This document shows positions 1-64,000 of a stretch of DNA of 64,000 nt, one piece after another. The notes beneath the pieces were generated by a model. It was not told where the DNA came from and did no database searches. It worked only from the letters and a program-made list of their open reading frames with translations. The DNA is from Candidatus Nomurabacteria bacterium RIFCSPLOWO2_01_FULL_42_17 (GTDB lineage: Bacteria; Patescibacteriota; Minisyncoccia; Phycocordibacterales; UBA9973). The number at the start of each line of letters is the position of its first letter. Positions within the stretch are counted from its first letter, which is position 1. The position numbers and the translations under genes were made by a program. Where the stretch lies: assembly GCA_001785985.1 (NCBI GenBank), contig MFVE01000005.1:16556-80555 (forward strand), in the 5' to 3' direction.

Positions 1-691
1 TTAATTTATTCAAATCTAGATTTTTGAAAATAGAATAAATCGCTTCCGCGCCGATATTGGCCTCAAAACAAGTGCCATATTTCAAGGAATAATGATGGAA
101 AGAAATTTCATTTAAAACTTTCCCTTCATAAATTTCTCCTATTTCTTTTTTGGTGATGGAAAGCAGATTTTTCAATTTCTCCCGAGTGTCATCGTTGTTG
201 GCATTTTTAAATTTAACTTTATATTCTTTTTCTAGGCCAGTGATGACGGCTTCTTTCTCGGCCTCATGAACTTTAGTGATAATATAGCCAGCAAAATAGA
301 TCACCTTTTCAAGGTCTGAAACAGATATATTCAGCAAGATGCTCATGCGAGAAGGCACTCCGCGCAAAAACCAGATATGCGACACCGGCGTAGAGAGCTC
401 GATATGCCCCATGCGTTCACGGCGAACGATCGAGCGAGTCACTTCGACTCCGCATTTTTCGCAAATAATATCTTTATAACGGATTCGGCGATATTTTCCG
501 CAGTAACATTCATAATCTTTTTCCGGCCCGAATATTTTCTCGTCAAAGAGGCCTCCGCGCTCACTTCTGCCAGTGCGATAATTTATAGTCTCGGGCTTCG
601 TTACCTCACCGTATGACCACTCCTTGATTTGTTCAGGGGAAGCGAGTCGTAGCGCGATCGAATCAAATTCAGTTGTGTTTAAGGTTTTCAT
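1..691 (-). CDS. rpoC: DNA-directed RNA polymerase subunit beta' (N-terminal part; gene continues beyond window start)
   Basis: Reverse translation from an ATG at 689-691 gives [41 protein letters not shown]...[23 protein letters not shown]...RERMGHIEL, matching the rpoC N-terminus including its Zn-finger. It lies 7 nt downstream of the rpoB stop, the canonical rpoB-rpoC order. Confidence 0.9.
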
Positions 692-698
692 ATGATTT

Positions 699-3600
699 TT
701 ATTCTTTGCTTACGCCTTTTCTTAAATTCACATCAAGCGCTAGACCTCTTAAATAATTTAAGAGCACATTGAATGACGCGGGAGAATTCGGCGGTCTGAT
801 TTTTTCATTTTTAATAATAGAATCAAAAGTCGCGGATCTACCGAGAATGTCGTCAGATTTGATCGTGAGCATTTCACGCAGTGTGTACGCCGCGCCGTAA
901 CCTTCGAGCGCCCAGACTTCCATTTCTCCGAATCTCTGTCCTCCGCCTTGAGCTTTTCCGCCGAGAGGCTGTTGAGTAATGAGCGAATAAGGCCCGATAG
1001 AACGCATGTGAATTTTGTCTTCCACCATGTGGTGCAGTTTGAGCATATACATACAACCGACAGCCACATCTTGCTCGAAAGCTTCTCCGGTGCGTCCGTC
1101 AAAAAGTTTTAATTTTCCATTCTCTGGCAAACCTGCCTTTACTAACTCTTCCTTTATCTCCTCATGCTTGGCCCCGAGAAATGGCGGAACAATCGCCTGA
1201 TAATTGAGAGTGTTCGCGGCCATGCCGAGATGCATTTCTAAAATTTGTCCCAAGTTCATACGAGAAGGAACACCGAGAGGCGAAAGAATAATATCAATTG
1301 GTGTACCATCCGCCATATAAGGCATATCTTCCTCCGGCAGAATGGTGGAGATGACTCCCTTGTTTCCATGTCTTCCGGAAAGCTTGTCGCCCACGGAAAT
1401 ATTTCTGATCTGGGCAACTTCGATGACAATCTTTTTTATAATCCCCGCTTCGAGCGTGTGTCCGAGGTCACGAGAAAAGATCTTTACTCCAATGATGCGT
1501 CCGCGTTTGCCGTGTTCTACTCGCAGTGACGTATCTTTGACATCACGCGCTTTTTCCGCAAAGATCGAACGCAAAAGCCGTTCTTCTGGAGTCAGTTCCG
1601 TCTCGCCTTTGGGAGTAATCTTGCCGACTAAGATGTCATTTTCTCTCACTTCCGCTCCAATGCGGACAATTCCGTCTTCATCGAGATCTTTGAGCTTGAG
1701 TTCGCCGACATTTGGTATGTCACGAGTGGTGATTTCAGGGCCAAGTTTCGTATCACGAACCACGCAAGTAAATTCCTCGACGTAAACGGAAGTAAATTTA
1801 CTCTTTTTGACTAAACGTTCAGAGACGATGATCGCGTCCTCATAAGTTGAACCAGACCAAGAGAGAAAAGCCACCAGAATATTTTGTCCGAGAGAAATTT
1901 GTCCGCCGACGGTGCTACTCGTATCGGCCAATATATCGCCTTTTTTTATTTTATCCCCCACATTTACGAGCGGGCGCTGGTGGAATACGGCAAAGTTGTT
2001 ATTCCTCATAAAATTAATCAGATTATAAGTTTTGTCCCCGCCCGCATGACTCGCGTCAGCGTGTCGGGCAGGTTTTTTCTCCCCGCCTGCAACGCTATGC
2101 GTAGCATTGCGGGCAGGTGATTTGCCTTCTACCACTATCTTTTTCGCATCTAAGTAAGAGACAACCCCGTCTTCGGTTGCGATAACTAATCGCCCTCCGT
2201 CTCGCGCCGCCAACTCTTCAATACCGGTCGCAACCAGCGGAGCTTCCGGCAAAACGCAAGGTACAGCTTGCTTCTGCATGTTTGATCCCATTAAGGCTCG
2301 GTTCGCATTGTTGTGTTCCAAAAATGGAATCATCGAAGTGGCGATAGAGAAAGCTTGATTGGGAGAGACGTCAATAAAATCAACTTCCTCTCGAGAAATT
2401 TCTCCTGGTTCTGTCTTGATTCTGGCTTCAACTTTTTCTTTGGTTATCTTGCCGGACTCATCATAAGGAATTCCCGCATGCGCAATGTTATATTTTTCTT
2501 CCTCTAGCGCATTTAAATAAACCACCTCGTCAGTCAACTTGCCATTCTTGACTTTGATATAAGGAGTTTCGATAATTCCGAAGTCATTAATCTTGGCATA
2601 AGTGGCAAGGTGTAAAATAAGTCCGATGTTTGGACCTTCCGGAGTATGAATCGGGCAGACTCGGCCGTAGTGCGAAGGGTGCACATCGCGGACTTCCAGC
2701 CCCGCGCGTTCGCGTGTGAGACCTCCGGGTCCGAGCGCGGAGAGGGTGCGCAGATGCTCTATTTCATAAAGCACATTTTCTTGCGCCATAAATTGAGAAA
2801 GCTGGTTGGTAGTGAAAAATTCTTTGATGCGAGCTTGAAGTGGACGCTGATTGATGATCGCGATCGGCATCGCGGTATCGACATCAATAATAGACATGCG
2901 GTCTTGGATATTTCGCTTTATCTGCATCATACCAGTGCGAACTTTTTGCTGTAAAATTTCTCCGACAAAACGCACGCGCCTCTGGCCCAAGTGATCGATG
3001 TCGTCCGCCTTGGCGTCGGCTGTATTGTTCAAAGAAATAATGTGCGCAATAACTGTCGCTAAATCTTCCTTGGAAATTGTGCGGCGCGCCATCTCGGCTT
3101 CATCCATCCCCTTGCCGAAACGTTGGTTGAATCTGAATCTTCCGACTGGAGAAAGATCATATCGTTCAGCCGTAAATAATGAATTGATGAATTCTTTGGC
3201 ATTGTCCGCAGTGGCCATATCGCCGTCTCGGAGACGTTTGTAAATTTCAATATAGGCCTCATTTAAAGTCTTGATCCCGTCTTTGGAGAGAGTTGTTTTA
3301 ATAATTCCCTCTGCCGTAGCATCCCCGCCTGCATCGATTTGCGAAGCATTGCGGGCAGGCTTTGAAAAAGCCTTGACGATCGCCTCGTCGGTCTCATAAC
3401 CCATCGCGCGTAGTAGCGCGGTCGCCGGGAATTTTCTCTTTTTGTCTATTCTGATATAAATTCCTCCATCCGCTTCGGATTCTATCTCGATCCAAACTCC
3501 GCGAGCTGGGATGATCTTGGCGCCGAAATATCTGTTACCCTTGCTTTCAGATTCCGTAAAGAAAACTCCGAAACTGCGCGCGAGTTGCGGCACAATCACG

Positions 3601-4004
3601 CGTTCTACGCCGTTAATGATAAAAGTTCCGTGCGAAGTCATCAAAGGAAACTCAGACATAAAAATCTCTTGTTCTTTCACTGTGCCTAAAATTTTATTCG
3701 TCAATTTTACTCGCGCCTTCAGCAACCCTTGGTAAGAGAGCTTGTTGATTTTTGAATTATTTTCGTCCATCTTCGACTCACCGAGAGAAAAAGAAGTGAA
3801 TTCGAGTTGAAACTTTTTACCGGAATAATCATTGATAGGAGAAAATTCTTTGAAAACTTCGCCAATACCCTCTTCTATCAGCCACTTAAAAGATTTGATC
3901 TGCGCTTCGATCAAATTTGGAAATTCTACTAGCGGTTTTTTATACCTTGAAAAATACTTCTTCGGACGCTTGGTTATTGTATGCATATTGCTTGATCCAA
4001 ACAA
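699..4004 (-). CDS. rpoB: DNA-directed RNA polymerase subunit beta
   Basis: 1101-aa ORF with RpoB hallmarks throughout (…[37 protein letters not shown]…). Confidence 0.97.
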
Positions 4005-4157
4005 GGCGATAAAATGCGAAAGAAAAACAGACGAAAAAATGCTTTTCTTCAGCTTCTTATGCTTTATTTAGAAATGATTAAGTTAAAACCCTAGTAATAT
4101 AAACCTATAATACACACAGGATTCCATCCGATACTCAATCAATGAATCTCAAGTAGC

Positions 4158-4835
4158 CTACTCTATTTCGTAATTTTTGTCAACTCTTTTCTTCCACTCT
4201 TCTATTTTTTTATGATTTCCAGAAAGTAGAACTTTTGGAACTTTGTAGTTTTTGTTTTTGTATTTCAAAACTTCCGGACGGGTATAGACTTCACTACTAG
4301 AGACTCTTTCTTCTTCTAATGATTCATATTTACCCAAAACTCCGGGAATCTGCCGAGAAATAGAATCAATCAAAACCATGGCTGGAAGTTCTCCACCAGT
4401 CAATACATAATCCCCTATCGAAATCTCTTCTGCGCGCAATATTTTTTGCACTCGAGCATCTATGCCTTCATATCTACCGGAAATCAGAATTATGTCCGTA
4501 TATTTCTTGGCAGAAGTTTTCGCGTATTTTGTCGTGAATTTTTTACCACTGGTTGAGAATATAATAGTTTTTAGCTTGTAGCTTGTAGCTTGTAGCTTTT
4601 TATAAATAGCTTGAACAGCTTTCAAAATAGGTTCAGCGCGCATAACCATTCCGGGCCCCCCGCCATAAGGCTTGTCGTCTACTGGCTTGTAATTATTTTT
4701 GGGTGCTTTTATAAAATCTCTAGGATTATAAAAAAGAATTTTAATCTTTTTATCCTTGATCGCCCGCCCAATAATAGATTCTCTTAAATAAGAATCAAAC
4801 ATCTCCGGAAAAATTGTGATTATATGAAAACGCAC
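4158..4835 (-). CDS. trmD: tRNA (guanine37-N1)-methyltransferase
   Basis: MRFHIITIFPEMFDSYL…YGGGPGMVM… is the TrmD SPOUT fold. It contains an in-frame AGCTTGT x3.5 repeat insert. Confidence 0.9.
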   Translation of the reverse strand: MRFHIITIFPEMFDSYLRESIIGRAIKDKKIKILFYNPRDFIKAPKNNYKPVDDKPYGGGPGMVMRAEPILKAVQAIYKKLQATSYKLKTIIFSTSGKKFTTKYAKTSAKKYTDIILISGRYEGIDARVQKILRAEEISIGDYVLTGGELPAMVLIDSISRQIPGVLGKYESLEEERVSSSEVYTRPEVLKYKNKNYKVPKVLLSGNHKKIEEWKKRVDKNYEIE

Positions 4836-5191
4836 TAGATTCCTTTCAAATCTTCCATCGCTTCGTCCACTGTCTTCATCGAAATGGGAGCGCTTGCACT
4901 ATTTGCCCCCACTGATCTATCTGATCTCTCTGGTCTGGTGCTTCCCTCTGGTTCGTTGATTTTCAAATTAACGCGAGCATTATTTTTCATACCGATGATT
5001 CGCAAAAGAGTGCGGATAGCTTTCGCCGTGTTTCCCATTCTTCCGATGATCTTGCCCATGTCCGCCGGATTAACGGTTAGCGTTATCAGCACGCCCATTT
5101 CATCCACAGTCCTCTCAATCTTTATATCGTTCGGATTGTCGACAAGAGCTTTAACTACGTATTCCAGAAATACCTTATCTGCTTCTTCCAT
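4835..5191 (-). CDS. KH-domain RNA-binding protein (YlqC/UPF0109-like) with C-terminal extension
   Basis: GKIIGRMGNTAKAIRTLL is the KH GXXG loop. It sits between rpsP and trmD as in the conserved rpsP-ylqC-(rimM)-trmD cluster. Confidence 0.7.
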   Translation of the reverse strand: MEEADKVFLEYVVKALVDNPNDIKIERTVDEMGVLITLTVNPADMGKIIGRMGNTAKAIRTLLRIIGMKNNARVNLKINEPEGSTRPERSDRSVGANSASAPISMKTVDEAMEDLKGI

Positions 5192-5311
5192 AATATTTTT
5201 CCGCCCAAGGCGGATCAGCCTAGGGCTGAAATTAATCTTTATAATCGTGCAGTGTTACGACTTGGTTAGACTGCCTATCCGTATTGTATCAAACTACTTT
5301 TTCGCTTTCAA

Positions 5312-5349
5312 CCCGGTAGTGAGACTTTTACTAAAGTTCTACTACCGGG
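5312..5349. repeat. Stem-loop CCCGGTAGTgag…ACTACCGGG (member of a GGTAGTGAG hairpin family)
   Basis: Perfect 9-bp inverted arms. Related hairpins occur at 23395-23435 and 29175-29202, each between co-directional minus-strand genes. Confidence 0.6.
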
Positions 5350-5363
5350 TCAATTCTTTTCTC

Positions 5364-5684
5364 TTACTTTTTTGCCTTTAATTCTTTGCGTTTTACCGTC
5401 GGCTTTTTCTTCGGCAGCACATTTACTTTCTTGCCTGCTATTACTTTGTCATGCACTAAAAAATTGTGAACGGTATCGGAAAGTTTCGCACCCTTAGAAA
5501 GCCAATATTTTATTCGGTCATTAACAAAGCTGATTCTTCCGCTCTTGTCTATCGCCTTTGGATTATAAGTGCCAAGCAATTCTAAAAATTTTCCGCTCTT
5601 GGTGCTGTTTTTGGAATCAGTCAAAACCACCCGAAAAGCCGGATCGTTCTTTCTACCTATTCTCTGCAATCTTATTTTTAACAT
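5364..5684 (-). CDS. rpsP: 30S ribosomal protein S16
   Basis: MLKIRLQRIGRKNDPAFRVVLTDS…GTYNP is the S16 signature. Confidence 0.92.
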   Translation of the reverse strand: MLKIRLQRIGRKNDPAFRVVLTDSKNSTKSGKFLELLGTYNPKAIDKSGRISFVNDRIKYWLSKGAKLSDTVHNFLVHDKVIAGKKVNVLPKKKPTVKRKELKAKK

Positions 5685-5817
5685 AAAATGAGTCTATCAT
5701 ATAAAGACGCTAAATTGCAAGACTATTTTAATTTTTATGCTATATTAAAAAGGCCTGTCCCGTTAGAGATAACGGAATTCGCGCTATATTATATAATTAC
5801 TTCACGAAAAAATATTT

Positions 5818-7824
5818 ATGAAAATCTCTAACGGGATGAAAAAAAATCTAAAAAATAACCACCAGAACAGATTGCAGGGCGTTATATCCATTTCCTCAAA
5901 AGGCACTGGTTATGTAGCCGTTGGTGACAAGAAGGACGATCAGGATCCGGAAATTGATGCTAAACATTTGAATACGGCTCTGCATGGAGACCTCGTAGAG
6001 ATAATTCTCCACCCAAAAAGCAAAGGTAGGCAAACAGCGGAAGTTTCAAAAATAATCTCCCGAGCGAAAACTCGTTTTGCTGGAGTTTTAGAGCAGGAGG
6101 GTCATATGATTTTCTTGAAACCGGACGATACAAAAATGTATACGGACATTCTAATTCCGGAGAATATGCTCCACGACGCAAAAGCTGGACAAAAAGTTTT
6201 TGTAGAGATGGTCTCATGGCTTGATCCCCGCAAAGCGCCAGAAGGAAAAGTCACTAAAGTTTTGGGTCAGCCGGGGGACAATGATGCAGAAATGCATGCG
6301 ATCGCGATAGAGAAAGGTTTTGATTCGCAATTGCCAAAAAAAGTTCACGAAGAAGCAGAAAAAATAAAAGCGAGTGGCATCCAAGAGATTGATTACGTAG
6401 GACGAAGGGATTTCAGAAAGACTTTAACCTTTACCATTGACCCATCGGATGCAAAAGATTTTGATGATGCTATATCTTTTAAAGAGCTCCCTCTCCTTAA
6501 CAAGGAGAGGGCGGGGGGTGAGGTGAATTACGAAATAGGGATCCACATCGCGGATGTTTCGCACTATGTGAAAGTTGGTAGCGCCTTAGATATCGAGGCG
6601 CGCGAACGCGGCACTTCGGTTTACTTGGTAGATAGAACCATACCAATGTTGCCAGAGATACTCTCAAACGATTTATGCAGTTTGGTGCCAAATAAAGATC
6701 GGCTCACCATGAGCGCAGTCTTTGTGATAGATAAGAATGCAAAAGTGAAAAGCGAATGGTATGGACGCACGGTCATCCATTCTCAAAAAAGATTCACCTA
6801 TGAAGAAGCCGAAATTTCAATCAATAAATCGGGAACTCCCCTGCATAAAGAATTATCTATTTTGAATAATCTGGCAAAGCTCCTAACGAAAGAAAGATTC
6901 GCGCAGGGCGCCATATCGCTCGATCAAGAAGAGGTAAAATTTGTTTTAGATAAAAACGGAGTGCCAATAAAAGTGGTCAGCAAAGAACGCGGGGATTCGA
7001 ATAGACTGATTGAAGAATTCATGCTTTTGGCAAATAAAAAAGTAGCGGAGGTATTGTCTCCAAAAAAAGTAAAGGGAAGCGAAAAGAAAGACGAAAGCGT
7101 ATCTATATATCGCGTCCACGATCTGCCGAGCAAAGAAAAGATGGCCGACTTGGCATTCTTTCTGCGAAGCTTGGGGCATAAAATAACTCTCCAAGATGGC
7201 ATTATTCCTAGCTCTGAAATAAATCATCTCTTAAAAAAATTGGAAGGCAAGAGTGCAAATGAGACAATCAGAAATACGGTGAGTCGAGCAGTGGTGAGAT
7301 CTATGGCTAAAGCCATTTATTCTACTTTAAACATCGGACATTACGGACTCGCATTCCCCTACTATACACACTTTACTTCTCCGATCAGGCGATATCCGGA
7401 CATCATGATTCACCGATTGCTCTCTGGTTATCTCGCCAAGAAAAAAGTCGGGAAAGACAGACTGCTCGAATATGAAAAAATCGCTAGGATTTCATCCGAG
7501 CAAGAAAAACGCGCCTCGGATGCAGAGCGAGCTTCTATCAAGTACAAACAAGTCGAATATATGAGCAAGCGTTTGGGTGAAAGTTTTGAAGGAGTGATCA
7601 GCGGAATCACAGAATGGGGCATTTATGTGGAAGAAATAGAAACAAAATGCGAAGGCTTGGTGCGGGTGAGAGATCTAAGTGATGATTTTTATGTCTTCAA
7701 TGAAAAGAAACTAGAATTAATGGGCCAAAAAAAGAAAAAAAGGTATCGCTTGGGCGATCGTGTTAAAATCAAAGTAAAAGGTGTTGATTTGGAGCGCAAA
7801 ACTATAGACTATATTTTGATCTAG
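5818..7824 (+). CDS. rnr: Ribonuclease R (cold-shock/OB, RNB and S1 domains)
   Basis: 668-aa protein with RNB catalytic motifs (…DPSDAKDFDDAISF…, HYGLAFPYYTHFTSPIRRYPD) and a C-terminal S1 domain. It carries an in-frame GC-rich palindromic insert at 6487-6527. Confidence 0.9.
   Translation: MKISNGMKKNLKNNHQNRLQGVISISSKGTGYVAVGDKKDDQDPEIDAKHLNTALHGDLVEIILHPKSKGRQTAEVSKIISRAKTRFAGVLEQEGHMIFLKPDDTKMYTDILIPENMLHDAKAGQKVFVEMVSWLDPRKAPEGKVTKVLGQPGDNDAEMHAIAIEKGFDSQLPKKVHEEAEKIKASGIQEIDYVGRRDFRKTLTFTIDPSDAKDFDDAISFKELPLLNKERAGGEVNYEIGIHIADVSHYVKVGSALDIEARERGTSVYLVDRTIPMLPEILSNDLCSLVPNKDRLTMSAVFVIDKNAKVKSEWYGRTVIHSQKRFTYEEAEISINKSGTPLHKELSILNNLAKLLTKERFAQGAISLDQEEVKFVLDKNGVPIKVVSKERGDSNRLIEEFMLLANKKVAEVLSPKKVKGSEKKDESVSIYRVHDLPSKEKMADLAFFLRSLGHKITLQDGIIPSSEINHLLKKLEGKSANETIRNTVSRAVVRSMAKAIYSTLNIGHYGLAFPYYTHFTSPIRRYPDIMIHRLLSGYLAKKKVGKDRLLEYEKIARISSEQEKRASDAERASIKYKQVEYMSKRLGESFEGVISGITEWGIYVEEIETKCEGLVRVRDLSDDFYVFNEKKLELMGQKKKKRYRLGDRVKIKVKGVDLERKTIDYILI
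6487..6527. repeat. GC-rich palindromic element inserted in frame in rnr (CCCTCTCCTTaacAAGGAGAGGG + GGGGGTGAGGTG)
   Basis: Inverted repeat in an AT-rich gene, encoding LPLLNKERAGGEV. Homologous copies occur in ligA (28098-28138) and recG (54194-54230). Confidence 0.8.
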
Positions 7825-7825
7825 C

Positions 7826-9751
7826 ATGTTGAAAAAAATTAAATCGAAAATTAAATTAGGGTTGTGGATAGTATTTCCAATAATTCTGGGCGTTTCGTTG
7901 GCGTCGTTCACATTGCTGGTTTTTAAAAATTTTAATGGAGAAAAAACGATTCAGCCTGAGGGCAACGTAGCGGCAGTAGCACAAGCGGCAGTAGAAGAAA
8001 AACCAAAATATTTCTATTTGAACAAGACAAGTGAGAAACACAGCGAGGAACTCAAAGTCGGGGCCTTGGCATACTTGGTCGGCGACCTAAACACTGGCGA
8101 GGTGATCTTGGCAAAAAATCAAAACCAAAAACTTCCGATTGCTTCGATTTCTAAACTCATGACTGCGCTAGTGACAAATGAGATAATGACATCTGATGAT
8201 ATTGCGCAAGTAAGCAAAAAAGCGCTCCACACCGAAGGCACCAATGGCGAGCTTCGCCTGGGAGAAAAAATAAAAACTTCGGAACTTTTGTATCCACTCC
8301 TTTTGGAATCTAGCAATGACGCGGCCGAAGTGTTGGCGGAGCATTTCGGACGGGATTCTTTTATAAGGAAAATGAATCAGGAAGCGCAAAATCTGAAAAT
8401 GTCTGATACGAAGTACGAAGACCCTAGCGGACTCTCCCCCAACAATCAATCCACCGTTTCTGACATATTCAAACTGGCGGGATATTTGAATCGAGAAAAA
8501 GGAGAACTGCTTTCAATAACAAATAAAAGAAGTTTCTCCAATAAAAAGCACAGCTGGTCGAACATCAGCCAATTCTTGCACAAGGACGGTTACTTCGGAG
8601 GAAAGAGCGGATACACTGACCCCGCCCGAGAGACGGTCGTTTCACTCTTTTCCCTTCCCCTCGCAAAGTCCGGCACTCGCCCCATCGCGATCGCCCTACT
8701 CCACAGCCCCAATCGCTCGAAAGATATATCGAATATTTTAAACTACTTGGAAAAAAATATTTATTACGGGGGAGAAGCTGATGCAAGCACTGATTGGATA
8801 CAGCAAAAAATAGGAGCGCCGAATATCAAAGACCCGGATTTTGTCACGCTGACTTTTGGCGGCGATCTGATGCTCGACCGCGGAGTCAGAGCTTCAGTCA
8901 TAAAAAATTTCAACAACGACTATTCCGCGCTTTTTGAAAAATTAGCAATGCTGAAAAAATCAGACATAGTTTTCGGGAACCTAGAGGGCACCGCTTCGGA
9001 CCAAGGCAGAGATATTCACAATTTATATTCTTTTAGAATGGACCCCGCCGTTGTGCCCGCTATGAGAGGTGCGGGTATTAGTATCCTGTCTGTCGCCAAT
9101 AATCACATCGGAGATTGGGGACGTACTGCATACGTTGATACTCTAGCGCGCTTGAAAGAAAATGAAATACTTTATACTGGCGGCGGAAATAATAAAAAAG
9201 AAGCTGAAACACCTACGATTATCGAAAAACATGGAATGAAAATTGGATTCTTGGGATTCTCGGACGTAGGGCCGAGCTCTATGGAAGCCGGAGTGGACAA
9301 GGCGGGACAACTCCTTGCTAACGACCCGCGTTTTGGTGAAATAATCCAAAATGCTTCGAAACAAGTTGATCATCTTGTAGTTTCTCTCCACTTCGGCGAT
9401 GAATACAAGAACAAGCATAACGCCCGGCAAGAATATTTAGCCCACAAAGCAGTAGATAATGGGGCGAAAATAGTAATAGGACATCATCCACATGTCATAG
9501 AAGATACGGAAATTTATAGCAGAAAAGATTGCACTCACAGTTCGTGCATGAGTTTTATCGCTTATTCGCTCGGGAATTTTATCTTTGACCAATCTTGGAG
9601 CAAGCCCACAATGCAGGGCATGCTTCTCCAGATAAAACTAAGCAAGGACGGCTCGATGACAGCGAAAAAAGATACTGTGCAATTAAATTCCGCCTTCCAA
9701 CCGGATCAAATAATCAAAGACAAGGAAGAAAAAGTTAAGTTTCAGGAATAG
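7826..9751 (+). CDS. Membrane-anchored D-alanyl-D-alanine carboxypeptidase (S11/PBP5-like) fused to a CapA/PGA_cap (poly-gamma-glutamate capsule synthesis, metallophosphatase-like) domain
   Basis: N-terminal TM segment. SxxK (ASISKLM), SxN (ESSND) and KTG-like (GGKSGYT) motifs. The C-terminal half (TLTFGGDLMLDRGV…VANNHIGDWG…SLHFGDEY…GHHPHV) is CapA-like. Confidence 0.7.
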   Translation: MLKKIKSKIKLGLWIVFPIILGVSLASFTLLVFKNFNGEKTIQPEGNVAAVAQAAVEEKPKYFYLNKTSEKHSEELKVGALAYLVGDLNTGEVILAKNQNQKLPIASISKLMTALVTNEIMTSDDIAQVSKKALHTEGTNGELRLGEKIKTSELLYPLLLESSNDAAEVLAEHFGRDSFIRKMNQEAQNLKMSDTKYEDPSGLSPNNQSTVSDIFKLAGYLNREKGELLSITNKRSFSNKKHSWSNISQFLHKDGYFGGKSGYTDPARETVVSLFSLPLAKSGTRPIAIALLHSPNRSKDISNILNYLEKNIYYGGEADASTDWIQQKIGAPNIKDPDFVTLTFGGDLMLDRGVRASVIKNFNNDYSALFEKLAMLKKSDIVFGNLEGTASDQGRDIHNLYSFRMDPAVVPAMRGAGISILSVANNHIGDWGRTAYVDTLARLKENEILYTGGGNNKKEAETPTIIEKHGMKIGFLGFSDVGPSSMEAGVDKAGQLLANDPRFGEIIQNASKQVDHLVVSLHFGDEYKNKHNARQEYLAHKAVDNGAKIVIGHHPHVIEDTEIYSRKDCTHSSCMSFIAYSLGNFIFDQSWSKPTMQGMLLQIKLSKDGSMTAKKDTVQLNSAFQPDQIIKDKEEKVKFQE

Positions 9752-9774
9752 TACTGAGGCAAGACCTCAGTGTT

Positions 9775-11925
9775 CTATTTCGCGATCTGGGTGGCTTCTT
9801 CGAATTTTACAGAAAGGAGCTTGGAGGCGCCGTTCGTGCCGATGGTGACTCCATAGAGCACGCCGGCGCGAGACATCGTCTCGCGATTGTGAGTGACGAC
9901 GATGAGCTGAGAGTGTTTGGAAAGTTTTTCGAGCATATCTCCGTATTTGCGGGAATTTGATTCGTCGAGCGCCGCATCCGTCTCGTCCAAGACAAGAAAT
10001 GGCGGAGGGTTTACTTGCGACATTGCAAACAAAAGCGCGATGGACGTGAGCGATCTCTCGCCTCCAGAGAGAGCGTGAAGCTCTTTGACCTTTTTGTGTG
10101 GCAGAGAAACATTTATATCTATTCCCTGCTCTGGAACAGTTTCTTCCATTGCCTCGCCATAGCCTTCGGCGTCGGCGTCGGCGGGTTCGTCTAGATCATC
10201 TTCAATACTTTTTTTCCTCTTTTCTGGTACAACGACAGCCAAAGACCCTGTCCCCCCGCCAAACATCAGCGAGAAAAATTCTTGGAATTCAACATTTATT
10301 TTTTTAACGCCCTCTTTAAATTCCACATCTATTTTCTCTTTCAGATCGGCGATGAGTTTTTGCAAAGATTCGATGCTTTTAGTCAAATCTTCCATTTCTT
10401 TAACCAAAAATTCATCCCTCTCGGAAACTTCCTTAAATTCTTTCATAATTTCCGCGCCACTGCCCATACCCGCATCTTCCAACTTTATTTTTAGGCGTTC
10501 AATTTTTTTCTTTTGCTCTTCCGACGGATTATTTTCATTACTTTCTGTAATTTGATAATCCTTGTAAGCCAAAACTTCCTGTCCGATGAGCGCCACACCT
10601 TCCTTGATCTCATTATGAAATGCCTCCGCCCGGCTCTTAAGATTTGCTTCCTTTATGTGGACAAGTTCCAAGGCGGAAGATAACTCCTGATGCCTAACTT
10701 TAAAGCTAAATCTTTCTCGTTCCAAATCGCGCAAGTCTTCCATCTCTTTATTTATGGCCTGTTTTAACGCTTCTATCTGACTAGTCAAACTTTTTTCTTT
10801 ATTTTCTATCTCCCTCACTTGCGCCAAAATATCAGTTTGCGAGTTTTTTAATTCTATTAATTCTTTCTCGCTGTTTTCTCTATTTTCTATCTGTTCTTTG
10901 CTGATCTCGCCTAATTCTTTTCCACAAGTCGGACATCGGCCAGAAATTTTAACCCTGTTCGCTTTTGCTTCAATCATTCCTTCTATTCGCCCCAGTTTGC
11001 GCTCTAATTCGCTTTTTAACCCACGATTTTCATTTAATTTCTGCTCCACTATTTTTAATTCTGCTATTTTTTTGTTTCCCTGAGCGGAATTAGCATCTTC
11101 GGTGTGAGAAATTTTTACAGAAACATTTTTTAATTCATCCGTGATTGCCCTCTTTTCAGCTGATAAATTTTCCTTCTCTGCATCTAAATAAACACTTTCT
11201 TTTTTTAGATATTCTCTATAAAGAACACCTAACTCCTTTTGCATTTCTTTCACTTTCTCAAATTTTTCCACCTGTTTCTTCAAAAAATTCAAATGGGGAG
11301 CATTTTCTCGGCGCAACATTCCTACTTCTTTCATATTTTCTTCTGTCCTTTCCAATTTCCTGACAGAATCTTTTATTTTGTACTGGTAAATTTTGAGTCC
11401 GAGCGCGTCTTCCACCATTTCTTTTCTATCCTTTGGGCTGGCATTCAAAATCCTATCTGCTTCGCCCTGCGAGATGATGTGATGTCCGGATGAGCCGATG
11501 TTGACTGATGCCAAAAGATTGTGAATATCTTTTAGACGCACTTCCGTGCCATTTAAAATATATTTATTTAATCCATCTGAAAAAACTTCGCGAGAAATAC
11601 TGATCGTGTCATAATTTAAATTTATATTATCTCCTCCGTCATTTTCGAGCTTGAAAATCTTGTCAGAATTATCAAAATGGATCACGACGGACGCGCCCCT
11701 CCCTTTAGGTAGATTTTTAGACCCTTTAAAAATAAGATCCAGGCCCGACTTGCCGCGCATAGACTTCATCGACTGCTCGCCTAACACATAGCGGATAGCC
11801 TCCACCACGTTTGATTTCCCAGAGCCATTCGGACCGACGACGCAGACGATACTGTTCTCGAACTCCAAAATAGTTTTTTGAGCAAAAGATTTAAAGCCAT
11901 TTAATTCTAGTTTTTTGAGTCGCAT
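9775..11925 (-). CDS. SMC-family ATPase (716 aa) with SMC-type heads and a central CxxC zinc-hook in the coiled coil
   Basis: N-terminus MRLKKLELNGFKSFA…VVGPNGSGKSN (SMC Walker A). C-terminus LSGGERSLTSIALLFAM…LVLDETDAALD (ABC signature, Walker B/D-loop). Mid coiled coil has ISGRCPTCGKEL, a Rad50/SbcC-like hook. Confidence 0.75.
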   Translation of the reverse strand: MRLKKLELNGFKSFAQKTILEFENSIVCVVGPNGSGKSNVVEAIRYVLGEQSMKSMRGKSGLDLIFKGSKNLPKGRGASVVIHFDNSDKIFKLENDGGDNINLNYDTISISREVFSDGLNKYILNGTEVRLKDIHNLLASVNIGSSGHHIISQGEADRILNASPKDRKEMVEDALGLKIYQYKIKDSVRKLERTEENMKEVGMLRRENAPHLNFLKKQVEKFEKVKEMQKELGVLYREYLKKESVYLDAEKENLSAEKRAITDELKNVSVKISHTEDANSAQGNKKIAELKIVEQKLNENRGLKSELERKLGRIEGMIEAKANRVKISGRCPTCGKELGEISKEQIENRENSEKELIELKNSQTDILAQVREIENKEKSLTSQIEALKQAINKEMEDLRDLERERFSFKVRHQELSSALELVHIKEANLKSRAEAFHNEIKEGVALIGQEVLAYKDYQITESNENNPSEEQKKKIERLKIKLEDAGMGSGAEIMKEFKEVSERDEFLVKEMEDLTKSIESLQKLIADLKEKIDVEFKEGVKKINVEFQEFFSLMFGGGTGSLAVVVPEKRKKSIEDDLDEPADADAEGYGEAMEETVPEQGIDINVSLPHKKVKELHALSGGERSLTSIALLFAMSQVNPPPFLVLDETDAALDESNSRKYGDMLEKLSKHSQLIVVTHNRETMSRAGVLYGVTIGTNGASKLLSVKFEEATQIAK

Positions 11926-11929
11926 ATTT

Positions 11930-12625
11930 TTAATCCAACCAATTCTTGACTTTCAGCGCTGCTTCGGCTGCTTTTTGTTCTGCTTCTTGTTTGGATTGGC
12001 CCTTGCCTTCGGCAATCAAATTAGGCCCGAAATAAATACCTAAGGTAAAATGCTTGTCGTGGTCAGGACCTGACTCATGCAACACTTTATAGGCCGGTGT
12101 GACATTCAAAAATTCCTGCGCGCGCTCTTGCACCAGAGATTTCGCGTCGCGCCACAACTTTTTTGACACTATCTCGGGTGTCTTGGGTAAAAGGCACTTA
12201 TTCACAAATTTACCTACCGCATCGATCCCTTGGTCCAGATATAGAGCGCCGACATATGCTTCAAATGTGTTGGCTAAAATATAGGACCTGGCCTTGCCAT
12301 TATCTTTGGCCTCACCTTTGGATAAAAGCAGATAATCATTCATGCCGATAGCAGTAGCAACTTCCGATATGATCACAGCATTCACCAGAGCAGAACGCAA
12401 AGCTGTCAATTCCCCTTCCGTATAATTAGAATACTTTTTATATAAAAAATCAGTCACGATCAGTTCTAGCACTGCGTCACCAAGAAATTCCAGCCTTTCA
12501 TTATGTGACAGCGACGTCTTTGGATTTTCATTTATATAAGAACGATGAATAAAGGCCTGCTCGAGAAGCTTTTTATCCTTAAAAATTATTTTTGTTTTTT
12601 TCTCAAAATCTGAAAAATTTATCAT
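11930..12625 (-). CDS. rnc: Ribonuclease III
   Basis: ERLEFLGDAVLEL is the RNase III signature, followed by a C-terminal dsRBD. Confidence 0.92.
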   Translation of the reverse strand: MINFSDFEKKTKIIFKDKKLLEQAFIHRSYINENPKTSLSHNERLEFLGDAVLELIVTDFLYKKYSNYTEGELTALRSALVNAVIISEVATAIGMNDYLLLSKGEAKDNGKARSYILANTFEAYVGALYLDQGIDAVGKFVNKCLLPKTPEIVSKKLWRDAKSLVQERAQEFLNVTPAYKVLHESGPDHDKHFTLGIYFGPNLIAEGKGQSKQEAEQKAAEAALKVKNWLD

Positions 12626-13650
12626 AGGTTTTTATTATTTTTTATCCCGACGCCTTCAGGTCGGGACTCCGACTTTGCGTCGGAGCCACTTATTATCTCA
12701 ACTGCCTTTCCAATCAGCGGAATAATGTCATTATAAATACGAAGTTCCGGTATCGTGGACATCTCGAACCATTTAGCCGCATCAAGTCCGCCAGAATTTT
12801 CGAGCACCAGCTCTTTATATTCAGTATATGCTAAAAAATACACAACTTTTTTTAAAGTTTTACCGCTGGTGGGATGCGTCGCGACATATTCATTAACTCC
12901 GAGTCTTTCTTCTATTTTTATATCCAGCCCGATTTCTTTCTTGATTGCTTTTATTGTTCCCTCCTCTAGATTTTCAGCTATTTTAACTTTACCTTTCGAC
13001 AAAGTCCAATAGCCAAAAACATCGTGCACCAAGGCAAACAAAATATTTCCATCCTTCTTATTGTCTTTATGCGTATACACCAATGCGCCGGCTAAATTCT
13101 CCACCGGCAATTTGGTGATGTCGACCGGCTCTGGATGCTCCTTGGAATCGGCTCCACTCCTCTTCTTGTCATGATTTTTTTGGTGTTCTTTCTGATGATC
13201 TTTGTCGGGCTCGCCGATTTCTTTATAAACTGCTCCGAGCACGCCATTGACAAACTTGCCGGAATTTTCGCCGCCAAAAGTCTTGGCCAACTCTATCGCT
13301 TCGTTGATGGCCACTTTCGGAGGCACTTGCGCCCTATCGCCAAACAATAATTCCGTCAAACCAATGCGCAGAATATTCCTATCTACCACTGAAATTTTAT
13401 CTATCGGCCAATCCGGCGCGGCTTTTTCGATGATTTCATCGATCTTGGCTCGCTTCTTTAAAATTTCATCTATGAGAGCAAATACAAAAACATCATCCTC
13501 GAGCCCCGGGGCAAATTCTTTTAAATTTCTTTTTAATGCTTCTTTTATTTCTTGATGGGAAGTTGTAGCATCCTTTTTGTCCGCGGGCAAAAAGTCCCAC
13601 TCAAAAAGAGTCTGGAGAACTATTGATCTTGAAAGGTGCCTATTGGCCAT
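12622..13650 (-). CDS. nusB: Transcription antitermination factor NusB fused to a C-terminal Nudix-hydrolase-like domain
   Basis: The N-terminal 140 aa are NusB-like. The C-terminal domain has a Nudix-box-like motif GKVKIAENLEEGTIKAIKKEIGL in a Nudix-type fold context (GYWTLSKGKV…). Confidence 0.8.
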   Translation of the reverse strand: MANRHLSRSIVLQTLFEWDFLPADKKDATTSHQEIKEALKRNLKEFAPGLEDDVFVFALIDEILKKRAKIDEIIEKAAPDWPIDKISVVDRNILRIGLTELLFGDRAQVPPKVAINEAIELAKTFGGENSGKFVNGVLGAVYKEIGEPDKDHQKEHQKNHDKKRSGADSKEHPEPVDITKLPVENLAGALVYTHKDNKKDGNILFALVHDVFGYWTLSKGKVKIAENLEEGTIKAIKKEIGLDIKIEERLGVNEYVATHPTSGKTLKKVVYFLAYTEYKELVLENSGGLDAAKWFEMSTIPELRIYNDIIPLIGKAVEIISGSDAKSESRPEGVGIKNNKNL

Positions 13651-13749
13651 ACATTAGTTCAAAGTTATAAAGTTCATAAAGTTAAAAGAAACTTTACAAC
13701 TTTACAACTTTACAAACTTGCTGATTTTTTTTGCTTTCTACTTTATAAA

Positions 13750-13980
13750 CTAGCTCTTCGCTGCTGATGCCTTCGCCTTTTCTTTCTTTTGTTTCTTTTC
13801 CGTCTTTTTGACTAAATCCAAAACCTTTTTTCCTCGGTAAAAACCGCAAGCAGCGCAAACTGTGTGCCGCCTCTTCAAAGCTTTACAATTTTCACATTTA
13901 GTAAAGCTCGTGCTAGAAAGCGCGTGATGCGAGCGCCTGTTTTTCGTATGCGATTTTGTACTCCTCATTCGTACTACCAT
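13750..13980 (-). CDS. rpmF: 50S ribosomal protein L32
   Basis: …KNRRSHHAL…C..C…CAACG is the L32 pattern. Confidence 0.85.
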   Translation of the reverse strand: MVVRMRSTKSHTKNRRSHHALSSTSFTKCENCKALKRRHTVCAACGFYRGKKVLDLVKKTEKKQKKEKAKASAAKS

Positions 13981-14064
13981 AATGGGCTTATCCTAGCATA
14001 TTGCTCATAAAAAGCAATTCAAAGAAAACTTTAGAATAAAATAAAATATGCTATGATGTAATCT

Positions 14065-15309
14065 ATGGAAAAAGAGATTAATGAAATGGATAAAAATGAT
14101 CATCGAGTGATAGGCAAAGAGTTGGACCTGTTTACTTTTTCCGAACTTGTCGGACCCGGGCTTCCGCTATGGACGCCAAGGGGCACCGTGGTGCGTGAAG
14201 AACTAGACAAATTTGTGGGAGAGCTCAGAGAAAAATATGGCTACACCCGCGTGACCATCCCCCATATTACAAAACGTGAATTATATGAGAAATCGGGACA
14301 TTGGGATAAATTTTCTGATGAACTTTTCCGCATTACATCCCGTGAAGGAAAGGAATATGCATTAAAGCCAATGAGCTGTCCCCATCACACTCAGATCTTC
14401 GACCGCAAGCCGCATTCATATAGGGAGATGCCACAAAGATACGCTGAAACAACCATGGTCTATCGCGACGAACAATCAGGCGAGCTCGGGGGCCTAACTC
14501 GCGTGCTTTCTATAACTCAAGATGATGCGCATGTTTTTTGCAGGCACAATCAAGTCAAAGAGGAATTTTTAAAGATCTGGGATATCGTTGATACATTCTA
14601 CAAAACTTTTGGATTTAGTTTAAAAGTAAGATTATCTTTTCGCGATCCGAAAGAACAAAAAAAATATTTAGGCACAAAAGAAATCTGGGATACTGCAGAA
14701 AATGAACTTCGTAGTATCGCCGAAGAACGCAAGAAAGAATTTAAGACGGATTACTTTGAAGGTCTGGGTGAAGCTGCACTATACGGACCAAAGCTAGACT
14801 TCATGGCAAAAAATTCTGCCGGACGACAGTGGCAGGTGGCGACAATACAATTGGACATGAACCTGCCAGAGAGATTTGATCTAAATTGCATCAATGAAAA
14901 GGGAGAAAAAGAAAGAATAGTAATGATTCATGCAGCCATCACCGGCTCCCTAGAAAGATGCACAGCAGTATTGATTGAGCACTTTGTCGGAGCTTTCCCT
15001 CTCTGGCTCTCACCGGTGCAAGTAAAAGTGATTCCAGTGCGTGAAAATCATAATGAATATGCAAAGGAAGTTTTTGAGATGCTCAAAGAAAATAATATCC
15101 GCGCAGAATTTGATGATAAAGATGAGAACCTCGGCACCAAAGTCCGCGACGCGAAAAATAACAAGATCCCGTACTGGATCGTCATTGGCGACAAAGAAAT
15201 AGAAGCCGGCAAAGTCACCCTCGAATCCCGCGACTCCGGCCAGCTCGGTCAAATATCAACAGAAGAACTAGCAAAAAAACTTTTAGAGGAAATAAAAAAT
15301 AAGAAGTAA
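14065..15309 (+). CDS. thrS: Threonyl-tRNA synthetase, short form (class II catalytic core + anticodon-binding domain; lacks N-terminal TGS/editing domains)
   Basis: ThrRS class II motifs (…MSCPHHTQIF…, …YRDEQSGELGGLTRVLSITQDDAHVF…) in a 414-aa protein. Confidence 0.88.
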   Translation: MEKEINEMDKNDHRVIGKELDLFTFSELVGPGLPLWTPRGTVVREELDKFVGELREKYGYTRVTIPHITKRELYEKSGHWDKFSDELFRITSREGKEYALKPMSCPHHTQIFDRKPHSYREMPQRYAETTMVYRDEQSGELGGLTRVLSITQDDAHVFCRHNQVKEEFLKIWDIVDTFYKTFGFSLKVRLSFRDPKEQKKYLGTKEIWDTAENELRSIAEERKKEFKTDYFEGLGEAALYGPKLDFMAKNSAGRQWQVATIQLDMNLPERFDLNCINEKGEKERIVMIHAAITGSLERCTAVLIEHFVGAFPLWLSPVQVKVIPVRENHNEYAKEVFEMLKENNIRAEFDDKDENLGTKVRDAKNNKIPYWIVIGDKEIEAGKVTLESRDSGQLGQISTEELAKKLLEEIKNKK

Positions 15310-15310
15310 T

Positions 15311-17392
15311 TTAAATATCAATCTCGGCGAGTTTGGCATTGGATTGGATGAAAGATTTGCGCGGAGGGACTTCGGATCCCATTAGGATGTCGAAAATTTT
15401 ATTCGCTTCTTCGGCGTCATCTATGTTTACCTTTTTTAATACGCGGTGCGCCGGATCCATCGTCGTCTCCCAGAGTTCTTCTGGATTCATTTCACCGAGA
15501 CCTTTATAACGTTGGATGTGAATTTTTGCAGACTTTTCTTTCCCGACGCTCTCCTCTTCTCCTTCCTTTGCCTCGCCAGAGTCGTCCTCGACGTCGGCGG
15601 GTTGTATATCGCTTATGTCTGCGCCTTTACCAACAATCTTTATTCTTTCTTCATCTGTATAAGCATAGGAAATTTCCTTGCCCTTTTTTATTTTATAAAG
15701 CGGTGGTTGAGCGATGTAAATATATCCAGCATCAATAATTTGTCTAAAATATCTATAAAAAAGTGTCAGCAGAAGCGTACGAATATGTGAACCATCCACA
15801 TCGGCATCGGTCGCAATGATTATCTTATGATAACGCATCTTTGCCAAATCAAATGTATCTCCGATAGAAGTGCCGAGCGCAATCACTAGAGATTTTATTT
15901 CTTTTGAAGCGAGCATCTTGTCTATACGCGCGCGTTCAACATTTAAAATTTTACCTTTCAGCGGCAAGATCGCTTGAGTGCGACGGTCTCTACCTTGCTT
16001 CGCGCTACCTCCCGCAGAATCTCCCTCGACTAAGAATAGTTCCGACTCCTCGGCATTTTTGCTCTGACAATCTGCCAATTTACCTGGAAGCGTCATTCCT
16101 TCGAGAGCGCCTTTTCGTAGAATGGAATCCTTCGCGGCTTTGGCAGCTTTGCGGGCCTTGAGAGCTAAAATAGACTTATTTATAATGACTTTTGCTTCAT
16201 CGGGATTTTCTTCTAAGAAATTATTAAAAGCCTCACCGAAAACAGTCGCCACCGCTCCTTGGGCTTCCATACTTCCTAATTTTGCTTTGGTTTGACCTTC
16301 AAATTGAATCTCGCGCAGTTTTACAGAAATAGCCACAGTTAAACCTTCCAGCACATCTTCGCCAGTAAATCCTCCTTCGGACTCTTTCATCATTTCATTT
16401 TTCTTGCAGTAAGTATTGAGAGTCCTCGTGAGCGCGGTCTTGAAACCTGTCACATGCGTGCCACCTTCGGGAGTGTTGATATTGTTAGCAAAAGGCACGA
16501 TGCGATCCACGATGTCATCCACATATTGGAGAGCTATTTCTACTCCCACGCCATCCAACTCTTTTTCAACATAAAAAATATTGCTCTGAATCGGTTTTTG
16601 AAATTTATTGTAATATTTTATGAGAGAAATTAGTCCGCCTTCAAAGTAAAAAGAGATAGATGGAAGCTCTAGGCCGAGATCTCGGAAATAAAAGACATCA
16701 CTATCATCCATCCCCTTTTTATCATGTAGTTCTTTTGCGTCTCTCGCATCGATTATTAAGATCTTTAATCCTTTAACTAAATAAGCTTGCTGGCGAATAT
16801 GGTTGACCACCGTATTCCAATCGAATTTAATATCTTTAAAGATTTCTACATCTGGTTCAAAAGTTACAATGGTTCCATGAAGTTTTGAGCTACCAACTTT
16901 TTTCACCGCGGACTTTTTCTTGCCTTGTGAATATTCTTGAACATATTTACCGCCATCTCTATGAACTTCTGCCTTACAAAAAATAGAAAGAGCATTGACC
17001 ACAGAGGCCCCAACTCCATGTAGACCGCCGGAAACTTTGTAGCCTTCTCCGCCGAACTTTCCTCCGGCGTGCAGAGTCGTCATCACCGTCTCGAGCGCGG
17101 AAACTTTTGTTTTTTTATGAGTGTCTACTGGTATACCTCGGCCATTGTCTGCGACTCGTACGCGATTACCTGGGAGAAGCACCACTTCAATATCATTACA
17201 AAAACCGCCCATCGCTTCATCGCGCGAGTTGTCAAAAATCTCCCACACCAAATGATGAAGCCCTTCTGGTCCAGTGGTACCAATATACATCCCCGGACGA
17301 CGTCTGACGGGCTCTAAACCCTCTAAAACCGATATATCTGAAGCGTCATAGTGGTGCCCATTACCCTTCTTTGTTACGTCTTCTTTTGCCAT
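15311..17392 (-). CDS. gyrB: DNA gyrase / type IIA topoisomerase subunit B
   Basis: GHKL ATPase (…LHAGGKFGG…GLHGVGASVVNALS), Toprim (…LVEGDSAGGSAKQGRDR…) and a C-terminal …KGLGEM… motif. Confidence 0.9.
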   Translation of the reverse strand: MAKEDVTKKGNGHHYDASDISVLEGLEPVRRRPGMYIGTTGPEGLHHLVWEIFDNSRDEAMGGFCNDIEVVLLPGNRVRVADNGRGIPVDTHKKTKVSALETVMTTLHAGGKFGGEGYKVSGGLHGVGASVVNALSIFCKAEVHRDGGKYVQEYSQGKKKSAVKKVGSSKLHGTIVTFEPDVEIFKDIKFDWNTVVNHIRQQAYLVKGLKILIIDARDAKELHDKKGMDDSDVFYFRDLGLELPSISFYFEGGLISLIKYYNKFQKPIQSNIFYVEKELDGVGVEIALQYVDDIVDRIVPFANNINTPEGGTHVTGFKTALTRTLNTYCKKNEMMKESEGGFTGEDVLEGLTVAISVKLREIQFEGQTKAKLGSMEAQGAVATVFGEAFNNFLEENPDEAKVIINKSILALKARKAAKAAKDSILRKGALEGMTLPGKLADCQSKNAEESELFLVEGDSAGGSAKQGRDRRTQAILPLKGKILNVERARIDKMLASKEIKSLVIALGTSIGDTFDLAKMRYHKIIIATDADVDGSHIRTLLLTLFYRYFRQIIDAGYIYIAQPPLYKIKKGKEISYAYTDEERIKIVGKGADISDIQPADVEDDSGEAKEGEEESVGKEKSAKIHIQRYKGLGEMNPEELWETTMDPAHRVLKKVNIDDAEEANKIFDILMGSEVPPRKSFIQSNAKLAEIDI

Positions 17393-17443
17393 AAATATAC
17401 CCTTATTATAGCAAAAAACACTATGAAATGCTAGACTAAACGC

Positions 17444-18574
17444 ATGTCGAATTACAATGTAGAGACCCCTGAAGAAAAAGCTTTAAAAAAAGATCTGGAA
17501 CCCAAGACTGATGCACATTCCATGCGGCTGAAACGTTATCTCAGTATGCCGGACCTTTCTCGCACTCCCGGCAGTCCATTAGAAGAAATAGTAAGAAAGG
17601 CAAAAGAAGTATCTTCTCTTAAAAATTTTGATGACATAAAAATACCAGAGATTGTGCCGACGAAGATTCTTTTTGATCTATTCAATATGCCCGAAGGCCA
17701 TCCGGCGCGCAGTCCGTCAGACACTTATTATGTTGATGAAAATAATGTTCTGCGAACGCACGATACAGTGTTTTGGTATTATTATTTGAACCTTCCAGAC
17801 ATTAAAAAAAGAATTGCGAACAAGGAAACCCTCGGAGCCATTTGTTATGGCAAGGTATACCGTAAAGATGAAATTGACGCTCGTCACATGAATGTTTTCC
17901 ATCAATTTGGGGGCTGGTTAATAACACCAGACGATAAAAAAACTATAACTCCACAAGATTTAAAAAACACTTTGACAGAAATCGCGACAAGCATTTTCGG
18001 AAAAATAAATTTTCGTTTTTATGATCACACCTTCCCTTATACTGATCCAAGCTTTGAGATGGAAGCAGAAATTAACGGAAAATGGATAGAAATGTTGGGC
18101 TCTGGAATGGTCAGAAAAACTGTATTGTCCAATCTAGGACTCGAGGGTTATCATGGATGGGCTTTCGGCTTCGGTTTGGAGCGTCTCGCTATCGCTAGTA
18201 TGCAGCTACCAGATATAAGACTACTCTGGTCAGAAGATGAGAGAGTAAAAAAACAACTTAAACTTGGACAAAAATTCTCCGAGGTTAGTAAATACCCTCC
18301 AATTATTCGCGACATTTCTTTCGTAGTTAAAAATGATTTTATACCAAATGATTATTTCGACTTTGTCAGAGAAATCGCTCCAGGTATAGTGGAAGAAGTA
18401 CAGCTGTTGGATAAATATGAAAACGCAGAAAAATTCGGCGCGGGAAAAATAAGCTATGCGTACCGCATCATTTATAGATCTTTAGAAAAAACACTTACGA
18501 GCGAAGAAATCGACTTAATACATAAAAAGCTGGAAAGTGAAACGATAAAAATCTTCGGTGGAGCTATACGCTAG
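17444..18574 (+). CDS. pheS: Phenylalanyl-tRNA synthetase alpha-type catalytic subunit with C-terminal FDX-ACB anticodon-binding domain (mitochondrial-like single-chain architecture)
   Basis: PheS core (HPARSPSDTYY…LRTHDT…GWAFGFGLERLA) is followed by about 110 aa (KYPPIIRDISFVV…KISYAYRIIYRSLEKTLTSEEI) that match the FDX-ACB fold. No pheT is adjacent. Confidence 0.85.
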   Translation: MSNYNVETPEEKALKKDLEPKTDAHSMRLKRYLSMPDLSRTPGSPLEEIVRKAKEVSSLKNFDDIKIPEIVPTKILFDLFNMPEGHPARSPSDTYYVDENNVLRTHDTVFWYYYLNLPDIKKRIANKETLGAICYGKVYRKDEIDARHMNVFHQFGGWLITPDDKKTITPQDLKNTLTEIATSIFGKINFRFYDHTFPYTDPSFEMEAEINGKWIEMLGSGMVRKTVLSNLGLEGYHGWAFGFGLERLAIASMQLPDIRLLWSEDERVKKQLKLGQKFSEVSKYPPIIRDISFVVKNDFIPNDYFDFVREIAPGIVEEVQLLDKYENAEKFGAGKISYAYRIIYRSLEKTLTSEEIDLIHKKLESETIKIFGGAIR

Positions 18575-19512
18575 ACTTGTACAGGGCTAATCTTTCGCCC
18601 GTGCCGAGAGAGAACGCAACCACCAGGACAAAGTGTATTTCCTTCTGAATCGTCAATACACTTCTCGCAAACAATGAAGTGCCTGTGACAGACTGGGTTC
18701 GCGCAGTTTACATAATTTTCAGATTCGCCTTTGCAGCTATCGCACTTCCCTACTATTTTATGTTTGGTGTCGTCAGTATAGAATCCCATAGTCACTCTGC
18801 CATCAAAAACATACAGCTTGCCTTGAAAATCTTCATTAGGATATTTTTCCATATAGCTAACTATACCTCCATCGAGTTGATACACGTCCGTAAACCCTTG
18901 TGTGATCAAAAATCCCGAAGCTTTTTCACAACGCACACCGCCAGTGCACACTGTCAGCACTGTTTTATTTTTTAAATGAGAAATTTGTTCCACCACTTTT
19001 GGCAAATCTCTAAAATTTTCAATCGGTGGCAAAATAGAATTCTCAAAATGCCCGACTTTATGTTCATAAGCATTTCGCATATCAACGATATAAAATTCCT
19101 TCGGCTCGCCGAAGCCTTGCGCGGAGGCGGCTTGGTTTTCCAAAAGCCATTCATGCAACTCCTCTGGTTTAAGATGTATGCCAGTGATTTGATTCGGGTC
19201 TATATCGCAAGTTCCTAAATGTAGTGAGACTATTTCTTTGCGCACTTTGATAGAAAGTTTTGGGAAGGCACTGCCTGTGCCAGCGCTTAATTTAAAATGA
19301 ATGTTTCTAAATCTTTCGTCTTTCTCTAATTGTTTAATATATTCTTTTATGTTTTCTTTCGTACCTTCAAAAGTAGCATTGATACCCTCAGTCGCAATAA
19401 TACATCTGCCTTTGAGGCCTAGTCGTAAGCAGATTTCTTCCTGTATCCCTCGCACATGCTCGGGATCCGCTATGCGGACGTATTTATAAAAAAGAATAAT
19501 TTGATGTTTCAT
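18571..19512 (-). CDS. trhO: Rhodanese-domain tRNA uridine(34) hydroxylase-like protein (TrhO/YceA family)
   Basis: UPF0176 N-terminal domain plus rhodanese active-site Cys (CTGGVRCEKASG) and a C-terminal Cys-rich tail. Confidence 0.75.
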   Translation of the reverse strand: MKHQIILFYKYVRIADPEHVRGIQEEICLRLGLKGRCIIATEGINATFEGTKENIKEYIKQLEKDERFRNIHFKLSAGTGSAFPKLSIKVRKEIVSLHLGTCDIDPNQITGIHLKPEELHEWLLENQAASAQGFGEPKEFYIVDMRNAYEHKVGHFENSILPPIENFRDLPKVVEQISHLKNKTVLTVCTGGVRCEKASGFLITQGFTDVYQLDGGIVSYMEKYPNEDFQGKLYVFDGRVTMGFYTDDTKHKIVGKCDSCKGESENYVNCANPVCHRHFIVCEKCIDDSEGNTLCPGGCVLSRHGRKISPVQV

Positions 19513-19523
19513 TTGTTTAGAAT

Positions 19524-22454
19524 TTATTTATAAATCTCTGCCATTTTACAATATTCGCACTCAGTATTTTTCCCATAAGAATTGTAATTACAAGGCCTAT
19601 TTAGCCACTGCCCTTTTTTGATGAGATTATCATAATCCAGAATGTCTTTCACTAAAAGGCTAATTTCGCTGTCAGTTATCACTCTATCATAAATGGATTC
19701 CTTTTCATCTTTCGCTTCTATAAATTCAAGCCGACTTTCACGAACATTTATTTTGGAATTATTCTGCAGTAAATACGAATACATCGCGAGCTGGCGGAGA
19801 TATGAGCTCAGCCTCCCTTCCTCATCTATCTTTTCTATATCCCCTTTTTTTCGCACACTTCCGGTCTTAAAATCTGTCACGCGTAATTCATCTTTTGAAA
19901 AATATTCTACTAAGTCTATTTTCCCATAAATATTTAAATGCGGGAATCTATGATCTTTGGTGGAAATACTTTTTTCATTCTCATATTTTTGCTCTATTTT
20001 AGACAACCGGCTCTTTACCCATCTTGAAACAATTTTTAAAACTCCTTTATCACCACTCGTTAGCTCTTCTAAGTCTTTTGAGTTCGGAGCTTTTTTAAGT
20101 TTGAGAATTTTATCAATCGCCGAATGCACCGCATTCCCATGTTCCAAACTCTCGCTTTTTGCTTCTGGCAACTGAAGTAAATTCCTAAAATACCATTTCC
20201 AAGGACATTCAAAAAAATTATTTAGAAGAGAAACAGACACTTTCCTGTCCTCATAGTCTTTAGCAACTAACTTTATTAATTCTGGGAGCCCAGTATTTTT
20301 TACATTTTTTTTAATATCAGAGGTTAAAACATAAGCTTTGGCACTAGTTTTCAAAATTATTTTCTCTGTTTCATCTGCGGTTTGTTTTTCAAAATGCTCC
20401 CCCAAATCTGCCACGATACTGGCAAGCTCCAAATCTCCGCCGGTATATGAATGCAAGGCATAAGAGAGCGTACAGAATCTTTTGGCTCGCGTGATCGCCA
20501 CATAGAGCTGGCGTTTCAAGACCTCTGTATCTTTCTGCTCAACCTTTTCTGCCAACACTTCTGGAAGTGTAAAACCACCATGTCTGCCACTACCCAAAGA
20601 CTTTTCATCCATATGCGCAATCCAGACATAATCAAACTCCAGTCCTTTGGAGCCGTGCAAAGTAAGGACTTTTACCCCCTCGTCTGCCGAGAATACTGCA
20701 AGCGGAATATGTTCGCCATAAGTTTCCAGACGATCTATAAATATTAAAAATTCTCTCAAGGCAATCTTCGGATTCTTTTCTATTTGCGAAAGCGCTAAAT
20801 GTAAAAGTGTACGCACGACTTCTACTCGCACTACCAGATCCGCGTGATTACGCGCCGTATCCAGCAGTAATTCTGAACCAACATTTTGCAACAAAGAATA
20901 TACATTCAAGTCAGCGGATTTTTGGATCCAGGATTTTAGTTTTTCTATCCAAATTTTTACGAGATTTTCATTTTTGAAAAGCGTTTGCTTATCTTCCTTG
21001 ATATTGAGAATAGAAAACTCTCGCATATAATTTTCTTTTATAAATTTATGCGCTTCTAGGGGCGGAATACCGGAAAATTTATTAAAAAAAGATCCCGAAA
21101 TAGCGACTCCATCTGCCGGATACGCGATGATCTTCAAAACTTGCAAAAAAGCTTGCGCTTCCGCCGAATCAAAAAAATTAATTTTGTCTCCTCCTGCTAC
21201 TAGGATACCCATATCTCGTAAAATAGCGATCGCACTGCGCGCCTGTCTATTTTTAGGCACCAGTATCGCCATTTCATTCACATCTTCTTTATTCTTAATT
21301 TTCTCTCTTATCTCTAACGCGCAAGCGATGATCTCGTCTCGCGGATAACTCGCCTCTACTAGACGCAATGGAATATTCTCTTTGAGATTACTTTTTAATT
21401 TCCCTTCAGTGAGAGAACTCTGCAATAGACTATGGGAAAGATCGAGAATTCCCTTTGTCGAACGATAATTTTCTTCCAAAGAAATTAATTTTGCTTTGCC
21501 AAAAGCATTTTTAAAATTCTCAAAATAAGAAATTGACGCGCCACCAAAACCATAAATGAGCTGGCGGTCATCTCCGACCACGAAAATATTTGGCTTTTCC
21601 TCCCCTTGCCAAACTTTCTCCAAGAATTCATTTTGCACTCCAGATGAGTCTTGATGTTCGTCTATTAAAACATATTGATATTTTTCTTTTAAATCAAACG
21701 AAGCTTCTTCAGAAATTTCTATGATTTTTACTAAATTTTCCAAAACATCGTCATAATCAATAAAGTTTTTTTCTTTTTTCACTTCTTCATAAAATTCATA
21801 AAATTTAATGGCCTCCCGCGTGCGTTCTAATCCTTCTATCTTTTTTTGGATATCTTTCTTCAGCTCCCCCTTGGTAGCGCCACGAGAAGAAACATTTTCC
21901 GGATCAGATTCTAAATTCTTAATCTCTTTTTTACTTAAATCTTCAAAAGCCTCCGGGACTAGGCGCTCCCGTTTTAAAAGTGAAATCAAACCCTTTAAAT
22001 CATTGAAGTATCTGGAAGTATCCGACTTTGGACGAATATATTCCCATTCGTTATCCTGCAAAATTGCATCACTAAGCGCTACCGCATCTGCCTCATCCAT
22101 TAATTTTGGCATTTCAGGCAAATCTAAAACACGAAAATATTTTTCAAGAATATCCATCCCAAAACTATGGAAAGTAGAAATATGCACCTTGGAAGCTTCG
22201 ATCCCAATGTAATCACGCAAACGCTCCCGCATCGCTTTTACACCAGAATTTGTAAAAGTAAGACAAAGAATACTGTCAGCTTTGTTATCTGTCTTGGTTA
22301 AAATATTTGCCACCCGAAGCGCTAGGATCTGCGTCTTGCCAGTGCCCGGACCGGCCACCACCATCACCGGACCATCAATCGTGTCCACTGCTTCTTTTTG
22401 AGCTTTATTTAGCTTTTCATATTCTTCTTTAAAAATTTTCTGCGGGCCTTTCAT
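19524..22454 (-). CDS. UvrD/PcrA-family ATP-dependent helicase fused to a C-terminal RecB/Cas4-like PD-(D/E)XK nuclease domain with 4-Cys (Fe-S) motif
   Basis: Walker A VAGPGTGKTQ and UvrD motifs. C-terminal Cys pattern C…(far)…CNYNSYGKNTECEYC (C-x10-C-x2-C) as in AddB/Cas4. Confidence 0.8.
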   Translation of the reverse strand: MKGPQKIFKEEYEKLNKAQKEAVDTIDGPVMVVAGPGTGKTQILALRVANILTKTDNKADSILCLTFTNSGVKAMRERLRDYIGIEASKVHISTFHSFGMDILEKYFRVLDLPEMPKLMDEADAVALSDAILQDNEWEYIRPKSDTSRYFNDLKGLISLLKRERLVPEAFEDLSKKEIKNLESDPENVSSRGATKGELKKDIQKKIEGLERTREAIKFYEFYEEVKKEKNFIDYDDVLENLVKIIEISEEASFDLKEKYQYVLIDEHQDSSGVQNEFLEKVWQGEEKPNIFVVGDDRQLIYGFGGASISYFENFKNAFGKAKLISLEENYRSTKGILDLSHSLLQSSLTEGKLKSNLKENIPLRLVEASYPRDEIIACALEIREKIKNKEDVNEMAILVPKNRQARSAIAILRDMGILVAGGDKINFFDSAEAQAFLQVLKIIAYPADGVAISGSFFNKFSGIPPLEAHKFIKENYMREFSILNIKEDKQTLFKNENLVKIWIEKLKSWIQKSADLNVYSLLQNVGSELLLDTARNHADLVVRVEVVRTLLHLALSQIEKNPKIALREFLIFIDRLETYGEHIPLAVFSADEGVKVLTLHGSKGLEFDYVWIAHMDEKSLGSGRHGGFTLPEVLAEKVEQKDTEVLKRQLYVAITRAKRFCTLSYALHSYTGGDLELASIVADLGEHFEKQTADETEKIILKTSAKAYVLTSDIKKNVKNTGLPELIKLVAKDYEDRKVSVSLLNNFFECPWKWYFRNLLQLPEAKSESLEHGNAVHSAIDKILKLKKAPNSKDLEELTSGDKGVLKIVSRWVKSRLSKIEQKYENEKSISTKDHRFPHLNIYGKIDLVEYFSKDELRVTDFKTGSVRKKGDIEKIDEEGRLSSYLRQLAMYSYLLQNNSKINVRESRLEFIEAKDEKESIYDRVITDSEISLLVKDILDYDNLIKKGQWLNRPCNYNSYGKNTECEYCKMAEIYK

Positions 22455-22464
22455 TGATTTTATT

Positions 22465-23382
22465 TTAGACTAATTTTCGATTGAGGTGTTTGTTTGATTT
22501 CCAAAAGAAAAAACCGATGATGAGAAAGGTAGCGAGCGGAGAAAGATATTCCGGTATGTGAAAACCAAAACTATGCAAGATCATGATAATTCCCAAGACC
22601 AAGATAGAATACATCGCGCCATTTTTCAGATAAACATATTTTTTAATCCGCTCGATATTTCTCAATGTTAATTCGCGCACCAAGAGAGCACCCAGTCCGT
22701 TGCCCAGTAAAATGAGGGGTACCGAAAGGGTGAACGCAAAAGCTCCTAAAACTCCGTCGATCGAAAAAGTCGTGTCGATAATTTCTAGAAAGAAAAGCTT
22801 GCTCAGATCAGAGTGCGCGTTGCCAAGCAATTTTTTCTCTTGCTCCTCGGCATTTTGTTTAAAGCCGTGAGTAATAAAAAACAGACTGGAACCCACGACC
22901 GCGCCAAAACCCATGAGGTTGCTTTCTTTGAGTGCAAACCAAGCAATGAGTGCCAGTAAGATGGAAACTGTAGCATAAAACCAAACCCCCTGCGACATGA
23001 AAAATTTCTCGGCTTTAGGCAACCCGAAATGTTTCTCTTCAAGAAAAAGCCAGTGCAAAAATAAAAAAAGAAGAAAAACCCCGCCAGCCACTAGCAAGAT
23101 GGGGGCTGATTTTTCTATCGATTCTAAAACCAGGGGATCGCTAGACCAGGCGGCTGACAGGATCTGCATCGGATTGAGCGACGTATTGAAAGCCCAAATT
23201 ATTATAAATGGCAGGAGTCCGCGAACCATAAAAACTGCAATGAACATCCCCCAGGTCAAAAACCATCGTCTAGCTTTGGCGCCCATGGTAGCCAACACTT
23301 CAGCATTTATGATAGCGTTATCCACAGACGAAACTGCCTCAAAAAGCGAAAGGCCTACGATTGTAATCAGCGCAGAAAGCAT
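22465..23382 (-). CDS. TerC/DUF475-family integral membrane protein
   Basis: Multi-TM protein with a duplicated …SVDNAI… / …SIDGVLGA… motif typical of TerC-like proteins. Confidence 0.5.
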   Translation of the reverse strand: MLSALITIVGLSLFEAVSSVDNAIINAEVLATMGAKARRWFLTWGMFIAVFMVRGLLPFIIIWAFNTSLNPMQILSAAWSSDPLVLESIEKSAPILLVAGGVFLLFLFLHWLFLEEKHFGLPKAEKFFMSQGVWFYATVSILLALIAWFALKESNLMGFGAVVGSSLFFITHGFKQNAEEQEKKLLGNAHSDLSKLFFLEIIDTTFSIDGVLGAFAFTLSVPLILLGNGLGALLVRELTLRNIERIKKYVYLKNGAMYSILVLGIIMILHSFGFHIPEYLSPLATFLIIGFFFWKSNKHLNRKLV

Positions 23383-23394
23383 TTTTATATTCTA

Positions 23395-23435
23395 CCCGGT
23401 AGTGAGCCCGCCAGCAAGTCGGATCTACTATCGGG
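23395..23435. repeat. Stem-loop CCCGGTAGTgag…ACTATCGGG (GGTAGTGAG hairpin family)
   Basis: Inverted arms with one G.U. Located between truB and the TerC-like gene. Confidence 0.5.
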
Positions 23436-23437
23436 TT

Positions 23438-24223
23438 CTACTCCGATTGCTCCCATTTGCCAATTTTTGTCCTTTTGATTGAAAAGGCTAGAGCGGGAAT
23501 GTTGAGTTTTTGCCCAAGCGAGTGCGCTATCCCTCGCACATATGTGCCACTACTACATTTAATATTAAAATCAGCGATAAAAAACTTTCTCTCCAGCAAG
23601 GACTCCCCTTGCTGGGATTTCAACTTCTGGCGCCAGATTTTTAAGATTTCTTTTTGGCGAAAATCCCCTTTCACCTTTACAACTCTGCGCTCGATGTTTT
23701 CTAAAAACTTTCGGGCACTTATTTTCTTTATACAAAAAAACTTCAAACTCTTTACCTCCACTTCATGCTTCGGACTCTCTACAAATTTACCCGCTCTCGC
23801 GTAAGCAAAAAGCGGTTTGCCCTTTACAGTGCGAGAAGAATACATCGGATAACTTTGCATAAATTTGCCAGTGAAAAATTTTAGATTCTGTTTTATTTTT
23901 TTCTCTAATTCTTTCATTCCAATGTTCGTTAGAATGTTAGAATGTTGTATCTTGCCCAAGATATCATAAGTGTCGGTAGTAAAACCAAAAAGAACGCTAA
24001 ATTTATATTCTTTGGAAAGTTTTAGATATTTTTCTTTTTCTTTTACAGCATCCCCTGCTAGCACTAACAAAAGCCCAGAGGCGAGCGGATCCAGCCGGCC
24101 GGCATAAGTCATCTTTGCATCTTTATATTTTTTATTTTTGGCGCGAAAAGCCTGAAGCGCCTCGAGCGGTGTCTCACCCTCTTTTTTATTCAGCAGTAAG
24201 ATTTTTTTGAGAAATTTTTTCAC
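23438..24223 (-). CDS. truB: tRNA pseudouridine(55) synthase
   Basis: AGRLDPLASGLLLV is the TruB catalytic Asp motif. Confidence 0.88.
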   Translation of the reverse strand: MKKFLKKILLLNKKEGETPLEALQAFRAKNKKYKDAKMTYAGRLDPLASGLLLVLAGDAVKEKEKYLKLSKEYKFSVLFGFTTDTYDILGKIQHSNILTNIGMKELEKKIKQNLKFFTGKFMQSYPMYSSRTVKGKPLFAYARAGKFVESPKHEVEVKSLKFFCIKKISARKFLENIERRVVKVKGDFRQKEILKIWRQKLKSQQGESLLERKFFIADFNIKCSSGTYVRGIAHSLGQKLNIPALAFSIKRTKIGKWEQSE

Positions 24224-24692
24224 GGAGAGAGAATGGCTCTAAATGCGCGGCGATCGCGATGGCTACAGCGATGATCAAAAGATTTTTTATAATATATTGC
24301 CCTTCGAGAGTAGGCACTAAAAATCCGCTCCAGGTCATTGCTGGCAAAAGGAACAATGGCATAAATGTCGTAGCCATGTGCGCAAAGAGCATCGGTATGA
24401 CCACCCGCTCAAAACCACGAATGATAAAAAGAATCCCGATGACACATTCAAATATGCCAAATAGAACGATGAAAGTATCAAACGACATAAAACTGATCGT
24501 CCTTTCAAAAAGACTTTGTACCAAGGGACTAGCAGAAGATACGCCGATAACTTTCAAAATACCGAACCAGAAAAAAATCACAAACAAACTAAAACGAGCC
24601 ATCGGCATCGACGCACGCCTGAAAAAATTAATAAGTTTTATATCTATATCTCGCAGTGAGTTTTCTTTCCACATGCTGAAAGTATATACCAA
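24186..24692 (-). CDS. Hypothetical integral membrane protein (start may lie further downstream; 38-nt overlap with truB)
   Basis: ORF with 4 predicted hydrophobic helices. No recognisable motif. Confidence 0.4.
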   Translation of the reverse strand: MVYTFSMWKENSLRDIDIKLINFFRRASMPMARFSLFVIFFWFGILKVIGVSSASPLVQSLFERTISFMSFDTFIVLFGIFECVIGILFIIRGFERVVIPMLFAHMATTFMPLFLLPAMTWSGFLVPTLEGQYIIKNLLIIAVAIAIAAHLEPFSLREKISQKNLTAE

Positions 24693-24790
24693 AATTTTAA
24701 TTTATCAAAATAAATATAAAATAAAACAAAAGAACAAATTAATACAAACTTAACCTTGCATATTGAGCGATTATATGATATAATTGCCTT

Positions 24791-25459
24791 ATGGCAATAT
24801 TGATTATTGAAGACGAGAAAAAATTAGTGGATATCTTGAAGCGAGCTCTAAAAAGCGAGCGCTATTCCGTGGATGTAGCCTATGATGGCGAGACGGGCTT
24901 AGAGAAAGCGATGAAAAATAATTATTCTTTGATTCTACTAGACATCATGCTTCCAAAGAGAGACGGTTTCTCTGTCTGCAAAGAACTCCGAACGCACGCG
25001 ATCCACACACCCATCATCATGCTCACCGCAAGAGGCAGTACCGAAGATCGAGTGACTGGCCTAGACGCCGGAGCGGATGACTATCTGATAAAACCTTTCA
25101 GCACCAGCGAACTGTTTGCGCGAATTCGCGCTGTCTTGCGTCGCCGCAAAACAACCGAATCAAATATTATTAAAATCGGAAATTTGGTGATGGATAAAAA
25201 GAAACACGAAGTCACCCGCGCCGGCATCACTATTCCACTGACTCCAAAAGAATACAAACTCTTAGATATGCTCCTTTCCAACAGTGGAGAAGCGATAAGC
25301 AGACAGAGGCTCATCGAACACGCTTGGGGGCCGACTTTTAAGGAGACAAATAATGAGCTAAATGTTCACATCAGATATTTGCGCAAAAAAATCGACGGGA
25401 AAAAAGACAAGCATCTAATCCACACCATCCGAGGCGTCGGTTTTGCGTTGAAGGAATAA
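24791..25459 (+). CDS. OmpR-family two-component response regulator (REC + winged-helix)
   Basis: MAILIIEDEKKLVDIL…LLDIMLPKRDGF… receiver domain, plus a C-terminal trans_reg_C domain (…LTPKEYKLLDML…). Confidence 0.85.
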   Translation: MAILIIEDEKKLVDILKRALKSERYSVDVAYDGETGLEKAMKNNYSLILLDIMLPKRDGFSVCKELRTHAIHTPIIMLTARGSTEDRVTGLDAGADDYLIKPFSTSELFARIRAVLRRRKTTESNIIKIGNLVMDKKKHEVTRAGITIPLTPKEYKLLDMLLSNSGEAISRQRLIEHAWGPTFKETNNELNVHIRYLRKKIDGKKDKHLIHTIRGVGFALKE

Positions 25460-25524
25460 AATAAAACCCGAAGAAGTGAAATTATATCTTTTGCGCAAAA
25501 CCTTTTTGTGAGTTTTTCATAATT

Positions 25525-26232
25525 TTAGTCTAATATTACTTTAATGATTCCTAAAGCAGATGATTCAAATAAAGGATTAATATTTCCCAACACATAAATA
25601 ATTTCATTCTTAAAAAAGGCAAAATAAAGTTTTCCATTTATTGTGTTTTTCAAAACAATAGTTCCATTTATTGTGATCTTTTCATAACCCGAAGAATCTG
25701 AGGATATCTTTTCAAAAGTATCTTGCGCCATACTCCGATTATTCATTTGCGCAAATGTACCACTGGCATTACTTTTCGATAGTGAGTTGCCACTATTAGG
25801 ATTTTCCACGAACTGATTATAATTTTTAGCGGTTCCAAAAAAATTAATATCAATGTCAACTTGCGCGACCGCGCCCACTTCACTCTCTTTTCGCACAGTA
25901 GTGTCTCTGCCGACCCAGTAATAAGCACTGCTTCCGTTTTCCTGAAGTCGTTTGACTATCGCACATAGTTTTTGTCCACTTATTCCCGACTGGGTAGATT
26001 CAATACAGCTATCATGGTCGCGAGCAATAAAATCTGAGAAAATATTGCTATTTGCTTGATTCGTGTCTGGATTATTATTTACTGAACTAGATCCAGTGTT
26101 TGCTGTTTTAAAATAATATACTCCCCCGCCTATCGCTAAAATTGCGATGATTGCAATAATCAAGGGAACCACAAAACCTTTTTGTGAGTTTTTCATAACT
26201 TTTATTATATCATACTCTTTCTTATATGCCAC
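25525..26232 (-). CDS. Hypothetical membrane-anchored/secreted protein
   Basis: N-terminal TM/signal anchor (VVPLIIAIIAILAIGGGVYYF) followed by a Ser/Asn-rich region. Bracketed by a 27-bp perfect direct repeat. Confidence 0.45.
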   Translation of the reverse strand: MAYKKEYDIIKVMKNSQKGFVVPLIIAIIAILAIGGGVYYFKTANTGSSSVNNNPDTNQANSNIFSDFIARDHDSCIESTQSGISGQKLCAIVKRLQENGSSAYYWVGRDTTVRKESEVGAVAQVDIDINFFGTAKNYNQFVENPNSGNSLSKSNASGTFAQMNNRSMAQDTFEKISSDSSGYEKITINGTIVLKNTINGKLYFAFFKNEIIYVLGNINPLFESSALGIIKVILD

Positions 26233-26437
26233 CTTACAATCGAAGGGTTGGCGAAGCCCGACTTCGCTAAAGCTATGGCGGGCAAAGGCGGAGGGTGAGG
26301 GATTTGGTCAGGCATCTTTTTCTACTGAAAAAGTGCACGACCCTGCCTCGCGCCGTCGCGCTCCGGCTTTCTCATCCCCCGGAATCGCGCAATGATGAGA
26401 TGTTCGAATGTCATTTAGACATTCTCACAAATCATTG

Positions 26438-26522
26438 CGGAACCGGAGGGATTCGAACCCTCGAGACCTTTCAGCCTACGCGCTTTCCAAGCGCGCGCAC
26501 TCGACCACTATGCGACGGTTCC
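26438..26522 (-). tRNA. tRNA-Ser (anticodon GGA), class II with long variable arm
   Basis: Reverse complement folds with acceptor GGAACCG/CGGUUCC, anticodon stem CGCGC/GCGCG, loop UUGGAAA, long variable arm, T-loop UUCGAAU and discriminator G. Confidence 0.85.
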
Positions 26523-26531
26523 AGACTGGAA

Positions 26532-28637
<2,106 letters not shown>

Positions 28638-29165
28638 TTAATAATCTACATTAATTTCGCGCTCAATCAGGTTCGTGCTAGATGATTCACACGAGCCATC
28701 GCCGCCGAGATTATAGCCTTTAGAGATGATATGAGTCTCTTCTGGAGTAATTTTATCCACAGTCACAATAGCGCAACCTTGCTCTCCTCTGCCCAACCCT
28801 AGAACAGTAAAAGTCCAAAAATCTTCCGGATCCGCCTCCGGTGTCGGAATTTCAACATCAGCGCAAATCATAAACGCAGGTGGATTGTCCGAAAAAGCAT
28901 TAGGGTAATTATTAGGAGGTCCGGGAGTTCGATCGTAATATTGAGCGCATTCGGCGCCAGTATCAGCCGCAAAAAAAGCATCATTGGTATCGCGAGCGCT
29001 GGTGCCAAACTTCACTTCTTTGAGCGCTATATTAGAAATACCCAGGGCGATTGCTAAAAAAATCGCGGAAAGCGTAACTGCAAAAAGTATCACGAATCCC
29101 GAACGAAAGCCTTTGGCTTCGTACGGGACAGGTCCTTTATTTTTTTTTATTATTATTTTTATCAT
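28638..29165 (-). CDS. Minor pilin / PilX-like pseudopilin (T4P cluster)
   Basis: N-terminal hydrophobic prepilin-like helix (GFRSGFVILFAVTLSAIFLAIALG) and position within the pilin operon. A9 tract in codons 5-9. Confidence 0.5.
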   Translation of the reverse strand: MIKIIIKKNKGPVPYEAKGFRSGFVILFAVTLSAIFLAIALGISNIALKEVKFGTSARDTNDAFFAADTGAECAQYYDRTPGPPNNYPNAFSDNPPAFMICADVEIPTPEADPEDFWTFTVLGLGRGEQGCAIVTVDKITPEETHIISKGYNLGGDGSCESSSTNLIEREINVDY

Positions 29166-29174
29166 ATTACTTGT

Positions 29175-29202
29175 AGGGTAGTGAGCTTCGCTCTACTACC
29201 CT
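29175..29202. repeat. Stem-loop AGGGTAGTGAG…CTCTACTACCCT (GGTAGTGAG hairpin family)
   Basis: Inverted repeat between two minor-pilin genes. Confidence 0.5.
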
Positions 29203-29629
29203 ATTCTACCCAATTAAATAAACTTTCGGAAAAAATTACATGAAAAGTGCCCGAACCTTGAGTCCAAGAAACATCCGAAGAAATTTTTACTTCATCTGAA
29301 TTGGTGACGGTTTTGCTTATTATACGAGAAAAGCTAGTACTGGTAGGAGGATCGAGAGGAGGGAGGGCATCATCTCTAAAACTGCTCCAACCAGCCTGAG
29401 CGCCATCTGCGTCATAGAGGACAGCAGTGTCGCGCAGATTTCTAACGTATTCGATCCCCTCTTGCGCCAAATATCCGGCTATTATTTTTTGTTTGCTGTA
29501 ATTAGTATTAGAAATACCGGATGCCAAAACGGACATTATCCCTAAGAGCGACACGGTAAAAATAGACAGAGCCACCAGCGTCTCTACTAAAGTAAACCCG
29601 CCATTATTTTTTTTAAATAATTTAATCAT
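29201..29629 (-). CDS. Type IV minor pilin (PilV-like), prepilin N-terminal methylation domain
   Basis: …NNGGFTLVETLVALSIFTVSLLG is a class III signal peptide (G|FTLVE). Confidence 0.7.
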   Translation of the reverse strand: MIKLFKKNNGGFTLVETLVALSIFTVSLLGIMSVLASGISNTNYSKQKIIAGYLAQEGIEYVRNLRDTAVLYDADGAQAGWSSFRDDALPPLDPPTSTSFSRIISKTVTNSDEVKISSDVSWTQGSGTFHVIFSESLFNWVE

Positions 29630-30237
29630 ATATCTGATATATCTAGAAGTCTTTGAGAGACTGAAGTTTGTAAAGAAAAAGGTGTGACAGGATCTTTAAG
29701 CATTATATGGCCGACTAATTTAATGGTAATAAAAGGTTGCTGTTCATCGCCTTCCGAATGGGGTTCGGCGCCCACGACTGTAAATCCAGAAGCTCCATCA
29801 ATCACAACCTCGGGCGGATTTAATTGCACCCAAGTTCCTGCCTCTCCGCCTTTAGTAGATTTACTTATATTAAAAGTAAGACCGCCATCTGTTGATTCTA
29901 TCTTGTACCCCCATTGATCATCTTCATCTGATGGATCCCCATGAGGAGCCTCTTCAAAAAAAATATTCCCGCCAAGCTCACAGCTCCGAGCGGTGTCTAT
30001 ATTGGAAAAATCGCCACAATGATACATATATCCCGTCCTTAGATTTCGAGACATATCTTCCATAATAAAACTCAAATTATCCATAATGGAGCGCATATCT
30101 TGCGACTTATTGTGGAGCAAATTAGCATTTAAAAGAGCGCCCATACCGGAGAGGACGATGACCACAAAAAGAGACACAGCGATCATCGTCTCGATTATGG
30201 TATATCCGCCTTTAGTTTTATAATTATTTTTTTGCAT
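29626..30237 (-). CDS. Type IV pseudopilin (PilW-like), prepilin N-terminal domain
   Basis: …KGGYTIIETMIAVSLFVVIVL prepilin motif. Confidence 0.65.
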   Translation of the reverse strand: MQKNNYKTKGGYTIIETMIAVSLFVVIVLSGMGALLNANLLHNKSQDMRSIMDNLSFIMEDMSRNLRTGYMYHCGDFSNIDTARSCELGGNIFFEEAPHGDPSDEDDQWGYKIESTDGGLTFNISKSTKGGEAGTWVQLNPPEVVIDGASGFTVVGAEPHSEGDEQQPFITIKLVGHIMLKDPVTPFSLQTSVSQRLLDISDI

Positions 30238-30239
30238 AA

Positions 30240-30875
30240 TTAATTTACTTGAATTCTTCCTGATAGATATATTTTAATTTTAGCATTGGCTGATTTCGGC
30301 GAAGCAATACTGATTTGCACATAGGAAACAGCAGAAGAAAAAGAAGTGCTTGATTTTATTTCTGCGCTCGAGCTGGGTCTAGAAAAAGAAATAGTTAGAT
30401 CGTCTAAGGACTCAGAACCGCCGGATTGATAAAAAACATCTAAACTGGAAATGTAATTCCCCCTGGTAATAGTAATCGGATCTATGCATTCCCCTGTGCA
30501 GTCCGAGCCATCAAACAAGCCATCTTCGTTGAGATCAGAAAAATAAATAAAACTTTCATCATCAGCTGCTTTATCTATGTGGACTCCATAGGCAGGTTTC
30601 CAGGTTGAATCTATCTGCAACTGCTGGGTCAAGGGCGGCAATTTGCCGGACAAAGATGACTTTTGCGCTTCCACAATCTTCAAAGCAATATCGCTGGCTA
30701 AATTTTTGATATCGACTTTCGCTTGAAATTCCCCGTAATTAAAAATGACAATAGAGGCCATGACAGAAAAAATACTCAACACAACAATGAGCTCTACATA
30801 GGTCATTCCTCTATTCAGCTTATTAGCTTGTAGCTTGTAGCTTGTAGTATTTGGTATTTTAAAATTAAAAATCAT
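30240..30875 (-). CDS. Type IV pilin-like protein with prepilin leader
   Basis: …NRG|MTYVELIVVLSIFSVMASIV. The leader contains the in-frame TSYKLQA repeat insert. Confidence 0.6.
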   Translation of the reverse strand: MIFNFKIPNTTSYKLQANKLNRGMTYVELIVVLSIFSVMASIVIFNYGEFQAKVDIKNLASDIALKIVEAQKSSLSGKLPPLTQQLQIDSTWKPAYGVHIDKAADDESFIYFSDLNEDGLFDGSDCTGECIDPITITRGNYISSLDVFYQSGGSESLDDLTISFSRPSSSAEIKSSTSFSSAVSYVQISIASPKSANAKIKIYLSGRIQVN

Positions 30876-40399: not shown

Positions 40400-40411
40400 T
40401 CCCGTTAGAAA
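40400..40411 (+). promoter_or_regulatory. TCCCGTTAGAAA motif 7 nt upstream of comFC start codon
   Basis: gtgTCCCGTTAGAAAatcagcATGAGTTTT. The same motif abuts the pilB ATGAGTTTT start. Confidence 0.45.
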
Positions 40412-40417
40412 ATCAGC

Positions 40418-41101
40418 ATGAGTTTTTTAAACACTATCTTGAATATAATTTTCCCTTTAAAATGCATAGTCTGCGGGGAAAATGGGAAAGATTTTTGCCT
40501 AGAGTGCCTTTCGGATGCTCCCCCAGCCCAACGTGAAAGCGAAAAGTGGATTTTCCCTATTTATGACTACCGACATCCGCCCATCAAAAAAGCATTGTGG
40601 CTGCTAAAATACAAAGGCAAAAAAAGACTGGCGAATATTTTTGCTGAAGTTCTTTATGAAAAAATCTTGGAAGAATTGGCGGATCTGTCAGTGATGGAAA
40701 ACTTTAAAAATGCCCTTTTGATCCCCATTCCCCTATCGAAGAAGAGGCGTCGAGAGCGCGGATATAACCAGGCCGAATTAATTTGCAAAGAATTAATAAA
40801 GCTGAATCATCTACGCTATAGCGTAGATGGAAAATCAAACTTCAGTTTAGAAAATAATATTTTGATCAAACCAAGAGAGACAGAACACCAAGCGCGCATT
40901 CATAATAGAAAAGAGCGATTGAAAAATATTGTGGGTTCATTTTCCATAAAAAATGTAGAAACAAATGCGAACCTCCTGAAAAATAGAAATATAATTTTGA
41001 TAGACGACATCACCACCACCGGCGCGACTTTAAATGAAGCCAGAAAAACTCTTAAAAATGCCGGCGCACGTAAAATCATCGCCTTCACCATCGCGCATTA
41101 G
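40418..41101 (+). CDS. comFC: Competence protein ComFC (phosphoribosyltransferase-type)
   Basis: N-terminal Cys4 (CIVCG…CLEC) plus a C-terminal PRTase motif (IILIDDITTTGATL). Confidence 0.85.
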   Translation: MSFLNTILNIIFPLKCIVCGENGKDFCLECLSDAPPAQRESEKWIFPIYDYRHPPIKKALWLLKYKGKKRLANIFAEVLYEKILEELADLSVMENFKNALLIPIPLSKKRRRERGYNQAELICKELIKLNHLRYSVDGKSNFSLENNILIKPRETEHQARIHNRKERLKNIVGSFSIKNVETNANLLKNRNIILIDDITTTGATLNEARKTLKNAGARKIIAFTIAH

Positions 41102-41120
41102 GATATGCTAATATTAATCA

Positions 41121-41675
41121 ATGATCGAAATACTGCTGACATATAAATACGCGCTCATCATACCGCTCGCCATCATCGAAGGGCCGATCATTGCCGTGGT
41201 CTGCGGATTTTTGGTAACGCTGAAAGTTTTTAATATTTTTTTAGTTTATCTGGTCATAGTGCTGGGCGATATCGTCGGGGACGGAATATTTTATTACATC
41301 GGGCATTCTGGCAAAAGACTCTTGCGCTATTTTAAAGTAACTGAAGAAAAGATGGAAAAAATAAGAAATTATTTTCATCACAACCACATCAAGGCGATCG
41401 TCATGTCCAAGCTCGTGCATGGCGTCGGATTCACCGGCCTCATCACCGCGGGCGCATCGCACGTGCCGTATAGAAGATATCTAAAAACCTGCGTGATTAT
41501 CTCTATCGTTCAATCAGCGCTGATGCTAGTGATCGGCATATTGTTTGGAAATACTTATGTGGTTATAGGAAAATATTTAAACTACTACGCCGCGGGGGCA
41601 AGTGTGATAGTCTTGTTGATTCTGTTAGTAGTCTTCATCCGGAAATACAAAGTAGGCACAAAAACTACTTTATAA
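41121..41675 (+). CDS. DedA/VTT-family membrane protein
   Basis: Multi-TM protein with a DedA-type motif (…GFTGLITAGASHVPYRRY…). Confidence 0.7.
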   Translation: MIEILLTYKYALIIPLAIIEGPIIAVVCGFLVTLKVFNIFLVYLVIVLGDIVGDGIFYYIGHSGKRLLRYFKVTEEKMEKIRNYFHHNHIKAIVMSKLVHGVGFTGLITAGASHVPYRRYLKTCVIISIVQSALMLVIGILFGNTYVVIGKYLNYYAAGASVIVLLILLVVFIRKYKVGTKTTL

Positions 41676-41686
41676 TACTTTTAATT

Positions 41687-42880
41687 ATGCTTGCGCCAAA
41701 AAATAAATTGAATATCGCGATGGTCTGCGATCCGATCGGCAATAGCAAGGCTGGCGTAGTCGTCTCCACCCTGCGCTTTGGGAAATTATTGAAAGAGCGC
41801 GGACATCATGTCATCTTCATCGGCGCTCGATCTAAAGACCATAGAGAACACAGCGATTATAACGACATAAAAACTTATCGTTATCGCAGCATTCCCCTGC
41901 CGAAATCCGGCGGCTGGACTATGGCTTTCCCCAGAGTCAATGAAATAAAAAAAGTTTTGCAGGAAGAAAAAATCGATGTGGTTCATATAATTCTGCCGAT
42001 GATGGGCGGGCTCGTCGCCATCCTCGCGGCGCGCTCGCTCGGCATTAAGATCGTGGCTCATTCTCACTCCCAACCAGAAAATATTTTCGCGGAGATGCCC
42101 GGATTCATTCGCCCCATGCTTTATGCTCTCTGGAATAAATATCTGGCTTGGATATACAACAAGGCAGAATATATTATTTATCCTTCGGAAATGGCGCGCA
42201 AATTGTTGGAGAAATTGAATAAAAAGGAAAAAAAGACAGCCGTCATCAGCAACGGAATAAATACAGCAGAATTCAAACCTAGCGCAATCGGTGATTTTTA
42301 TAATCGATTCAAGATACCGGATAATTCGACCAAGTTATTATTTGTGGGACGACTGTTCCCAGAAAAATCCATCGACACTTTGATCAAAGCAATACCTTAT
42401 ATTAGACAAAAACACGTAGATACGCATGTGATGATAGTCGGCGCTGGCCATCTGCGAGCAAAGCTGGAAAAGTTGGCGCGGGAGCTGGAAGTCATCCAAC
42501 ATGTGACTTTTTTAGGCTTAGTCAGCGATGAAGATAAAGTCTTGGCCTACAACGCCTGCGACATATTCGTCTTGCCATCGATTGCCGAGCTAGAAGGCAT
42601 GGTAGTCTTGGAGGCGATGGCCTGCGGCAAGCCGATCATTATAGCGGATGCGGAGATGAGCGCGTCTAGATATTTTGTAGATGGCAACGGGTTTTTGTTT
42701 AAAAAGTACAATTATAAAGATCTGGCGGAACAAGCGCTAAAATTGATCCTAGACGCTGATCTGCGCAAAAAGCTGGGTGAAGTTAGTCTAGCGAATAGTA
42801 AAAATTACGATATTCATCAAAGCGTGGCCAAACTGGAAGAAGTCTATTACTCCGCCCTAAAAAACGAAGTGAGCCCCTGA
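41687..42880 (+). CDS. Glycosyltransferase family 4 (GT-B, group 1)
   Basis: 397 aa with a C-terminal GT4 EX7E region (…SIAELEGMVVLEAMACGKPII…). Confidence 0.85.
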   Translation: MLAPKNKLNIAMVCDPIGNSKAGVVVSTLRFGKLLKERGHHVIFIGARSKDHREHSDYNDIKTYRYRSIPLPKSGGWTMAFPRVNEIKKVLQEEKIDVVHIILPMMGGLVAILAARSLGIKIVAHSHSQPENIFAEMPGFIRPMLYALWNKYLAWIYNKAEYIIYPSEMARKLLEKLNKKEKKTAVISNGINTAEFKPSAIGDFYNRFKIPDNSTKLLFVGRLFPEKSIDTLIKAIPYIRQKHVDTHVMIVGAGHLRAKLEKLARELEVIQHVTFLGLVSDEDKVLAYNACDIFVLPSIAELEGMVVLEAMACGKPIIIADAEMSASRYFVDGNGFLFKKYNYKDLAEQALKLILDADLRKKLGEVSLANSKNYDIHQSVAKLEEVYYSALKNEVSP

Positions 42881-43710
42881 TGAAAGAATATCTTCTGAAA
42901 AATGAAATATACTACAGGACGAACGAATTTACCCCGGGCAAACTGACCTTGGTATTCATCCACGGAGTTTCCGGCTCCTCCTCGGCTTGGTGGCCGTATG
43001 AGAAAATATTCGAGAATGAACATCAGAATAAATATAATATTTTGACTTATGATATTCGCGGACATGGAAAATCAAAGAAATTTTTTCATTATTCTGATTA
43101 TCAAATAGAAAAATTCGCAGATGATCTCCATGATCTAGTGCTCCATCTAAACATTCCGAAATTTATTTTAATCAGCAATTCTTTTGGTGGGCTGATCCAT
43201 CTAGAATATCTAAAACTCTGGAGAGAAACTGTCATGGCGAATGTTTTTACTTCGCCGGAGATATATTTATACGAAACCTTCGTTGCAAAAATCATCAGAC
43301 CGGTCCTCAAAGGATTCACATGGATCCGAAGTCTTCTGCCTTTTAACCCCAAACCCCGCGGACATGTAGACTATAGCAAACATCTAAATTCGACCGACTG
43401 GGACATCAAGAGAAATTTGGCAGATATGATGAACACGACCCTGCTCGTGCATTTTTATACTCTTCGGCAATCTTTAATATTAAATCAAAAATACGAACTG
43501 GAAAAAATAAACGTTCCGACTCTGATCATCCATGGAGAAAAAGATTCAATGGTCCCCTTAAAAAAATCGATCAATATGTCGAAGGCAATAAAAGACTCCG
43601 AATTCATCAGCATCCAAAAGATTGATCATAACACCGCTCATAATGCTGTCAAAGAGATGTCAGAAGCGATAGAATCTTTTATTGAAAAGAATCGAAGTAT
43701 GCTAAAATAG
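42880..43710 (+). CDS. Alpha/beta-fold hydrolase
   Basis: LVFIHGVSGSS (oxyanion), nucleophile elbow ISNSFGG, and His near the C-terminus. Confidence 0.75.
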   Translation: MKEYLLKNEIYYRTNEFTPGKLTLVFIHGVSGSSSAWWPYEKIFENEHQNKYNILTYDIRGHGKSKKFFHYSDYQIEKFADDLHDLVLHLNIPKFILISNSFGGLIHLEYLKLWRETVMANVFTSPEIYLYETFVAKIIRPVLKGFTWIRSLLPFNPKPRGHVDYSKHLNSTDWDIKRNLADMMNTTLLVHFYTLRQSLILNQKYELEKINVPTLIIHGEKDSMVPLKKSINMSKAIKDSEFISIQKIDHNTAHNAVKEMSEAIESFIEKNRSMLK

Positions 43711-43714
43711 GCGT

Positions 43715-44353
43715 ATGGAAACTTATAAAAATCTTTTGACCAATAAAAATTTTCTCATATGTTTCTGCGGTGGCGTGATCTTGTTTGTCACGAGCTTGGT
43801 GGTGCAATTTTTTGTCAGCGGTTATGTGAATAGCCTGCCCACCGTGCCTGTGACAGATCTGATATTGAGCAATATCAGAGTCCACGACGTGGGCGGGATT
43901 TTTGTTTATGGATCAGTCTTGCTGTTTTTCTACGGCTTTTTATTGGGATTTAGACATCTCCACTACATGCCATTTGCCTTGAAGAGCGTGGGCCTTTTTA
44001 CTCTGATCCGATCTCTCTTTGTCATCCTCACCCATATCAGCGCTTTCCCGACTCGCATAGCCATCGAATCGCCTTTTTTTAACAATGCTCTTTTCAGCGG
44101 TATTTTCACCGGAAATGATCTCTTTTTCTCCGGACATACCGGACTGCCTTTTCTCTTGGCGCTAATGTTTTGGGAAAAGAAAAATATCAGAATAATTTTC
44201 CTCGGATTTTCTATTCTTTTTGCGATCGTCGTGCTCCTCGGGCATATCCATTATTCCATCGACGTCCTAGCGGCCTATTTCATCACCTACGGCATCTTTC
44301 AAATCTGTAAAGTTTTATTCAAGCAAGAATGGGCATTGTTCTTGAAGAAATAA
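43715..44353 (+). CDS. PAP2-superfamily-like integral membrane protein
   Basis: 5-6 TM segments. Motifs …SGHTG… and …HIHYSIDVLAAY… resemble the PAP2 C2/C3 boxes. Confidence 0.45.
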   Translation: METYKNLLTNKNFLICFCGGVILFVTSLVVQFFVSGYVNSLPTVPVTDLILSNIRVHDVGGIFVYGSVLLFFYGFLLGFRHLHYMPFALKSVGLFTLIRSLFVILTHISAFPTRIAIESPFFNNALFSGIFTGNDLFFSGHTGLPFLLALMFWEKKNIRIIFLGFSILFAIVVLLGHIHYSIDVLAAYFITYGIFQICKVLFKQEWALFLKK

Positions 44354-44556
44354 ATTTACTAGAAAAATTCAGACACCCTTTCTTGGCATACTTTTTATAA
44401 AGCAATCTATCTGGCACAGCTGTGCCAGCGAACTGCTCGTCGATCAAGAAAATAATAGAAAGAGTACTTTCTTTATTTTCTAATCTCCTGCGCAAGGCTT
44501 TCTAAAAAGTACGCCTGCGACGAGTAAGTCTGAATTTTTCTAGATTCTTTGGACTC

Positions 44557-44673
44557 TAGTGCAAGCAAAAGTGTTCTCTAAAATATCGTACGGAGAGGGG
44601 CGGGTCCGAAAGTCTTAGCAAATTTCAAGCCTAAAAATTATGCGGGTATTTTAGAGAATATTTTTGCTGGAAC
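44557..44673. repeat. Left arm of 117-bp inverted repeat bracketing the fibre cassette
   Basis: Reverse complement of 47741-47857 with 2 mismatches over 117 bp. Contains an internal 13-bp inverted repeat (TTCTCTAAAATA…TATTTTAGAGAA). Confidence 0.9.
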
Positions 44674-44676
44674 ATT

Positions 44677-47223
44677 TTAAATTTCTGGAGCGGGTTCTGT
44701 GGATTCAGAGTCCTCAACTACATCAGCCTCTGGTGCAGATGCTTCTTCCGATTCGGGTTCAGGTTCGGGAGTTACTTCAGGAGTAGATTCAGATTCCTCC
44801 GTCTCAGACGGAGGCGTTACCTCTGCATCAGAAACTTCAGAAGTTTCATCAGCCGGCTCGTCCACCGTCTCTTCCGCTACAGGCATTTCTTCATTGCTTT
44901 CTTGCTCAGAAGCCTGCCCTGTACCAGAGCTCTGCTCTTGGTTCGGGGAATTTCCATCATTTCCTAACATAGCATCCAGCTGACTTCTAGTATAGCAAGA
45001 AGTGCCGTTTGCATCTTTCAAACAAACTTCATCTAGAGTGGCCTTTTCTGCAAAGATATTTGTAATCCCATTCCCCACATCCCCCATCCAAGCAGTGAGT
45101 TTGGCATAGACATTGTCAAAGAAAGCAGTGACGAAAGATTGGTTAGATGAGCCTTCGAGCGGAGTGATGGTGCCAGAGATGGCGTTTAGGTTTAGATTGA
45201 GTTCATCTAGTTTGGTATTCGTCGCTTGGAGACCTAGCACCATATAGCCCAGAGTGTTCACAGGGTTCACGATGGTGCCTTTGTAGTGCATGGCCCAGGG
45301 TGCTTCATCTGCCATGACACCGACATATTCTGTGATGGTGTCTCCGGTTCCCATGCCTGGTTTGTAATGGAATTTATATATTTTGGTATTGAGGATTTGA
45401 GTGAGAGCTTCATTTGGATCATCTACTGTGCTAATGACGTCCTTTAATTCACGGGAAGAGGCAGCCGATGCCCAGGAAGTGATGCCGTCTCCTCCTGCAT
45501 CGGTGAGCTGTTGACCAGCAGAGCCTACTGCAGTGGGTAAGGTTAGAGTCCAGGTGCCAGCCGCTGCGGCTGTCTGCATTGTGACTACTCCAGATGTTCC
45601 TCCTGCTAAAGACATAGTACCTGCTCTGGAACCTGCTGTACCTAATGTAAGTAATGCGACCGGAGAATTATTTCCAATTCCGATTACTGCGTCTGTGTCT
45701 ACAGTGGTGCCAGTGGCATTTACGTTTAGGCCAAAAATTGTGTTGCCGATGACGAGCTGGTTGGAAGTTGTAGCCGAGGGAGCGTCAACATCATAACCTA
45801 TGATGAGATTATTAGAACCAGAAGTAATGGCATCACCTGCTCCTAAACCAATCGCAATATTATTATCCCCCGTCGTCACTGCCGTCAGAGCGTTGTATCC
45901 AAAAGCAGAGTTGTCATCTCCGCCGTTTGAGGTGTCAAGAGCGAGAGAACCGAAAGCGGAGTTGCGGGTGCCGGTTGTTTCTGTTGTCAGAACATTATAA
46001 CCAAAAGCAGAGTTATTGTCGGCGGTGGTATTAGCGTCAAGCGCCAAAGCTCCAAAAGCTGCATTTTGAGTGCCGGTTGTGTTGACACCCAAAACGTTAT
46101 AGCCAAAAGCGCTGTTGTTGTTGGCTGTAGTATTGGCACTAAGCGCAAAAGCTCCAACAGCTGTATTTTGAGTGCCAGTGGTGTTAGCATTAAGCGTAAA
46201 TGATCCGAAGGCTGAATTATTGTTGGCGGTGGTATTAGCACTAAGCGCTAAGGATCCAAATGCGGAATTTCTAATTCCAGTAGTATTAGCGCCCAAAACA
46301 TCGGGGCCAAAAGCTGCATTTTGAGTGCCAGTGGTGTTAGCGGTTAAAACATTATACCCAAAGGCAGAGTTTAAACTACCAGTGGTGTTGGCATCAAGTG
46401 CGAAAGATCCAAAGGCCGAGTTTGAACCACCGGTGGTGTTGGATATTAAAGCGTTATACCCGATCGCCACATTATCATCTCCCGTAGTGATAGCTGTGCC
46501 TGCATCAGCACCAACCGCCGTATTTCTTAATCCACTTGCAGCTGTAAGAGAATCAAGTGCGGTGCTTCCAAGAGCAGTGTTGCCATCGCCTGCAGAAGTT
46601 TGAGTAAAACCTGTAAGTGTTGCTCCATTCGGGATGGTGAGAGTTCCAGTGCTGGAGGTGATGGTGAGGCCGTTGATACTTGTAGCTGTGGCAACTCCAA
46701 GAACTGGAGTGACCAATGTCGGAGAAGTAGCTAAAACCAAAACCGTGCCACTGCCTGTGGTCGTCATTTCTCCGAGAACGCCAGCGTTGTTGTAGAGAAC
46801 TCTGCCGGATGTACCGCTGGTAATGGAAGTGGTGCCTACTGTGAGTCCGGTACTTAACGTCGCCCAAGTGAGTACTCCACTCCCATCCGTCTGCAGGTAT
46901 TGGCTAGCAGTACCGTCATCTGTGGGAAGAGTTAGAGTATATGTGCCAGCGATAGCAGCTGGTTGAATGATGATTTCACCAGAGGTACTGCCAGTGAGAG
47001 TGAGAAAATCTGTGGTGACTTCTGCTGCCATAGACTTGGCAAGACTTTGGACGTTGCTGTCGATTGAATTTAATGTTCCATTGAGTTGAGCGTCGAAGAA
47101 AGCTCGGGTGACGAATTGAGAGGGGTTTAGATTATCTGCCCCCCCCCCTCGGTCCTGCTGGACCTTGAATTCCCTGAGGGCCCATTGGTCCCTGGGGTCC
47201 TTGAGGTCCAGCGACGTAAACAA
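44677..47223 (-). CDS. Phage-tail-fibre-like surface protein with Gly/Asn-rich NTTGxxNxAFG repeats and C-terminal intramolecular-chaperone (Peptidase_S74/endosialidase chaperone) domain plus acidic tail. Probably the 3' part of a gene fused to 47132-47443 via a G10 tract.
   Basis: More than 12 tandem repeats (…NTTGTQNAAFG…). Ser-Lys dyad motif SSRELKDVIS…DDPNEALTQILNTKIYKFHYK typical of auto-cleaving tail-spike/fibre chaperone domains. The annotated Met start is probably not real. Confidence 0.75.
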   Translation of the reverse strand: MFTSLDLKDPRDQWALREFKVQQDRGGGADNLNPSQFVTRAFFDAQLNGTLNSIDSNVQSLAKSMAAEVTTDFLTLTGSTSGEIIIQPAAIAGTYTLTLPTDDGTASQYLQTDGSGVLTWATLSTGLTVGTTSITSGTSGRVLYNNAGVLGEMTTTGSGTVLVLATSPTLVTPVLGVATATSINGLTITSSTGTLTIPNGATLTGFTQTSAGDGNTALGSTALDSLTAASGLRNTAVGADAGTAITTGDDNVAIGYNALISNTTGGSNSAFGSFALDANTTGSLNSAFGYNVLTANTTGTQNAAFGPDVLGANTTGIRNSAFGSLALSANTTANNNSAFGSFTLNANTTGTQNTAVGAFALSANTTANNNSAFGYNVLGVNTTGTQNAAFGALALDANTTADNNSAFGYNVLTTETTGTRNSAFGSLALDTSNGGDDNSAFGYNALTAVTTGDNNIAIGLGAGDAITSGSNNLIIGYDVDAPSATTSNQLVIGNTIFGLNVNATGTTVDTDAVIGIGNNSPVALLTLGTAGSRAGTMSLAGGTSGVVTMQTAAAAGTWTLTLPTAVGSAGQQLTDAGGDGITSWASAASSRELKDVISTVDDPNEALTQILNTKIYKFHYKPGMGTGDTITEYVGVMADEAPWAMHYKGTIVNPVNTLGYMVLGLQATNTKLDELNLNLNAISGTITPLEGSSNQSFVTAFFDNVYAKLTAWMGDVGNGITNIFAEKATLDEVCLKDANGTSCYTRSQLDAMLGNDGNSPNQEQSSGTGQASEQESNEEMPVAEETVDEPADETSEVSDAEVTPPSETEESESTPEVTPEPEPESEEASAPEADVVEDSESTEPAPEI

Positions 47224-47443
47224 CAGGCTTTGTTGTGTTAGAGGAAGTGGGAGGTGCAGGAGGCGTAAGAATAGCAGGTGTTGGGACTGTCTTTACATAA
47301 TTCCTGAAGGCAGTGAGAAGCTCTGCGCTAGTAACAGCTTGTACTTTAACCGGAGAGAAGCTAAAAACAGAAAAAACCAAGATAAAAAATCCTAGTAATA
47401 TCTTTACTGACAGAAATTTTTTCCTGAATTCTTTTTGAATCAT
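47132..47443 (-). CDS. Signal-peptide + collagen-like (Gly-X-Y) N-terminal module of the fibre protein; terminates just after a G10 tract (frameshifted relative to 44677-47223)
   Basis: MIQKEFRKKFLSVKILLGFFILVFSVFSF (signal/TM) …GPQGPQGPMGPQGIQGPAGPRGGGR*. One fewer G would fuse it in frame to …ADNLNPSQFVTRAFF… of the fibre ORF. Confidence 0.65.
   Translation of the reverse strand: MIQKEFRKKFLSVKILLGFFILVFSVFSFSPVKVQAVTSAELLTAFRNYVKTVPTPAILTPPAPPTSSNTTKPVVYVAGPQGPQGPMGPQGIQGPAGPRGGGR
47139..47148. repeat. Homopolymeric C10/G10 tract at the junction of the collagen-like and fibre ORFs
   Basis: ctgCCCCCCCCCCtcgg is the longest G/C homopolymer in the window. Its length sets the reading frame between the two ORFs. 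Confidence 0.9.
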
Positions 47444-47446
47444 TTT

Positions 47447-47677
47447 TTATTTCAAGTTTTTTTCTATAATATCTACCCTCGTTTTTAGTTTGTTATAGTC
47501 TTCATATTTGACTTTGTTTAAAGACATATCGTCAAGCCTTCTATTTATCCCTCCAATATGATAAATCAAATTATTTTCAACTCTGGCCATATTTCTACTT
47601 GCTTCTTCAAAACCATTGGCAACCATAATTGCTAATTTATCAACGGTCATTTTTTTATTTTTTACGTCCTTCTTCAT
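47447..47677 (-). CDS. Hypothetical 76-aa protein, first gene of the fibre cassette
   Basis: ORF about 60 nt downstream of the right inverted repeat. Predicted helical/coiled-coil. No recognisable motif. Confidence 0.4.
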   Translation of the reverse strand: MKKDVKNKKMTVDKLAIMVANGFEEASRNMARVENNLIYHIGGINRRLDDMSLNKVKYEDYNKLKTRVDIIEKNLK

Positions 47678-47740
47678 ACAGGCAATTATATCATGGAAGT
47701 GTCATGAAAAGTATAAAAATGTGGATAACCCACACACCTA

Positions 47741-47857
47741 GTTCCAGCAAAAATATTCTCTAAAATACCCGCATAATTTTTAGGCTTGAAATTTGCTAAG
47801 ACTTTCGGACCCGCCCCTCTCCGTACGATATTTTATAGAACATTTTTGCTTGCACTA
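47741..47857. repeat. Right arm of 117-bp inverted repeat bracketing the fibre cassette
   Basis: See 44557-44673. Lies in the 5' leader/promoter region of the cassette operon. Confidence 0.9.
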
Positions 47858-47878
47858 GTCTGCGACGAGTTTGTAATT

Positions 47879-49084
47879 TTACCCCCACAAGTCCCAAATC
47901 ATTCCAGCAATATTTCTAGGCTTGCCTTCGAGAGCATAGTAATGCAGATCGATAAAAGGCAGGGTGTTGCATTCAATGATGCCCCATTTCTGAGAGGATT
48001 CTTCTTTGGTCGGATCAGGAATGATGCAATCAAATCCCACTACAGGCAGGCTCACTATTTTCTCCGCTTTTTCTAAAATAGGAATGAAGCTCGGGTGCAG
48101 ATCATCTATCATCTCGACAGTTTTGCCCCCAAAAAGTCTGCCGATCCTGTGCGTCAAAGACAGAGATACCCCTTGCGGTAAAATATCATCAAGCTTAAAT
48201 CCCGAGCGCAAAATATGATCGCATAATTCTTTTGAAATACGTATCGGTTCGACCCGGCTGTGACGATTTTTATCTTTTTCAATAATGAGCTCTCGGATTG
48301 TTTTCTTGCCATCCCCTACTAGAGTCGGAGCATGCCCTCGATAAAATCCAGCGAGAACTCCCCCCACAAAGGTCGCTCGACAGACACTGCCCTGCAAATG
48401 CTCTTCGACGATCAAACAAGGACAGATCGCTCCGGCTATCCGCAACCCTTCTTGAAACTGCTCTAAGGTATGAATATTAGTGACAGTATGTCTGCCCCGA
48501 GAGCCCACCCGCGGTTTGACGATTATGGGTTTTTGAAGCTTGGAAAATATTTCTCTGATAGTTTTACTTTTATTTTTCGGACTGAAAAAATTAAAATCAA
48601 AATAAGCTGGGATTGGGAGATTGTGCTTCTTAAATTCTCGCTTCATGATGACTTTATCATCCCAATTTACTCGCATCTCGGGAGATTCCGGCCTGGTCGG
48701 GATACTTTCAAAATAAATATTCCGGCCGTTTAATCTAGCGCGATAAAAATCTAAGGGTTTATTTAAAAATATCACTTGTTCCATCAGGATTCCCCTCTTT
48801 TTCGCTTCTTCCCAGATGATCCTAGAACGGAAACTGGCCGAACGCTCTATATCCGGAGAAAATTTAGCGAGTTTGAAAAAAGCGAAAGTTCTAAATAAAA
48901 ATTTGGGAAAGGAATCGGCAAAATCTTTTACAAAAAATGGAACGTATTTTATAAACTTTTTCAAATAATTATCTAAGGTGACGGAAACCACGCTCTCCAA
49001 AGCAGAAAGAGCGTGGTTGATCGGAGCATCAGCGCAATACGAACAAGAGCCTTCTTTGATATGAGGTTCAGAGACTGACAACAC
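47879..49084 (-). CDS. ATP-grasp-fold protein (RimK/cyanophycin-synthetase-like ligase)
   Basis: 401 aa whose central region (…IIVKPRVGSRGRHVT…LIVEEHLQGS…) matches an ATP-grasp nucleotide-binding pattern. Confidence 0.5.
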   Translation of the reverse strand: MLSVSEPHIKEGSCSYCADAPINHALSALESVVSVTLDNYLKKFIKYVPFFVKDFADSFPKFLFRTFAFFKLAKFSPDIERSASFRSRIIWEEAKKRGILMEQVIFLNKPLDFYRARLNGRNIYFESIPTRPESPEMRVNWDDKVIMKREFKKHNLPIPAYFDFNFFSPKNKSKTIREIFSKLQKPIIVKPRVGSRGRHTVTNIHTLEQFQEGLRIAGAICPCLIVEEHLQGSVCRATFVGGVLAGFYRGHAPTLVGDGKKTIRELIIEKDKNRHSRVEPIRISKELCDHILRSGFKLDDILPQGVSLSLTHRIGRLFGGKTVEMIDDLHPSFIPILEKAEKIVSLPVVGFDCIIPDPTKEESSQKWGIIECNTLPFIDLHYYALEGKPRNIAGMIWDLWG

Positions 49085-49180
49085 TTTTTAATGATCTCCT
49101 TTAATCATAAAATTAAGTTCTAAAAAATTTCTAATAACCGACCAGAATATTATAACAATAAGCGAAGAGCATAAGCAAAT

Positions 49181-50047
49181 TTATTTGCTTAATGTCTGAG
49201 TGCCATTGTTATATGGTAATCCATATACCACCTTTTTATTCGAAGCCAGTATTTCTGTGATCTGATCTATTATTTCATTGGGAGTAACAGTGGCTTTGAT
49301 CATAAAACGCACCGCCCCGAGACTTTTCCCCTTTTCAATATCGCTTTCTTGCCCCAAGTTGGACAGCAAGATCACCGGTATGTGCTTGGTCTTTGGATCA
49401 CTTTTGATTCTGCGCAAAATTTCAAAACCATCTATGCCGGAGAGAATGATATCGAGCATCACGATGTCCGGCATTTCTCTATTGATGATTTGTAAAGCCT
49501 CTTCACCTTCATTCGCATGAAAGAAAACGCATTTTGTGCTAGAGAGCTTGCGCGCAATTATATCATTCAAAAATTGATCGTCTTCTACCCAGACTATTTT
49601 TTTACCTTCCAGACTGACTGCATTCGACTTTTGGTTCATGACGCCCTCTAGGGAATTTTCTGGACTCCCAAGTTCCTCGCTTTTTCGAAATTGCGCCCTC
49701 ACTTTGACCAAGACTTCTTCCGGGTCAAACTGAGCTTTGACGATATAGTCTTTTACTCCGAGGGCCAGCGCGCGGTTGATCTCGACCGGCTGTCCAGAAT
49801 TAGAAACGATAATGACGGGGATGAGGGCCAGGGCAGAATCTTTTTGTTTTGCCTCGAGGATCTCGTAGCCATTCATATTTGGCAAGATAATATCGAGCAA
49901 AACCAAGTCCGGCTTGAAAGACCCCATCTGCTCAAAACCTTCTTGGCCGTCTCGCGCGAGCATAGTCTCAAATCCTTCACTGGTTAGTTTTTGGTTTAGA
50001 ACATCTCCCAAAAAAACATCATCTTCAATTATTAAAATTTTTTTCAT
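49181..50047 (-). CDS. Response regulator with two tandem receiver (REC) domains and no output domain
   Basis: KILIIEDDVFL…LVLLDIILPNMNGY… and …KIVWVEDDQFL…IVMLDIILSGIDGF…. Confidence 0.8.
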   Translation of the reverse strand: MKKILIIEDDVFLGDVLNQKLTSEGFETMLARDGQEGFEQMGSFKPDLVLLDIILPNMNGYEILEAKQKDSALALIPVIIVSNSGQPVEINRALALGVKDYIVKAQFDPEEVLVKVRAQFRKSEELGSPENSLEGVMNQKSNAVSLEGKKIVWVEDDQFLNDIIARKLSSTKCVFFHANEGEEALQIINREMPDIVMLDIILSGIDGFEILRRIKSDPKTKHIPVILLSNLGQESDIEKGKSLGAVRFMIKATVTPNEIIDQITEILASNKKVVYGLPYNNGTQTLSK

Positions 50048-50090
50048 CTTTTATAATTCTTTACTTTAAAAACTTTATAACTATTTAGGA

Positions 50091-51359
50091 TTATACGGGG
50101 ACAGTGAAATAAAAAGTGCTCCCCTTGCCTTCGACACTCTCAAACCAAATCTTTCCGCCGTTTTTCTCAATGATAGTTTTGGCGATGTACAGACCAAGTC
50201 CTGAGCCATCGGTCTCTTGTTTTACCGCATTTCGAGCCCGGAAAAACTTTACAAAAACATCTTTCTCTTGATCTTTGGGTATGCCGATGCCACTATCGGA
50301 AATGGAAATAACCAAATGGTCCGTTTCCTTTTTCGCATCTATTTCAATTTTGCCTCCATCTATTGTATATTTAATCGCATTTTCCAGCAAGTTTTGCAGA
50401 ACTGCGCGCATGGTCTCTGGGTCAGCATATACCTTTCCTAGATTTTCAAACTTGCTTTTGTATGCAATGGAAATCTTGCGCTTAGAAGCGGTCGGGCTGA
50501 CTTCGAACAGAACATTGTCCATCAGATCAATAATATCAATATGTTTAAATCCATAATGAATTCGGCCAGACTGGATCCTGTCAGCGACCAACATGTCATT
50601 GACTAGGGTGATCATCCGGGTATTGCTCTCATAAGTTTTCATTAAAAAAGTTTTTTGCTCGTCATTCAGAGTCCCCAGATCGCCAGAGAGCAACATGGAG
50701 AGAGTCCATTTTATGCCAGAGAGAGGCGTTCGCAACTGGTGCGCGACGACAGATATGAAATCTGACTTTATTTTATCAAGCTCTTGGAGCTTTTCATTGG
50801 CTCTGGTTAACTCGAGATCCCTGCGGATGAGCAATCTGGCGCCTTTCTGCTGTTCAGTTAGAAGATTCTTCAGATCCTCCGTGCGTTCTTTGATTTTATT
50901 TTCAAGATCATTATTTAATTTTTGAAGCTCCTGCGTCTTTTGAAGCACCCGAGCCTCAAGTTCTTCTTTGGAAAGATACCCAATTCGATACCGCTCCAGA
51001 TAGCCCTCGGGTATATAAGATATTATCGTTGGACCAACCAGAGCGACTGAATATAACTTTTCTAGTTCTGTATAGATAGCCTCTAAGCGATTCTCGGTAA
51101 AATCAAAACCGAAAGATTTAGAAAGAACATCAATAATTCTTTTAACTACATCTTTAAAAAGATCGGGAGCAAAAGATGCTGGAAAAACGCTCCCAGTTTT
51201 TTTCGCAAAGAATCCTTTTTTTTCTACTTGCAAAAATATTTCTTTGATCGGCCTGTCTCCGACAATTTCCTCTATTCGAGAGGCATCAAAAAGATCAGAC
51301 AAACTGCGTATGAGAAGATTGGCAAATTTAAATATAATTTCTTGCTCTTTCTCAGTCAT
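50091..51359 (-). CDS. Cytoplasmic sensor histidine kinase (coiled-coil + HisKA + HATPase_c)
   Basis: H-box SVVAHQLRTPLSG. N, G1 and G2 boxes (…DSGIGIP…GSGLGL…). Confidence 0.85.
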   Translation of the reverse strand: MTEKEQEIIFKFANLLIRSLSDLFDASRIEEIVGDRPIKEIFLQVEKKGFFAKKTGSVFPASFAPDLFKDVVKRIIDVLSKSFGFDFTENRLEAIYTELEKLYSVALVGPTIISYIPEGYLERYRIGYLSKEELEARVLQKTQELQKLNNDLENKIKERTEDLKNLLTEQQKGARLLIRRDLELTRANEKLQELDKIKSDFISVVAHQLRTPLSGIKWTLSMLLSGDLGTLNDEQKTFLMKTYESNTRMITLVNDMLVADRIQSGRIHYGFKHIDIIDLMDNVLFEVSPTASKRKISIAYKSKFENLGKVYADPETMRAVLQNLLENAIKYTIDGGKIEIDAKKETDHLVISISDSGIGIPKDQEKDVFVKFFRARNAVKQETDGSGLGLYIAKTIIEKNGGKIWFESVEGKGSTFYFTVPV

Positions 51360-51384
51360 ATTTCATATATTGTTATCTTGTCAA

Positions 51385-51717
51385 TCAATTAGCAACCAGC
51401 CCGGAAAGTTTGCGAGTAGAAATAACAAAGAAAATCATACCGACACTCATCAACAAGTGATGAATGTCAAGGGTTGCACCAGCAACGATATACATGTGCC
51501 CATAAAATGTTGACCAGATAATAGCGACAACATTGGCAGCCATTCCTAAATTGAAAAATCTGATAGCCGAAGAAAGTTTACCACCAAGAGATTTATTAAG
51601 GCGAAGAAGAGAATAAATAGCTACAATTCCTACAAGGATAGCGATAGTATCTAATACAGTTTGAAACTGTAGCACACCGGAAGCGACAGGAACCATCTCA
51701 TGAGTTGTTGGCATCAT
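51385..51717 (-). CDS. Hypothetical small membrane protein
   Basis: 110 aa with 3 predicted TM helices. Sits between the HK and the FIST gene. Confidence 0.35.
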   Translation of the reverse strand: MMPTTHEMVPVASGVLQFQTVLDTIAILVGIVAIYSLLRLNKSLGGKLSSAIRFFNLGMAANVVAIIWSTFYGHMYIVAGATLDIHHLLMSVGMIFFVISTRKLSGLVAN

Positions 51718-51747
51718 ATAAATATAAATTAACTAATAATAATTTTC

Positions 51748-52968
51748 TTAATCCGCTAAAACACAGATAACCACGGTTTCATTATGAAAAGCTGAATTGC
51801 ATTGCTCTATATTTTTGACCTCGCCTCCAAGTGGAGCTTGCTCGCCATAAGTATAAAAACCAATCAGAGGAACTTCTTTGCCGATCGCCTGCTGGATCGC
51901 ATTTATTTCGTCTCCGGACTTTTCGCCAAAAAGTTTATTGCGGGCTATGCAGTTGAAGATGATGACTGCTTTTGGAGCACTGCCTTCTAATTGCGCGACT
52001 GCATTTTCGGCGGCAATTTTTGCCACTTTCACCGCTTCTTCGCGACTGCCCACCATCAAACGGACTTCTGAACCTTCTGGGATTTCCGCGGCGCAAGTGA
52101 TCGATCCATGTTCATCCACCGTGATCGGGTCTCGAATCAATAATTCATCGCTGCCGGCTACCTTCATCCCGAGCGGATAGGTGATGGCCAGTTTTGCTAG
52201 CGCTTCGGTACGCATTATTTTTGCTTCTTCTCCAAAGTAATCCTCGTAGATCTTGACTGCTGGAGCGCCATTAATTTCATGAATAACCGCGCCCTCCGAT
52301 TTAGTAACTTTCATGGACTCTCCGACCGGAATCCATCCATGCTTGACTCCGATACCGATCTTGAAATTGCCAACCAGCCCGAGCCCCACGACTGCGCCGG
52401 AATACACTTTGTCATTGACATACTGATATGTCTTCTTAAAAGCAAAATCGTCTCCCGAAGCTCCGCCCACGACCGGAAAATGAGCGCCGAGAGAATCTAA
52501 CACCCCACGCACGATGTCCGCACCATTCCCGACCAGTACGTCAGGCATCATCATGAAAGCCTTGAGAGAATCACCAGCTTGCTCTTTTACTTTGTCAGCA
52601 GCCATCTTTCCAGCCAACCTCGGATTCGCTAAAATATTTTCTCCGACGCCGACAAAATATTTTATTTCCGGAGATTTTATCGCCATGATAGCGACAGAAT
52701 GTTCTTTCATCGGGCCAGCAGTCGTGATCTCTCCGGAAGTCGAAGAGCCAACAAGTAGCGCCTCTTTTGCTACTGATCGCACGCCATCGATCACCTTCTG
52801 TTGATCATATTTAACCGAAGAAAAAACAATCAATAAATCTGGATTCTTGTCACCCAGCTGATCTATCGCATCTTGGCAGGCATTCACGCCGACTGCATAA
52901 GAATCGTCTCCGTATGCCATTCCCACACTCGCCTTCATTCCTTTTGTTTCCATCCCGTTAGAAATCAT
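51748..52968 (-). CDS. FIST-domain (FIST_N + FIST_C) sensory protein. True start is probably the second ATG at 52953 (METKG…).
   Basis: 406 aa with the Gly-rich FIST architecture. The first five codons coincide with the TTCTAACGGG motif that directly precedes the ATG of pilB. Confidence 0.7.
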   Translation of the reverse strand: MISNGMETKGMKASVGMAYGDDSYAVGVNACQDAIDQLGDKNPDLLIVFSSVKYDQQKVIDGVRSVAKEALLVGSSTSGEITTAGPMKEHSVAIMAIKSPEIKYFVGVGENILANPRLAGKMAADKVKEQAGDSLKAFMMMPDVLVGNGADIVRGVLDSLGAHFPVVGGASGDDFAFKKTYQYVNDKVYSGAVVGLGLVGNFKIGIGVKHGWIPVGESMKVTKSEGAVIHEINGAPAVKIYEDYFGEEAKIMRTEALAKLAITYPLGMKVAGSDELLIRDPITVDEHGSITCAAEIPEGSEVRLMVGSREEAVKVAKIAAENAVAQLEGSAPKAVIIFNCIARNKLFGEKSGDEINAIQQAIGKEVPLIGFYTYGEQAPLGGEVKNIEQCNSAFHNETVVICVLAD

Positions 52969-53056
52969 ACCATCTGTACAAATATTGCTATGTATAAAGA
53001 CAGTTAATTATTGTTAATTTTATAATATTATCCCGTTCTGTAAATTTCTAACGGGA
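52953..53056. promoter_or_regulatory. Leader hairpin from inverted TCCCGTTAGAAA motifs ending at the (second) ATG of the FIST gene
   Basis: Minus-strand mRNA: TCCCGTTAGAAAT…(about 80 nt)…ATTTCTAACGGG-AUG-GAA. Same architecture as the pilB leader. Confidence 0.5.
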
Positions 53057-53121
53057 TCCATAAAAAAATTGATTATCTGATAACAGCATTTATTATACCA
53101 ACTGATAGTAAATAGCGCTAG

Positions 53122-53208
53122 CGGATGAGGTGAGATTCGAACTCACGGTCCTTTTTAGGGGACGGCGGTTTAGTAAACCGCTACCTTAAGCCACTCGGTC
53201 ACTCATCC
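53122..53208 (-). tRNA. Class II tRNA (Ser-like: long variable arm, discriminator G) with apparent anticodon ACU (loop UUACUAA)
   Basis: Reverse complement folds with acceptor GGAUGAG/CUCAUCC, D-stem ACC/GGU, anticodon stem GCGGU/ACCGC, variable arm GUCC…GGAC and T-arm GUGAG-UUCGAAU-CUCAC. The A34 anticodon is unusual, so the assignment is tentative. Confidence 0.55.
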
Positions 53209-53298
53209 TGAACACAGAAAAGTATAGCAATAAAAATTGGAAAATAGCAAAAATATGCAAAAATATGCTAGAGTAATTGAGTTTCAGGATATTTTAAA

Positions 53299-53387
53299 GG
53301 AGCCGTGTTGGAGTGGTCTATCAAGCATCTTTGCTAAAGATGTAGGGGCTTTAAAACCCCTCGAGGGTTCGAATCCCTCCGGCTCCG
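53299..53387 (+). tRNA. tRNA-Ser (anticodon GCU)
   Basis: Acceptor GGAGCCG/CGGCUCC, anticodon stem CAUCU/AGAUG, loop UUGCUAA, long variable arm, T-arm GAGGG-UUCGAAU-CCCUC and discriminator G. Confidence 0.85.
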
Positions 53388-53392
53388 CCTTT

Positions 53393-53644
53393 TTAATTTT
53401 TACGATGTTTTTTCTTTCTCCTGAAAAGAAAATTAAAGATCACACTATGTCTGACCTCTTCCAGCATTTCTTTGGTAGTGTCTCCGATGCTGTCAATATC
53501 CTTTTCTACCTTGCGCATAATCTCAGATAAAACATTGGTGGCGCGAATAAGGTAAAACAAAAATATAAAGGCCATGATTCCCAAGACGACGAAGCCGACG
53601 GAAGAAATAAAAAAGAAAATTTGTGATTCTATAATTGCATCCAT
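53393..53644 (-). CDS. Hypothetical small membrane protein
   Basis: 83 aa with one TM helix and a basic C-terminus. Weak. Confidence 0.3.
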   Translation of the reverse strand: MDAIIESQIFFFISSVGFVVLGIMAFIFLFYLIRATNVLSEIMRKVEKDIDSIGDTTKEMLEEVRHSVIFNFLFRRKKKHRKN

Positions 53645-53754
53645 AATTCATATTGTATCATATTAGTTATATATAGGATACTATATATCAACGGCATTCG
53701 GATATTAAATAAGTAAACTTATTCATACTCCTCATTTGTTGCTATAATTCACAA

Positions 53755-55965
53755 ATGGAACTGCACGACAAACTAGAGGTGAAATTCCGTCTAGATCCAA
53801 TCCAAAGAAGAGCTCTCTCGAAGCTCAAGCTCTTTTCAGTTGCTGATTTGCTTTTTCACTTCCCTATTCGCTACAGCGACATCAGTGAGGTAAAAAAGAT
53901 TACCGAACTAACCCCGGGAGACATGGCGACGGTATATGGAAAAGTCTCAAAATTAAAAACCAAAAAAAGTTTTCGCTCAAGAATTCCTATGGCTGAGGGC
54001 GAAATTGCGGACTTGTCCGGTAAAATAAAAATAATTTGGTTCAACCAAGCCTATTTAGCCAAGATGCTCCACGACGGAGATAATGTGAAATTAACGGGCA
54101 AAGTAACAGCAAGTAAGAATGGTGCCTATCTGGCCAATCCAGAATTTGAAAAGATGAAAAATATGCCGATAGATTCGCACGATAGTCTTTTTACACCCTC
54201 ACCCCGGCCCTCTCCCGAAGGGAGAGGGAGTCGGGAGACGACTGGATTATCCTATCCTATCTACGCTGAAACTCGCGGAATAACTAGCAAGTGGTTTTAT
54301 CATGCAATAGAAAAAATACTAAGAGAAAAAACTTTGGATAATATTACAGACTATATACCCGGCGATATTTTAAAAAAATACAGTTTACCAACTCTGAAAA
54401 CCGCGCTGATCTGGATTCATAAGCCAAAAAATGCCAAGGACGCGCAGTCGGCGCGCAAAAGATTCGCCTTCGAAGAAGTTTTCTGCATTCAGCTCGAGCG
54501 CCAACATGACAAGTTTGAGTACAGAAAAAATAAATCTTTCCAAGTAAAAACTTCTGAGAAAAATGTGGCGGATTTTTTAAAACGCTTTCCCTTTGAACCC
54601 ACAAATTCTCAGAAAAAATCGATTGAAATAATCTTGGGAGATATGGCAAAAACTTTCCCAATGTCTCGACTATTGGAGGGCGACGTCGGAAGTGGAAAAA
54701 CTGCGGTGGCTGCCACCGCTAGTTATGTGACAGTGCAAGAACGTCCGAGTGGGCAAAATTTTGGCAATTTGCAAGTTGCCTATATGGCACCGACGGAAAT
54801 TTTAGCAACTCAGCATTTTGAATCTTTTATCGAATATTTCAAACACTTACCGATAAATATCGGACTCATCACTGGGTCTGGTTGTAGAAAATTCCCCTCC
54901 AAAACTCAGGTGTACGGCCCCGCCGGAGGCGGGGTAAACTGGACGACAATCTCGCGAGCACAACTTTTGAAATGGGTAGCTAATGGAGAAATACCTATTC
55001 TCATAGGCACGCACGCACTGATTCAGAAAACGGTTAAATTTAAAAACTTGGCTCTGGTCGTGATAGATGAACAACACAGATTCGGCACAGCCCAAAGAAG
55101 AAAACTGGTTCGCAAAGACAACGTTGCTCCGCATTTGCTCTCGATGACGGCCACCCCTATCCCCCGCACGCTCGCACTCACTATTTATGGAGACCTCGAC
55201 CTCTCACTCCTCGATGAAATGCCCGCCGGCAGAAAAGAAATAATTACAGAAATTATAACGCCAAATAAACGCGAAGAAACCTATGAAAAAATAAAAAAAG
55301 AATTAAAAGACGGCAGACAGCTCTATGTGATTTGCCCGAGAATTTTCGAGCCAAATCCAGAAAAAGAATTAGCGCTCAATGTAAAATCTGCAGTAGAAGA
55401 AGCTAAAAGATTAAAAAAAGGGGTTTTCAAAGAATATGAAATAGGCGTACTCCACAGCAAGATGAGCAAAGAGAAAAAAGAAGAAGTAATGGAAGATTTC
55501 GTTTCCGGTAAAATAAATATTTTGTGCGCGACATCAGTGGTGGAAGTAGGAGTAAATGTGCCAAACGCCACTGTAATAATAATAGAGGGCGCGGAGCGGT
55601 TCGGCTTGGCGCAACTCCACCAGCTTCGTGGACGCGTAATCAGAAGTACACATCAAGCTTACTGCTTTATTTTTGCAGACGCTAAAAGCGACAAGACCAT
55701 AGCTAGATTGAAAGCCTTAAAAACTGCAAAAAATGGTTTTGAACTTGCAGAATTAGACCTGACTCTCCGCGGCGCGGGCGAACTCGGAGGAACCAAACAA
55801 TGGGGCATCACCGACCTCGGAATGGAAGCGATAAAAAATATAAAAATGGTCGAAGCCGCCCGCACGGAAGCGATTCGCCTAATAGAAACCGACCCCGAAC
55901 TTTCTAAGTATCCGTTATTAAAATCTAAGGTAAAAACTAAGGCAGGAGAATTCCACTTTGAGTAA
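53755..55965 (+). CDS. recG: ATP-dependent DNA helicase RecG
   Basis: Wedge/OB N-terminus, DEAH-type helicase motifs (…GDVGSGKTAVA…, …VIDEQHRFG…, …QLRGRV…). Contains an in-frame GC-rich palindromic insert at 54194-54230. Confidence 0.92.
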   Translation: MELHDKLEVKFRLDPIQRRALSKLKLFSVADLLFHFPIRYSDISEVKKITELTPGDMATVYGKVSKLKTKKSFRSRIPMAEGEIADLSGKIKIIWFNQAYLAKMLHDGDNVKLTGKVTASKNGAYLANPEFEKMKNMPIDSHDSLFTPSPRPSPEGRGSRETTGLSYPIYAETRGITSKWFYHAIEKILREKTLDNITDYIPGDILKKYSLPTLKTALIWIHKPKNAKDAQSARKRFAFEEVFCIQLERQHDKFEYRKNKSFQVKTSEKNVADFLKRFPFEPTNSQKKSIEIILGDMAKTFPMSRLLEGDVGSGKTAVAATASYVTVQERPSGQNFGNLQVAYMAPTEILATQHFESFIEYFKHLPINIGLITGSGCRKFPSKTQVYGPAGGGVNWTTISRAQLLKWVANGEIPILIGTHALIQKTVKFKNLALVVIDEQHRFGTAQRRKLVRKDNVAPHLLSMTATPIPRTLALTIYGDLDLSLLDEMPAGRKEIITEIITPNKREETYEKIKKELKDGRQLYVICPRIFEPNPEKELALNVKSAVEEAKRLKKGVFKEYEIGVLHSKMSKEKKEEVMEDFVSGKINILCATSVVEVGVNVPNATVIIIEGAERFGLAQLHQLRGRVIRSTHQAYCFIFADAKSDKTIARLKALKTAKNGFELAELDLTLRGAGELGGTKQWGITDLGMEAIKNIKMVEAARTEAIRLIETDPELSKYPLLKSKVKTKAGEFHFE
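54194..54230. repeat. GC-rich palindromic element inserted in frame in recG (CACCCTCACCCC…CCCTCTCCCgaaGGGAGAGGG)
   Basis: Same family as the rnr and ligA inserts. Encodes …SPRPSPEGRGS…. Confidence 0.8.
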
Positions 55966-56090
55966 AAAGCCGCCTGCCCGCAATGCTAAAGCATAGCTTT
56001 TGCAGGCGGGGGAATTCCATTTTGAATGATGTTATCACTTTGAGACAGCCGTCAATTTTGATAACATTAATATTTGTTAATAACAGGTGC
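55948..56090. repeat. Direct repeat 1 (GAATTCCACTTTGA-hairpin CCGCCTGC…GCAGGCGG-GAATTCCATTTTGA), doubling as a terminator between recG and the Pif1-like gene
   Basis: About 72 bp at roughly 93% identity to 58927-58998, with weaker similarity for another 60 bp. 8-bp GC stem followed by T-run on the minus strand. Confidence 0.7.
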
Positions 56091-56095
56091 AAGCG

Positions 56096-57700
56096 CTATT
56101 CCTCTATCAGCCCTAACTTTACAAGTCTAGAACGAATCCCGCCGACTTGGCGACCAGTCTGCACAGAAATATTTTTTAGGGACTTTCCACTTTTAAACGC
56201 TTGCGCGACTTCTGTTTCTTCGATCTGCGTCCATTTTTTATAAGCATTTTGATGCTTCTCGCGGATTTGTTCTAGCCGACCAATTGCTGGCGCTTCTTTG
56301 ATTAAAGAACTTGTTTCAGGTTTCCATTTTCCACCCAAGGTGATGATAAAATTCTTTCGCATTTTTTCGTTATCTTCGGAGGAAATTCTCGCAAATACTT
56401 CGCAGGCTTGTTTCGACCCTTCTCGAAAAGCAACATCTTTTTCTAAAATCTGCGGATGAACTTTAAAAGCGCGCTCATTTATACCCAAAAGATAGAGACC
56501 CGACAAACGCCGCACCCGAGATAGCGCCACATATCCCTGCCCAAATTCAAACACTTCTGAAAGATCCATCACCGCGGCATCCATACTCATCCCCTGACTC
56601 TTGTGCACTGTGATGGCCCACGCCAGGCGCAATGGAACTTGGGTAATCTTCGCTTTGATTTTTCCATTTTCTTCAACACTCCAATCCATCGGCGCTACAG
56701 TTATATTTCTCCCATTTTTTGTTTTAATAATCGGGTATCCAGTAAATTGTTCAAACTCTATCACTGTCCCTAGTGTCCCATTCACAAATCTTTCTTTCGG
56801 GTTGTTTTTGGTGCACATCACCACGGCGCCCACTTTGAGTTCTAAATCCTCTGGAGAAAGACATCCCCTCTTGAGCGCCGAGATGATTGCTTCCCCACCG
56901 CTCGCAGTCATTAGAAAATGCTTTGATTCCATTTCTATTTTTCCGAGCATTCCCCCATTCACCTGATCCACATTAACATTATGCGAAAAAAGTTTCGGTA
57001 TATTTTCGGGAAAATCCATAGAGACGCTCATGCGCGAATGTATCTGATCAAGATGCGGCTTCTCCATACTACCGCGACGAATAGCGGACAAAACTGAAAG
57101 AAAATCCGCATCATCCTGTCTATGTTGCTCGGTGAGATAGCAGACAACAGGCGAGAGCCTCCGCCAAACATCCGAATCAAAAGCAAAACGCGTTTTATCT
57201 CTTATTCCCTTTGTTTCTTGTTTGATTAAACTTTGTTGCGCGCTTTTTTCATATAATCTTTTTTCTATGGGCGGAAGCTGAAAAAAGTCTCCAACTAAAA
57301 TAACCTGTAGGCCACCAAAAGGCAGGGCGCTCTGCTTGATCTCTCGGCAAACTGCATCAATCATCAATAGAGTTTCGGCTCGAAGCATTGACACCTCATC
57401 GATGATGAGGACGCGAGTTTTACCAATGCGTCTGTTGAGATATTCACTGCTCCCTATTTTATCTAAATCATATTTCGTCAGAGTTTCTTTTATGCCTATT
57501 CCGCTCCAAGAGTGTATGGTCATGCCACCGATATGAGTCGCCGCGATGCCAGTCGAAGCAGTGATAGCCGGCTCTATATCGCGAGCGCGCAAATATGAAA
57601 CAAATTGATTGATAGTATAAGTCTTGCCAGCGCCCGGTTCACCCGTCAGGAAAACATTCGCCCCGGTTTTTAGTATAGCCAACGCTTCATTTTGAGTCAT
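56096..57700 (-). CDS. Pif1/RecD-family (AAA_30 + UvrD_C_2) helicase with C-terminal HTH-like domain
   Basis: Walker A TGEPGAGKTY, Pif1 motifs (…LIIDEVSML…, …VGDFFQLPP…), and C-terminal …SLKNISVQTGRQVGGIRSRLVKLGL. Confidence 0.8.
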   Translation of the reverse strand: MTQNEALAILKTGANVFLTGEPGAGKTYTINQFVSYLRARDIEPAITASTGIAATHIGGMTIHSWSGIGIKETLTKYDLDKIGSSEYLNRRIGKTRVLIIDEVSMLRAETLLMIDAVCREIKQSALPFGGLQVILVGDFFQLPPIEKRLYEKSAQQSLIKQETKGIRDKTRFAFDSDVWRRLSPVVCYLTEQHRQDDADFLSVLSAIRRGSMEKPHLDQIHSRMSVSMDFPENIPKLFSHNVNVDQVNGGMLGKIEMESKHFLMTASGGEAIISALKRGCLSPEDLELKVGAVVMCTKNNPKERFVNGTLGTVIEFEQFTGYPIIKTKNGRNITVAPMDWSVEENGKIKAKITQVPLRLAWAITVHKSQGMSMDAAVMDLSEVFEFGQGYVALSRVRRLSGLYLLGINERAFKVHPQILEKDVAFREGSKQACEVFARISSEDNEKMRKNFIITLGGKWKPETSSLIKEAPAIGRLEQIREKHQNAYKKWTQIEETEVAQAFKSGKSLKNISVQTGRQVGGIRSRLVKLGLIEE

Positions 57701-58082
57701 GATTTTTTCTTAAACTAGATAAATATTCTTTTATTCTTTCTCTATCTTCATTTTCTTTATCGCCCTTAAAGTATATTTCAATATACATAAATTCAAATCT
57801 ATCATTGTGATAGGCGTAAATAATCCTAATATTTCTATTTCTCAAAGACTTACATAGTATACGCGCTTTTACTATCTTAACATTTTCATCACTATACATT
57901 GTTACAAAATTCTTGCCGAAACCTGTCGGATTTTCAAAAATAAAACGCTCAAATATTTTAATATCGTCATTTAAACTTCTAAATTTCTTAAGAAGCTGAT
58001 CAAACTCTTTTTTAAACTCGGGCAAGTAGTTAGAGTGGTTCATATTCTCCCACAGAAGTTTCTTCTGGTCGATAAAAAGCAA
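57687..58082 (-). CDS. Putative toxin of a toxin-antitoxin pair (small RelE/ParE-like-sized protein downstream of a Panacea-domain antitoxin)
   Basis: 131 aa, overlaps the upstream HTH-Panacea gene by 53 nt. Lys/Arg-rich core …RIIYAYHNDRFEFMYIEIYFKGDKENEDRE…. Confidence 0.4.
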   Translation of the reverse strand: MLFIDQKKLLWENMNHSNYLPEFKKEFDQLLKKFRSLNDDIKIFERFIFENPTGFGKNFVTMYSDENVKIVKARILCKSLRNRNIRIIYAYHNDRFEFMYIEIYFKGDKENEDRERIKEYLSSLRKNHDSK

Positions 58083-58821
58083 ACTCGTATTCCAATTGTT
58101 CTTTATCTTTTGCTATTTTCCAAGGAGTATCTATGTGCGATAATTCAGATATCTTTTTCGCTGTCATATCAGACAACCTATCAAGCTCCCAATCAATATG
58201 GGCAAGCTCCTGCGCTGACAAAGCTGAAAGATCAATACCAATATTGGGATTTATTAAATACTTCGTCTGGTCATATTGATAAAACTTACTTTTTATAGCT
58301 TCAACTTTACCATCATCCTCTAACTCTTTTATTATTTTAGAAAAAATCACTGGCGTAGGGCCATGAGTATTTTTGATATAACGTGCGCCTATTAACTGTT
58401 CATCAAATTTCTCATAATAATCAAAATCAATAAAATATAACAATTTATAAAGCACGGTCTGGCCAATGTTTGGCTTACCTCCTACTTTTGCAAGAATATA
58501 TAAAAGCACTTGTTTAAATTTTTCTACTCTCTCTTGTGGAACTGAAATACGGTCTGCTACTTTAGGGTTGATTTTTTTTATCTTCTTATCTTTTTTGAAA
58601 ATAACTTCAGGTGTAGAAACTTTGCCATTTTGAATATCTATAATAGAAATATCAAAAATACTACTCAACTCATCAGCTTCTTTCAAAGCAAGCTCTCTTT
58701 TCCCCTGTTCAAAGGCAATATATGAAGAACGGGAAATTCCCAACTTTTTTGCGATTTCCAACTGAGAAAAACCTCTCTCTATGCGAAGTGATTTAATAAA
58801 TGCAAAATATTTATTAGACAT
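58030..58821 (-). CDS. HTH (XRE/Cro-C1) + Panacea (DUF4065, SocA-like) domain antitoxin
   Basis: N-terminal …RGFSQLEIAKKLGISRSSYIAFEQGKR…. C-terminal …GKPNIGQTVLYKLLYFIDFDYYEKFDEQLIGARYIKNTHGPTP… typical of Panacea domains. Confidence 0.65.
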   Translation of the reverse strand: MSNKYFAFIKSLRIERGFSQLEIAKKLGISRSSYIAFEQGKRELALKEADELSSIFDISIIDIQNGKVSTPEVIFKKDKKIKKINPKVADRISVPQERVEKFKQVLLYILAKVGGKPNIGQTVLYKLLYFIDFDYYEKFDEQLIGARYIKNTHGPTPVIFSKIIKELEDDGKVEAIKSKFYQYDQTKYLINPNIGIDLSALSAQELAHIDWELDRLSDMTAKKISELSHIDTPWKIAKDKEQLEYEFAFYRPEETSVGEYEPL

Positions 58822-58926
58822 ACCTTAATGTTATTCTAACAATGTCAGAAAGTCAAGCTTGCATGTGTATAACTATTTGACATCTTAATTCCCCTACTCA
58901 AACAAAAAGTTAAATCAAAAGTTTCT

Positions 58927-59062
58927 GAATTCCACTTTGAATAAAAGCTGCCTGCCCGCAATGCTAAAGCATAGCTTTTGCAGGCGGGGAGAATTTCATT
59001 TTGAGTAATTGTAATGTTTTTACTACACTGACGGCCGTTAGTTTGGTAAACATTAATAATTA
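58927..59062. repeat. Direct repeat 2 (same element as 55948-56090), downstream of the GNAT gene
   Basis: See 55948-56090. Confidence 0.7.
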
Positions 59063-59551
59063 GCTTTGATATTTAGGTAGATTTTCTAAAACCATAACTA
59101 CACGAGGTGTACCGTTACCAAAGTAGTTTTCCTTTCGCTCTGTAATTTTGAACCCAAAAGATTCATACAACTTAACCGCCGCTTTATTCTCCGGGTGGGT
59201 CACAAGCCAAATCTTTGAAGCATCCGAGACTTTAGAAAGGAACTGCTTCATGGCTTCCTTGCCTAAACCTTTGCCTTGAAAATCTGGATCAATACCCAGC
59301 ACATTAAGATAAACCACATTGTCCTCCTGCTTTTCATACTGAATCTGCCCGACAATCTTATCCCCAATTTTTACCATATAAAAAAACTTGTTACCTCCGG
59401 AAATTTGTTCTTTGGTGGTTTCGGGCCAATAAGTCGATCCAGCGAGTTTTTGTTCTAAAGCAAAAAAGGTTTCAAGATCTGCTTCAGTACCCTCTACTAG
59501 AGTAATCGGTTCTAATTCCTGTGGATTGTTTTGCTTACTTAAATTTTCCAT
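59060..59551 (-). CDS. GNAT-family N-acetyltransferase
   Basis: …VGQIQYEKQ…LGIDPDFQGKGLGKEAM… is the acetyl-CoA binding motif A. Confidence 0.85.
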   Translation of the reverse strand: MENLSKQNNPQELEPITLVEGTEADLETFFALEQKLAGSTYWPETTKEQISGGNKFFYMVKIGDKIVGQIQYEKQEDNVVYLNVLGIDPDFQGKGLGKEAMKQFLSKVSDASKIWLVTHPENKAAVKLYESFGFKITERKENYFGNGTPRVVMVLENLPKYQS

Positions 59552-59560
59552 ATATTTGGT

Positions 59561-59633
59561 GTCCGCCCTCTTGGACTCGAACCAAGGACAAGACGAGTAT
59601 AAGTCGTCTGCTCTACCAACTGAGCTAAGGGCG
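59561..59633 (-). tRNA. tRNA-Ile (anticodon UAU) candidate
   Basis: Reverse complement folds with acceptor CCGCCCU/AGGGCGG, D-arm GCUC-AGUUGGUA-GAGC, anticodon stem GACGA/UCGUC, loop CUUAUAC, T-arm CUUGG-UUCGAGU-CCAAG and discriminator A. Confidence 0.75.
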
Positions 59634-60296
59634 GATATTATTACTAATTCGAGAAATATACTTAAGGCTCATCACTATATATTCCCACAAATCTCTATTA
59701 TCAAACATAACACAGCAAGTCCCTTTTCCAAAGCCATTTTTATAAGTTATTGAGCTTAATTTAGTCCTTTTAATATATGACTTTCTAAACTGACTGACTG
59801 GTATTTTAAGCTCTTTTGACCAAAAACCAATACTCTTTTTGATATTCATATCAGAATATAAATGCAATTTTATTTTTAAATTTTTTCTTTTAACATTAAA
59901 AAGTTCTAACCATTTGATGAAAAATTTAAGCATCGATGGATTTGTATTTGTAAGAACCACCGAACCCTTCTGCATTTTAGTACCTTCTCCCCAATATAAA
60001 AAGAGTCCTAATAAGAATATCTCCCGCTCAGAGAAAACACCTATATCTTTAGAAACTTTTTGAAAAACTTTTTCCAAACGAGCTTCTCTTTTCGCTCGCA
60101 TTGTATTCCTAAAACGCTCAATGCGAATAGGACTGTCTGCTTGCAATTCTCTAATTCTTTTTTCTGATAATGGCATATTGTAAAGCCACCCGCTTAAGGT
60201 GCTTTTGCTTATTCCAAGCTTATCTTTTATTTGGCTATAACTCATGCCTTTTCGGCGCATGATTAGAGCCTTTTGTTTGTCTAATTTCCTTGCCAT
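59625..60296 (-). CDS. HTH-domain protein with possible LAGLIDADG-like endonuclease motif (3' end abuts/overlaps tRNA-Ile)
   Basis: N-terminal resolvase-type HTH (…GMSYSQIKDKLGISKSTLSGW…). Central …IFLLGLFLYWGEGTK… resembles a single LAGLIDADG motif. Tentative. Confidence 0.3.
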   Translation of the reverse strand: MARKLDKQKALIMRRKGMSYSQIKDKLGISKSTLSGWLYNMPLSEKRIRELQADSPIRIERFRNTMRAKREARLEKVFQKVSKDIGVFSEREIFLLGLFLYWGEGTKMQKGSVVLTNTNPSMLKFFIKWLELFNVKRKNLKIKLHLYSDMNIKKSIGFWSKELKIPVSQFRKSYIKRTKLSSITYKNGFGKGTCCVMFDNRDLWEYIVMSLKYISRISNNIRP

Positions 60297-60365
60297 AAAA
60301 ATATGAACCTATGGGTGATAGGTACTGGTATAGTATACCATGGTTCGCATATTATAGTAAACATA

Positions 60366-60860
60366 CTACACTCCCCTTTTAGTTCTTAAAGCTACAATCG
60401 CTTTTTTGATGGTATCATACATGACTGGAAGCTCTAAGTAGTCGATGACAATTGCAAACCAAGAAAGCCAAGCAGGTATCATGATCGCTGCGGTGCCCGT
60501 AAATTGCGCATAAATAATCTCATCGGTAATCCAAAACAAATGGAGCCACTGGGAGTTAATGAGGAAAAGAAAAAGTATACTGCGCCACTTTGCACTCTGG
60601 GCACCCTGGCCTAGAGTATATTGATGAATATAGAAAATAGAAGCTGAAATAATCGCCGGTATTTCTGTATAATCTATCAACGCAATGACAGTATTCCAAA
60701 ATGCTCCCGGATTCCAAAAAGAATGATCAAATGCTCTCAAGAAAACTACATTCGTGGTCATCCAATATAGATGCACAATCTGCAACAGAAAAAGGATGGC
60801 CGTGATGGGCGCGATGACTTTATAATTTCTGTCGTACCATTGCCAAAATTTTTTCAGCAT
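60366..60860 (-). CDS. Hypothetical integral membrane protein
   Basis: 164 aa, Trp-rich, with 4 predicted TM helices. Confidence 0.35.
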   Translation of the reverse strand: MLKKFWQWYDRNYKVIAPITAILFLLQIVHLYWMTTNVVFLRAFDHSFWNPGAFWNTVIALIDYTEIPAIISASIFYIHQYTLGQGAQSAKWRSILFLFLINSQWLHLFWITDEIIYAQFTGTAAIMIPAWLSWFAIVIDYLELPVMYDTIKKAIVALRTKRGV

Positions 60861-62797
60861 TAAATTGAAACTGGCGCGGGAGTGATGATTTCTTTTTTCT
60901 TTAGCACTATTCCATGGAGAGTCAATATCTTTTCATATTCCTCTTGTTCTAGAGTTTCCACTTCGATGAGCTGATGCGCTATGGCGTCAAAAGCTTTTCG
61001 ATGCGCGGTCAAAACTTGTTCGGCAGATTTCAATCCATCGCTGATGATTCTAGAAACTTCCGCATCAACTTTAGTGGAAACGGATTCAGAATATTCTTTT
61101 TCTATCAACTCGCCATACTGTGACCTGCCACCACCGGAGACGAGCGCGATCGGACCGATAATATCCGACATCCCCCACCTGGTAACCATGGCCCGAGCCA
61201 GATTTGTCGCCACTTGCAAGTCAGAGGATGGACCAGTCGTTATGTCTCCGAAGATCATTTGTTCCGCCACATATCCACCGAGCGACATCGCGATGTCATC
61301 AATAAATTCTTTTTTAGATTGCAGACGTCGCTCTTCGAGCGGAAGTTTCAAGGTATACCCGCCGGCATTGCCCCTGGCGATAATAGACACTTTGTGCACT
61401 GGATCTGCATAAGGCAAAACCGAAGCCACCAGCGCATGACCGGCTTCATGATACGCAGTGATTTCTTTTTCTTTTTTAGAAAGCAAATGGCTTTTGCGCT
61501 CCGGCCCGAGCATAACTTTCTCGATCGCTCGAATGAGATCAAATTGAAAAACTTTCTTGCGATTCTCCCGAGCGGCCAGAATAGCGCCTTCGTTCATCAG
61601 CGAATACAGATCTGCGCCCGAAAATCCGGGAGTGCGTTCGGCAATTAATTTCAAATTGATATCTTCTGCCAGCGGTTTTTTTATCGCATGAATTTTCAAT
61701 ATTTCCTCGCGATCGGCGCGATCCGGCAAATCAAGCAATACTTTTCTGTCAAAACGACCGGGACGGATAAGCGCTGGATCGAGCACATCTGGACGATTGG
61801 TCGCCGCCATCACGATGACTTTATCATTCGGCTCAAAGCCGTCCATCTCCACCAATATTTGATTTAGGGTCTGCTCCCGCTCATCATTGCCTCCGCCAAA
61901 TCCCCCTCCGCGGGTTCGTCCGATCGCGTCTATCTCATCCACGAAGATTATGGCTGGAGCCGCTTTTTTAGCCATTTTGAAAAGATCTCGCACTCGGGAC
62001 GCTCCAACACCCACGAACATTTCCACAAACTCACTTCCAGATAAGTGAAAAAATGGCACTCCGGCTTCTCCGGCGACGGCTCGCGCCAGCAGTGTCTTGC
62101 CTGTTCCCGGAGCTCCGGTCAGAATAACACCTTTCGGAATTCTCGCTCCGATATCTAGAAACTTTTTAGGACTTTTCAAAAAATCCACAATTTCTTTTAG
62201 TTCCTCTTTCGCCTCTTTGCATCCGGCCACGTCTTTGAAAGTCACCCGGTTGTTCTTATCATTCGGATCAGTGATGCGCGCTTTGGACTGGCCGAAAGAA
62301 AGCGCCTGCATGCCAGCGCCCCGCACCTGCCGCGATAAATACCAAAAGAAAAGCAGAATAAAAACTATGGGCAATAGAAATGGAAGAAGATTTAAAAGCA
62401 CAAACATAAATCCGCTTTCGTTTTTTATTTCTATTTCTGTTTTTGCCAACACTTCGCCCGTGACACCATAATTAAAAAGTGTCTGTGACAAAGATGAGCC
62501 GACTTCTTTCTTGGATGTTTTGACCTCGTCGTTTTGATAAGTGATCGTCAGTTTTTCTCCTTCAACTAAAATCTTTTTTACTTCTCCTATGGATACGCTT
62601 TTAGCCAAATCCGATATCGGAATCTCCGGAGCAACTTTGCCGGTATCAGACACAGCCAAATATATCGCCGTAATGAACATGAAGATAATAACCGTGCTGG
62701 CAATACTGCCCCCAAAGTTGCCCATTCCTTTCCCCTTTTTACCTTTATTTTGGCCCGTGTTCTGATTGGCTTTTTTATTTAGAAAATTAAAATCCAT
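60860..62797 (-). CDS. ftsH: ATP-dependent zinc metalloprotease FtsH
   Basis: AAA+ Walker [13 protein letters not shown], and HEAGH zinc site (…[10 protein letters not shown]…). Confidence 0.95.
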
Positions 62798-62854
62798 TTA
62801 AATATGGTAGCATAAAAAAATAAAAAAGTGAAATGTTTTTCAGTTGTAAATTTG

Positions 62855-63252
62855 TGGAGATGGGGGAAATTGAATCCCCGTGCAGAAGGTTTTTGTAAAG
62901 AAGTCTACATACGTAGCGCGCTTTTTGGTTTAAATTAAAAAATTAAGAAACGAGCCAAATATTTTTTAATCGAGTTCTAGATTTTCGTGAAATATTCGAA
63001 CGGATATTTCCTTATCCCGATAATATTGTGCCCCGTCTTATATATCGGAAGTCTATAAGAGAGACATCAGTTACGCCGAAGCGGAAACTGAAGCGAAAGC
63101 AAAGTCATTCATACCGAAGTATGGAGAGACTGCCGCTTTCACTTTGGAAGCTAATTTTGCAATTAAGCTATTGGACGAAGTTTTACGAGATTAGCGTCCA
63201 CACTCGGTATGCATCAATAACAAATGGCCTACTGTCTATGCCTTGCATCCCC
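62855..63252 (-). ncRNA. ssrA: tmRNA (ssrA) candidate
   Basis: 5' GGGGAUG… pairs with 3' …CAUCUCC-A, giving a 7-bp acceptor with G3.U70 and discriminator A (alanine identity). T-arm GGGGA-UUCAAUU-UCCCC. Possible tag frame GCU AAU CUC GUA AAA CUU CGU CCA AUA GCU UAA. Immediately downstream of smpB. Confidence 0.65.
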
Positions 63253-63272
63253 ATATTTTGCTTTCAAGGTTT

Positions 63273-63728
63273 TTATTCTTTACCTCTGATTTCGCGTCTG
63301 ATCTCGCGATCCGTGTCCCGTTTTTTTAGCGTCTCTCGCTTATCAAATTTTTTCTTGCCCTTCACTAGAGCGATTTCTACTTTGATTTTTCTGCCTTTAT
63401 TATACACTGAGATCGGCACGATTGTCAAACTTTTATTCTTCTCGCTTCCTGCCAACCCGGCCGATTCTTTTTTTGTTAGCAACAGTTTTCTATTTCGCAA
63501 TGGGTCATAATCTTTCGGAGCATTTTTGGCCTGATATGGGGGAATATTTGCATTGATCAGATATACTTCTCCCCCGCGAACAATCACAAAAGCTCCCTCC
63601 AGCGACATTTGACCTCCTCGCACTGATTTCACTTCCGTACCCAAAAGCTCAATACCCGCCTCGTATTTTTCTAAAATTTCATAATTAAATCTCGCCTTTC
63701 TGTTTTCTGCGTAAGGAGACATAGTCAT
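63273..63728 (-). CDS. smpB: SsrA-binding protein
   Basis: …NRKARFNYEILEKYEAGIELLGTEVKS… is the SmpB signature. Confidence 0.9.
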   Translation of the reverse strand: MTMSPYAENRKARFNYEILEKYEAGIELLGTEVKSVRGGQMSLEGAFVIVRGGEVYLINANIPPYQAKNAPKDYDPLRNRKLLLTKKESAGLAGSEKNKSLTIVPISVYNKGRKIKVEIALVKGKKKFDKRETLKKRDTDREIRREIRGKE

Positions 63729-63821
63729 ATATTATCACATTGTTGACTTTAAGCCCTAAGTACGCTATTATCCTGTAATCAAAGGTTTCAAAGAGACTTA
63801 TTGAGGTATTTATAATATCCA

Positions 63822-64000
63822 TTGCGTGAAAGAATAAACAACCAAATACGGGCGACGGAACTTCGGGTTTTGGACAGTGAAAATAAAAATCTCGGTGTTT
63901 TTCCAATAAAAGAAGCGCTGGAAATGGCCCAAAAGGCCAGCTTGGATTTGATTGAGATAGGGCCGAATGCGACTCCCCCATTAGCAAAATTAATGGATTT
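63822..64000 (+). CDS. infC: Translation initiation factor IF-3 (N-terminal part; likely non-AUG start; continues beyond window)
   Basis: The frame gives …RINNQIRATELRVLDSENKNLGVFPIKEALEMAQKASLDLIEIGPNATPPLAKLMD, matching the IF-3 N-domain. The nearest in-frame start is TTG at 63822 (ATA is also possible). Confidence 0.8.
   Translation, partial: MRERINNQIRATELRVLDSENKNLGVFPIKEALEMAQKASLDLIEIGPNATPPLAKLMD

Follow-up and report, generated by a model that had tools for sequence, protein, structure and literature searches.

Heptanucleotide AGCTTGT repeats within housekeeping genes of a Nomurabacteria genome and related arrays across the Candidate Phyla Radiation

In most prokaryotic genomes, no long simple repeat is as abundant as heptamers, according to the summaries of Mrazek 2007 given in PMC4679880 and PMC4692102. 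In the same summaries, the reason proposed for this excess is that 7 nucleotides match the segment of DNA held by the polymerase, and coding regions are said to favour units of 3n bases. Several heptamer families have been described that are specific to one genome or lineage, such as GGGAATC in Xanthomonas, GGGGAYT in Nostoc, a family in Calothrix, and TAACTGA in Beggiatoaceae, and these include inverted pairs and a few sets that lie inside open reading frames (ORFs) (PMC4679880, PMC4692102). A full-text search of the literature found no paper on the AGCTTGT repeat sequence, on the peptide it encodes, or on heptamer repeats in Patescibacteria.

Here we analyse tandem AGCTTGT repeats in a 64,000-nt stretch of DNA (the window; all coordinates are positions within it) from Candidatus Nomurabacteria bacterium RIFCSPLOWO2_01_FULL_42_17, a member of the Candidate Phyla Radiation (CPR, or Patescibacteria). 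The AGCTTGT family belongs to the known class of heptamer repeats, and is set apart by its unit, its lineage, its mainly coding location in housekeeping genes and its short arrays of stable length. With the prokaryotic heptanucleotide LSSR, as far as that class is portrayed in the summaries cited above, the arrays share head-to-tail 7-base units, a dominance of period 7 and a scattered phylogeny; LSSR are attributed there to polymerase slippage. The traits of an LSSR are found here, namely at least three head-to-tail units, an abundance beyond chance, no conserved flanks and units that, judging from orthologues, evolve in concert. However, AGCTTGT and other CPR arrays differ from this picture of LSSR in being mostly intragenic, including in essential genes, and short (median 30 nt).

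TAACTGA, which is found in Beggiatoaceae, cyanobacteria and Bacteroidetes (PMC4679880), is one heptamer at many loci of a genome and, like AGCTTGT, is shared across distant phyla. It follows the same stop-codon logic as AGCTTGT, reading LITDN-stop on one strand and the 7-residue cycle LSVISYQ on the other (MacGregor 2015, PMC4679880), and it too has a few stop-free sets inside ORFs and an inverted pair. In contrast to the AGCTTGT arrays, only 25 of the 169 TAACTGA sets are not fully intergenic, and most sets lie just upstream of start codons. The GGGAATC repeats of Xanthomonas, the GGGGAYT repeats of Nostoc and the cyanobacterial STRR (PMC4692102) are similarly bound to a genome or lineage, but are G-rich, quadruplex-capable and intergenic, whereas AGCTTGT lacks G-runs and forms weak 4-bp mini-hairpins of -3 to -4 kcal/mol. 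The AGCTTGT arrays thus do not share the mostly intergenic placement upstream of starts that marks families of the TAACTGA, GGGAATC and STRR type.

Tandem AGCTTGT arrays in the window

The window arrays were called with Tandem Repeats Finder (TRF) and by direct reading of the sequence. A preliminary description of this DNA had reported tandem AGCTTGT units in trmD, in ligA, in the leader of a pilin-like gene and in an intergenic palindromic cluster, and all four sites were verified in the sequence and by TRF. The trmD array (4572-4598, minus strand; period 7, 3.9 perfect units) lies in a host gene at 4158-4835 on the minus strand, whose deposited protein, OGI95327.1, starts at Met12 of the ORF. 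The array in ligA (26751-26784, minus strand; period 7, 4.9 units, 85% identity) is within the gene for the NAD-dependent DNA ligase OGI95345.1 (26532-28613, minus strand). The third coding array (30824-30847, minus strand; period 7, 3.4 perfect units) is in the leader of a pseudopilin with a GspH-type annotation (OGI95349.1; 30240-30875, minus strand). AGCTTGT-type arrays are thus present at four loci in 64 kb, and three of the four are coding and in conserved housekeeping genes.

The 11-mer AGCTTGTAGCT occurs 8 times in the window against 0.02 expected, a count reached in none of 100 shuffles, and no other 11-mer of the window is as over-represented. Lone AGCTTGT heptamers outside arrays are scarce in the window, with 4 on the plus strand and 1 on the minus strand. 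Comparison of the flanks of the three coding arrays revealed nothing shared, and no inverted partner was found within 150 nt of any of them. Nor did the coding arrays have terminal inverted repeats, target duplications or conserved sequence beyond the units themselves.

The fourth locus is an inverted pair between genes. Its left arm (32882-32899, plus strand) reads TAGCTGG TAGCTTG TAG, and its right arm (32915-32938, minus strand), which reads CTACAAG CTAATTAG CTACAAG CT, begins one base past the stop codon of a T2SSF/PilC-like gene. On the minus strand, the RNA of this pair is predicted to form a hairpin of -23.3 kcal/mol (z -2.4). We considered whether the pair is an intrinsic terminator; it is not a canonical one, as it has no T-run and the terminator scan was negative. 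In other CPR loci, heptamer arrays with other units also form close inverted pairs (L087 671-749; L050 5617-5738; L196 4657-4738; L025 7668-7737; L113 4729-4816).

Several unrelated features are also present in the window. A GC-rich, partly palindromic element of ~40 nt, CCCCGCCTGC..GCTATGC..GCATTGCGGGCAGG, has four copies, two of them in frame in rpoB (2081-2120 and 3323-3362; gene at 699-4004, minus strand) and two intergenic (55973-56001 and 58951-58979). It resembles palindromic inserts of the Rickettsia type, and is probably the other in-frame repeat family of the preliminary description. The 11-mer TCCCGTTAGAA occurs five times, counting either strand (37449, 37522, 40400, 52953 and 53046), and tandem repeats of 51 and 102 nt with 70-80% identity at 45991-46290 probably mark a repetitive coding region. 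At 53121-53208, ARAGORN calls a tRNA-Ser with the unusual anticodon ACT, which adjoins a divergent tRNA-Ser(GCT) at 53299-53389.

Reading frame, orientation and codon usage

Because a period of 7 is coprime with 3, three units (21 nt) traverse all codon phases, and a heptamer array encodes a single 7-residue cycle whichever frame it is read in. (ACAAGCT)n reads as the TSYKLQA cycle in each of its three frames, and (AGCTTGT)n runs into TAG every 7 codons in each of its own. The preliminary description had noted that the three coding copies lie in the same frame and orientation relative to their host genes, and had taken this to suggest selection against frame disruption or a protein-level role for the SYKL peptide. 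The common frame turns out to be automatic and uninformative: the codon phases of successive units cycle (0,1,2,0 in trmD; 2,0,1,2,0 in ligA; 2,0,1 in the pseudopilin gene), and the three arrays start in differing phases. The common orientation is indeed observed, but it has no special meaning, since the opposite strand stops in every frame and an intact gene therefore tolerates three or more units in one orientation only.

Selection against frame disruption is real only in the trivial sense given by this stop arithmetic. In a public-genome sample of (AGCTTGT)n arrays with at least three units, the matches listed include 49 within ORFs of 150 aa or more, and all 49 have the stop-free orientation. 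The intergenic copies of the window (32882-32938) are in both orientations.

The codons of the arrays are rare in the window, where CTA makes up 10% of Leu codons, AAG 27% of Lys, TAC 24% of Tyr and AGC 15% of Ser codons. Given the encoded peptide and the codon usage of the window, the probability of obtaining the periodic DNA is 1e-6 for trmD, 4e-5 for the pseudopilin gene and 7e-8 for ligA. These rare codons, together with the intergenic copies in both orientations, identify the repeat as a feature of the DNA and the peptide as its by-product. The arrays thus originate at the DNA level, and TSYKLQA is what results when a 7-base period is read in triplets, not a designed protein motif.

The idea that SYKL or TSYKLQA is a selected peptide motif that serves its carrier proteins draws on the recurrence of a TSYKLQA-type peptide in three proteins of the window and in many other CPR proteins, but this recurrence is forced by the frame arithmetic. 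The codon evidence contradicts such a motif, as the codons are not only rare but identical from unit to unit. Furthermore, the peptide occurs in unrelated proteins and at unrelated sites, one of them a leader that is removed; copies also occur between genes in both orientations; and the encoded residues shift with unit-wide base changes, as in the KLQTINYKL of one ligA (L211). With unrelated heptamer peptides also present at the same TrmD loop (see below), the suggested protein-level role for SYKL is left unsupported, and we regard a selected peptide as extremely improbable.

The host sites in trmD, ligA and the pseudopilin leader

On the sense strand, the trmD array consists of AAGCTAC three times followed by AAGCTAA and encodes KLQATSYKL, within an ORF that reads KKLQATSYKLKT. 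By alignment, the counterpart of the array in the solved TrmD chain 4mcb_A is the variable stretch TAKAAAGEGAK, past the conserved GGGPGM motif. With a mean pLDDT of 50, the AlphaFold model of TrmD was too poor to use, and the placement in a loop comes from alignment to solved structures. In TrmD homologues, this position varies in length and sequence, and some have long unrelated inserts. In relatives whose proteins are 85-90% identical, an array of equal length occupies the same codons, but it is built of the units AAGCTAA, AAGCTAA, AAGCTAT and AAGCTAA, and a more distant relative has (ATTACGA)-type units at this position, which encode ITNYKLRITN. Among distant orthologues, at least 21 nt of period-7 sequence are found in the loop in 13 of 56 (L140, L141, L149, L150, L151, L155, L158, L163, L164, L178, L182, L185 and L196), with about 11 differing units that include AAAAGTY, AAATCCA, AAAAGCG, ATCGCAA, ACAAGAA and CAAAATT. 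The TrmD loop is thus a recurrent hot spot for period-7 arrays.

The ligA array is imperfect, with the sense-strand units AAGCTAC, AAGCTAA, AAGCTAC, TAGCTAC and AAGCTAA. It makes up the stretch that links the HhH domain to the BRCT domain. In the DNA ligase of PDB entry 1dgs, the aligned sequence is ESKE--EVSDLLSG, only 2 residues shorter. The closest LigA relatives (74-81% identity) have EKMEKKKAGKLTG at the linker, and LigA of other lineages has xYKLQATSYKLxG, in forms that range from perfect to decayed. In seven ligA genes, the array has the same codon register and equal length and is built of lineage-specific units: AAGCTAC in the window, in Saccharibacteria (L093), in Doudnabacteria (L108) and in L208, AAGCTAT/G in L209, and AAGCTAA/T in L210. 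In the seventh, L211, all four units read AAACTxx, that is, one G-to-A change is repeated throughout the array, where it falls at differing codon positions and alters differing amino acids. This amounts to concerted evolution of the units. The Saccharibacteria and Doudnabacteria genes were found by a search with a perfect 21-mer, and their mutual identity is thus partly a matter of ascertainment; L208 to L211 were found through protein similarity.

Another site in LigA also holds repeats. At 27848-27886, a 19-nt GC-rich palindromic tandem, ATTTGGGAGCTCGGCTCCC in 2.1 copies, lies in the ligA coding sequence of the window, and at the matching place the Doudnabacteria ligA (L108) has a second heptamer array, which encodes QLQATSYKLPA. 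Two types of repeat thus share one permissive site.

The start of the pseudopilin gene overlaps the stop of an A24 prepilin peptidase gene (30872-31675), in a cluster of the type IV pilus/T2SS-like kind. Its array encodes TSYKLQA upstream of the cleavage/methylation motif G|MTYVE, in an ORF that reads NTTSYKLQANKL, and the N_methyl motif spans residues 19-43. The leader is 23 aa long, compared to 12-16 aa in most of about 120 homologues. Other long prepilin leaders contain heptamer-type peptides, such as KLKAKSHKL, KLKDKSYKL and GNWKLKIG. Some prepilin leaders (P0268, P0276, P0319, P0260, P0285, P0294 and others) contain HPEYSRG, RQAG or SAQAG, which are apparently encoded by a GC-rich repeat element and not by heptamers.

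The location of this last array raises the question of phase variation, in which gain or loss of one 7-base unit would shift the frame and toggle a component of the pilus, making the pseudopilin array a contingency locus. In favour of this, 7 is not divisible by 3, the gene is one for a surface structure and has the array at its 5' end, and arrays recur in the prepilin leaders of relatives and of other CPR lineages. However, the same repeat is found in the essential trmD and ligA, where being switched off would be lethal, and of the hosts only the pseudopilin could conceivably be subject to such switching. Even there we think it quite improbable, as the array is no longer than 3.4 units, three contigs encode an identical protein, and no out-of-frame or length variants are on record.

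Each of the three coding arrays is thus at a permissive site with weak constraint on sequence, namely a surface loop in TrmD, the linker that joins HhH and BRCT in LigA, and the leader that is cleaved from the pseudopilin. The arrays take up loop sequence of about native length and add no fixed block. Variation in unit number was not found; the TrmD, LigA and pseudopilin proteins are each identical on three independent contigs, and protein clusters at 90% contain no length variants. In both ligA and trmD, the orthologous arrays have kept their length and codon register while their units changed in concert, which goes beyond the textbook picture of such repeats.

Distribution in other genomes and the maintenance of the arrays

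In species-representative genomes, more than 120 stretches of (AGCTTGT)x3 were found among the matches listed, where by our own estimate about 0.3 would be expected by chance. They occur in Pseudomonas, Alcanivorax, Vibrio, Bacteroidota, Planctomycetota, Bacillota, a Woesearchaeote and many CPR groups. Among the matches listed, the CPR arrays are in ORFs of at least 150 aa in 30 of 36 cases, with a median length of 26 nt and a maximum of 33, and their hosts again include a LigA linker as well as prepilin leaders (L003 twice, L026). For Gammaproteobacteria, the matches listed include 58 (AGCTTGT)n arrays, of which only 13 are in ORFs of this size, and lengths reach 130 nt. Arrays of up to 130 nt are seen in Alcanivorax/Alloalcanivorax (L012, L038, L044, L054, L061 and L084), and Alcanivorax sp. 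S6407 alone has (AGCTTGT)n at no fewer than 8 loci.

To put period 7 in context, we used 352 kb of loci that had been chosen only for encoding TrmD. This sample contains 36 period-7 arrays, a density of ~10 per 100 kb, compared to 3-12 arrays for periods 5, 6, 8 and 9 and to 1 period-7 array after shuffling. Of these arrays, 23 are inside ORFs of at least 120 aa, and the median length is 30 nt with a maximum of 58. Where the unit has stops on both strands, 6 of 7 arrays lie outside ORFs, and the exception is an imperfect array. CPR loci often have several arrays of differing units and occasionally intergenic inverted pairs. In CPR genomes, period 7 thus exceeds every other short period and is mostly intragenic, which is again beyond the textbook picture.

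In viral contigs, we counted 16 loci with (AGCTTGT)x3, 8 and 2 for two scrambles of the same composition, and 107 for TAACTGA. We therefore rejected the idea that AGCTTGT is a special unit across phyla, since scrambled units also form arrays in viral contigs; AGCTTGT is mildly favoured but not unique. The mini-hairpins of the type AGCT-TGT-AGCT were likewise rejected as a general driver of slippage, as their predicted stability is low (-3.3 to -4.1 kcal/mol, z -0.4 to -2.1) and other CPR units, such as AAAATCC, show no fold.

The arrays are probably best explained as heptanucleotide simple-sequence repeats of an AAGCTAN family that originate and are homogenised at the DNA level and are kept in genes by a stop-free strand, by the frame and by a permissive site. 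We infer that replication slippage or short-patch conversion would generate the arrays and make their units uniform. A filter of selection would then let an array persist only with the stop-free orientation (ACAAGCT as the sense strand), a net length that keeps the frame, and a structurally permissive location, and the encoded peptides would be neutral at the protein level. There is, however, a tension in this account. Slippage by one unit would frameshift trmD or ligA and be lethal, so that simple slippage poorly explains a concerted change of units at constant length. The LigA linker, where Nomurabacteria, Saccharibacteria and Doudnabacteria have one unit in a common codon register (in part an effect of ascertainment), also counts against slippage, and dispersed arrays within a genome tend towards a common unit variant, which is not expected from purely local slippage. 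Homogenisation at constant length could come about by mismatch correction of transiently slipped duplexes, or by conversion between arrays.

The same observations could instead mean that the arrays are functional DNA or RNA signals, such as sites for a heptamer-reading protein, for uptake or recombination, or paired hairpins, with selection on the nucleotides keeping the periodicity and coding DNA merely tolerating it. The concerted change of units with frozen length and register in essential genes would fit such signals, as would the occurrence of one unit at the LigA linker and in prepilin leaders of distant CPR lineages, the unit variant shared among dispersed arrays of one genome, and the inverted intergenic pairs that recur in the window and at other CPR loci. 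However, the units of the TrmD loop differ freely between lineages, many differing units are present within single genomes, and decayed arrays are seen in many orthologues. AGCTTGT is also found in Pseudomonas, Alcanivorax, Bacteroidota and viral contigs, where scrambled units form arrays too, and the hairpin of the window lacks the T-run of a terminator. We also compared the arrays to DUS/USS, the lineage-specific, non-tandem 9-12-mers, and rejected this identification: AGCTTGT is enriched as they are, but it is tandem, its unit differs between close relatives, and it occurs in many phyla. On balance, we consider functional signals rather unlikely. It is a touch less likely still that a dedicated process, or nucleotide-level selection on a signal for protein binding, uptake or recombination, keeps the heptamer arrays of Patescibacteria as a whole periodic.

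Insertion of a small mobile element in frame, of which the arrays would be footprints or cargo, would parallel the Rickettsia palindromic elements (RPEs), which Ogata et al. reportedly described in 2000 as in-frame selfish DNA within genes, roughly 100-150 bp long and of conserved sequence. In both cases, genes for essential proteins accommodate repetitive DNA in frame at sites that permit it. One sequence at several dispersed loci and in several phyla would be expected of such an element, and the window also contains a genuinely palindromic, GC-rich element of roughly 40 nt in frame in rpoB. In contrast to RPEs, which are palindromic, the AGCTTGT arrays are simple tandem repeats with a variable number of units and no conserved body or ends, and they show no terminal inverted repeats or target duplications. 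They replace loop sequence of similar length without adding a fixed block, and both the count and the sequence of their units vary continuously. A mobile origin is thus largely refuted, and we consider it very improbable.

For simple-sequence repeats that are formed at the DNA level and filtered in genes, these findings have several consequences. In annotation, peptides such as TSYKLQA, TNYELRI and KSQIANR in CPR proteins are to be read as by-products of repeats and not as motifs or functional insertions. A density of ~10 heptamer arrays per 100 kb, mainly intragenic and in tiny, gene-dense genomes, runs counter to the usual rule that coding DNA tolerates units of 3n bases only. If a dedicated process or nucleotide-level selection does act on the arrays, it would explain how length and register can stay fixed in the ligA linker and the trmD loop across phylum-level divergence while the units change together. 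The ligA and trmD arrays provide a clean natural example of units that evolve in concert under a strict constraint against frameshifts, and they could help to test the long-standing but unproven idea that 7 bases are a preferred slippage length of bacterial replication.

Follow-up and report, generated by a model that had tools for sequence, protein, structure and literature searches.

Three GC-rich elements that lie in frame in the essential genes rnr, ligA and recG are probably solo copies of the BoxC / PIT / TM_ECO type that have persisted in tolerant loops of the encoded enzymes. [quoted passage not shown] The window, by which we mean the whole stretch of 64,000 nt that was analysed, comes from Candidatus Nomurabacteria RIFCSPLOWO2_01_FULL_42_17, a member of the Candidate Phyla Radiation (CPR) with a tiny, gene-dense genome.

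Architecture of the three copies

Searching the window for CCCTCTCC-N3-9-GGAGAGGG returned three matches (6489-6511, 28113-28135 and 54208-54228), and none were found across 100 dinucleotide-preserving shuffles. The extended pattern CCTCACCCC-N2-4-CCCTCTCC-loop-GGAGAGGG also had three copies in the window and none in shuffles; CCTCACCCC was located 2-4 nt off the hairpin in every copy, on the opposite strand in the case of the rnr copy. All three elements were re-found where a sequence-only reading had placed them in rnr, ligA and recG, and a pattern search of the whole 64,000-nt window found no fourth copy. At the gathering threshold, Rfam recognised only tmRNA and tRNAs and had no match at the three elements, and no direct repeats or target-site duplications were visible beside them. 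The GC content of the elements was 0.61, 0.63 and 0.73 versus 0.417 for the window, which upholds the earlier description of a GC-rich element, but the genome, previously called strongly AT-rich, is only moderately so at this value.

In the rnr copy (6487-6527), which encodes LPLLNKERAGGEV, the + strand, here the sense strand, carries the purine form. Its C stem (CCCTCTCCTT, 6489-6498) is followed by a loop AAC (6499-6501), a first G stem (AAGGAGAGGG, 6502-6511), a second loop CGGG (6512-6515) and a mirror third arm (GGGTGAGG, 6516-6523); this copy contains eight perfect purine-motif triads and, folded as DNA, gave a 10-bp hairpin of -10.2 kcal/mol in which the third arm was unpaired. The ligA copy (28098-28138) has its pyrimidine form on the + strand and, as ligA lies on the - strand, its sense strand is the purine form, encoding a 13-residue peptide. 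Its third arm (CCTCACCCC, 28100-28108), linker TAG (28109-28111), C stem (CCCCTCTCCTT, 28112-28122), loop GGT (28123-28125) and G stem (AAGGAGAGGGG, 28126-28136) gave a predicted 11-bp hairpin of -12.3 kcal/mol. The recG copy (54194-54230) has the pyrimidine form on the + strand, which here is the sense strand, and consists of a third arm (CCCTCACCCC, 54196-54205), a linker GG (54206-54207), a C stem (CCCTCTCCC, 54208-54216), a loop GAA (54217-54219) and a G stem (GGGAGAGGG, 54220-54228). It encodes TPSPRPSPEGRGS, and the encoded peptides were as earlier reported.

In the computed folds, the three hairpins are 9-11 bp long with a 3-nt loop, and the third arm, which lacks Watson-Crick pairing, is in each copy a mirror repeat of the purine arm. 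This architecture replaces the earlier picture of a simple palindrome, and the extra block that had been read as a 5' extension of that palindrome is this third arm, a key part of the element. We applied a triplex rule in which the C stem must be complementary to G stem 1 and G stem 2 must be its antiparallel mirror (G.G, A.A or T.A); at least eight perfect triads were present in all three copies, and 20 shuffled windows contained no such motif. In 1.18 Mb of CPR DNA, a census of copies biased by the choice of loci through rnr, a mirror third arm was present at 12 of 15 distinct 8-bp purine-arm hairpins and a direct arm at one. A version with 7-mers was uninformative, several of these being identical to their own mirror, and the comparison was repeated with 8-mers.

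The proposed unit is a GC-rich repeat of 33-37 nt that would comprise a polypyrimidine arm, a complementary polypurine arm and a mirror third arm 2-4 nt off, and whose purine strand, when single-stranded, is predicted to be capable of forming an intrastrand triplex of the purine motif, built of G.G-C, A.A-T and T.A-T triads. This unit would act at the level of DNA and not as a protein motif, a reading that follows from its occurrence in both orientations, which give different peptides and which the sequence-only reading had also noted. In rnr and ligA the sense strand is the purine strand, in recG it is the pyrimidine strand.

Relation to BoxC / PIT / TM_ECO motifs

BoxC and PIT elements are reportedly the subject of Bergler 1992, Bachellier 1999 and Hoyne & Maher 2000 and 2002. 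The TM_ECO pattern is CCCTCNCCC-N3-6-GGGNGAGGG-N3-GGGNGAGGG (Holder et al. 2015, PMC4666352). The reverse complement of the recG copy matched it exactly, with a type B loop CCG, and the rnr copy matched it once each stem was taken one base shorter. The ligA copy contained the TM_ECO blocks with 9-nt stems. The inner stems of the rnr and ligA copies are extended by TT/AA, not C/G, and the same was observed in other low-GC genomes. The window copies share with the BoxC / PIT / TM_ECO motifs the three-block architecture and core sequence, a high GC content, a dispersed, multi-copy distribution on both strands, loops that are more variable than the stems, and the state of solo copies without an adjoining transposase.

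Genome loci with a pattern of 25 specified bases numbered at least 120 and represented most bacterial phyla, against a chance expectation that we estimate at about 0.02 exact matches in 596 Gb; viral contigs (at least 120) also carried the pattern, as did 4410 of the 5426 E. coli genomes. The earlier suggestion of a REP-like family limited to one lineage thus gave way to a pan-bacterial BoxC / PIT / TM_ECO pattern. Salmonella is reported to lack TM_ECO. The TM_ECO motifs were catalogued in Proteobacteria, and those of E. coli MG1655 are described as always intergenic (PMC4666352), whereas the window copies are in a CPR bacterium and all three lie inside open reading frames of essential genes. 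In our view, intergenic location is a descriptive and not a defining trait of the E. coli copies. Among copies from other low-GC genomes, 7 of 22 lay deep within long open reading frames, and in-frame copies occurred elsewhere in genes for Dus, a C-N hydrolase, a NuoM-like protein and LeuRS. Our search of the literature retrieved no report of intragenic BoxC or triplex motifs in the CPR.

[quoted passage not shown] The same study noted no mobility genes near TM_ECO motifs.

Insertion sites and the same loops in relatives

All three inserts occupy loops or turns of their host proteins. In RNase R (rnr, 5818-7824, + strand, 668 aa), residues about 225-237 form the insert, in the turn joining two beta strands where the RNB domain starts; the AlphaFold2 model of this protein, built on a shallow alignment, was of poor quality with a mean pLDDT of 63.7 and served solely for this strand-turn-strand placement. 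In the NAD-dependent DNA ligase (ligA, 26532-28613, - strand, 693 aa), the insert falls at residues about 163-176 in an adenylation-domain loop, and in RecG (recG, 53755-55965, + strand, 736 aa) at residues about 147-160 in the N-terminal wedge-domain region, again in a loop. Alignment with B. subtilis RNase R (8cdu) left a gap of 9 residues at the insert and alignment with E. coli LigA (2owo) a gap of 10, and the PDB homologue of RecG was gapped at the insert position as well. Most close relatives have a short native loop of 4-6 residues at these positions. These gaps and short loops argue against an ancestral peptide, and when orthologues were compared the same peptide was not seen at the same site in distant bacteria; the peptides are thus lineage-specific insertions, as had been proposed.

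Each window copy lies in frame within one long open reading frame of an essential gene, as the sequence-only reading had stated. Its further claim that the element always leaves the reading frame intact stands for these three copies, but reflects a survivor effect, and intergenic copies also occur both in related CPR genomes and outside the CPR in other phyla. Out-of-frame insertions into such genes would be lethal and never seen, leaving in-frame survivors only. Whatever the frame and strand, arms made of purines only or pyrimidines only cannot contain TAA, TAG or TGA, so inserts would be tolerated in both orientations, and the residues that the arms encode (P/S/L or G/E/R/K) would suit flexible loops. 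Together, lethal frameshifts, stop-free arms and loop-suited residues would explain why copies persist in loops of essential enzymes. The parallel drawn earlier with Rickettsia palindromic elements (RPEs) holds to this extent: both are palindromic repeats that, in a reduced genome, are inserted in frame at tolerant positions of genes, some of them essential, and thereby add peptides. RPEs, with a length of about 100-150 bp, belong to sequence families specific to Rickettsia and lack a mirror-repeat third arm, whereas the window element measures 33-37 nt, has a Nomurabacteria host and a BoxC/TM_ECO core, and is spread across phyla. We therefore rejected membership of the RPE family on length, organism and core, and not by direct alignment.

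The same loops proved to be hot spots for inserts in about 120 close relatives. Those relatives without the short native loop carry varied triplex-type inserts whose three arms co-vary: in the Rnr loop we found the arm sets CCCTCTCC/GGAGAGGG/GGGTGAGG, CCCCTCC/GGAGGGG/GGGGTGG, CTCCCCC/GGGGGAG/GAGGGGG and CCTCCCC/GGGGAGG/GGAGGGG. This repeated use of the same loops with co-varying arms argues that the three-arm architecture itself is maintained. Complete three-arm units also occur at differing positions of the Rnr loop (types A and C), and in the Rnr and LigA relatives the variable residues correspond to the DNA loops and the conserved residues to the arms. Between the window and the relative L285, none of 11 stem codons differed, versus 8 of 20 flanking codons. 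In the relative L284, three synonymous changes break the hairpin and leave the peptide unchanged, indicating that the DNA structure is not always maintained. A neighbour-joining tree of 120 Rnr homologues, made for counting independent insertions, was star-like at about 80% identity; type D alone was clearly monophyletic, and the scatter of the other types was indistinguishable from poor resolution.

The net gain from an insert is 9-10 residues, whereas an element of 33-41 nt spans 11-13 codons; native loop residues were therefore partly replaced, which is not what simple cut-and-paste insertion would give. The ligA C stem falls on the pyrimidine-rich codons of the conserved native IPL(S/L)L, and in the relative P0124 the loop was replaced nearly residue for residue. 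Comparison of filled and empty loops of relatives yielded no clean empty site. MITEs have terminal inverted repeats and target-site duplications and derive from an autonomous IS; the elements described here have no flanking direct repeats, and their filled and empty sites differ by partial replacement of native codons.

Origin and spread of the copies

The partial replacement of the native loop, rather than its simple lengthening, would also be expected if errors of replication or repair, seeded at native pyrimidine- or purine-rich codons, had made or copied the motifs in place. Candidate errors of this kind are template switching, slippage and short-patch gene conversion from other copies. 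The position of the ligA C stem, the P0124 replacement, the lack of visible target-site duplications and the published link of TM_ECO motifs with local instability (PMC4666352) agree with such an origin, which we nevertheless consider unlikely: the recurrence of 25 specified bases across phyla with variable loops is hard to square with independent generation in place, whole three-arm units sit at different spots of the Rnr loop, and template switching yields inverted and not mirror repeats. Mobilisation of REP sequences by a RAYT (REP-associated tyrosine transposase, Y1), as in REPtrons, seems less probable still. REPs are likewise GC-rich hairpins, and RAYT-like Y1_Tnp genes occur in related CPR (at 15035-15772 of L286, and also in L144, L153, L170 and L202). 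However, the window has no RAYT gene, unbiased clustering of motif-adjacent open reading frames gave no Y1 transposases, and REP families are usually species-specific, whereas the triplex core is identical across phyla. The RAYT gene of L286 is flanked by another repeat (TACGGAGGC...GCCTCTGTA), and no RAYT flanked by triplex motifs was found in the window and the CPR relatives examined; because the flanking repeat differs from the triplex motif, the RAYT/REP link was rejected.

Two further explanations place the selected function in the gene product, and both appear very improbable, the second slightly more so. If the inserted peptides were selected as flexible linkers or interaction loops, with the DNA repeat secondary, the preservation of the peptide in L284 and the persistence of inserts in many lineages would be understandable. 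Such selection would not account for unrelated peptides from opposite orientations, for the variation of residues at the DNA loops and their conservation at the arms, or for the same element being intergenic in E. coli and many other bacteria, and most close relatives work with a loop of 4-6 residues. Retention of the hairpins for an action in mRNA, by translation pausing or message stabilisation, could draw on the stable 9-11 bp hairpins, which would form in RNA too, and on a Shine-Dalgarno-like AAGGAG on the purine strand, but the element occurs in both orientations relative to the gene and is missing in relatives, purine-motif triplexes are not formed in RNA, and the E. coli PIT elements showed no promoter or terminator activity (PMC4666352).

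We therefore favour solo BoxC / PIT / TM_ECO-type copies, presumably non-autonomous, that would either have been inserted or have replaced a patch of the native loop. Neither the window nor the CPR loci yielded a candidate mobilising gene, and the best lead on their spread is a set of units encoding DUF559, which we take to be a Vsr-like PD-(D/E)XK nuclease. DUF559 genes were repeatedly bracketed by inverted copies of the motif. In 240 loci selected by the motif, all six DUF559 domains lay within about 200 nt of a motif (a chance of about 5e-7 by our estimate), and when motif-adjacent open reading frames were clustered, DUF559 alone recurred in four or more loci. Among the best 29 DUF559 loci picked by protein alone, 17 had the same GC-rich hairpin element on both sides. 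In E. coli, BoxC lies about 165-175 nt beyond the 3' end of ycjD (DUF559). A search in this species for a filled/empty polymorphism of ycjD with BoxC gave no clean empty site, since strains without ycjD have a different island beside fabI, with a breakpoint about 40 nt before BoxC. DUF559 was absent from the window and from 1.08 Mb of CPR loci (L123-L202), and the literature searched held no report tying it to repeats.

From this analysis we tentatively suggest, as a possibility and not as the likelier case, that the BoxC/triplex motifs are the terminal repeats of a selfish DUF559 unit, so far unrecognised and bracketed by two inverted elements, and that the solo copies are its non-autonomous derivatives or footprints; whole units, or solo ends on their own, could be inserted in frame into essential genes. 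In leuS (L032) and metG (L015) the entire motif-DUF559-motif unit lies in frame within the gene, and rnr, ligA and recG would be the counterpart with the motif alone. The layout resembles that of a REPtron, with short GC-rich hairpins in inverted orientation, except that the bracketed enzyme is DUF559 and not a Y1 HUH transposase. A nuclease unit in frame in essential genes also recalls homing endonuclease genes and inteins; unlike these, the DUF559 domain appears to remain in the host protein, no intron or intein splicing elements were noticed, and the solo window copies carry no nuclease. A group I intron homing endonuclease belongs to the Vsr/DUF559 clade (PMC3424549).

The BoxC/PIT/TM_ECO motifs are among the most widespread small bacterial repeats, and the window extends them to the Candidate Phyla Radiation, where they can reside in frame in essential genes of replication, repair and RNA decay. 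The DUF559 association supplies a concrete, testable candidate for an enzyme acting on these motifs and, if true, the DUF559 unit would account for how BoxC/PIT elements arose and spread. When CPR proteins are annotated, their GC-rich P/S/L-G/E/R loop peptides are best read as footprints of DNA elements and not as protein features.

Three-arm architecture of the elements

The element occurs at 6487-6527 in rnr (5818-7824, plus strand), at 28098-28138 in ligA (26532-28613, minus strand) and at 54194-54230 in recG (53755-55965, plus strand), each time inside a single long ORF, and we thus confirmed the positions and hosts of the sequence-only reading. The core CCCTCTCC-N3-9-GGAGAGGG gave three matches in the window and none in 100 dinucleotide-preserving shuffles, and all three copies carry a CCTCACCCC arm 2-4 nt from the hairpin. 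The GC content of the elements is 61-73%, relative to 41.7% for the window. The Rnr protein encoded here matches that of Candidatus Nomurabacteria bacterium RIFCSPLOWO2_01_FULL_42_17, a Patescibacteria/CPR organism, at 100% identity. When folded as a single strand, each copy formed a hairpin of 9-11 bp closed by a 3-nt loop (computed as DNA, -9.7 to -12.3 kcal/mol), one arm of which is all pyrimidine and the other all purine; the third arm (CCTCACCCC/GGGGTGAGG) was unpaired in the computed folds. Read in mirror order, this unpaired arm repeats the purine arm, with T facing A. With a finder based on the purine-motif triplex rule (G.G-C, A.A-T, T.A-T; at least 8 perfect triads), we recovered exactly the three known sites in the window and no site in 20 shuffled windows.

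Comparison of the insert DNA at the same Rnr loop in different genomes showed that the arm sequences differ but co-vary in all three blocks. The arms are CCCTCTCC / GGAGAGGG / GGGTGAGG in the window and the CPR relative L285, CCCCTCC / GGAGGGG / GGGGTGG in L125 and L148, CTCCCCC / GGGGGAG / GAGGGGG in L128 and L147 (with a small hairpin within loop 2), and both CCTCCCC / GGGGAGG / GGAGGGG and TCCCCCT / AGGGGGA / AGGGGGT in L141. Across 1.18 Mb of CPR DNA, a mirror third arm was present in 12 of 15 distinct 8-bp purine-arm hairpins, and a direct-repeat arm in only one of the 15. Codons differing between the window and L285 numbered 0 of 11 in the stem, as opposed to 8 of 20 in the flanks; in L284, three synonymous changes broke the hairpin and left the peptide unchanged. 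The residues that vary within one insert type lie at the positions of the two DNA loops. Together, these comparisons argue that what is conserved is the three-arm architecture.

Other repeats were also observed in the window. GC-rich palindromes of a second family, CCCCGCCTGC...GCGGGCAGG (2035-2072, 2080-2117 and 3322-3359), lie in frame three times in an RNA polymerase beta subunit gene (rpoB-like 1122-aa open frame, minus strand), and a related pair, 98% identical and outside long ORFs (55965-56011 and 58943-58989), has one copy directly 3' of the recG stop codon. An in-frame palindrome in ligA (27841-27896; 27+27 nt, arms 93% complementary, 2 nt between) encodes a 19-residue peptide and is not of the triplex type; its site is a hot spot, with insertions after residue 244 in 32 of 120 LigA relatives. 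The heptamer GCTTGTA forms short tandem runs at 4562-4629, 26734-26794 (3' part of ligA), 30807-30867 and 32873-32919, some of them in frame in ORFs and yielding peptides that resemble one 12-residue sequence. Inverted repeats of 118 nt (44556-44673 and 47741-47858, 98% complementary) lie ~3 kb apart, and the 871-aa open frame between them contains tandem repeats of 51 nt (17 residues, NTTGxxNSAFG-like) at 45950-46440. Just upstream of recG are two adjacent tRNA-Ser genes (53121-53208, minus strand; 53299-53389, plus strand), the first of which has the unusual anticodon ACT (ARAGORN) and is the only one of the pair reported by Rfam.

Membership in the BoxC/PIT/TM_ECO class

We scanned 596 Gb of one-genome-per-species contigs for the exact pattern CCTCACCCC-N2-4-CCCTCTCC-N3-9-GGAGAGGG, which specifies 25 bases, and found it at at least 120 genome loci, where by our own estimate ~0.02 would be expected by chance. 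Viral or prophage contigs, at least 120 of them, also contain the pattern. Among the matches listed were Pseudomonas, Xanthomonas, Enterobacteriaceae, Acinetobacter, Rhodopseudomonas, Chloroflexota, Bacteroidota, Planctomycetota, Verrucomicrobiota, Acidobacteriota, Cyanobacteria, Bifidobacterium, Dehalococcoidia and one other Nomurabacteria genome; the loops were variable and the flanks were unrelated to one another. A 62-nt copy with its flanks from an enterobacterial locus matched 4410 of 5426 complete E. coli genomes at a median of 4 places. The matches listed fall within unannotated spacers, among them the hrpB-mrcB spacer, which contains two copies in inverted orientation.

By searching full texts for the two arm sequences, we traced the motif to Holder et al. 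2015 (PMC4666352), who describe it under the successive names BoxC, PIT (potential intrastrand triplex) and TM_ECO and give its pattern as CCCTCNCCC-N3-6-GGGNGAGGG-N3-GGGNGAGGG. That study reported 23 copies in E. coli MG1655, all intergenic, and 3610 in 262 proteobacterial genomes; as single-stranded DNA the motif formed a stable triplex in vitro, but it gave no footprint in vivo and had neither promoter nor terminator activity, mobility genes were absent nearby, and local genome variability was raised at its sites (PMC4666352). The recG copy fits this published pattern at every specified position, and the rnr copy fits it with stems one base shorter. The window element belongs to this known pan-bacterial class. 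Its interpretation as a lineage-specific family like the Rickettsia palindromic elements, to which the sequence-only reading had likened its behaviour, is only partly right: the insertions are in frame and lineage-specific, but the element itself is not confined to the lineage.

Arrival of the copies and a possible DUF559 link

No target-site duplication was seen at the copies. The net gain per insert (9-10 residues) is smaller than the 11-13 codons of the 33-41 nt element, and the native loop was therefore partly replaced, which is compatible with either insertion followed by trimming or short-patch copying. A mobilizing role for REP-associated Y1 transposases (RAYT) was considered and rejected, as the RAYT-type transposases in CPR relatives bear a different repeat. 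One such RAYT-like gene, in Nomurabacteria RIFCSPLOWO2_01_FULL_39_18 (L286, 15035-15772), has REP-like repeats of its own, TACGGAGGC...GCCTCTGTA, on either side (flanks 15050-15110 and 15780-15830), and homologues occur in L144, L153, L170 and L202.

Another candidate source is a REPtron-like unit built on the Vsr-like nuclease domain DUF559 (PF04480). In two loci, a complete DUF559 domain sits in frame within an essential aminoacyl-tRNA synthetase gene. In a Cytophagales leuS (L032, region 6629-7100), the exact element precedes DUF559 (E = 3e-34), which is inserted between the catalytic and editing domains of LeuRS, and another triplex-type element follows it; in a betaproteobacterial metG (L015, region 2111-2649), DUF559 lies between two inverted copies, ahead of the C-terminal tRNA-binding domain of MetRS. 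Stand-alone DUF559 ORFs are likewise bracketed by motif copies in L041 and L012, a DUF559 remnant adjoins a copy in L048, and a second motif-selected set (120 viral contigs) added two further bracketed genes (L330, L348). In unbiased clustering of motif-neighbouring ORFs, DUF559 was the only family found in at least 4 loci, and all six full DUF559 matches in 240 motif loci (mean 7.8 kb) lay within ~200 nt of a motif (~5e-7 by chance, by our own estimate). In the reverse test, with 80 DUF559 loci picked by protein alone, 17 of the 29 closest were flanked on each side by this GC-rich hairpin-plus-third-arm element in inverted orientation, several of them with a loop-2 hairpin as in the CPR inserts, and none of the 51 distant loci had such an element on both sides.

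A BoxC lies ~165-175 nt beyond the 3' end of ycjD, the only DUF559 gene of E. coli K-12, and a motif-like hairpin spans the ycjD stop codon. BoxC was first described next to envM (now fabI), the neighbour of ycjD. A 23-nt stretch of the ycjD 3' end (L203, 5339-5361) is duplicated ~100 nt downstream (5443-5465), between ycjD and BoxC, and resembles what would be left of another DUF559 copy. The Vsr/DUF559 clade counts a group I intron homing endonuclease among its members (PMC3424549), and our literature search found no paper tying DUF559 to these repeats. The bracketing copies are not uniform in orientation, DUF559 is present at only 2-4% of motif loci, the CPR DNA that we examined yielded none, and in E. 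coli we detected no clean filled/empty polymorphism. We regard a REPtron-like DUF559 unit as a possible but rather doubtful source of the motifs.

In-frame copies in loops of essential CPR proteins

The copies of this class in E. coli MG1655 are always intergenic (PMC4666352), whereas those in the window lie in frame in essential genes. In other low-GC genomes, 7 of 22 copies lay deep inside long ORFs, as against 71% of random positions, and Pfam confirmed four of these seven as real genes, encoding Dus, a C-N hydrolase, a NuoM-like protein and LeuRS; intragenic copies are not exclusive to CPR, and intergenic ones, in turn, occur in related CPR genomes (L285, 1550-1606; L286, 21387-21423). Each stop codon (TAA, TAG, TGA) combines T with purines, and arms made up solely of purines or solely of pyrimidines would therefore contain none in any frame on either strand, which would help to explain why inserts in both orientations stay in frame. 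From the genetic code, the arms would be translated as G/E/R/K or P/S/L, typical of flexible loops, and out-of-frame events in essential genes would presumably never be seen.

The rnr and ligA inserts correspond to alignment gaps of 9 residues in B. subtilis RNase R (8cdu) and 10 residues in E. coli LigA (2owo), respectively, and the recG insert falls at a variable stretch in the wedge-domain region of T. maritima RecG (1gm5). A poor AlphaFold2 model of Rnr (pLDDT 63.7) placed the insert between strands E218-224 and E237-245. In 67 of 120 Rnr homologues (75-83% identity), F[KR]E is followed by a native loop of only 4-5 residues (e.g. KEM-GKDE-YEIGIHIADV), and the remainder have inserts of at least 8 kinds at the same loop; among 80 farther relatives (47-81% identity), the short loop is usual and inserts occur only in the closer ones. 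About half of the LigA and RecG relatives have a short basal loop, the window-type insert is found in ~25 LigA relatives and in four RecG relatives besides the window, and others carry several different insert families. The same peptide was thus not found in distant orthologues, which upholds the claim that the peptides are lineage-specific insertions.

One of several insert families common to Rnr and RecG is RPPRPSGTPPSQGE. In window numbering, the hot-spot loops are after 94 and at 224-237 in Rnr, after 108, 165-167, 244 and 439 in LigA, and after 150 and 538 in RecG, and inserts there (at least 7 residues, rich in P/S/L/G/E/R/K) occur in a quarter to a third or more of ~120 Nomurabacteria relatives. 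What is new here is the setting, previously unreported, in which loops in essential genes of a CPR bacterium are repeatedly occupied in frame, and the hot spots suggest that GC-rich structured repeats have widely colonized CPR proteins.

What the first reader, a model, noticed from the sequence alone, without database searches (positions are those of the whole stretch)
17444..18574. Single-chain mitochondrial-type PheRS architecture (PheS core + FDX-ACB domain)
Canonical bacterial PheRS is (alpha-beta)2 with the FDX-ACB anticodon-binding domain on the beta subunit (PheT). Here the 376-aa PheS carries its own C-terminal FDX-ACB (KYPPIIRDISFVV…KISYAYRIIYRSLEKTLTSEEI) and lacks the long N-terminal coiled coil. 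This is the domain order of monomeric mitochondrial PheRS. The gene is monocistronic here, whereas pheT normally follows pheS directly.
Basis: partly seen in the sequence, partly recalled or inferred. Interest (0 to 1): 0.6.

Follow-up and report, generated by a model that had tools for sequence, protein, structure and literature searches.

The report
Single-chain PheRS in a CPR bacterium
This tiny-genome bacterium (Candidatus Nomurabacteria) makes its phenylalanine-tRNA charging enzyme as one short protein built like the mitochondrial enzyme, not the usual two-subunit bacterial complex, which matters because textbooks treat that one-chain form as mitochondrial only.

Summary
ORF 17444..18574 (+) encodes a 376-aa protein with a PheRS class II catalytic core (PF01409, E 4e-53) fused to a C-terminal FDX-ACB anticodon-binding domain (PF03147, 74.8 bits, cutoff 31.1). 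It has no coiled coil and no downstream pheT. A confident AlphaFold model (pLDDT 94) matches human mitochondrial PheRS over both domains (3CMQ, TM 0.78). Class II motifs and the two Phe-specificity residues (E. coli T251 and A294) are conserved.

The gene is from Candidatus Nomurabacteria. Orthologs occur in at least 357 GTDB species representatives. They are more conserved than GyrB or ThrRS in the same genome pairs.

No pheT and no second pheS was found in the window, in about 10 kb beyond its right end, or in 1.37 Mb of related loci. Whole-genome absence could not be tested.

The protein is not a strict FARS2 ortholog. It fails the TIGR00469, TIGR00468 and SrmL cutoffs. It falls in a bacterial-type clade (83% NJ bootstrap) separate from the eukaryotic and viral forms.

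Best reading: an editing-free, probably monomeric, housekeeping PheRS, probably the only one in this genome. I found no published description of this in bacteria.

The parts
17444..18574 (+). Complete CDS of the single-chain PheRS (376 aa plus stop)
   Evidence: ORF list. Identical to NCBI 'hypothetical protein A2917_02105', Candidatus Nomurabacteria bacterium RIFCSPLOWO2_01_FULL_42_17. AlphaFold pLDDT 94, pTM 0.89.
17393..17443 (.). 51-nt divergent intergenic region between the gyrB start (CAT at 17390-17392) and the PheRS ATG. It presumably holds both promoters.
   Evidence: Sequence read directly. The consensus scan found no sigma-70-like match inside it. gyrB is the divergent neighbour in 60 of 80 orthologous loci.
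17444..17572 (+). Short N-terminal region (aa 1-43) that replaces the PheS coiled coil. It contains the clade-specific motif RLKRYLSMPDLSRTPGSP (aa 28-45).
   Evidence: Alignment with E. coli PheS, P0121 and P0125. Modelled with pLDDT 93-97 as short helices.
17573..18256 (+). Class II PheRS catalytic core (aa 44-271)
   Evidence: PF01409, E 4e-53. Matches bacterial PheS structures at E about 1e-28 and mtPheRS at 1e-57.
17699..17731 (+). Motif-1 region HPARSPSDTYY (aa 86-96)
   Evidence: H86 and R89 are invariant, and D93 and Y96 nearly invariant, in the 34-sequence family alignment. Aligns to E. coli HPARADHDTFW.
17768..17797 (+). 10-residue insertion VFWYYYLNLP (aa 109-118), specific to the bacterial-type single-chain clade
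   Evidence: Present in the window protein, P0121 and P0125 (and partly in the phage-borne P0137). Absent from E. coli PheS and the eukaryotic forms.
17849..17914 (+). Motif 2, GKVYRKDEIDARHMNVFHQFGG (aa 136-157)
   Evidence: R140, D142, D145, H148, F152 and Q154 are invariant. Aligns to E. coli [21 protein letters not shown].
18032..18052 (+). FPYTDPS segment holding T200, the equivalent of the E. coli PheS T251 specificity position
   Evidence: Column mapping. P198 is invariant.
18155..18190 (+). Motif 3, GWAFGFGLERLA (aa 238-249), holding A240, the equivalent of the E. coli PheS A294 Phe/Tyr specificity position
   Evidence: Column mapping. G242 and R247 are invariant.
18209..18286 (+). Junction. 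PDIRLLWSEDERVKKQLK (aa 256-273) matches the natural C-terminus of E. coli PheS (TDLRSFFENDLRFLKQFK-stop). The chain then continues through the linker LKLGQKFSEV (aa 272-281) into the FDX-ACB domain.
   Evidence: Alignment. D257, I258, R259 and Q271 are invariant.
18287..18571 (+). FDX-ACB (PheT B8-type) anticodon-binding domain (aa 282-376)
   Evidence: PF03147, 74.8 bits, full-length profile match. Matches TIGR00472 pheT_bact positions 691-794 and E. coli PheT residues 695-794. S337 and R376 are invariant.

Best explanation
The gene encodes a functional single-chain phenylalanyl-tRNA synthetase. It is probably monomeric and probably the housekeeping, and only, PheRS of this Nomurabacteria genome.

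Inferred mechanism, by homology with human and yeast mitochondrial PheRS: the class II core (motifs 1-3) activates phenylalanine with ATP to Phe-AMP and transfers it to A76 of tRNA-Phe. The C-terminal FDX-ACB domain reads the GAA anticodon after swinging from a closed to an open position. In canonical bacteria that domain is B8 of the beta subunit.

The protein contains no B3/B4 editing domain, so it cannot clear Tyr-tRNA-Phe in cis. Accuracy would rest on the synthetic site alone.

The architecture looks like a pheS-pheT operon that lost everything between the pheS stop codon and the B8-coding end of pheT.

Shown here: domain content, fold, intact catalytic and specificity residues, strong purifying selection, wide distribution in Paceibacteria-type CPR, and no pheT nearby. 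Inferred: enzymatic activity, monomeric state, lack of editing, and absence of pheS/pheT from the rest of the genome.
For: Both domains score above the curated Pfam cutoffs. The best solved relatives are human mtPheRS at E 1e-57, against about 1e-28 for bacterial PheS. The AlphaFold model (pLDDT 94, pTM 0.89) superposes on the 3CMQ closed state across both domains (TMq 0.78, rmsd 3.3 A, 386 columns).

Motifs 1-3 are conserved, and the residues equivalent to E. coli T251 and A294 are T200 and A240. PheS-like homology ends at the natural PheS C-terminus, and FDX-ACB follows.

There are more than 6,000 homologs with the same two domains. At least 357 GTDB species representatives carry one, and the best 80 are 66-88% identical. 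Median identity to the window protein is 71%, against 63% for GyrB, 49% for ThrRS and 70% for LigA in the same genome pairs.

No PheT B1, B3/4, B5 or B6-7 domain and no second PheS was found in the window, in 1.37 Mb of 82 related loci, or in about 10 kb beyond the right end, where infC-rpmI-rplT is not followed by pheST. In 23 related loci the only PheT remnant is a stand-alone B2 gene directly upstream.

Precedents from the literature: mtPheRS is fully active as a monomer (PMC3275996), human mtPheRS charges bacterial tRNA-Phe (PMC4394434), and monomer-type PheRS replaced the heterotetramer in diatom plastids that lost syfB (PMC4494062).

The neighbouring ThrRS also lacks its editing domain, so this lineage appears to tolerate editing-free synthetases.
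Against: The rest of the genome could not be searched. The source contig is 326 kb and only about 74 kb was seen. Some CPR lineages do have PheRS beta (Mukai 2017, PMC5370408).

The protein fails every curated equivalog cutoff: TIGR00469 216.5 against 258.35, TIGR00468 162.6 against 237.45, SrmL 216.8 against 300. NCBI calls it 'hypothetical protein'.

No tRNA-Phe gene was available to check identity elements. There are no biochemical data on any bacterial member. Monomeric state cannot be read from sequence.
Confidence: 0.75

Rival explanations
1. It is an auxiliary PheRS paralog, for example a stress-, antibiotic- or analog-resistant spare. It would coexist with a canonical pheS-pheT operon located elsewhere in the genome.
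For: Whole-genome absence of pheT is untested. CPR bacteria with PheRS beta exist. A relative occurs in an Oligoflexia MAG (P0125, MBX7144632.1), a lineage with ordinary-sized genomes that would be expected to have canonical PheST. NCBIfam recognises a related 'mystery ligase' family.
Against: The gene is single-copy and near-universal across the sampled Paceibacteria. It is more conserved than GyrB, ThrRS and LigA, which is unusual for a dispensable spare. Redundancy is unlikely in genomes under 1 Mb. No canonical pheS or pheT was found in 1.37 Mb of related DNA or after rplT. In Doudnabacteria the only protein annotated as 'beta chain' is a 140-aa B2 fragment encoded next to this gene.
Confidence: 0.15
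2. It is an SrmL-like 'PheS-related mystery ligase' that uses the PheRS scaffold for a reaction other than charging tRNA-Phe for translation.
For: The top NCBIfam hit by E-value is NF051887 SrmL (216.8 bits), matching across both domains (profile positions 32-342 of 349).
Against: The score is far below the SrmL cutoff of 300 and is tied with pheS_mito (216.5). None of 10 diverse relatives passed the SrmL cutoff, while 7 passed TIGR00469. The Phe-specificity residues and all motifs are canonical. The neighbourhood is housekeeping genes (gyrB, thrS, a trhO-like gene, a UvrD-like helicase), not a biosynthetic cluster.
Confidence: 0.05
3. It is a recent horizontal acquisition from a eukaryote or virus, or eukaryotic contamination of the bin, and not a lineage-typical bacterial gene.
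For: The best solved-structure hits are eukaryotic mtPheRS. Related genes occur on huge-phage and giant-virus contigs.
Against: Identity to the eukaryotic and viral forms is only about 35%. The Parcubacterial cluster is monophyletic (100/100) and lies inside a bacterial-type clade (83/100). Synteny with gyrB is conserved in 60 of 80 loci from many candidate phyla. Window GC is about 0.38-0.42 around the gene, with no local anomaly.
Confidence: 0.03

Closest known systems
Mitochondrial (organellar) monomeric PheRS: human FARS2, yeast MSF1, TIGR00469, PDB 3CMQ/3TUP
   Same: Same two-domain chain: the PheS catalytic module plus a B8/FDX-ACB domain. No coiled coil, no beta subunit, no editing domain. 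Same fold over both domains (TM 0.78). Same motifs and the same junction motif PDIRLxWSxDxRxxxQ.
   Different: This one is bacterial, with no transit peptide. Identity is only about 31-35%. It fails the TIGR00469 cutoff. It sits in a separate clade (83% NJ bootstrap). It has its own N-terminal RLKRYL..PDLSR motif and a 10-residue insertion after motif 1.
Canonical bacterial PheRS (alpha-beta)2, PheS (TIGR00468) plus PheT (TIGR00472)
   Same: Homologous catalytic core (about 32% identity to E. coli PheS). The C-terminal domain is homologous to PheT domain B8.
   Different: There is no alpha coiled coil and no PheT domains B1-B7, which include the B3/B4 editing site. B8 is fused in cis. There is no adjacent pheT. 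It fails the TIGR00468 cutoff (162.6 against 237.45).
NCBIfam NF051887 SrmL, 'PheS-related mystery ligase'
   Same: The profile covers both domains, so the architecture is apparently the same. It is the best NCBIfam E-value.
   Different: The score of 216.8 is far below the cutoff of 300. I found no literature on SrmL. The gene context here is housekeeping.
Single-chain PheRS genes of huge phages and giant viruses (LR745206.1; 42 IMG/VR contigs, several of them GVMAG)
   Same: Same two domains in a compact 340-375 aa chain.
   Different: 31-42% identity. Most group with the eukaryotic forms and pass TIGR00469. Only the LR745206.1 copy falls in the bacterial-type clade.
Monomer-type PheRS retargeted to diatom and cryptophyte plastids after loss of syfB (PMC4494062)
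   Same: A precedent for a monomeric PheRS replacing the alpha-beta heterotetramer in a bacterial-type translation system.
   Different: Those enzymes are eukaryotic nuclear genes derived from the mitochondrial copy. Here the replacement, if complete, happened in free bacterial genomes.

Membership tests
Single-chain (mitochondrial-type) PheRS | PheS catalytic module and FDX-ACB/B8 anticodon-binding domain in one polypeptide, in that order | tested here: met
   PF01409 at residues 44-271 and PF03147 at 282-376, both above cutoff.
Single-chain (mitochondrial-type) PheRS | No alpha N-terminal coiled coil and no B1-B7 domains, including the B3/B4 editing domain | tested here: met
   No other Pfam domain. 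Only 43 residues precede the core. The TIGR00472 match is limited to profile positions 691-794.
Single-chain (mitochondrial-type) PheRS | Three-dimensional fold matching solved mtPheRS across both domains | tested here: met
   3CMQ at TMq 0.78, TMt 0.73, rmsd 3.3 A; 8P8X at TMq 0.80. Model pLDDT 94.
Single-chain (mitochondrial-type) PheRS | Class II motifs 1-3 and the Phe-specificity residues intact | tested here: met
   Invariant H86, R89, R140, D142, H148, Q154, G242 and R247. T200 and A240 correspond to E. coli T251 and A294.
Single-chain (mitochondrial-type) PheRS | Active as a monomer and charges tRNA-Phe | not testable with these tools
   Needs SEC-MALS and aminoacylation assays.
TIGR00469 pheS_mito equivalog (FARS2/MSF1 orthologs) | Score at or above the curated cutoff of 258.35 bits | tested here: not met
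   216.5 bits. The 56%-identical relative P0121 just passes at 264.3, and phage-borne relatives score 260-308.
TIGR00469 pheS_mito equivalog (FARS2/MSF1 orthologs) | Branches within the eukaryotic organellar clade | tested here: not met
   Falls in a bacterial-type clade (83/100 NJ bootstraps) outside the eukaryotic/viral group. The method is rough: NJ with five outgroups.
Canonical bacterial PheS (TIGR00468) | Score at or above the cutoff of 237.45, an N-terminal coiled coil, and a partner pheT (usually adjacent) | tested here: not met
   162.6 bits. No coiled coil. No pheT in the window, in about 10 kb of flank, or in 82 related loci.
SrmL PheS-related mystery ligase (NF051887) | Score at or above the curated cutoff of 300 bits | tested here: not met
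   216.8 bits.
SrmL PheS-related mystery ligase (NF051887) | Coexistence with canonical PheS/PheT in the same genome (implied by the name 'mystery ligase'; this is my inference) | not testable with these tools
   No whole-genome access.

The most novel reading that the evidence does not exclude
Paceibacteria-type CPR bacteria, and the code-25 Gracilibacteria/Absconditabacteria-type lineages, have discarded the PheRS beta subunit entirely. They run translation on an editing-free single-chain PheRS. This bacterial/phage single-chain lineage is old enough to be the source from which the eukaryotic mitochondrial enzyme was recruited, so the mitochondrial enzyme would not have been invented inside eukaryotes. 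That would overturn the 'three forms, monomer is mitochondrial only' picture. It would also parallel the phage origin of other mitochondrial information-processing enzymes.
Probability: 0.3. Interest if true: 0.8.

Novelty: new member of a known kind. Interest (0 to 1): 0.6.

Why it matters
Reviews from 2010 to 2023 describe bacterial PheRS as an (alpha-beta)2 heterotetramer and the monomer as a mitochondrial peculiarity (PMC3275996, PMC4394434, PMC7373986, PMC9976931). If this enzyme is the sole PheRS of a large bacterial radiation, four things follow.

1. The smallest known class II synthetase design is a normal bacterial solution.
2. These organisms lack Tyr-tRNA-Phe proofreading. Here ThrRS editing is missing too, which bears on mistranslation in reduced genomes.
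3. The origin of mitochondrial PheRS becomes a testable phylogenetic question with bacterial and phage candidates.
4. Marker-gene sets that expect PheS (TIGR00468) and PheT (TIGR00472) would systematically under-score these genomes. NCBI currently labels the protein 'hypothetical'.

Tried and rejected
- **Literature.** Ten searches found no report of a bacterial or CPR monomeric PheRS, and nothing on SrmL. PMC13622651 only uses pheS for counter-selection. Meheust 2019 only remarks on alpha/beta homology.
- **Whole-genome pheT test.** This was not possible. No tool returns more than +/-10 kb around a gene. A left-end extension failed because the called start codon differs.
- **Seeding a CPR PheT search.** A search starting from the B2-like ORF returned only 105-162 aa B2 mini-proteins. 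The profile of divergent clade members returned only more Paceibacterota.
- **tRNA-Phe identity elements.** None of the window or the 52 loci scanned for tRNAs contains a tRNA-Phe gene.
- **Names for metagenomic relatives.** Mostly none were available.
- **Promoter and terminator scan.** It gave no interpretable signal in the 51-nt upstream region.
- **Weak Pfam hit.** The RNA_pol_Rpb8 hit (E 0.019, below cutoff) was dismissed as noise.
- **Tree-building tools.** No ML software was available, so the phylogeny is NJ with Kimura distances only.

Full report
**1. Observation**

The ORF at 17444..18574 (+) exists as described: ATG start, 376 codons plus stop. Pfam finds two domains, both well above their curated cutoffs:
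- PF01409 (class II PheRS core), residues 44-271, E 4e-53.
- PF03147 (FDX-ACB), residues 282-376, covering the whole profile, 74.8 bits against a cutoff of 31.1.

Only 43 residues precede the core, so the roughly 85-residue coiled coil of canonical PheS is missing.

The gene stands alone:
- gyrB starts 51 nt upstream on the other strand.
- A convergent UPF0176/rhodanese gene overlaps the stop codon.

**2. Source and family**

The protein is identical to 'hypothetical protein A2917_02105' of Candidatus Nomurabacteria bacterium RIFCSPLOWO2_01_FULL_42_17, a Parcubacteria-group CPR bacterium.
- More than 6,000 homologs share the same two domains at about 376 aa.
- A scan of one genome per GTDB species found 357 relatives.
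- The best 80 are 66-88% identical. They come from Nomura-, Doudna-, Giovannoni-, Yanofsky-, Lipton-, Colwell-, Wolfe- and Sungiibacteria and from unclassified Paceibacterota or Patescibacteria. A few MAGs carry other labels.
- At 50% clustering, the exhaustive search found only 204 representatives at E of 1e-30 or better. The nearest representative is 56% identical.

**3. Is it a working PheRS?**

The best solved relatives are human mitochondrial PheRS (E about 1e-57), against about 1e-28 for bacterial PheS alpha chains. PheT chains match only through their last 100 residues.

An AlphaFold model built on a 34-sequence alignment is very confident: pLDDT 94, pTM 0.89, no segment below 70. Foldseek results:

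| Target | TMq | Comment |
|---|---|---|
| 3CMQ, 5MGH, 8P8X (human mtPheRS, closed form) | 0.78-0.80 | rmsd 3.3-3.8 A over 386-404 columns, both domains |
| 3TUP (human mtPheRS, tRNA-bound open form) | 0.59 | the model is in the closed conformation |
| Bacterial PheS alpha chains | about 0.54 | catalytic half only |

Class II motifs are present with invariant residues:
- Motif 1: HPARSPSDTYY.
- Motif 2: GKVYRKDEIDARHMNVFHQFGG.
- Motif 3: GWAFGFGLERLA.

The two experimentally defined specificity positions of E. coli PheS, T251 and A294, correspond to T200 and A240.

PheS-like homology runs exactly to the natural PheS C-terminus: E. coli ...DLRFLKQFK-stop, here ...DERVKKQLK. The chain then continues through a 10-residue linker into FDX-ACB. 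This is what an in-frame deletion from the pheS stop codon through pheT domains B1-B7 would produce. That origin is my inference.

**4. Is it the housekeeping enzyme?**

Across the 80 orthologous loci, I compared identity to the window protein with that of neighbouring genes in the same genome pairs:

| Gene | Median identity |
|---|---|
| Single-chain PheRS | 71% |
| LigA | 70% |
| TruB | 65% |
| GyrB | 63% |
| ThrRS | 49% |

The divergent gyrB-PheRS arrangement is kept in 60 of 80 loci. This is the behaviour of an essential gene.

I searched for a canonical enzyme with E. coli PheS and PheT as phmmer queries against all six-frame ORFs of the window plus 82 related loci, 1.37 Mb in total.
- PheS found only the single-chain gene, once per locus.
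- PheT found only the FDX-ACB tail of that gene.
- In 23 loci, PheT also found a small ORF matching PheT residues about 40-147.
- No B3/4, B5 or B6-7 domain was found anywhere.
- The ten largest other ORFs of the window are unrelated: rpoB, recG, ftsH, T2SS/T4P genes, a Pif1 helicase and others.

About 10 kb beyond the window's right end there is an smpB gene and an infC-rpmI-rplT cluster. In E. coli that cluster runs straight into pheS-pheT (known operon order thrS-infC-rpmI-rplT-pheS-pheT). Here it is followed by an unrelated gene on the other strand.

I could not search the rest of the genome. The source contig is 326 kb, and no tool returns more than +/-10 kb around a gene. Mukai et al. 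2017 show that some CPR lineages do have PheRS beta. Sole-enzyme status is therefore inferred. I put it at roughly 75-80%.

**5. Membership**

The protein fails every curated equivalog cutoff:

| NCBIfam model | Score (bits) | Cutoff (bits) |
|---|---|---|
| SrmL, NF051887 | 216.8 | 300 |
| pheS_mito, TIGR00469 | 216.5 | 258.35 |
| pheS, TIGR00468 | 162.6 | 237.45 |

This explains NCBI's 'hypothetical protein' label. Of ten diverse relatives, seven pass TIGR00469 and none passes SrmL.

I built an NJ tree with 100 bootstraps from 101 sequences and 345 columns, with five canonical PheS sequences as outgroup.
- The single-chain family is monophyletic (100).
- The Parcubacterial cluster is monophyletic (100), and P0121 is its sister (100).
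- A 'bacterial-type' clade has 83% support. It contains the Parcubacteria, P0121, the Oligoflexia protein P0125, P0127 with P0132, P0236, and the copy from the 635-kb huge phage LR745206.1.
- The remaining eukaryotic, viral and compact sequences group weakly (49%).

Identity of the window protein to the eukaryotic forms is about 35%, and to canonical PheS about 32%.

The bacterial-type clade shares an N-terminal motif (RLKRYL..PDLSRTPGSP) and a 10-residue insertion after motif 1.

The protein therefore has the mitochondrial architecture and fold, but it is not a FARS2 ortholog and not a recent eukaryotic import.

**6. Mechanism**

The mechanism is inferred from the solved mitochondrial enzyme as described in PMC3275996, PMC4394434 and PMC9976931.
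- A single chain activates Phe and transfers it to tRNA-Phe.
- The FDX-ACB domain must swing away from its closed position to reach G34 of the anticodon.
- The recognition set is small: G1-C72, A73, C74 and the anticodon.
- With no B3/B4 domain there is no cis-editing of Tyr-tRNA-Phe.

Human mtPheRS charges bacterial tRNA-Phe efficiently (PMC4394434). Monomer-type PheRS has replaced the heterotetramer in diatom plastids that lost syfB (PMC4494062). A replacement in bacteria is therefore mechanistically plausible.

**7. Novelty**

Ten full-text searches found no description of a bacterial monomeric PheRS or of SrmL. Reviews up to 2023 present the monomer as mitochondrial only. Databases have seen these proteins: JGI names them 'alpha chain' and UniRef 'phenylalanine-tRNA ligase'.

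I rate the finding as a new member of a known kind, with a more novel reading still open. In that reading, a whole bacterial radiation lacks the beta subunit, and the bacterial/phage single-chain lineages are candidates for the source of the mitochondrial enzyme.

**8. Side observations**

- In Doudnabacteria-type loci, a 105-162 aa stand-alone B2/tRNA_bind protein is encoded directly upstream of the single-chain gene. JGI annotates it as 'beta chain'.
- Relatives occur on 42 IMG/VR viral contigs, including huge phages and giant-virus MAGs.
- A 456-aa relative has 13 in-frame UGA codons that fall on Gly columns, indicating a code-25 CPR lineage.
- The window's ThrRS lacks the TGS and editing domains.

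Noticed in passing
L023, L028, L030, L031, L033, L035, L037, L038, L040, L042, L044-L046, L048, L050, L055, L060, L065, L068, L072, L073, L076, L077 (e.g. L076:9561-10001, +): In 23 Doudnabacteria-type loci, a small gene sits immediately upstream of the single-chain PheRS on the same strand. The stop-to-stop ORFs are 124-205 aa. It matches PheT residues about 40-147, the B2 OB-fold domain (PF01588 tRNA_bind, E 1e-16 to 1e-19). It has 1,125 homologs, the best 120 are all 105-162 aa, and JGI names them 'PheRS beta chain'. It looks like a mini-beta partner or a remnant of pheT. The window has no copy.
   Followed up: yes
window 14065-15309 (+): The ThrRS is only 414 aa. It has the catalytic core plus the HGTP anticodon domain, with no N-terminal TGS or editing (tRNA_SAD) domain. 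So a second synthetase in this window lacks its proofreading module.
   Followed up: partly
L086 (160-kb contig), L084/L085, L136 (LR745206.1, 635 kb), L090-L131 (IMG/VR): Compact single-chain PheRS genes (340-375 aa) occur on huge-phage-like contigs. The contexts include dCMP deaminase, dNMP kinase, ThyX, IF1 and PcfJ. They also occur on giant-virus MAGs. 42 IMG/VR contigs carry one, many of them 200-536 kb and one 1.47 Mb. Most pass the TIGR00469 cutoff and group with the eukaryotic forms.
   Followed up: partly
L087:9463-10833 (+) (protein P0132): A 456-aa single-chain PheRS relative has 13 in-frame UGA codons. They align mostly with Gly columns, including an invariant Gly. This indicates genetic code 25, a Gracilibacteria/Absconditabacteria-type CPR lineage, even though the gene was called with table 4.
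   Followed up: yes
window 53122-53208 (-) and 53299-53389 (+): A type-II tRNA with anticodon ACU (loop TT-ACT-AA, long variable arm) is called tRNA-Ser by ARAGORN and confirmed as a tRNA by Rfam (52.7 bits). A34 in a Ser tRNA is unusual. The neighbouring ARAGORN 'tRNA-Ser(GCU)' on the other strand does not reach Rfam's gathering score.
   Followed up: partly
window 59561-59634 (-): A tRNA-Ile with a UAU anticodon (Rfam 67.7 bits). This suggests AUA is decoded without the usual lysidine (TilS) system. I did not look for tilS.
   Followed up: no
L137:7831-8874 (about 1-3 kb beyond the window's right end): An infC-rpmI-rplT cluster lies next to smpB. It is not followed by pheS-pheT as it is in E. 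coli. The next gene is a LOG-family (PF18306) gene on the opposite strand.
   Followed up: yes
window 44677-47223 (-) and 47879-49084 (-): Two large ORFs (848 aa and 401 aa) have no Pfam match at E of 1e-5 or better.
   Followed up: no
window 18571-19512 (-): The convergent neighbour is a UPF0176_N plus Rhodanese plus Rhodanese_C protein (TrhO/YceA-type tRNA-modification architecture). Its 3' end overlaps the PheRS stop codon by 4 nt.
   Followed up: partly

What the first reader, a model, noticed from the sequence alone, without database searches (positions are those of the whole stretch)
44557..47857. 3.3-kb three-gene surface-fibre cassette bracketed by 117-bp near-perfect inverted repeats
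Positions 44557-44673 and 47741-47857 are reverse complements of each other (2 mismatches in 117 bp), far above background for this genome. They enclose exactly three minus-strand genes: a 76-aa protein, a collagen-like signal-peptide module, and an 848-aa tail-fibre-like protein. Each arm also contains its own 13-bp internal inverted repeat. On the coding strand the right arm sits in the 5' leader of the cassette. The identical left arm would direct any arm-borne promoter antisense into the 3' end of the fibre gene. An 11-bp direct repeat CTGCGACGAGT lies just outside both arms, at 44511-44521 and 47861-47871. Candidate explanations are a foldback/MITE-like mobile cassette, an invertible (phase-variable) segment recombining across the arms, or a horizontally acquired phage-tail-fibre module; its high Gly-codon content makes it G-rich relative to its flanks. 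For a putative episymbiont this is a strong candidate host-attachment or receptor-binding locus, and I could not match it to a described element.
Basis: seen in the sequence. Interest (0 to 1): 0.85.

Follow-up and report, generated by a model that had tools for sequence, protein, structure and literature searches.

The report
Repeat-bounded surface-fibre gene insertion
Two inverted copies of a 118-base hairpin-forming repeat really do bracket a 3.3-kb insertion, found only in this Nomurabacteria lineage, that carries a small gene and one long surface-fibre gene broken at a run of ten Gs; the G run, not flipping of the segment, is the likelier on/off switch.

Summary
The inverted repeat is real: 44556-44673 and 47741-47858, 118 nt with 2 mismatches. 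Each arm is itself an imperfect palindrome.

The interpretation needs correcting.
- **Two genes, not three.** The "collagen module" and the "848-aa fibre" are one 921-aa gene split at a G10 tract, the only G/C run of 7 or more in 64 kb. An intact paralog in the same organism reads straight through this junction.
- **A lineage-specific insertion.** In nine related Nomurabacteria genomes the flanking ATP-grasp and PAP2 genes are directly convergent, 24-153 nt apart, with no cassette.
- **The right arm is not the cassette's leader.** An intrinsic terminator and a host-type extended -10 promoter lie between it and the first gene.
- **No sign of an invertible switch.** Three assemblies show one orientation, no recombinase lies within about 73 kb, and inversion would give a mirror-image, functionally identical locus.
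- **Not a generic repeat.** No further arm copy was found in about 86 kb of this genome, 1.85 Mb of relatives, or the GTDB, JGI and IMG/VR scans.

Best reading (confidence 0.42): a transposase-less, repeat-bounded insertion cassette whose fibre gene is switched or inactivated at the poly-G tract. How the arms arose is unresolved.

The parts
44556..44673 (.). Left arm: a 118-nt imperfect palindrome. Its + strand gives the more stable RNA hairpin. It begins 3 nt after the fibre stop codon.
   Evidence: The + strand folds at -38.1 kcal/mol (z -3.75); the - strand at -24.2 (z -2.1).
47741..47858 (.). Right arm: the reverse complement of the left arm with 2 mismatches. It lies 20 nt after the ATP-grasp stop codon. 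Read on the - strand it is in the same stable-hairpin orientation.
47710..47735 (-). Intrinsic-terminator-like hairpin plus T-run (GTGTGGGTTATCCACAT TTTTATACTT), between the right arm and the first cassette gene.
47685..47695 (-). Extended -10 promoter motif CATGATATAAT, ending 7 nt before the ATG of the 76-aa gene (leaderless-type). The same arrangement precedes other genes in the window and the paralogous fibre gene.
47447..47677 (-). 76-aa small protein gene (A2917_02265), AT-rich (GC 0.286). Its stop is 3 nt before the fibre ATG. Homologs sit in unrelated genomic contexts in other genomes.
47132..47443 (-). 5' part of the fibre gene: signal peptide or membrane anchor plus eight collagen-like GXY triplets. 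It terminates prematurely because of the G10 tract.
47139..47148 (-). G10 homopolymer (C10 on the + strand). G9 or G12 restores a single 921- or 922-aa ORF. It is the only G/C run of 7 or more in 64 kb (0.024 runs of 10 or more expected).
44677..47223 (-). 3' ORF of the fibre gene (848 codons open; true coding continuation from 47138). It contains a beta-strand repeat region with 51-nt periodicity, an S74-type chaperone region and an acidic tail.
45301..45459 (-). Peptidase_S74-like intramolecular chaperone segment (residues 589-641 of the 848-aa ORF; motif SSRELK).
   Evidence: E 0.003, 18 bits, below the 22-bit cut-off. Most homologs carry PF13884.
45367..45399 (-). Cluster of 8 SNPs between this window and assembly L002. 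The L002 allele equals the paralog's sequence, indicating a gene-conversion tract.
44359..44543 (.). Second long hairpin element ('hp2') between PAP2 and the left arm. It is ancestral: a homolog fills the ATP-grasp/PAP2 spacer in a related species.
44515..44525 (+). Left copy of the 11-bp direct repeat CTGCGACGAGT, lying in an internal loop of hp2.
47860..47870 (+). Right copy of the 11-bp direct repeat, 1 nt outside the right arm.
47879..49084 (-). Flanking ATP-grasp (cyanophycin-synthetase-like) gene. In relatives it is directly convergent with PAP2.
43715..44353 (+). Flanking PAP2-family membrane protein gene, convergent with the cassette.

Best explanation
The 3.3-kb segment is a lineage-specific insertion between two convergent housekeeping genes (ATP-grasp and PAP2) of Candidatus Nomurabacteria bacterium RIFCSPLOWO2_01_FULL_42_17.

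**Structure (shown).** The segment is bounded by two inverted copies of a 118-nt palindromic element that resembles a miniature inverted-repeat element. It carries no transposase. Inside is a self-contained unit: terminator, host-type extended -10 promoter, a 76-aa gene, and one 921-aa secreted fibre gene. The fibre gene encodes a signal peptide, a collagen-like stalk, a beta-strand repeat shaft, an S74-type trimerisation chaperone and an acidic tail.

**Origin (inferred).** The segment entered as a repeat-bounded passenger cassette, in the manner of a mobile insertion cassette or a composite of two miniature elements.

**Present role of the arms (inferred).** Each arm is oriented so that the flanking gene transcribes it as a stable 27-bp-stem hairpin at its 3' end. 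The arms would then insulate the cassette from read-through and could be RNase III substrates.

**Switching (inferred).** Fibre expression is governed by the G10 tract through slipped-strand length change (G9 on, G10 off), not by inverting the segment. In all sampled consensus sequences the gene is in the off frame.
For: **Repeat and hairpins.**

**One gene split at G10.**
- The frames fuse at G9.
- The intact paralog P0134 in the same organism reads collagen->fibre without interruption and shares N- and C-terminal modules.
- G10 is present in three assemblies that differ elsewhere.
- A run of 10 is a strong outlier: the maximum elsewhere is 6, and 0.024 are expected.
- Other Gly codons in the collagen stretch are GGA, GGT or GGC.

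**Insertion.** Nine syntenic relatives have ATP-grasp and PAP2 24-153 nt apart with no cassette. hp2 is homologous to the spacer element of L028.

**Own terminator and promoter.**. The same motif lies upstream of the paralog.

**No recombinase or transposase.**

**Same orientation in three assemblies.**

**Arms restricted to the cassette boundaries.**

**CTAG at element ends.** CTAG sits at both outer ends of the cassette and at both ends of the right arm, although it is under-represented overall (130 observed against 235 expected in 64 kb).

**Other support.** An RNase III gene is present in the window. Precedents exist for mobile insertion cassettes (PMC4337579), for Correia elements cleaved or protected by RNase III (PMC2649163), and for poly-G phase variation (PMC8355987).
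Against: - No third copy of the arm and no cognate transposase were found anywhere. The searches covered about 86 kb of this genome, 1.85 Mb of relatives, and exact-pattern scans of GTDB genomes, JGI metagenomes and IMG/VR. There is therefore no independent sign that the arm was ever mobile.
- CTAG is its own reverse complement, so it cannot be told apart from the tip of the repeat. The target-duplication evidence is ambiguous, and the left arm lacks it at its inner end.
- Only the G10 product exists among about 15 billion public proteins; the G7-G9 and G11-G13 products are absent. Tract-length variation is therefore not shown, and the gene may simply be a recent pseudogene.
- No transcript data exist to show that the arms act as RNA hairpins.
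Confidence: 0.42

Rival explanations
1. The arm is a native intergenic hairpin, serving as a 3'-UTR element or bidirectional terminator of the convergent gene pair. It was duplicated in inverted orientation when the fibre operon was inserted, for example by template switching or hairpin-end processing at a palindrome. It is not a mobile element.
For: - Relatives carry exactly one long hairpin element in this spacer. It is hp2-like in L028, or a roughly 115-nt three-way-junction element in L045, L019, L016, L017 and L120, and it occurs in either orientation.
- Both arms are oriented as the stable hairpin for the adjacent flanking gene.
- No other arm copy was found anywhere.
Against: - No relative has a recognisable arm homolog at this or any position (nhmmer).
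- The ancestral element at this site appears to be hp2, which is still present next to the left arm.
- No established bacterial mechanism gives a clean 118-bp inverted duplication flanking an insertion.
Confidence: 0.25
2. The segment is an invertible (phase-variable) DNA switch that flips by recombination across the 118-bp arms.
For: - A 118-bp repeat at 98% identity is ample substrate for RecA-type recombination.
- Homologous exchange is active in this population: a 33-bp gene-conversion tract was copied from the paralog.
- Near-identity of the arms could reflect concerted evolution.
- Several assemblies break near the locus.
Against: - Three assemblies from different samples are colinear in one orientation and keep the same two arm mismatches.
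- No invertase or integrase lies in about 73 kb.
- The terminator, promoter and operon all lie inside the arms and the flanks are convergent genes. The flipped state would be a mirror image with the same expression, so inversion gives no switch.
- The contig breaks lie in hp2 or inside the 76-aa gene, not at the inner arm boundaries.
Confidence: 0.08
3. The split fibre gene is a recently inactivated pseudogene and the G10 tract has no switching role. The cassette is then a decaying remnant.
For: - All public consensus sequences carry G10.
- No tract-length variant product is on record.
- An intact paralog exists that could cover the function.
Against: - The 848 downstream codons are fully open with no second lesion.
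- The tract itself, not a random indel, is the lesion. It uses GGG codons that are atypical for the gene.
- The paralog has no such tract.
- The gene still receives conversion tracts.
Confidence: 0.3
4. The cassette is a horizontally acquired phage tail-fibre module or prophage remnant.
For: PHROG hits to tail-spike and virion structural proteins, collagen-like tail-fibre matches, and an S74-type chaperone.
Against: - No phage genes lie in the window.
- GC3 is native.
- The N- and C-terminal modules are 86-95% identical in DNA to a chromosomal paralog.
- The family is very large in cellular genomes of Patescibacteria and Bacteroidota (5239 hits).
- Arm patterns are absent from IMG/VR.
Confidence: 0.05

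Closest known systems
Mobile insertion cassettes (MIC231 of Bacillus cereus; TALE-gene cassettes flanked by TnXax1 repeats in Xanthomonas; PMC4337579)
   Same: Passenger genes for surface or virulence-type functions are bracketed by inverted repeats. There is no transposase inside. The site is empty in relatives.
   Different: - The arms are 118 nt, longer than typical IS ends (under 100 bp), and each is itself a palindrome.
- No cognate IS and no second copy are known.
- The target duplication is ambiguous.
- Mobility is not shown.
Correia repeat enclosed elements of Neisseria and ERIC/RUP-type miniature palindromic repeats (PMC2649163, PMC10969869)
   Same: - The size is about 100-150 nt, with terminal inverted repeats of about 26-30 nt.
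- The location is intergenic.
- The element is co-transcribed with neighbouring genes as a long hairpin that RNase III could cut.
- TA/CTAG lies at the ends.
   Different: Those families have tens to hundreds of copies per genome. Here only two copies were found, exactly at the borders of one insertion.
Homopolymeric-tract contingency loci (poly-G genes of Campylobacter, Neisseria, Haemophilus; PMC8355987, PMC2831843)
   Same: - A G10 run lies early in the ORF of a surface-structure gene in a low-GC genome.
- A change of one base restores the frame.
- The tract is a composition outlier.
   Different: Length variation is not observed in any public assembly. To my knowledge this has not been described for Patescibacteria.
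Invertible segments (Hin/Gin/Cin tail-fibre switches, fimS, shufflons)
   Same: Inverted repeats flank a fibre-related segment.
   Different: - Those repeats are 14-30 bp recombinase sites with an adjacent invertase, and inversion changes a promoter or coding junction.
- Here there is no invertase, and the flipped state would be equivalent.
Tail-fibre/endosialidase proteins with a C-terminal intramolecular chaperone (Peptidase_S74, PF13884)
   Same: A collagen-like or beta-helical trimeric fibre is followed by an S74-like segment with Ser and Lys five residues apart (SSRELK).
   Different: - It is a chromosomal, signal-peptide-bearing cellular protein.
- The Pfam score is below the curated cut-off.
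- A long acidic tail follows the chaperone.

Membership tests
Miniature inverted-repeat element (Correia/ERIC-like) | Small size (under about 300 bp) with terminal inverted repeats and no coding capacity | tested here: met
   118 nt, 27-30-nt imperfect terminal repeats, no ORF of its own.
Miniature inverted-repeat element (Correia/ERIC-like) | Multiple dispersed copies in the genome | tested here: not met
   Only two copies in the 64-kb window plus about 22 kb of other contigs of the same organism. None in 1.85 Mb of relatives or in the GTDB, JGI and IMG/VR scans. The complete genome could not be scanned.
Miniature inverted-repeat element (Correia/ERIC-like) | Target-site duplication at both ends | tested here: inconclusive
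   The right arm is flanked by CTAG/TA on both sides. The left arm has it only on its outer side. CTAG is palindromic, so it may simply be the tip of the repeat.
Mobile insertion cassette / composite element | Passenger genes between inverted repeats, with no transposase inside | tested here: met
Mobile insertion cassette / composite element | Empty site in related genomes | tested here: met
   Nine syntenic relatives have ATP-grasp and PAP2 adjacent.
Mobile insertion cassette / composite element | Repeats identical to the ends of a known IS that supplies transposase in trans | not testable with these tools
   No transposase was found in the window.
Invertible DNA switch | Site-specific recombinase encoded nearby | tested here: not met
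   None among the ORFs and called genes of the window and 8.8 kb beyond it.
Invertible DNA switch | Both orientations present in the population | tested here: not met
   The window and two other assemblies are colinear. Raw reads were not available, so minority isoforms remain untested.
Invertible DNA switch | Inversion changes a promoter-gene or coding junction | tested here: not met
   The terminator, promoter and operon are all inside the arms, and the flanks are convergent genes.
Homopolymeric-tract contingency locus | A long G/C run inside the ORF whose length sets the reading frame | tested here: met
   G10 at 47139-47148; G9 or G12 gives a 921- or 922-aa ORF.
Homopolymeric-tract contingency locus | Tract length varies among cells or strains | tested here: not met
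   G10 in all three assemblies. Only the G10 product is in the public protein collection. Read-level variation was not testable.
Peptidase_S74 tail-fibre chaperone family (PF13884) | Match to the Pfam model above the gathering score | tested here: inconclusive
   18.2 bits, E 0.003, against a cut-off of 22. Most homologs are annotated with PF13884. There is no PDB sequence hit.
Prophage / phage module | Neighbouring phage structural, replication or integration genes | tested here: not met
   The flanks are housekeeping genes.

The most novel reading that the evidence does not exclude
The arms are the ends of a still-mobilisable, transposase-less adhesin cassette in an ultra-small episymbiotic bacterium, or they recombine to flip it. 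Together with the poly-G tract and gene conversion from a paralog, this would form a dedicated variation module for a host-attachment fibre. It would be the first contingency locus described in the Candidate Phyla Radiation.
Probability: 0.12. Interest if true: 0.65.

Novelty: new member of a known kind. Interest (0 to 1): 0.4.

Why it matters
Patescibacteria (the Candidate Phyla Radiation) are thought to live attached to host cells, yet how they vary their attachment structures is essentially unknown.

This locus offers a concrete case that existing metagenome reads could test. It is a secreted collagen-like fibre gene, recently inserted, with three features that can be measured:
- a poly-G frame switch;
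- modular paralogs that exchange sequence;
- hairpin repeats at its borders.

If minority G9 reads exist, this would show classical contingency-locus behaviour in a streamlined episymbiont.

They look like boundary scars or insulators, not a switch.

Tried and rejected
- **Known RNA families.** Rfam at gathering threshold on the window, at E<=10 on 44300-48100, and on L019 gave no family for the arm, hp2 or the relatives' element. The arms contain no tRNA or tmRNA.
- **Exact arm patterns in public collections.** No hits in GTDB genomes, JGI metagenomes or IMG/VR.
- **nhmmer with the arm.** No hit in 176 fetched loci beyond the same organism.
- **Homology to the relatives' element.** Homology of the arm to the three-way-junction element at the same site in relatives is only a vague resemblance, not supported by nhmmer.
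- **11-bp direct repeat as target duplication.** Rejected. Its left copy lies in an internal loop of the ancestral hp2, 30 nt from the arm.
- **Arm-borne promoter.** The consensus scan found none.
- **Arms at the paralogous fibre locus.** None, and no poly-G there.
- **Linkage of the 76-aa gene to fibre genes elsewhere.** None. Its homologs sit next to pilC and pilins, CysRS, L2/S19 with HEPN-MNT, or DnaK and VirD4.
- **Tract-length variants in public proteins.** None.
- **PDB sequence search with the fibre.** No hit.
- **Diversity-generating retroelement.** Set aside. The Pfam scans of ORFs of 150 aa or more and the gene tables show no reverse transcriptase, and the repeat finder on 43500-49000 shows no template/variable repeat pair.
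- **Other look-ups.** Those for the rpoB product and P0001 returned nothing.

Full report
**1. Observation**

The inverted repeat exists. The arms are at 44556-44673 and 47741-47858. They are 118 nt long with 2 mismatches (left-arm positions 44571 and 44578) and lie 3067 nt apart. No other inverted pair in the region exceeds 30 nt. A 25-nt arm probe with up to 3 mismatches finds only these two sites in the window, against 0 in shuffles.

Each arm is itself an imperfect palindrome, with 27-30-nt stems around a 61-nt loop. As RNA, the left arm's + strand (equivalent to the right arm's - strand) folds at -38 kcal/mol (z -3.75). The complement folds at only -24 kcal/mol, because several stem pairs are G-U.

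**2. Gene content**

The 103-aa "collagen module" and the 848-aa "fibre" overlap at a G10 run (C10 at 47139-47148 on the + strand). Removing one G fuses them into a 921-aa protein. Its parts, in order, are:
- a signal peptide;
- eight GXY triplets;
- a beta-strand repeat shaft with 17-residue (51-nt) periodicity;
- an S74-like chaperone segment;
- an acidic tail.

Supporting evidence:
- A paralog in the same organism (P0134, 1116 aa, locus L096) reads straight from collagen into the same N-terminal module. It shares the C-terminal module but has an LVIVD beta-propeller centre. It has no poly-G and no flanking repeat.
- The G10 run is the only G/C homopolymer of 7 or more in 64 kb, where 0.024 runs of 10 or more are expected.
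- G10 is present in two other assemblies that differ from the window elsewhere.
- Products expected from G7-G9 or G11-G13 are not in the public protein collection. Only the G10 product is present.

The frameshift is therefore real, but length variation has not been demonstrated.

**3. Source and context**

The 76-aa protein is identical to A2917_02265 of Candidatus Nomurabacteria bacterium RIFCSPLOWO2_01_FULL_42_17. The window is core chromosome: rpoB, gyrB, ligA, SMC, RNase III, type IV pilus genes and tmRNA.

No recombinase or transposase was found in the window or in 8.8 kb beyond its end. The only transposase-like signal is an N-terminal helix-turn-helix in a 223-aa protein at 59625-60296, which has no catalytic domain.

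**4. The cassette is an insertion**

In nine related genomes with conserved synteny (histidine kinase, response regulator, ATP-grasp -> <- PAP2, hydrolase, glycosyltransferase), ATP-grasp and PAP2 are directly convergent and 24-153 nt apart. None has the 76-aa or fibre genes there.

The spacer in those relatives holds at most one long hairpin:
- In L028, L130 and L131 it is a homolog of the window's second hairpin, hp2 (44359-44543). The core is conserved and the stems covary.
- In L045, L019, L016, L017, L101 and L120 it is a different element of about 115 nt with a three-way junction. This element occurs in either orientation.

The arm has no detectable homolog in 1.85 Mb of these related loci. 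It is also absent from the paralog locus, from the extra sequence of the same genome, and from exact-pattern scans of GTDB genomes, JGI metagenomes and IMG/VR. It is therefore not a generic intergenic repeat. Its only two copies coincide with the borders of the insertion.

**5. Transcription layout**

On the coding (-) strand the order is:
- ATP-grasp stop, then 20 nt;
- right arm, in the stable-hairpin orientation;
- an intrinsic terminator (47735->47710);
- the extended -10 motif CATGATATAAT, ending 7 nt before the ATG of the 76-aa gene;
- the 76-aa gene, then 3 nt;
- the fibre gene, then 3 nt;
- left arm, then hp2, then the PAP2 stop.

The same -10 arrangement precedes other genes in the window and the paralog. 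The right arm therefore belongs to the 3' end of the ATP-grasp transcript, not to the cassette's leader. Read from PAP2, the left arm is again in the stable orientation.

All control elements lie inside the arms and the flanks are convergent. Flipping the segment would give a mirror-image locus with unchanged expression.

**6. Inversion test**

Assemblies L002 (ANAN16-1 scaffold_10358) and L003 (ERZ4903072) span both arms. They are colinear with the window and keep the same two arm mismatches. No inverted isoform was seen.

Contigs carrying PAP2 stop inside hp2, at 44353-44536. One assembly breaks inside the 76-aa gene. These breaks are unexplained and could hide strain heterogeneity, but they are not at the inner arm boundaries. 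The Logan contig that ends at 47806 is what a k=31 graph would give from the repeat alone.

**7. Recombination is active**

The eight differences between L002 and the window all fall in 45367-45399. There the L002 allele matches the paralog at 98.75%, against 88.75% for the window allele. This is a short gene-conversion tract between fibre paralogs. It shows modular exchange, and it makes occasional arm-arm recombination plausible though not shown.

**8. Origin of the fibre gene**

- GC3 is 0.416, within the background of 0.443 +/- 0.047. The higher total GC comes from Gly/Ala/Thr content.
- Both gene ends are 86-95% identical in DNA to the chromosomal paralog.
- The family is very large in cellular genomes, with PHROG similarity to tail-spike and virion proteins.
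- A recent phage origin is not supported.
- The 76-aa gene is AT-rich (GC 0.286). Its homologs occur in unrelated contexts, so it behaves like a wandering small gene.

**9. Interpretation**

*Shown:*
- a repeat-bounded, transposase-less, lineage-specific insertion;
- a self-contained operon inside it;
- a fibre gene interrupted at an outlier G10 tract.

*Inferred:*
- It entered as a cassette bounded by two copies of a miniature palindromic element, comparable to mobile insertion cassettes (PMC4337579) or composites of miniature inverted-repeat elements (PMC10969869). CTAG at the ends, although CTAG is under-represented in the window, is compatible with TA/CTAG-targeting transposases from general knowledge of the IS630 and IS5 families. 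This is ambiguous because CTAG is palindromic.
- The arms now serve as 3' hairpins and insulators, as described for Correia elements (PMC2649163).
- The poly-G tract is a slipped-strand switch, as in Campylobacter and Neisseria (PMC8355987). The gene is in the off frame in every sampled consensus sequence.

*Main rivals:*
- a native hairpin duplicated at insertion (0.25);
- a plain pseudogene, as a rival to the switch sub-claim (0.30);
- an invertible switch (0.08);
- a phage module (0.05).

**10. Verdict**

The locus is a new member of known kinds: a repeat-bounded passenger cassette and a homopolymer-interrupted surface gene, in a lineage where neither has been described to my knowledge. Interest is moderate (0.4). 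The most useful follow-up is read-level counting of G-tract length and junction orientation.

Noticed in passing
window 44359-44543 (hp2); L028:9206-9338, L130:7206-7338, L131:5870-6002: A conserved long hairpin of about 150-185 nt lies between ATP-grasp and PAP2. Its core is nearly identical between two species, and both the inner hairpins and the outer stem covary. It has no Rfam match and is a candidate structured RNA or bidirectional terminator.
   Followed up: partly
L045:9213-9330, L019:1532-1624, L016:9221-9326, L017:2637-2751, L120:7230-7343, L012:664-744, L095:687-813 and 3763-3895: An element of about 115 nt with a three-way junction. The core is conserved (GGAGGGGTTT..GAGAACTTCAGGATTTTTTAAGCTTCAAAAAATCCGTACCGG), and each copy has its own perfectly paired outer stem. 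It occurs downstream of ATP-grasp in several Nomurabacteria in either orientation, and twice within a ribosomal-protein operon. It has no Rfam match.
   Followed up: partly
window 55973-56014, 58951-58993, 2077-2117, 3322-3359; nested in L095:751-808 and 3831-3886: A GC-rich palindromic repeat of about 40 nt (CCTGCCCGCAATGC...GCAGGCGGG) is dispersed in this genome. Two copies lie inside the rpoB ORF. In another genome it is nested inside a copy of the three-way-junction element.
   Followed up: no
window 45367-45399 versus L002:12279-12311 and L096:8159-8238: Eight clustered SNPs between strains match the paralogous fibre gene, indicating a short gene-conversion tract in the S74 region.
   Followed up: yes
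L096:5554-8904: A paralogous 1116-aa fibre has the same N- and C-terminal modules but an LVIVD beta-propeller centre. This suggests modular swapping of the receptor-binding domain within one genome.
   Followed up: partly
window 47447-47677; L009:10001-10243, L012:9507-9746, L093:694-933, L095:1993-2238: A 76-81-aa coiled-coil-like protein family is found in unrelated contexts: between pilC and the pilins; next to CysRS; between L2 and S19 beside a HEPN/nucleotidyltransferase pair; and between DnaK and a VirD4-like gene. Its function is unknown and it may be mobile.
   Followed up: partly
window 47685-47695(-), 24774-24784(+), 26204-26214(-), 32818-32828(-): The extended -10 motif TGATATAAT lies about 7 nt upstream of start codons, suggesting leaderless transcripts are common in this organism.
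   Followed up: no
window 53121-53208(-), 53299-53389(+), 59561-59634(-): ARAGORN calls a tRNA-Ser with anticodon ACT next to a tRNA-Ser(GCT) on the opposite strand, and a tRNA-Ile with anticodon TAT. The anticodons are unusual and were not examined further.
   Followed up: no
window 59625-60296(-): A 223-aa protein beside tRNA-Ile has a transposase-type N-terminal helix-turn-helix (HTH_23, weak IS3 match) and a C-terminal region with no family match that contains a GLFLYWGEG motif. It has no catalytic transposase domain.
   Followed up: partly
window 44353-44536 and about 47536: Four independent contigs carrying PAP2 end inside hp2, and one assembly's 49-kb contig ends inside the 76-aa gene. 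The breaks are not at the repeat boundaries and are unexplained. They may reflect strain heterogeneity at this locus.
   Followed up: partly
window 52231 (FIST gene 51748-52968): There is a 3-nt (AGA) indel in a GAA/AGA repeat between the window and assembly L003.
   Followed up: no
window 52942-53067: Another long hairpin (24-nt stems, 78-nt loop) lies between the FIST gene and tRNA-Ser.
   Followed up: no

What the first reader, a model, noticed from the sequence alone, without database searches (positions are those of the whole stretch)
47139..47148. G10 homopolymer sets the reading frame between a collagen-like N-terminal module and the fibre body
The 103-aa ORF (signal peptide plus GPQGPQGPMGPQGIQGPAGPRGGG) stops 2 codons after a 10-G run on the coding strand. 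The long fibre ORF is open across the same run in another frame. With 9 Gs (or 12) the two fuse into one secreted collagen-like/tail-fibre protein of roughly 950 aa. This is the classic slipped-strand contingency switch. It is the only G/C homopolymer of 10 or more in the 64 kb.
Basis: seen in the sequence. Interest (0 to 1): 0.75.

Follow-up and report, generated by a model that had tools for sequence, protein, structure and literature searches.

The report
Poly-G frameshift splits a surface fibre gene
A run of ten G's splits one gene for a secreted, collagen-stalked surface fibre of an ultra-small groundwater bacterium into two pieces, probably a familiar on/off switch caught "off", though switching itself could not be shown.

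Summary
C10 on the + strand (G10 on the coding strand) lies at 47139-47148 and is the only G/C run of 7 or more in 64 kb. A 103-aa ORF (leader plus seven Gly-X-Y triplets) stops two codons after it. The fibre frame is open across it. Nine or twelve G's give one ORF of 921 or 922 aa.

The window comes from Candidatus Nomurabacteria RIFCSPLOWO2_01_FULL_42_17. An intact 1116-aa paralogue from the same population (P0158) has leader, collagen triplets and body in one ORF. At the DNA level the window differs from it by a 10-nt insertion exactly at the tract. The two ORFs are therefore one gene carrying one G too many.

Switching was not shown. All four available assemblies carry G10, and raw reads were out of reach.

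- Best reading (about 0.5): a hypermutable poly-G tract acts as a phase-variation switch on one member of a family of at least three modular surface fibres, seen here in the OFF state.
- Rivals: a recent plain frameshift pseudogene, a homopolymer miscount, or ribosomal/transcriptional recoding.

The mechanism is classical. I found no earlier report of it in candidate-phyla-radiation bacteria. In passing: a 118-bp inverted repeat brackets the whole fibre operon.

The parts
47139..47148 (-). G10 homopolymer (C10 on the + strand). It is the frame-setting tract. Relative to the intact paralogue it is part of a 10-nt insertion.
47132..47443 (-). 103-aa ORF, the 5' part of the fibre gene in the OFF frame (GenBank OGI95367.1, A2917_02260). 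It has a Sec-type leader (residues 1-36, about 47336-47443; read by eye, not tested), a conserved VTSAELLTAFRNYVK motif, a Pro/Thr-rich linker, seven Gly-X-Y triplets (47147-47209), then GGGR and stop.
44677..47139 (-). Fibre body in the other frame, 820 codons from the tract to the stop. The frame is open back to a TTG at 47223. The first ATG is at 47031 (the 784-aa product that gene callers report). The 36 codons between the tract and that ATG are conserved with the paralogue at the protein level.
45950..46440 (-). Tandem 51-nt (17-aa) repeats of the type NSAFGxxALxANTTGxx. They form the repetitive shaft that matches phage virion-structural and tail-spike PHROGs and thousands of 'tail fiber domain-containing' proteins.
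45301..45459 (-). Sub-threshold Peptidase_S74 (intramolecular chaperone of endosialidase/tail fibres) match, fused residues 662-714. The sequence SSRELK lies just upstream of the matched stretch. A predicted helical stretch and an acidic Pro/Glu-rich tail follow, down to 44677.
47447..47677 (-). 76-aa ORF of unknown function, first gene of the operon. A TATAAT box lies 8 nt before its ATG. Its stop lies 3 nt before the ATG of the 103-aa ORF.
47741..47858 (.). Upstream arm of a 118-bp inverted repeat (98% complementary to the other arm). The arm is itself a long hairpin.
44556..44673 (.). Downstream arm of the 118-bp inverted repeat. It ends 3 nt from the fibre stop codon.

Best explanation
The 103-aa ORF and the 784/848-aa ORF are one gene. 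It encodes a secreted surface fibre of a Nomurabacteria (candidate phyla radiation) cell. Its parts are a Sec leader, a Pro/Thr linker, a short collagen-like triple-helix stalk, a repetitive tail-fibre-like shaft and a C-terminal S74-like folding/auto-cleavage module.

A G10 tract sits at the stalk-body junction, about 11% into the gene. In the sequenced allele it holds one G too many. Translation therefore ends after a 103-aa stub and the body has no leader: the OFF state.

A G/C run of this length is an intrinsic hotspot for slipped-strand mispairing during replication. Cells with G9 or G12 should arise at high frequency and make the full 921/922-aa fibre (ON), and these can revert. The tract thus works as a phase-variation (contingency) switch on one of at least three paralogous fibres with different middle modules.

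Shown: the tract, the frame geometry, the single-gene architecture, the family, and the OFF state in four assemblies.
Inferred: tract-length heterogeneity, reversibility, selective value, and the role of the fibre (probably attachment to host cells or surfaces).
For: - Tract and frames.
- Intact paralogue with the same N-terminal layout in one ORF. Continuous protein alignment across the junction. A 10-nt insertion at the tract relative to the paralogue.
- The 36 codons between the tract and the first ATG are conserved as protein, so this frame must be entered from upstream.
- 820 codons downstream remain fully open.
- The tract is built from rare AGG and GGG codons. It is a length outlier in a genome otherwise short of G/C runs: none of 7-9 nt where 2.3 runs of 7 or more are expected.
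- It lies near the 5' end of a surface-protein gene that belongs to a multi-copy modular family. That is the typical setting of contingency loci in Campylobacter and Neisseria (PMC8355987, PMC3786947) and of the collagen-like Scl2 of S. pyogenes (PMC3022705).
- G10 is reproduced by four assemblies made with different assemblers, so it is unlikely to be an assembler artefact.
Against: - No tract-length variant was seen. The window, ERZ28563625, ERZ27254763 and ERZ4903072 all carry G10. These may share samples or reads, and consensus sequences hide minority alleles.
- The intact paralogue has no homopolymer at the homologous site.
- It is the only such tract in 64 kb plus about 20 kb of further sequence from this population, so there is no sign yet of a genome-wide contingency repertoire.
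- A run this long arises by chance in roughly 2-4% of composition-matched windows.
- I found no precedent for this kind of switch in CPR bacteria.
Confidence: 0.5

Rival explanations
1. Plain, recent frameshift pseudogene. One of several redundant fibre paralogues was knocked out by a +1 slip in a G-rich junction. The allele is fixed, any reversion has no selective value, and the gene is on its way to decay.
For: - All four assemblies carry the same OFF allele.
- At least two other paralogues exist that could cover the function.
- The paralogue lacks any tract.
- No other long G/C tract was found nearby.
Against: - 820 downstream codons have no stop or second frameshift.
- The N- and C-terminal modules remain 86-94% identical to the intact paralogue.
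- A G10 run stays physically hypermutable, so revertants must arise whether or not they are selected (general knowledge of G/C tracts, PMC8355987).
- The tract uses rare codons, which a random lesion does not explain.
Confidence: 0.22
2. Homopolymer miscount. The true tract is G9 (or G12), the gene is a normal intact 921/922-aa ORF, and G10 is a systematic sequencing or consensus error.
For: - Removing one G restores the frame and the match to the paralogue exactly.
- Long G runs are error-prone on sequencing platforms (general knowledge).
- The assemblies may derive from the same or overlapping read sets. One is labelled with the Rifle biosample SAMN03842437.
Against: - Four assemblies from at least two assembler types (the original 326-kb scaffold and two k141 MEGAHIT-style contigs) agree on G10, while differing from each other by SNPs elsewhere.
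- Illumina consensus errors at a 10-mer are uncommon at normal coverage (general knowledge, not tested here).
Confidence: 0.13
3. Programmed recoding of the G10 allele. The full-length fibre is made from G10 mRNA, either by a +1 (or -2) ribosomal slip of tRNA-Gly on GGG GGG or by RNA-polymerase slippage on the run. The result would be a fixed ratio of 103-aa stub to fibre.
For: - The geometry allows it. A GGG-to-GGG re-pairing one base forward gives exactly the G9 product, and two bases back gives the G12 product.
- The stop follows two codons later.
- The run could pair with CCCCUCUC 13 nt downstream.
Against: - There is no canonical +1 site. The 0-frame codons after the run, GGC and AGA, are the commonest Gly and Arg codons, so no 'hungry' codon or stop sits in the A site at the slip.
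- The downstream fold is no better than shuffles, z = -0.17.
- This organism almost never uses Shine-Dalgarno sequences (2 of 42 genes), so an SD-like stimulator is unlikely.
- The paralogue needs no recoding.
- Transcriptional slippage is documented mainly for A/T runs (my recollection, not tested).
Confidence: 0.08

Closest known systems
Poly-G/C contingency loci of Campylobacter, Neisseria and Haemophilus (for example hmbR and the capsule/LOS/flagellar-modification genes)
   Same: An intragenic G/C homopolymer of about 8-12 nt lies near the 5' end of a surface-related gene. Changes of one or two bases toggle between the full-length protein and an early stop. Most loci are OFF in any one genome (PMC8355987, PMC3786947, PMC5084427).
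   Different: In those organisms switching is shown experimentally, and tracts occur by the dozen per genome. Here a single tract is seen, in an uncultured CPR bacterium, with no length variant observed.
Streptococcus pyogenes Scl2 (SclB) collagen-like surface protein
   Same: A secreted bacterial collagen-like surface protein whose translation is set by slipped-strand mispairing in a coding repeat just after the start. The OFF alleles give a short truncated product lacking the functional regions (PMC3022705).
   Different: Scl2 uses pentanucleotide (CAAAA/AACAA) repeats before the collagen region and has an LPXTG anchor. Here a mononucleotide tract lies after the collagen triplets, and the cargo is a tail-fibre-like shaft with an S74-like C-terminus.
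Phage contingency loci and poly-G tracts in phage genes
   Same: Hypermutable repeats causing reversible frameshifts have been reported in phage genomes (PMC12633550). Poly-G tracts are discussed for Campylobacter phages (PMC10877375). The body here resembles phage tail-spike and virion proteins.
   Different: This locus is chromosomal. It lies among rpoB, gyrB, ligA, a two-component system and cell-envelope genes, with no phage genes nearby.
'Tail fiber domain-containing' / Peptidase_S74 proteins of Bacteroidota and CPR bacteria, some with collagen repeats
   Same: The same repeat shaft, with hits at E down to 1e-138 and most carrying PF13884. Single-ORF examples with leader, collagen, shaft and an S74-like motif exist, for example L092.
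   Different: None of the relatives inspected is split at the collagen-body junction or carries a long G tract there.
Hypervariable PTD-repeat gene of a Gracilibacterium (CPR)
   Same: The one case I found of slipped-strand-type hypervariation in a putative extracellular protein of a CPR bacterium (PMC6851277).
   Different: That variation is in-frame, in the copy number of 9-mer repeats. It is not an ON/OFF frame switch at a homopolymer.

Membership tests
Homopolymeric-tract contingency (phase-variable) locus | A G/C homopolymer of about 7-8 nt or more inside an ORF or promoter | tested here: met
   G10 at 47139-47148 inside the coding region
Homopolymeric-tract contingency (phase-variable) locus | Tract-length changes of one or two bases toggle between a full-length and a truncated product | tested here: met
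   In silico, 9 or 12 G gives 921/922 aa and 10 or 11 G stops at codon 104/106. The frame offset is confirmed against the intact paralogue.
Homopolymeric-tract contingency (phase-variable) locus | Tract-length polymorphism within or between populations | tested here: inconclusive
   Four assemblies all carry G10. Consensus contigs cannot show minority alleles. The JGI contig scan for any tract length found nothing, not even the locus itself.
Homopolymeric-tract contingency (phase-variable) locus | High-frequency, reversible switching of the phenotype | not testable with these tools
   Needs reads, cultures or reporters.
Bacterial collagen-like protein (Pfam PF01391 Collagen) | Uninterrupted Gly-X-Y repeats recognised by the family model | tested here: not met
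   Seven perfect triplets (GPQ GPQ GPM GPQ GIQ GPA GPR) are visible. Even so, Pfam reports no family for the 103-aa ORF. The NCBIfam Lcl adhesin match is 20 bits against a cut-off of 500. The region is collagen-like in sequence but too short for formal membership.
Peptidase_S74 (PF13884) C-terminal intramolecular chaperone of tail fibres/endosialidases | Match to the family model above the gathering score | tested here: inconclusive
   18.1 bits, E = 0.0035, against a cut-off of 22, at residues 662-714. The paralogue gives a similar score and is named a Peptidase S74 domain protein by UniRef. Most shaft homologues carry PF13884. The AF2 single-sequence model was unusable, pLDDT 36, and there was no PDB sequence hit.
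Peptidase_S74 (PF13884) C-terminal intramolecular chaperone of tail fibres/endosialidases | Autocatalytic Ser...Lys dyad at the cleavage site | not tested
   The sequence SSRELK (Ser and Lys five residues apart) is present. My recollection of the endosialidase motif is only a lead; no alignment to characterised members was made.
Trimeric autotransporter adhesin (the name JGI gives many homologues) | C-terminal YadA-type beta-barrel membrane anchor | tested here: not met
   No YadA anchor or any other Pfam family besides the S74 hit was found in the fused protein. The C-terminus is instead an acidic Pro/Glu-rich tail.
Programmed +1 ribosomal frameshift site (prfB-like) | A slippery P-site codon followed by a stop or rare codon, with an SD-like stimulator at fixed spacing | tested here: not met
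   The A-site codons after the run are common (GGC 34% of Gly, AGA 25% of Arg). The stop is two codons beyond the run. SD use is nearly absent in this genome.
Invertible DNA segment (inverton), considered for the 118-bp inverted repeat | Inverted repeats flanking a promoter or gene so that inversion uncouples them, with both orientations present in populations | tested here: not met
   The arms flank the whole operon, but the likely promoter (a TATAAT box 8 nt before the ATG of the 76-aa ORF) lies inside the segment. All assemblies have the same orientation. No recombinase gene was noticed among the neighbours that were scanned.

The most novel reading that the evidence does not exclude
An ultra-small candidate-phyla-radiation bacterium, presumed to depend on other cells, runs a bet-hedging system for its attachment apparatus. 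It keeps a family of modular collagen-stalked fibres that share N- and C-terminal cassettes and have swappable middles. Gene-conversion patches occur between copies. At least one copy is switched on and off by a hypermutable poly-G tract, and the switched operon is packaged between 118-bp inverted-repeat hairpins that could aid cassette exchange or insulation. This would be the first simple-sequence contingency locus described in the CPR/Patescibacteria.
Probability: 0.2. Interest if true: 0.6.

Novelty: new member of a known kind. Interest (0 to 1): 0.4.

Why it matters
CPR/Patescibacteria make up a large share of bacterial diversity and most cannot be cultured. How they attach to hosts or surfaces, and how they vary their surface, is largely unknown. 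A phase-variable fibre gene would be a simple genetic handle on that question. Tract-length ratios could be read directly from existing metagenomic reads across samples. They would show whether these organisms use the same contingency-locus strategy as host-adapted pathogens.

There is also a practical point. The public annotation splits this gene into a 'collagen-like protein' of 103 aa and a leaderless 784-aa hypothetical protein. That hides a 921-aa secreted fibre. Similar homopolymer splits may be under-recognised in genomes assembled from metagenomes.

Tried and rejected
- Scan of JGI metagenome contigs for the flanks with any tract length of 6-16: no hit, not even the locus itself, so uninformative.
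- Cluster look-ups of the 784/848-aa products to find 921-aa members: these sequences are not in the protein collection.
- Genome-collection scan with the N-terminal 278 aa: no orthologue with the same leader, only shared domains.
- Second homologue search with the first 196 aa: only short proteins sharing the 'GSTSG..QPAA.AGTYTLTLPTDDGTA' module or generic collagen.
- Other G/C runs of 8 or more in 76 fetched loci: they lie in unrelated contexts (poly-Gly/Pro coding, non-fibre genes).
- Frameshift-stimulating RNA structure downstream of the run: not better than shuffles.
- Promoter and terminator scan between the tract and ATG 47031: nothing above the shuffle expectation.
- 'No Shine-Dalgarno before ATG 47031' as an argument against internal initiation: dropped, because only 2 of 42 genes here have one.
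- AF2 model of the C-terminal 220 aa from a single sequence: pLDDT 36, not used, and no fold search was run.
- PDB sequence searches: no hits.
- Rfam on the locus including the 118-bp hairpins: no hits.
- The eight SNPs in one assembly (L001) as evidence of selection: rejected, because they form a patch identical to the paralogue, meaning gene conversion or an assembly chimera.
- The inverted repeat as a second ON/OFF inversion switch: judged unlikely, because the promoter appears to lie inside the segment and all assemblies share one orientation.
Full report
**Observation.** The + strand has C10 at 47139-47148, which is G10 on the coding (-) strand. It is the only G/C homopolymer of 7 or more in the 64-kb window; the next longest are four runs of 6. 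The window has 41.7% G+C. A first-order Markov model expects 0.027 runs of 10 or more, and 2.3 runs of 7 or more where one is seen. Seven of 300 second-order simulations reach 10, and 4 of 100 dinucleotide shuffles give two G9 matches. The run is therefore an outlier at roughly p = 0.02-0.04, in a sequence that otherwise avoids G/C runs.

**Reading frames.** The 103-aa ORF (47443..47132, -) ends CCG AGG GGG GGG GGC AGA TAA. The long frame is open from 47223 to 44677. Rebuilding the gene with 9 or 12 G gives one ORF of 921 or 922 aa. With 10 or 11 G it terminates at codon 104 or 106.

**Source and setting.**
- The 103-aa product is GenBank OGI95367.1 (A2917_02260) of Candidatus Nomurabacteria bacterium RIFCSPLOWO2_01_FULL_42_17, on a 326-kb contig.
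- The surroundings are chromosomal: rpoB, RNase R, SMC, gyrB, ligA, a type IV pilus ATPase, FtsH, RecG, a GT4 glycosyltransferase, an alpha/beta hydrolase, a PAP2 protein, an ATP-grasp enzyme and a histidine kinase/response regulator pair.
- No phage genes are nearby, so this is a cellular gene and not a prophage tail fibre.

**One gene, not two.** The best database match, P0001, is from the same genome (A2917_01120). It reads MGPQGIQGPRGPSGNVDTSNFVTRAFFDAQLNGTLNS..., with collagen triplets and body in one frame. Its N-terminus is missing only because its 7.7-kb contig starts there.

Its 90% cluster holds a second member, P0158. This protein has 1116 aa and comes from ENA assembly ERZ27254763, which also contains the window's locus. 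It is the full-length version:
- leader MVTKKTCAKLLKRRLKTLGLSSFFALSFFLFSTDASA;
- ITSADLLNAFRNYVKP (the window has VTSAELLTAFRNYVKT);
- a Pro-rich linker;
- GSPGLRGPMGPQGIQGPRGPSGN;
- then the body, all in one ORF.

The fused reading of the window aligns with it at 86% identity over 116 residues straight through the junction. The single 3-residue indel falls at the tract. At the DNA level the window has a 10-nt insertion relative to the paralogue exactly at the G run: paralogue GGTCC|ATCAGGTAAT, window GGACC-GAGGGGGGGG-CAGATAAT. Ten is not a multiple of three, so one G fewer or two more keep the frame.

The 36 codons between the tract and the first ATG of the body frame (47031) are conserved as protein. 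The only other in-frame start is a TTG at 47223, inside the collagen ORF. This frame is therefore meant to be entered from the collagen frame.

**The protein.**
- The N-terminal 36 residues look like a Sec signal peptide: a basic n-region, a hydrophobic core and VQA|V. This was read by eye and not tested.
- Seven Gly-X-Y triplets follow a Pro/Thr-rich linker. That is too few for Pfam Collagen, and there is only a weak Lcl-adhesin match.
- The body has a 17-residue NSAFG..ANTTG repeat shaft, seen as 51-nt tandem repeats.
- The shaft matches PHROG virion-structural and tail-spike families at E = 2e-37 to 4e-24.
- It also matches more than 5,000 proteins, many named 'tail fiber domain-containing' or, loosely, 'trimeric autotransporter adhesin', and most carry PF13884.
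- The protein has a sub-threshold Peptidase_S74 match (18.1 bits against 22), with SSRELK just upstream of the matched stretch, followed by an acidic Pro/Glu-rich tail. No YadA anchor is present.
- The same genome holds at least three such fibres sharing the terminal modules but with different middles: the window's gene, P0158 with an LVIVD beta-propeller, and a copy of more than 1376 aa on contig Ga0155678_13.
- The roughly 150 nt after the junction are nearly identical between the window and P0158. One assembly carries a 33-nt patch of paralogue sequence in the S74 region. Either the copies exchange sequence or they confuse assemblers.

**Is the extra G real, and does the tract switch?** The locus is present in three further assemblies: ERZ28563625 (labelled SAMN03842437), ERZ27254763 and ERZ4903072. 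All carry G10 and call the same 103-aa and 784-aa products. They differ from the window by 0-8 substitutions elsewhere. G10 is thus reproducible across assemblers and is probably the majority allele. Whether the read sets are independent is unknown.

No G9 or G12 allele was found, but the tools could hardly have shown one:
- the JGI contig scan did not contain the locus;
- the protein collection lacks the body protein;

Indirect points in favour of a maintained switch:
- The tract is spelled with rare codons. AGG is 9.8% of Arg and GGG is 16.7% of Gly, so Arg-Gly-Gly-Ala as G9 is expected about 0.3% of the time.
- It lies 11% into a surface-protein gene.
- The 820 downstream codons are intact.
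- A G/C run of this length is a replication-slippage hotspot in every bacterium studied (PMC8355987, PMC3786947, PMC5084427).

Points against:
- The paralogue has no tract.
- No other long G/C run occurs in the window or in about 20 kb of additional sequence from this population.

**Recoding alternative.** Geometrically, a +1 slip of tRNA-Gly on GGG GGG yields the G9 product and a -2 slip yields the G12 product. Against this:
- the codons after the run are the commonest for Gly and Arg;
- the downstream RNA folds no better than shuffles, z = -0.17;
- Shine-Dalgarno sequences are nearly absent here, 2 of 42 genes, so a prfB-like stimulator is unlikely;
- the paralogue needs no such device.

**Verdict.** The sequence feature and the single-gene interpretation are established. 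The claim of a 'classic contingency switch' is the most likely mechanism (about 0.5) but is unproven. The rivals are a recent plain pseudogene (about 0.22), a homopolymer miscount (about 0.13) and recoding (about 0.08).

The mechanism itself is textbook. The closest parallels are the poly-G loci of Campylobacter and Neisseria, and the collagen-like Scl2 of S. pyogenes, which is switched by coding pentanucleotide repeats (PMC3022705). The new element would be the lineage. My literature searches found no report of simple-sequence phase variation in CPR/Patescibacteria. The nearest case was an in-frame hypervariable repeat gene in a Gracilibacterium (PMC6851277). I rate it a new member of a known kind, of moderate interest. 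It is cheaply testable by counting tract lengths in existing reads.

**Seen in passing.**
- A 118-bp inverted repeat, 98% complementary, has arms at 44556-44673 and 47741-47858. It brackets exactly the 3,067 bp holding the 76-aa ORF, the collagen ORF and the fibre body. It occurs nowhere else in the window or in the paralogue loci. Each arm folds into a long hairpin, z = -3.4, and there is no Rfam match.
- The likely promoter, a TATAAT box 8 nt before the ATG of the 76-aa ORF, lies inside the segment, and all assemblies share one orientation. An inversion switch is therefore unlikely. Paired terminator or insulator hairpins, or remnants of a mobile cassette, fit better.
- Three other assemblies break 165-257 bp outside the downstream arm. 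This is unexplained.

Noticed in passing
window 44556-44673 and 47741-47858: A 118-bp inverted repeat, 98% complementary, brackets exactly the 3,067-bp fibre operon (76-aa ORF, 103-aa collagen ORF, fibre body). There are only two copies in 64 kb and none in the paralogue loci. Each arm is itself a roughly 27-bp-stem hairpin (RNA fold z = -3.4). There is no Rfam match. The promoter seems to lie inside the segment, so the arms are probably terminator/insulator hairpins or a cassette remnant rather than an inversion switch.
   Followed up: partly
window 44299 and 44391 (ends of contigs ERZ28563625 scaffold_10358, ERZ27254763 k141_659668 and ERZ4903072 k141_2222038): Three independent assemblies all break 165-257 bp outside the downstream repeat arm, just past the PAP2 gene, whereas the window's scaffold continues. 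The cause is unknown (strain variation, a coverage drop, or a rearrangement).
   Followed up: no
L079 4001-7351; L083 6-4136; L082 1-334: The same genome or population has at least three paralogous fibres. They share near-identical N-terminal (leader/collagen/first domain) and C-terminal (S74-like plus acidic tail) modules but have different middles: the NSAFG repeat shaft, an LVIVD beta-propeller, and a double-length shaft. The short contigs carrying the paralogues start inside family-shared sequence.
   Followed up: partly
L001 5044-5076 (corresponding to about window 45368-45400): One assembly differs from the window by eight substitutions within 33 nt, and these are identical to the paralogue P0158/L079 sequence. 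This is either a gene-conversion patch between fibre paralogues or an assembly chimera.
   Followed up: partly
window, gene starts throughout (for example 47677, 24791, 53755, 38516, 15311): Only 2 of 42 genes have a Shine-Dalgarno-like motif. Many have a TGnTATAAT-type -10 box ending about 6-9 nt before the ATG. This suggests mostly leaderless or very short-leader mRNAs in this Nomurabacteria genome.
   Followed up: partly
window 47110-47150 (- strand): On the mRNA the G run can pair with CCCCUCUC 13 nt downstream, forming a local hairpin with the stop codon of the 103-aa ORF in its loop. The fold of the wider region is not better than shuffles.
   Followed up: yes
window 47879-49084 (-): The gene directly upstream of the fibre operon encodes a 401-aa ATP-grasp enzyme. 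It resembles the C-terminal half of cyanophycin synthetase and glutathione/N-acetylglutaminylglutamine synthetases (E about 1e-36), far below the family cut-offs. It sits next to a two-component system.
   Followed up: no
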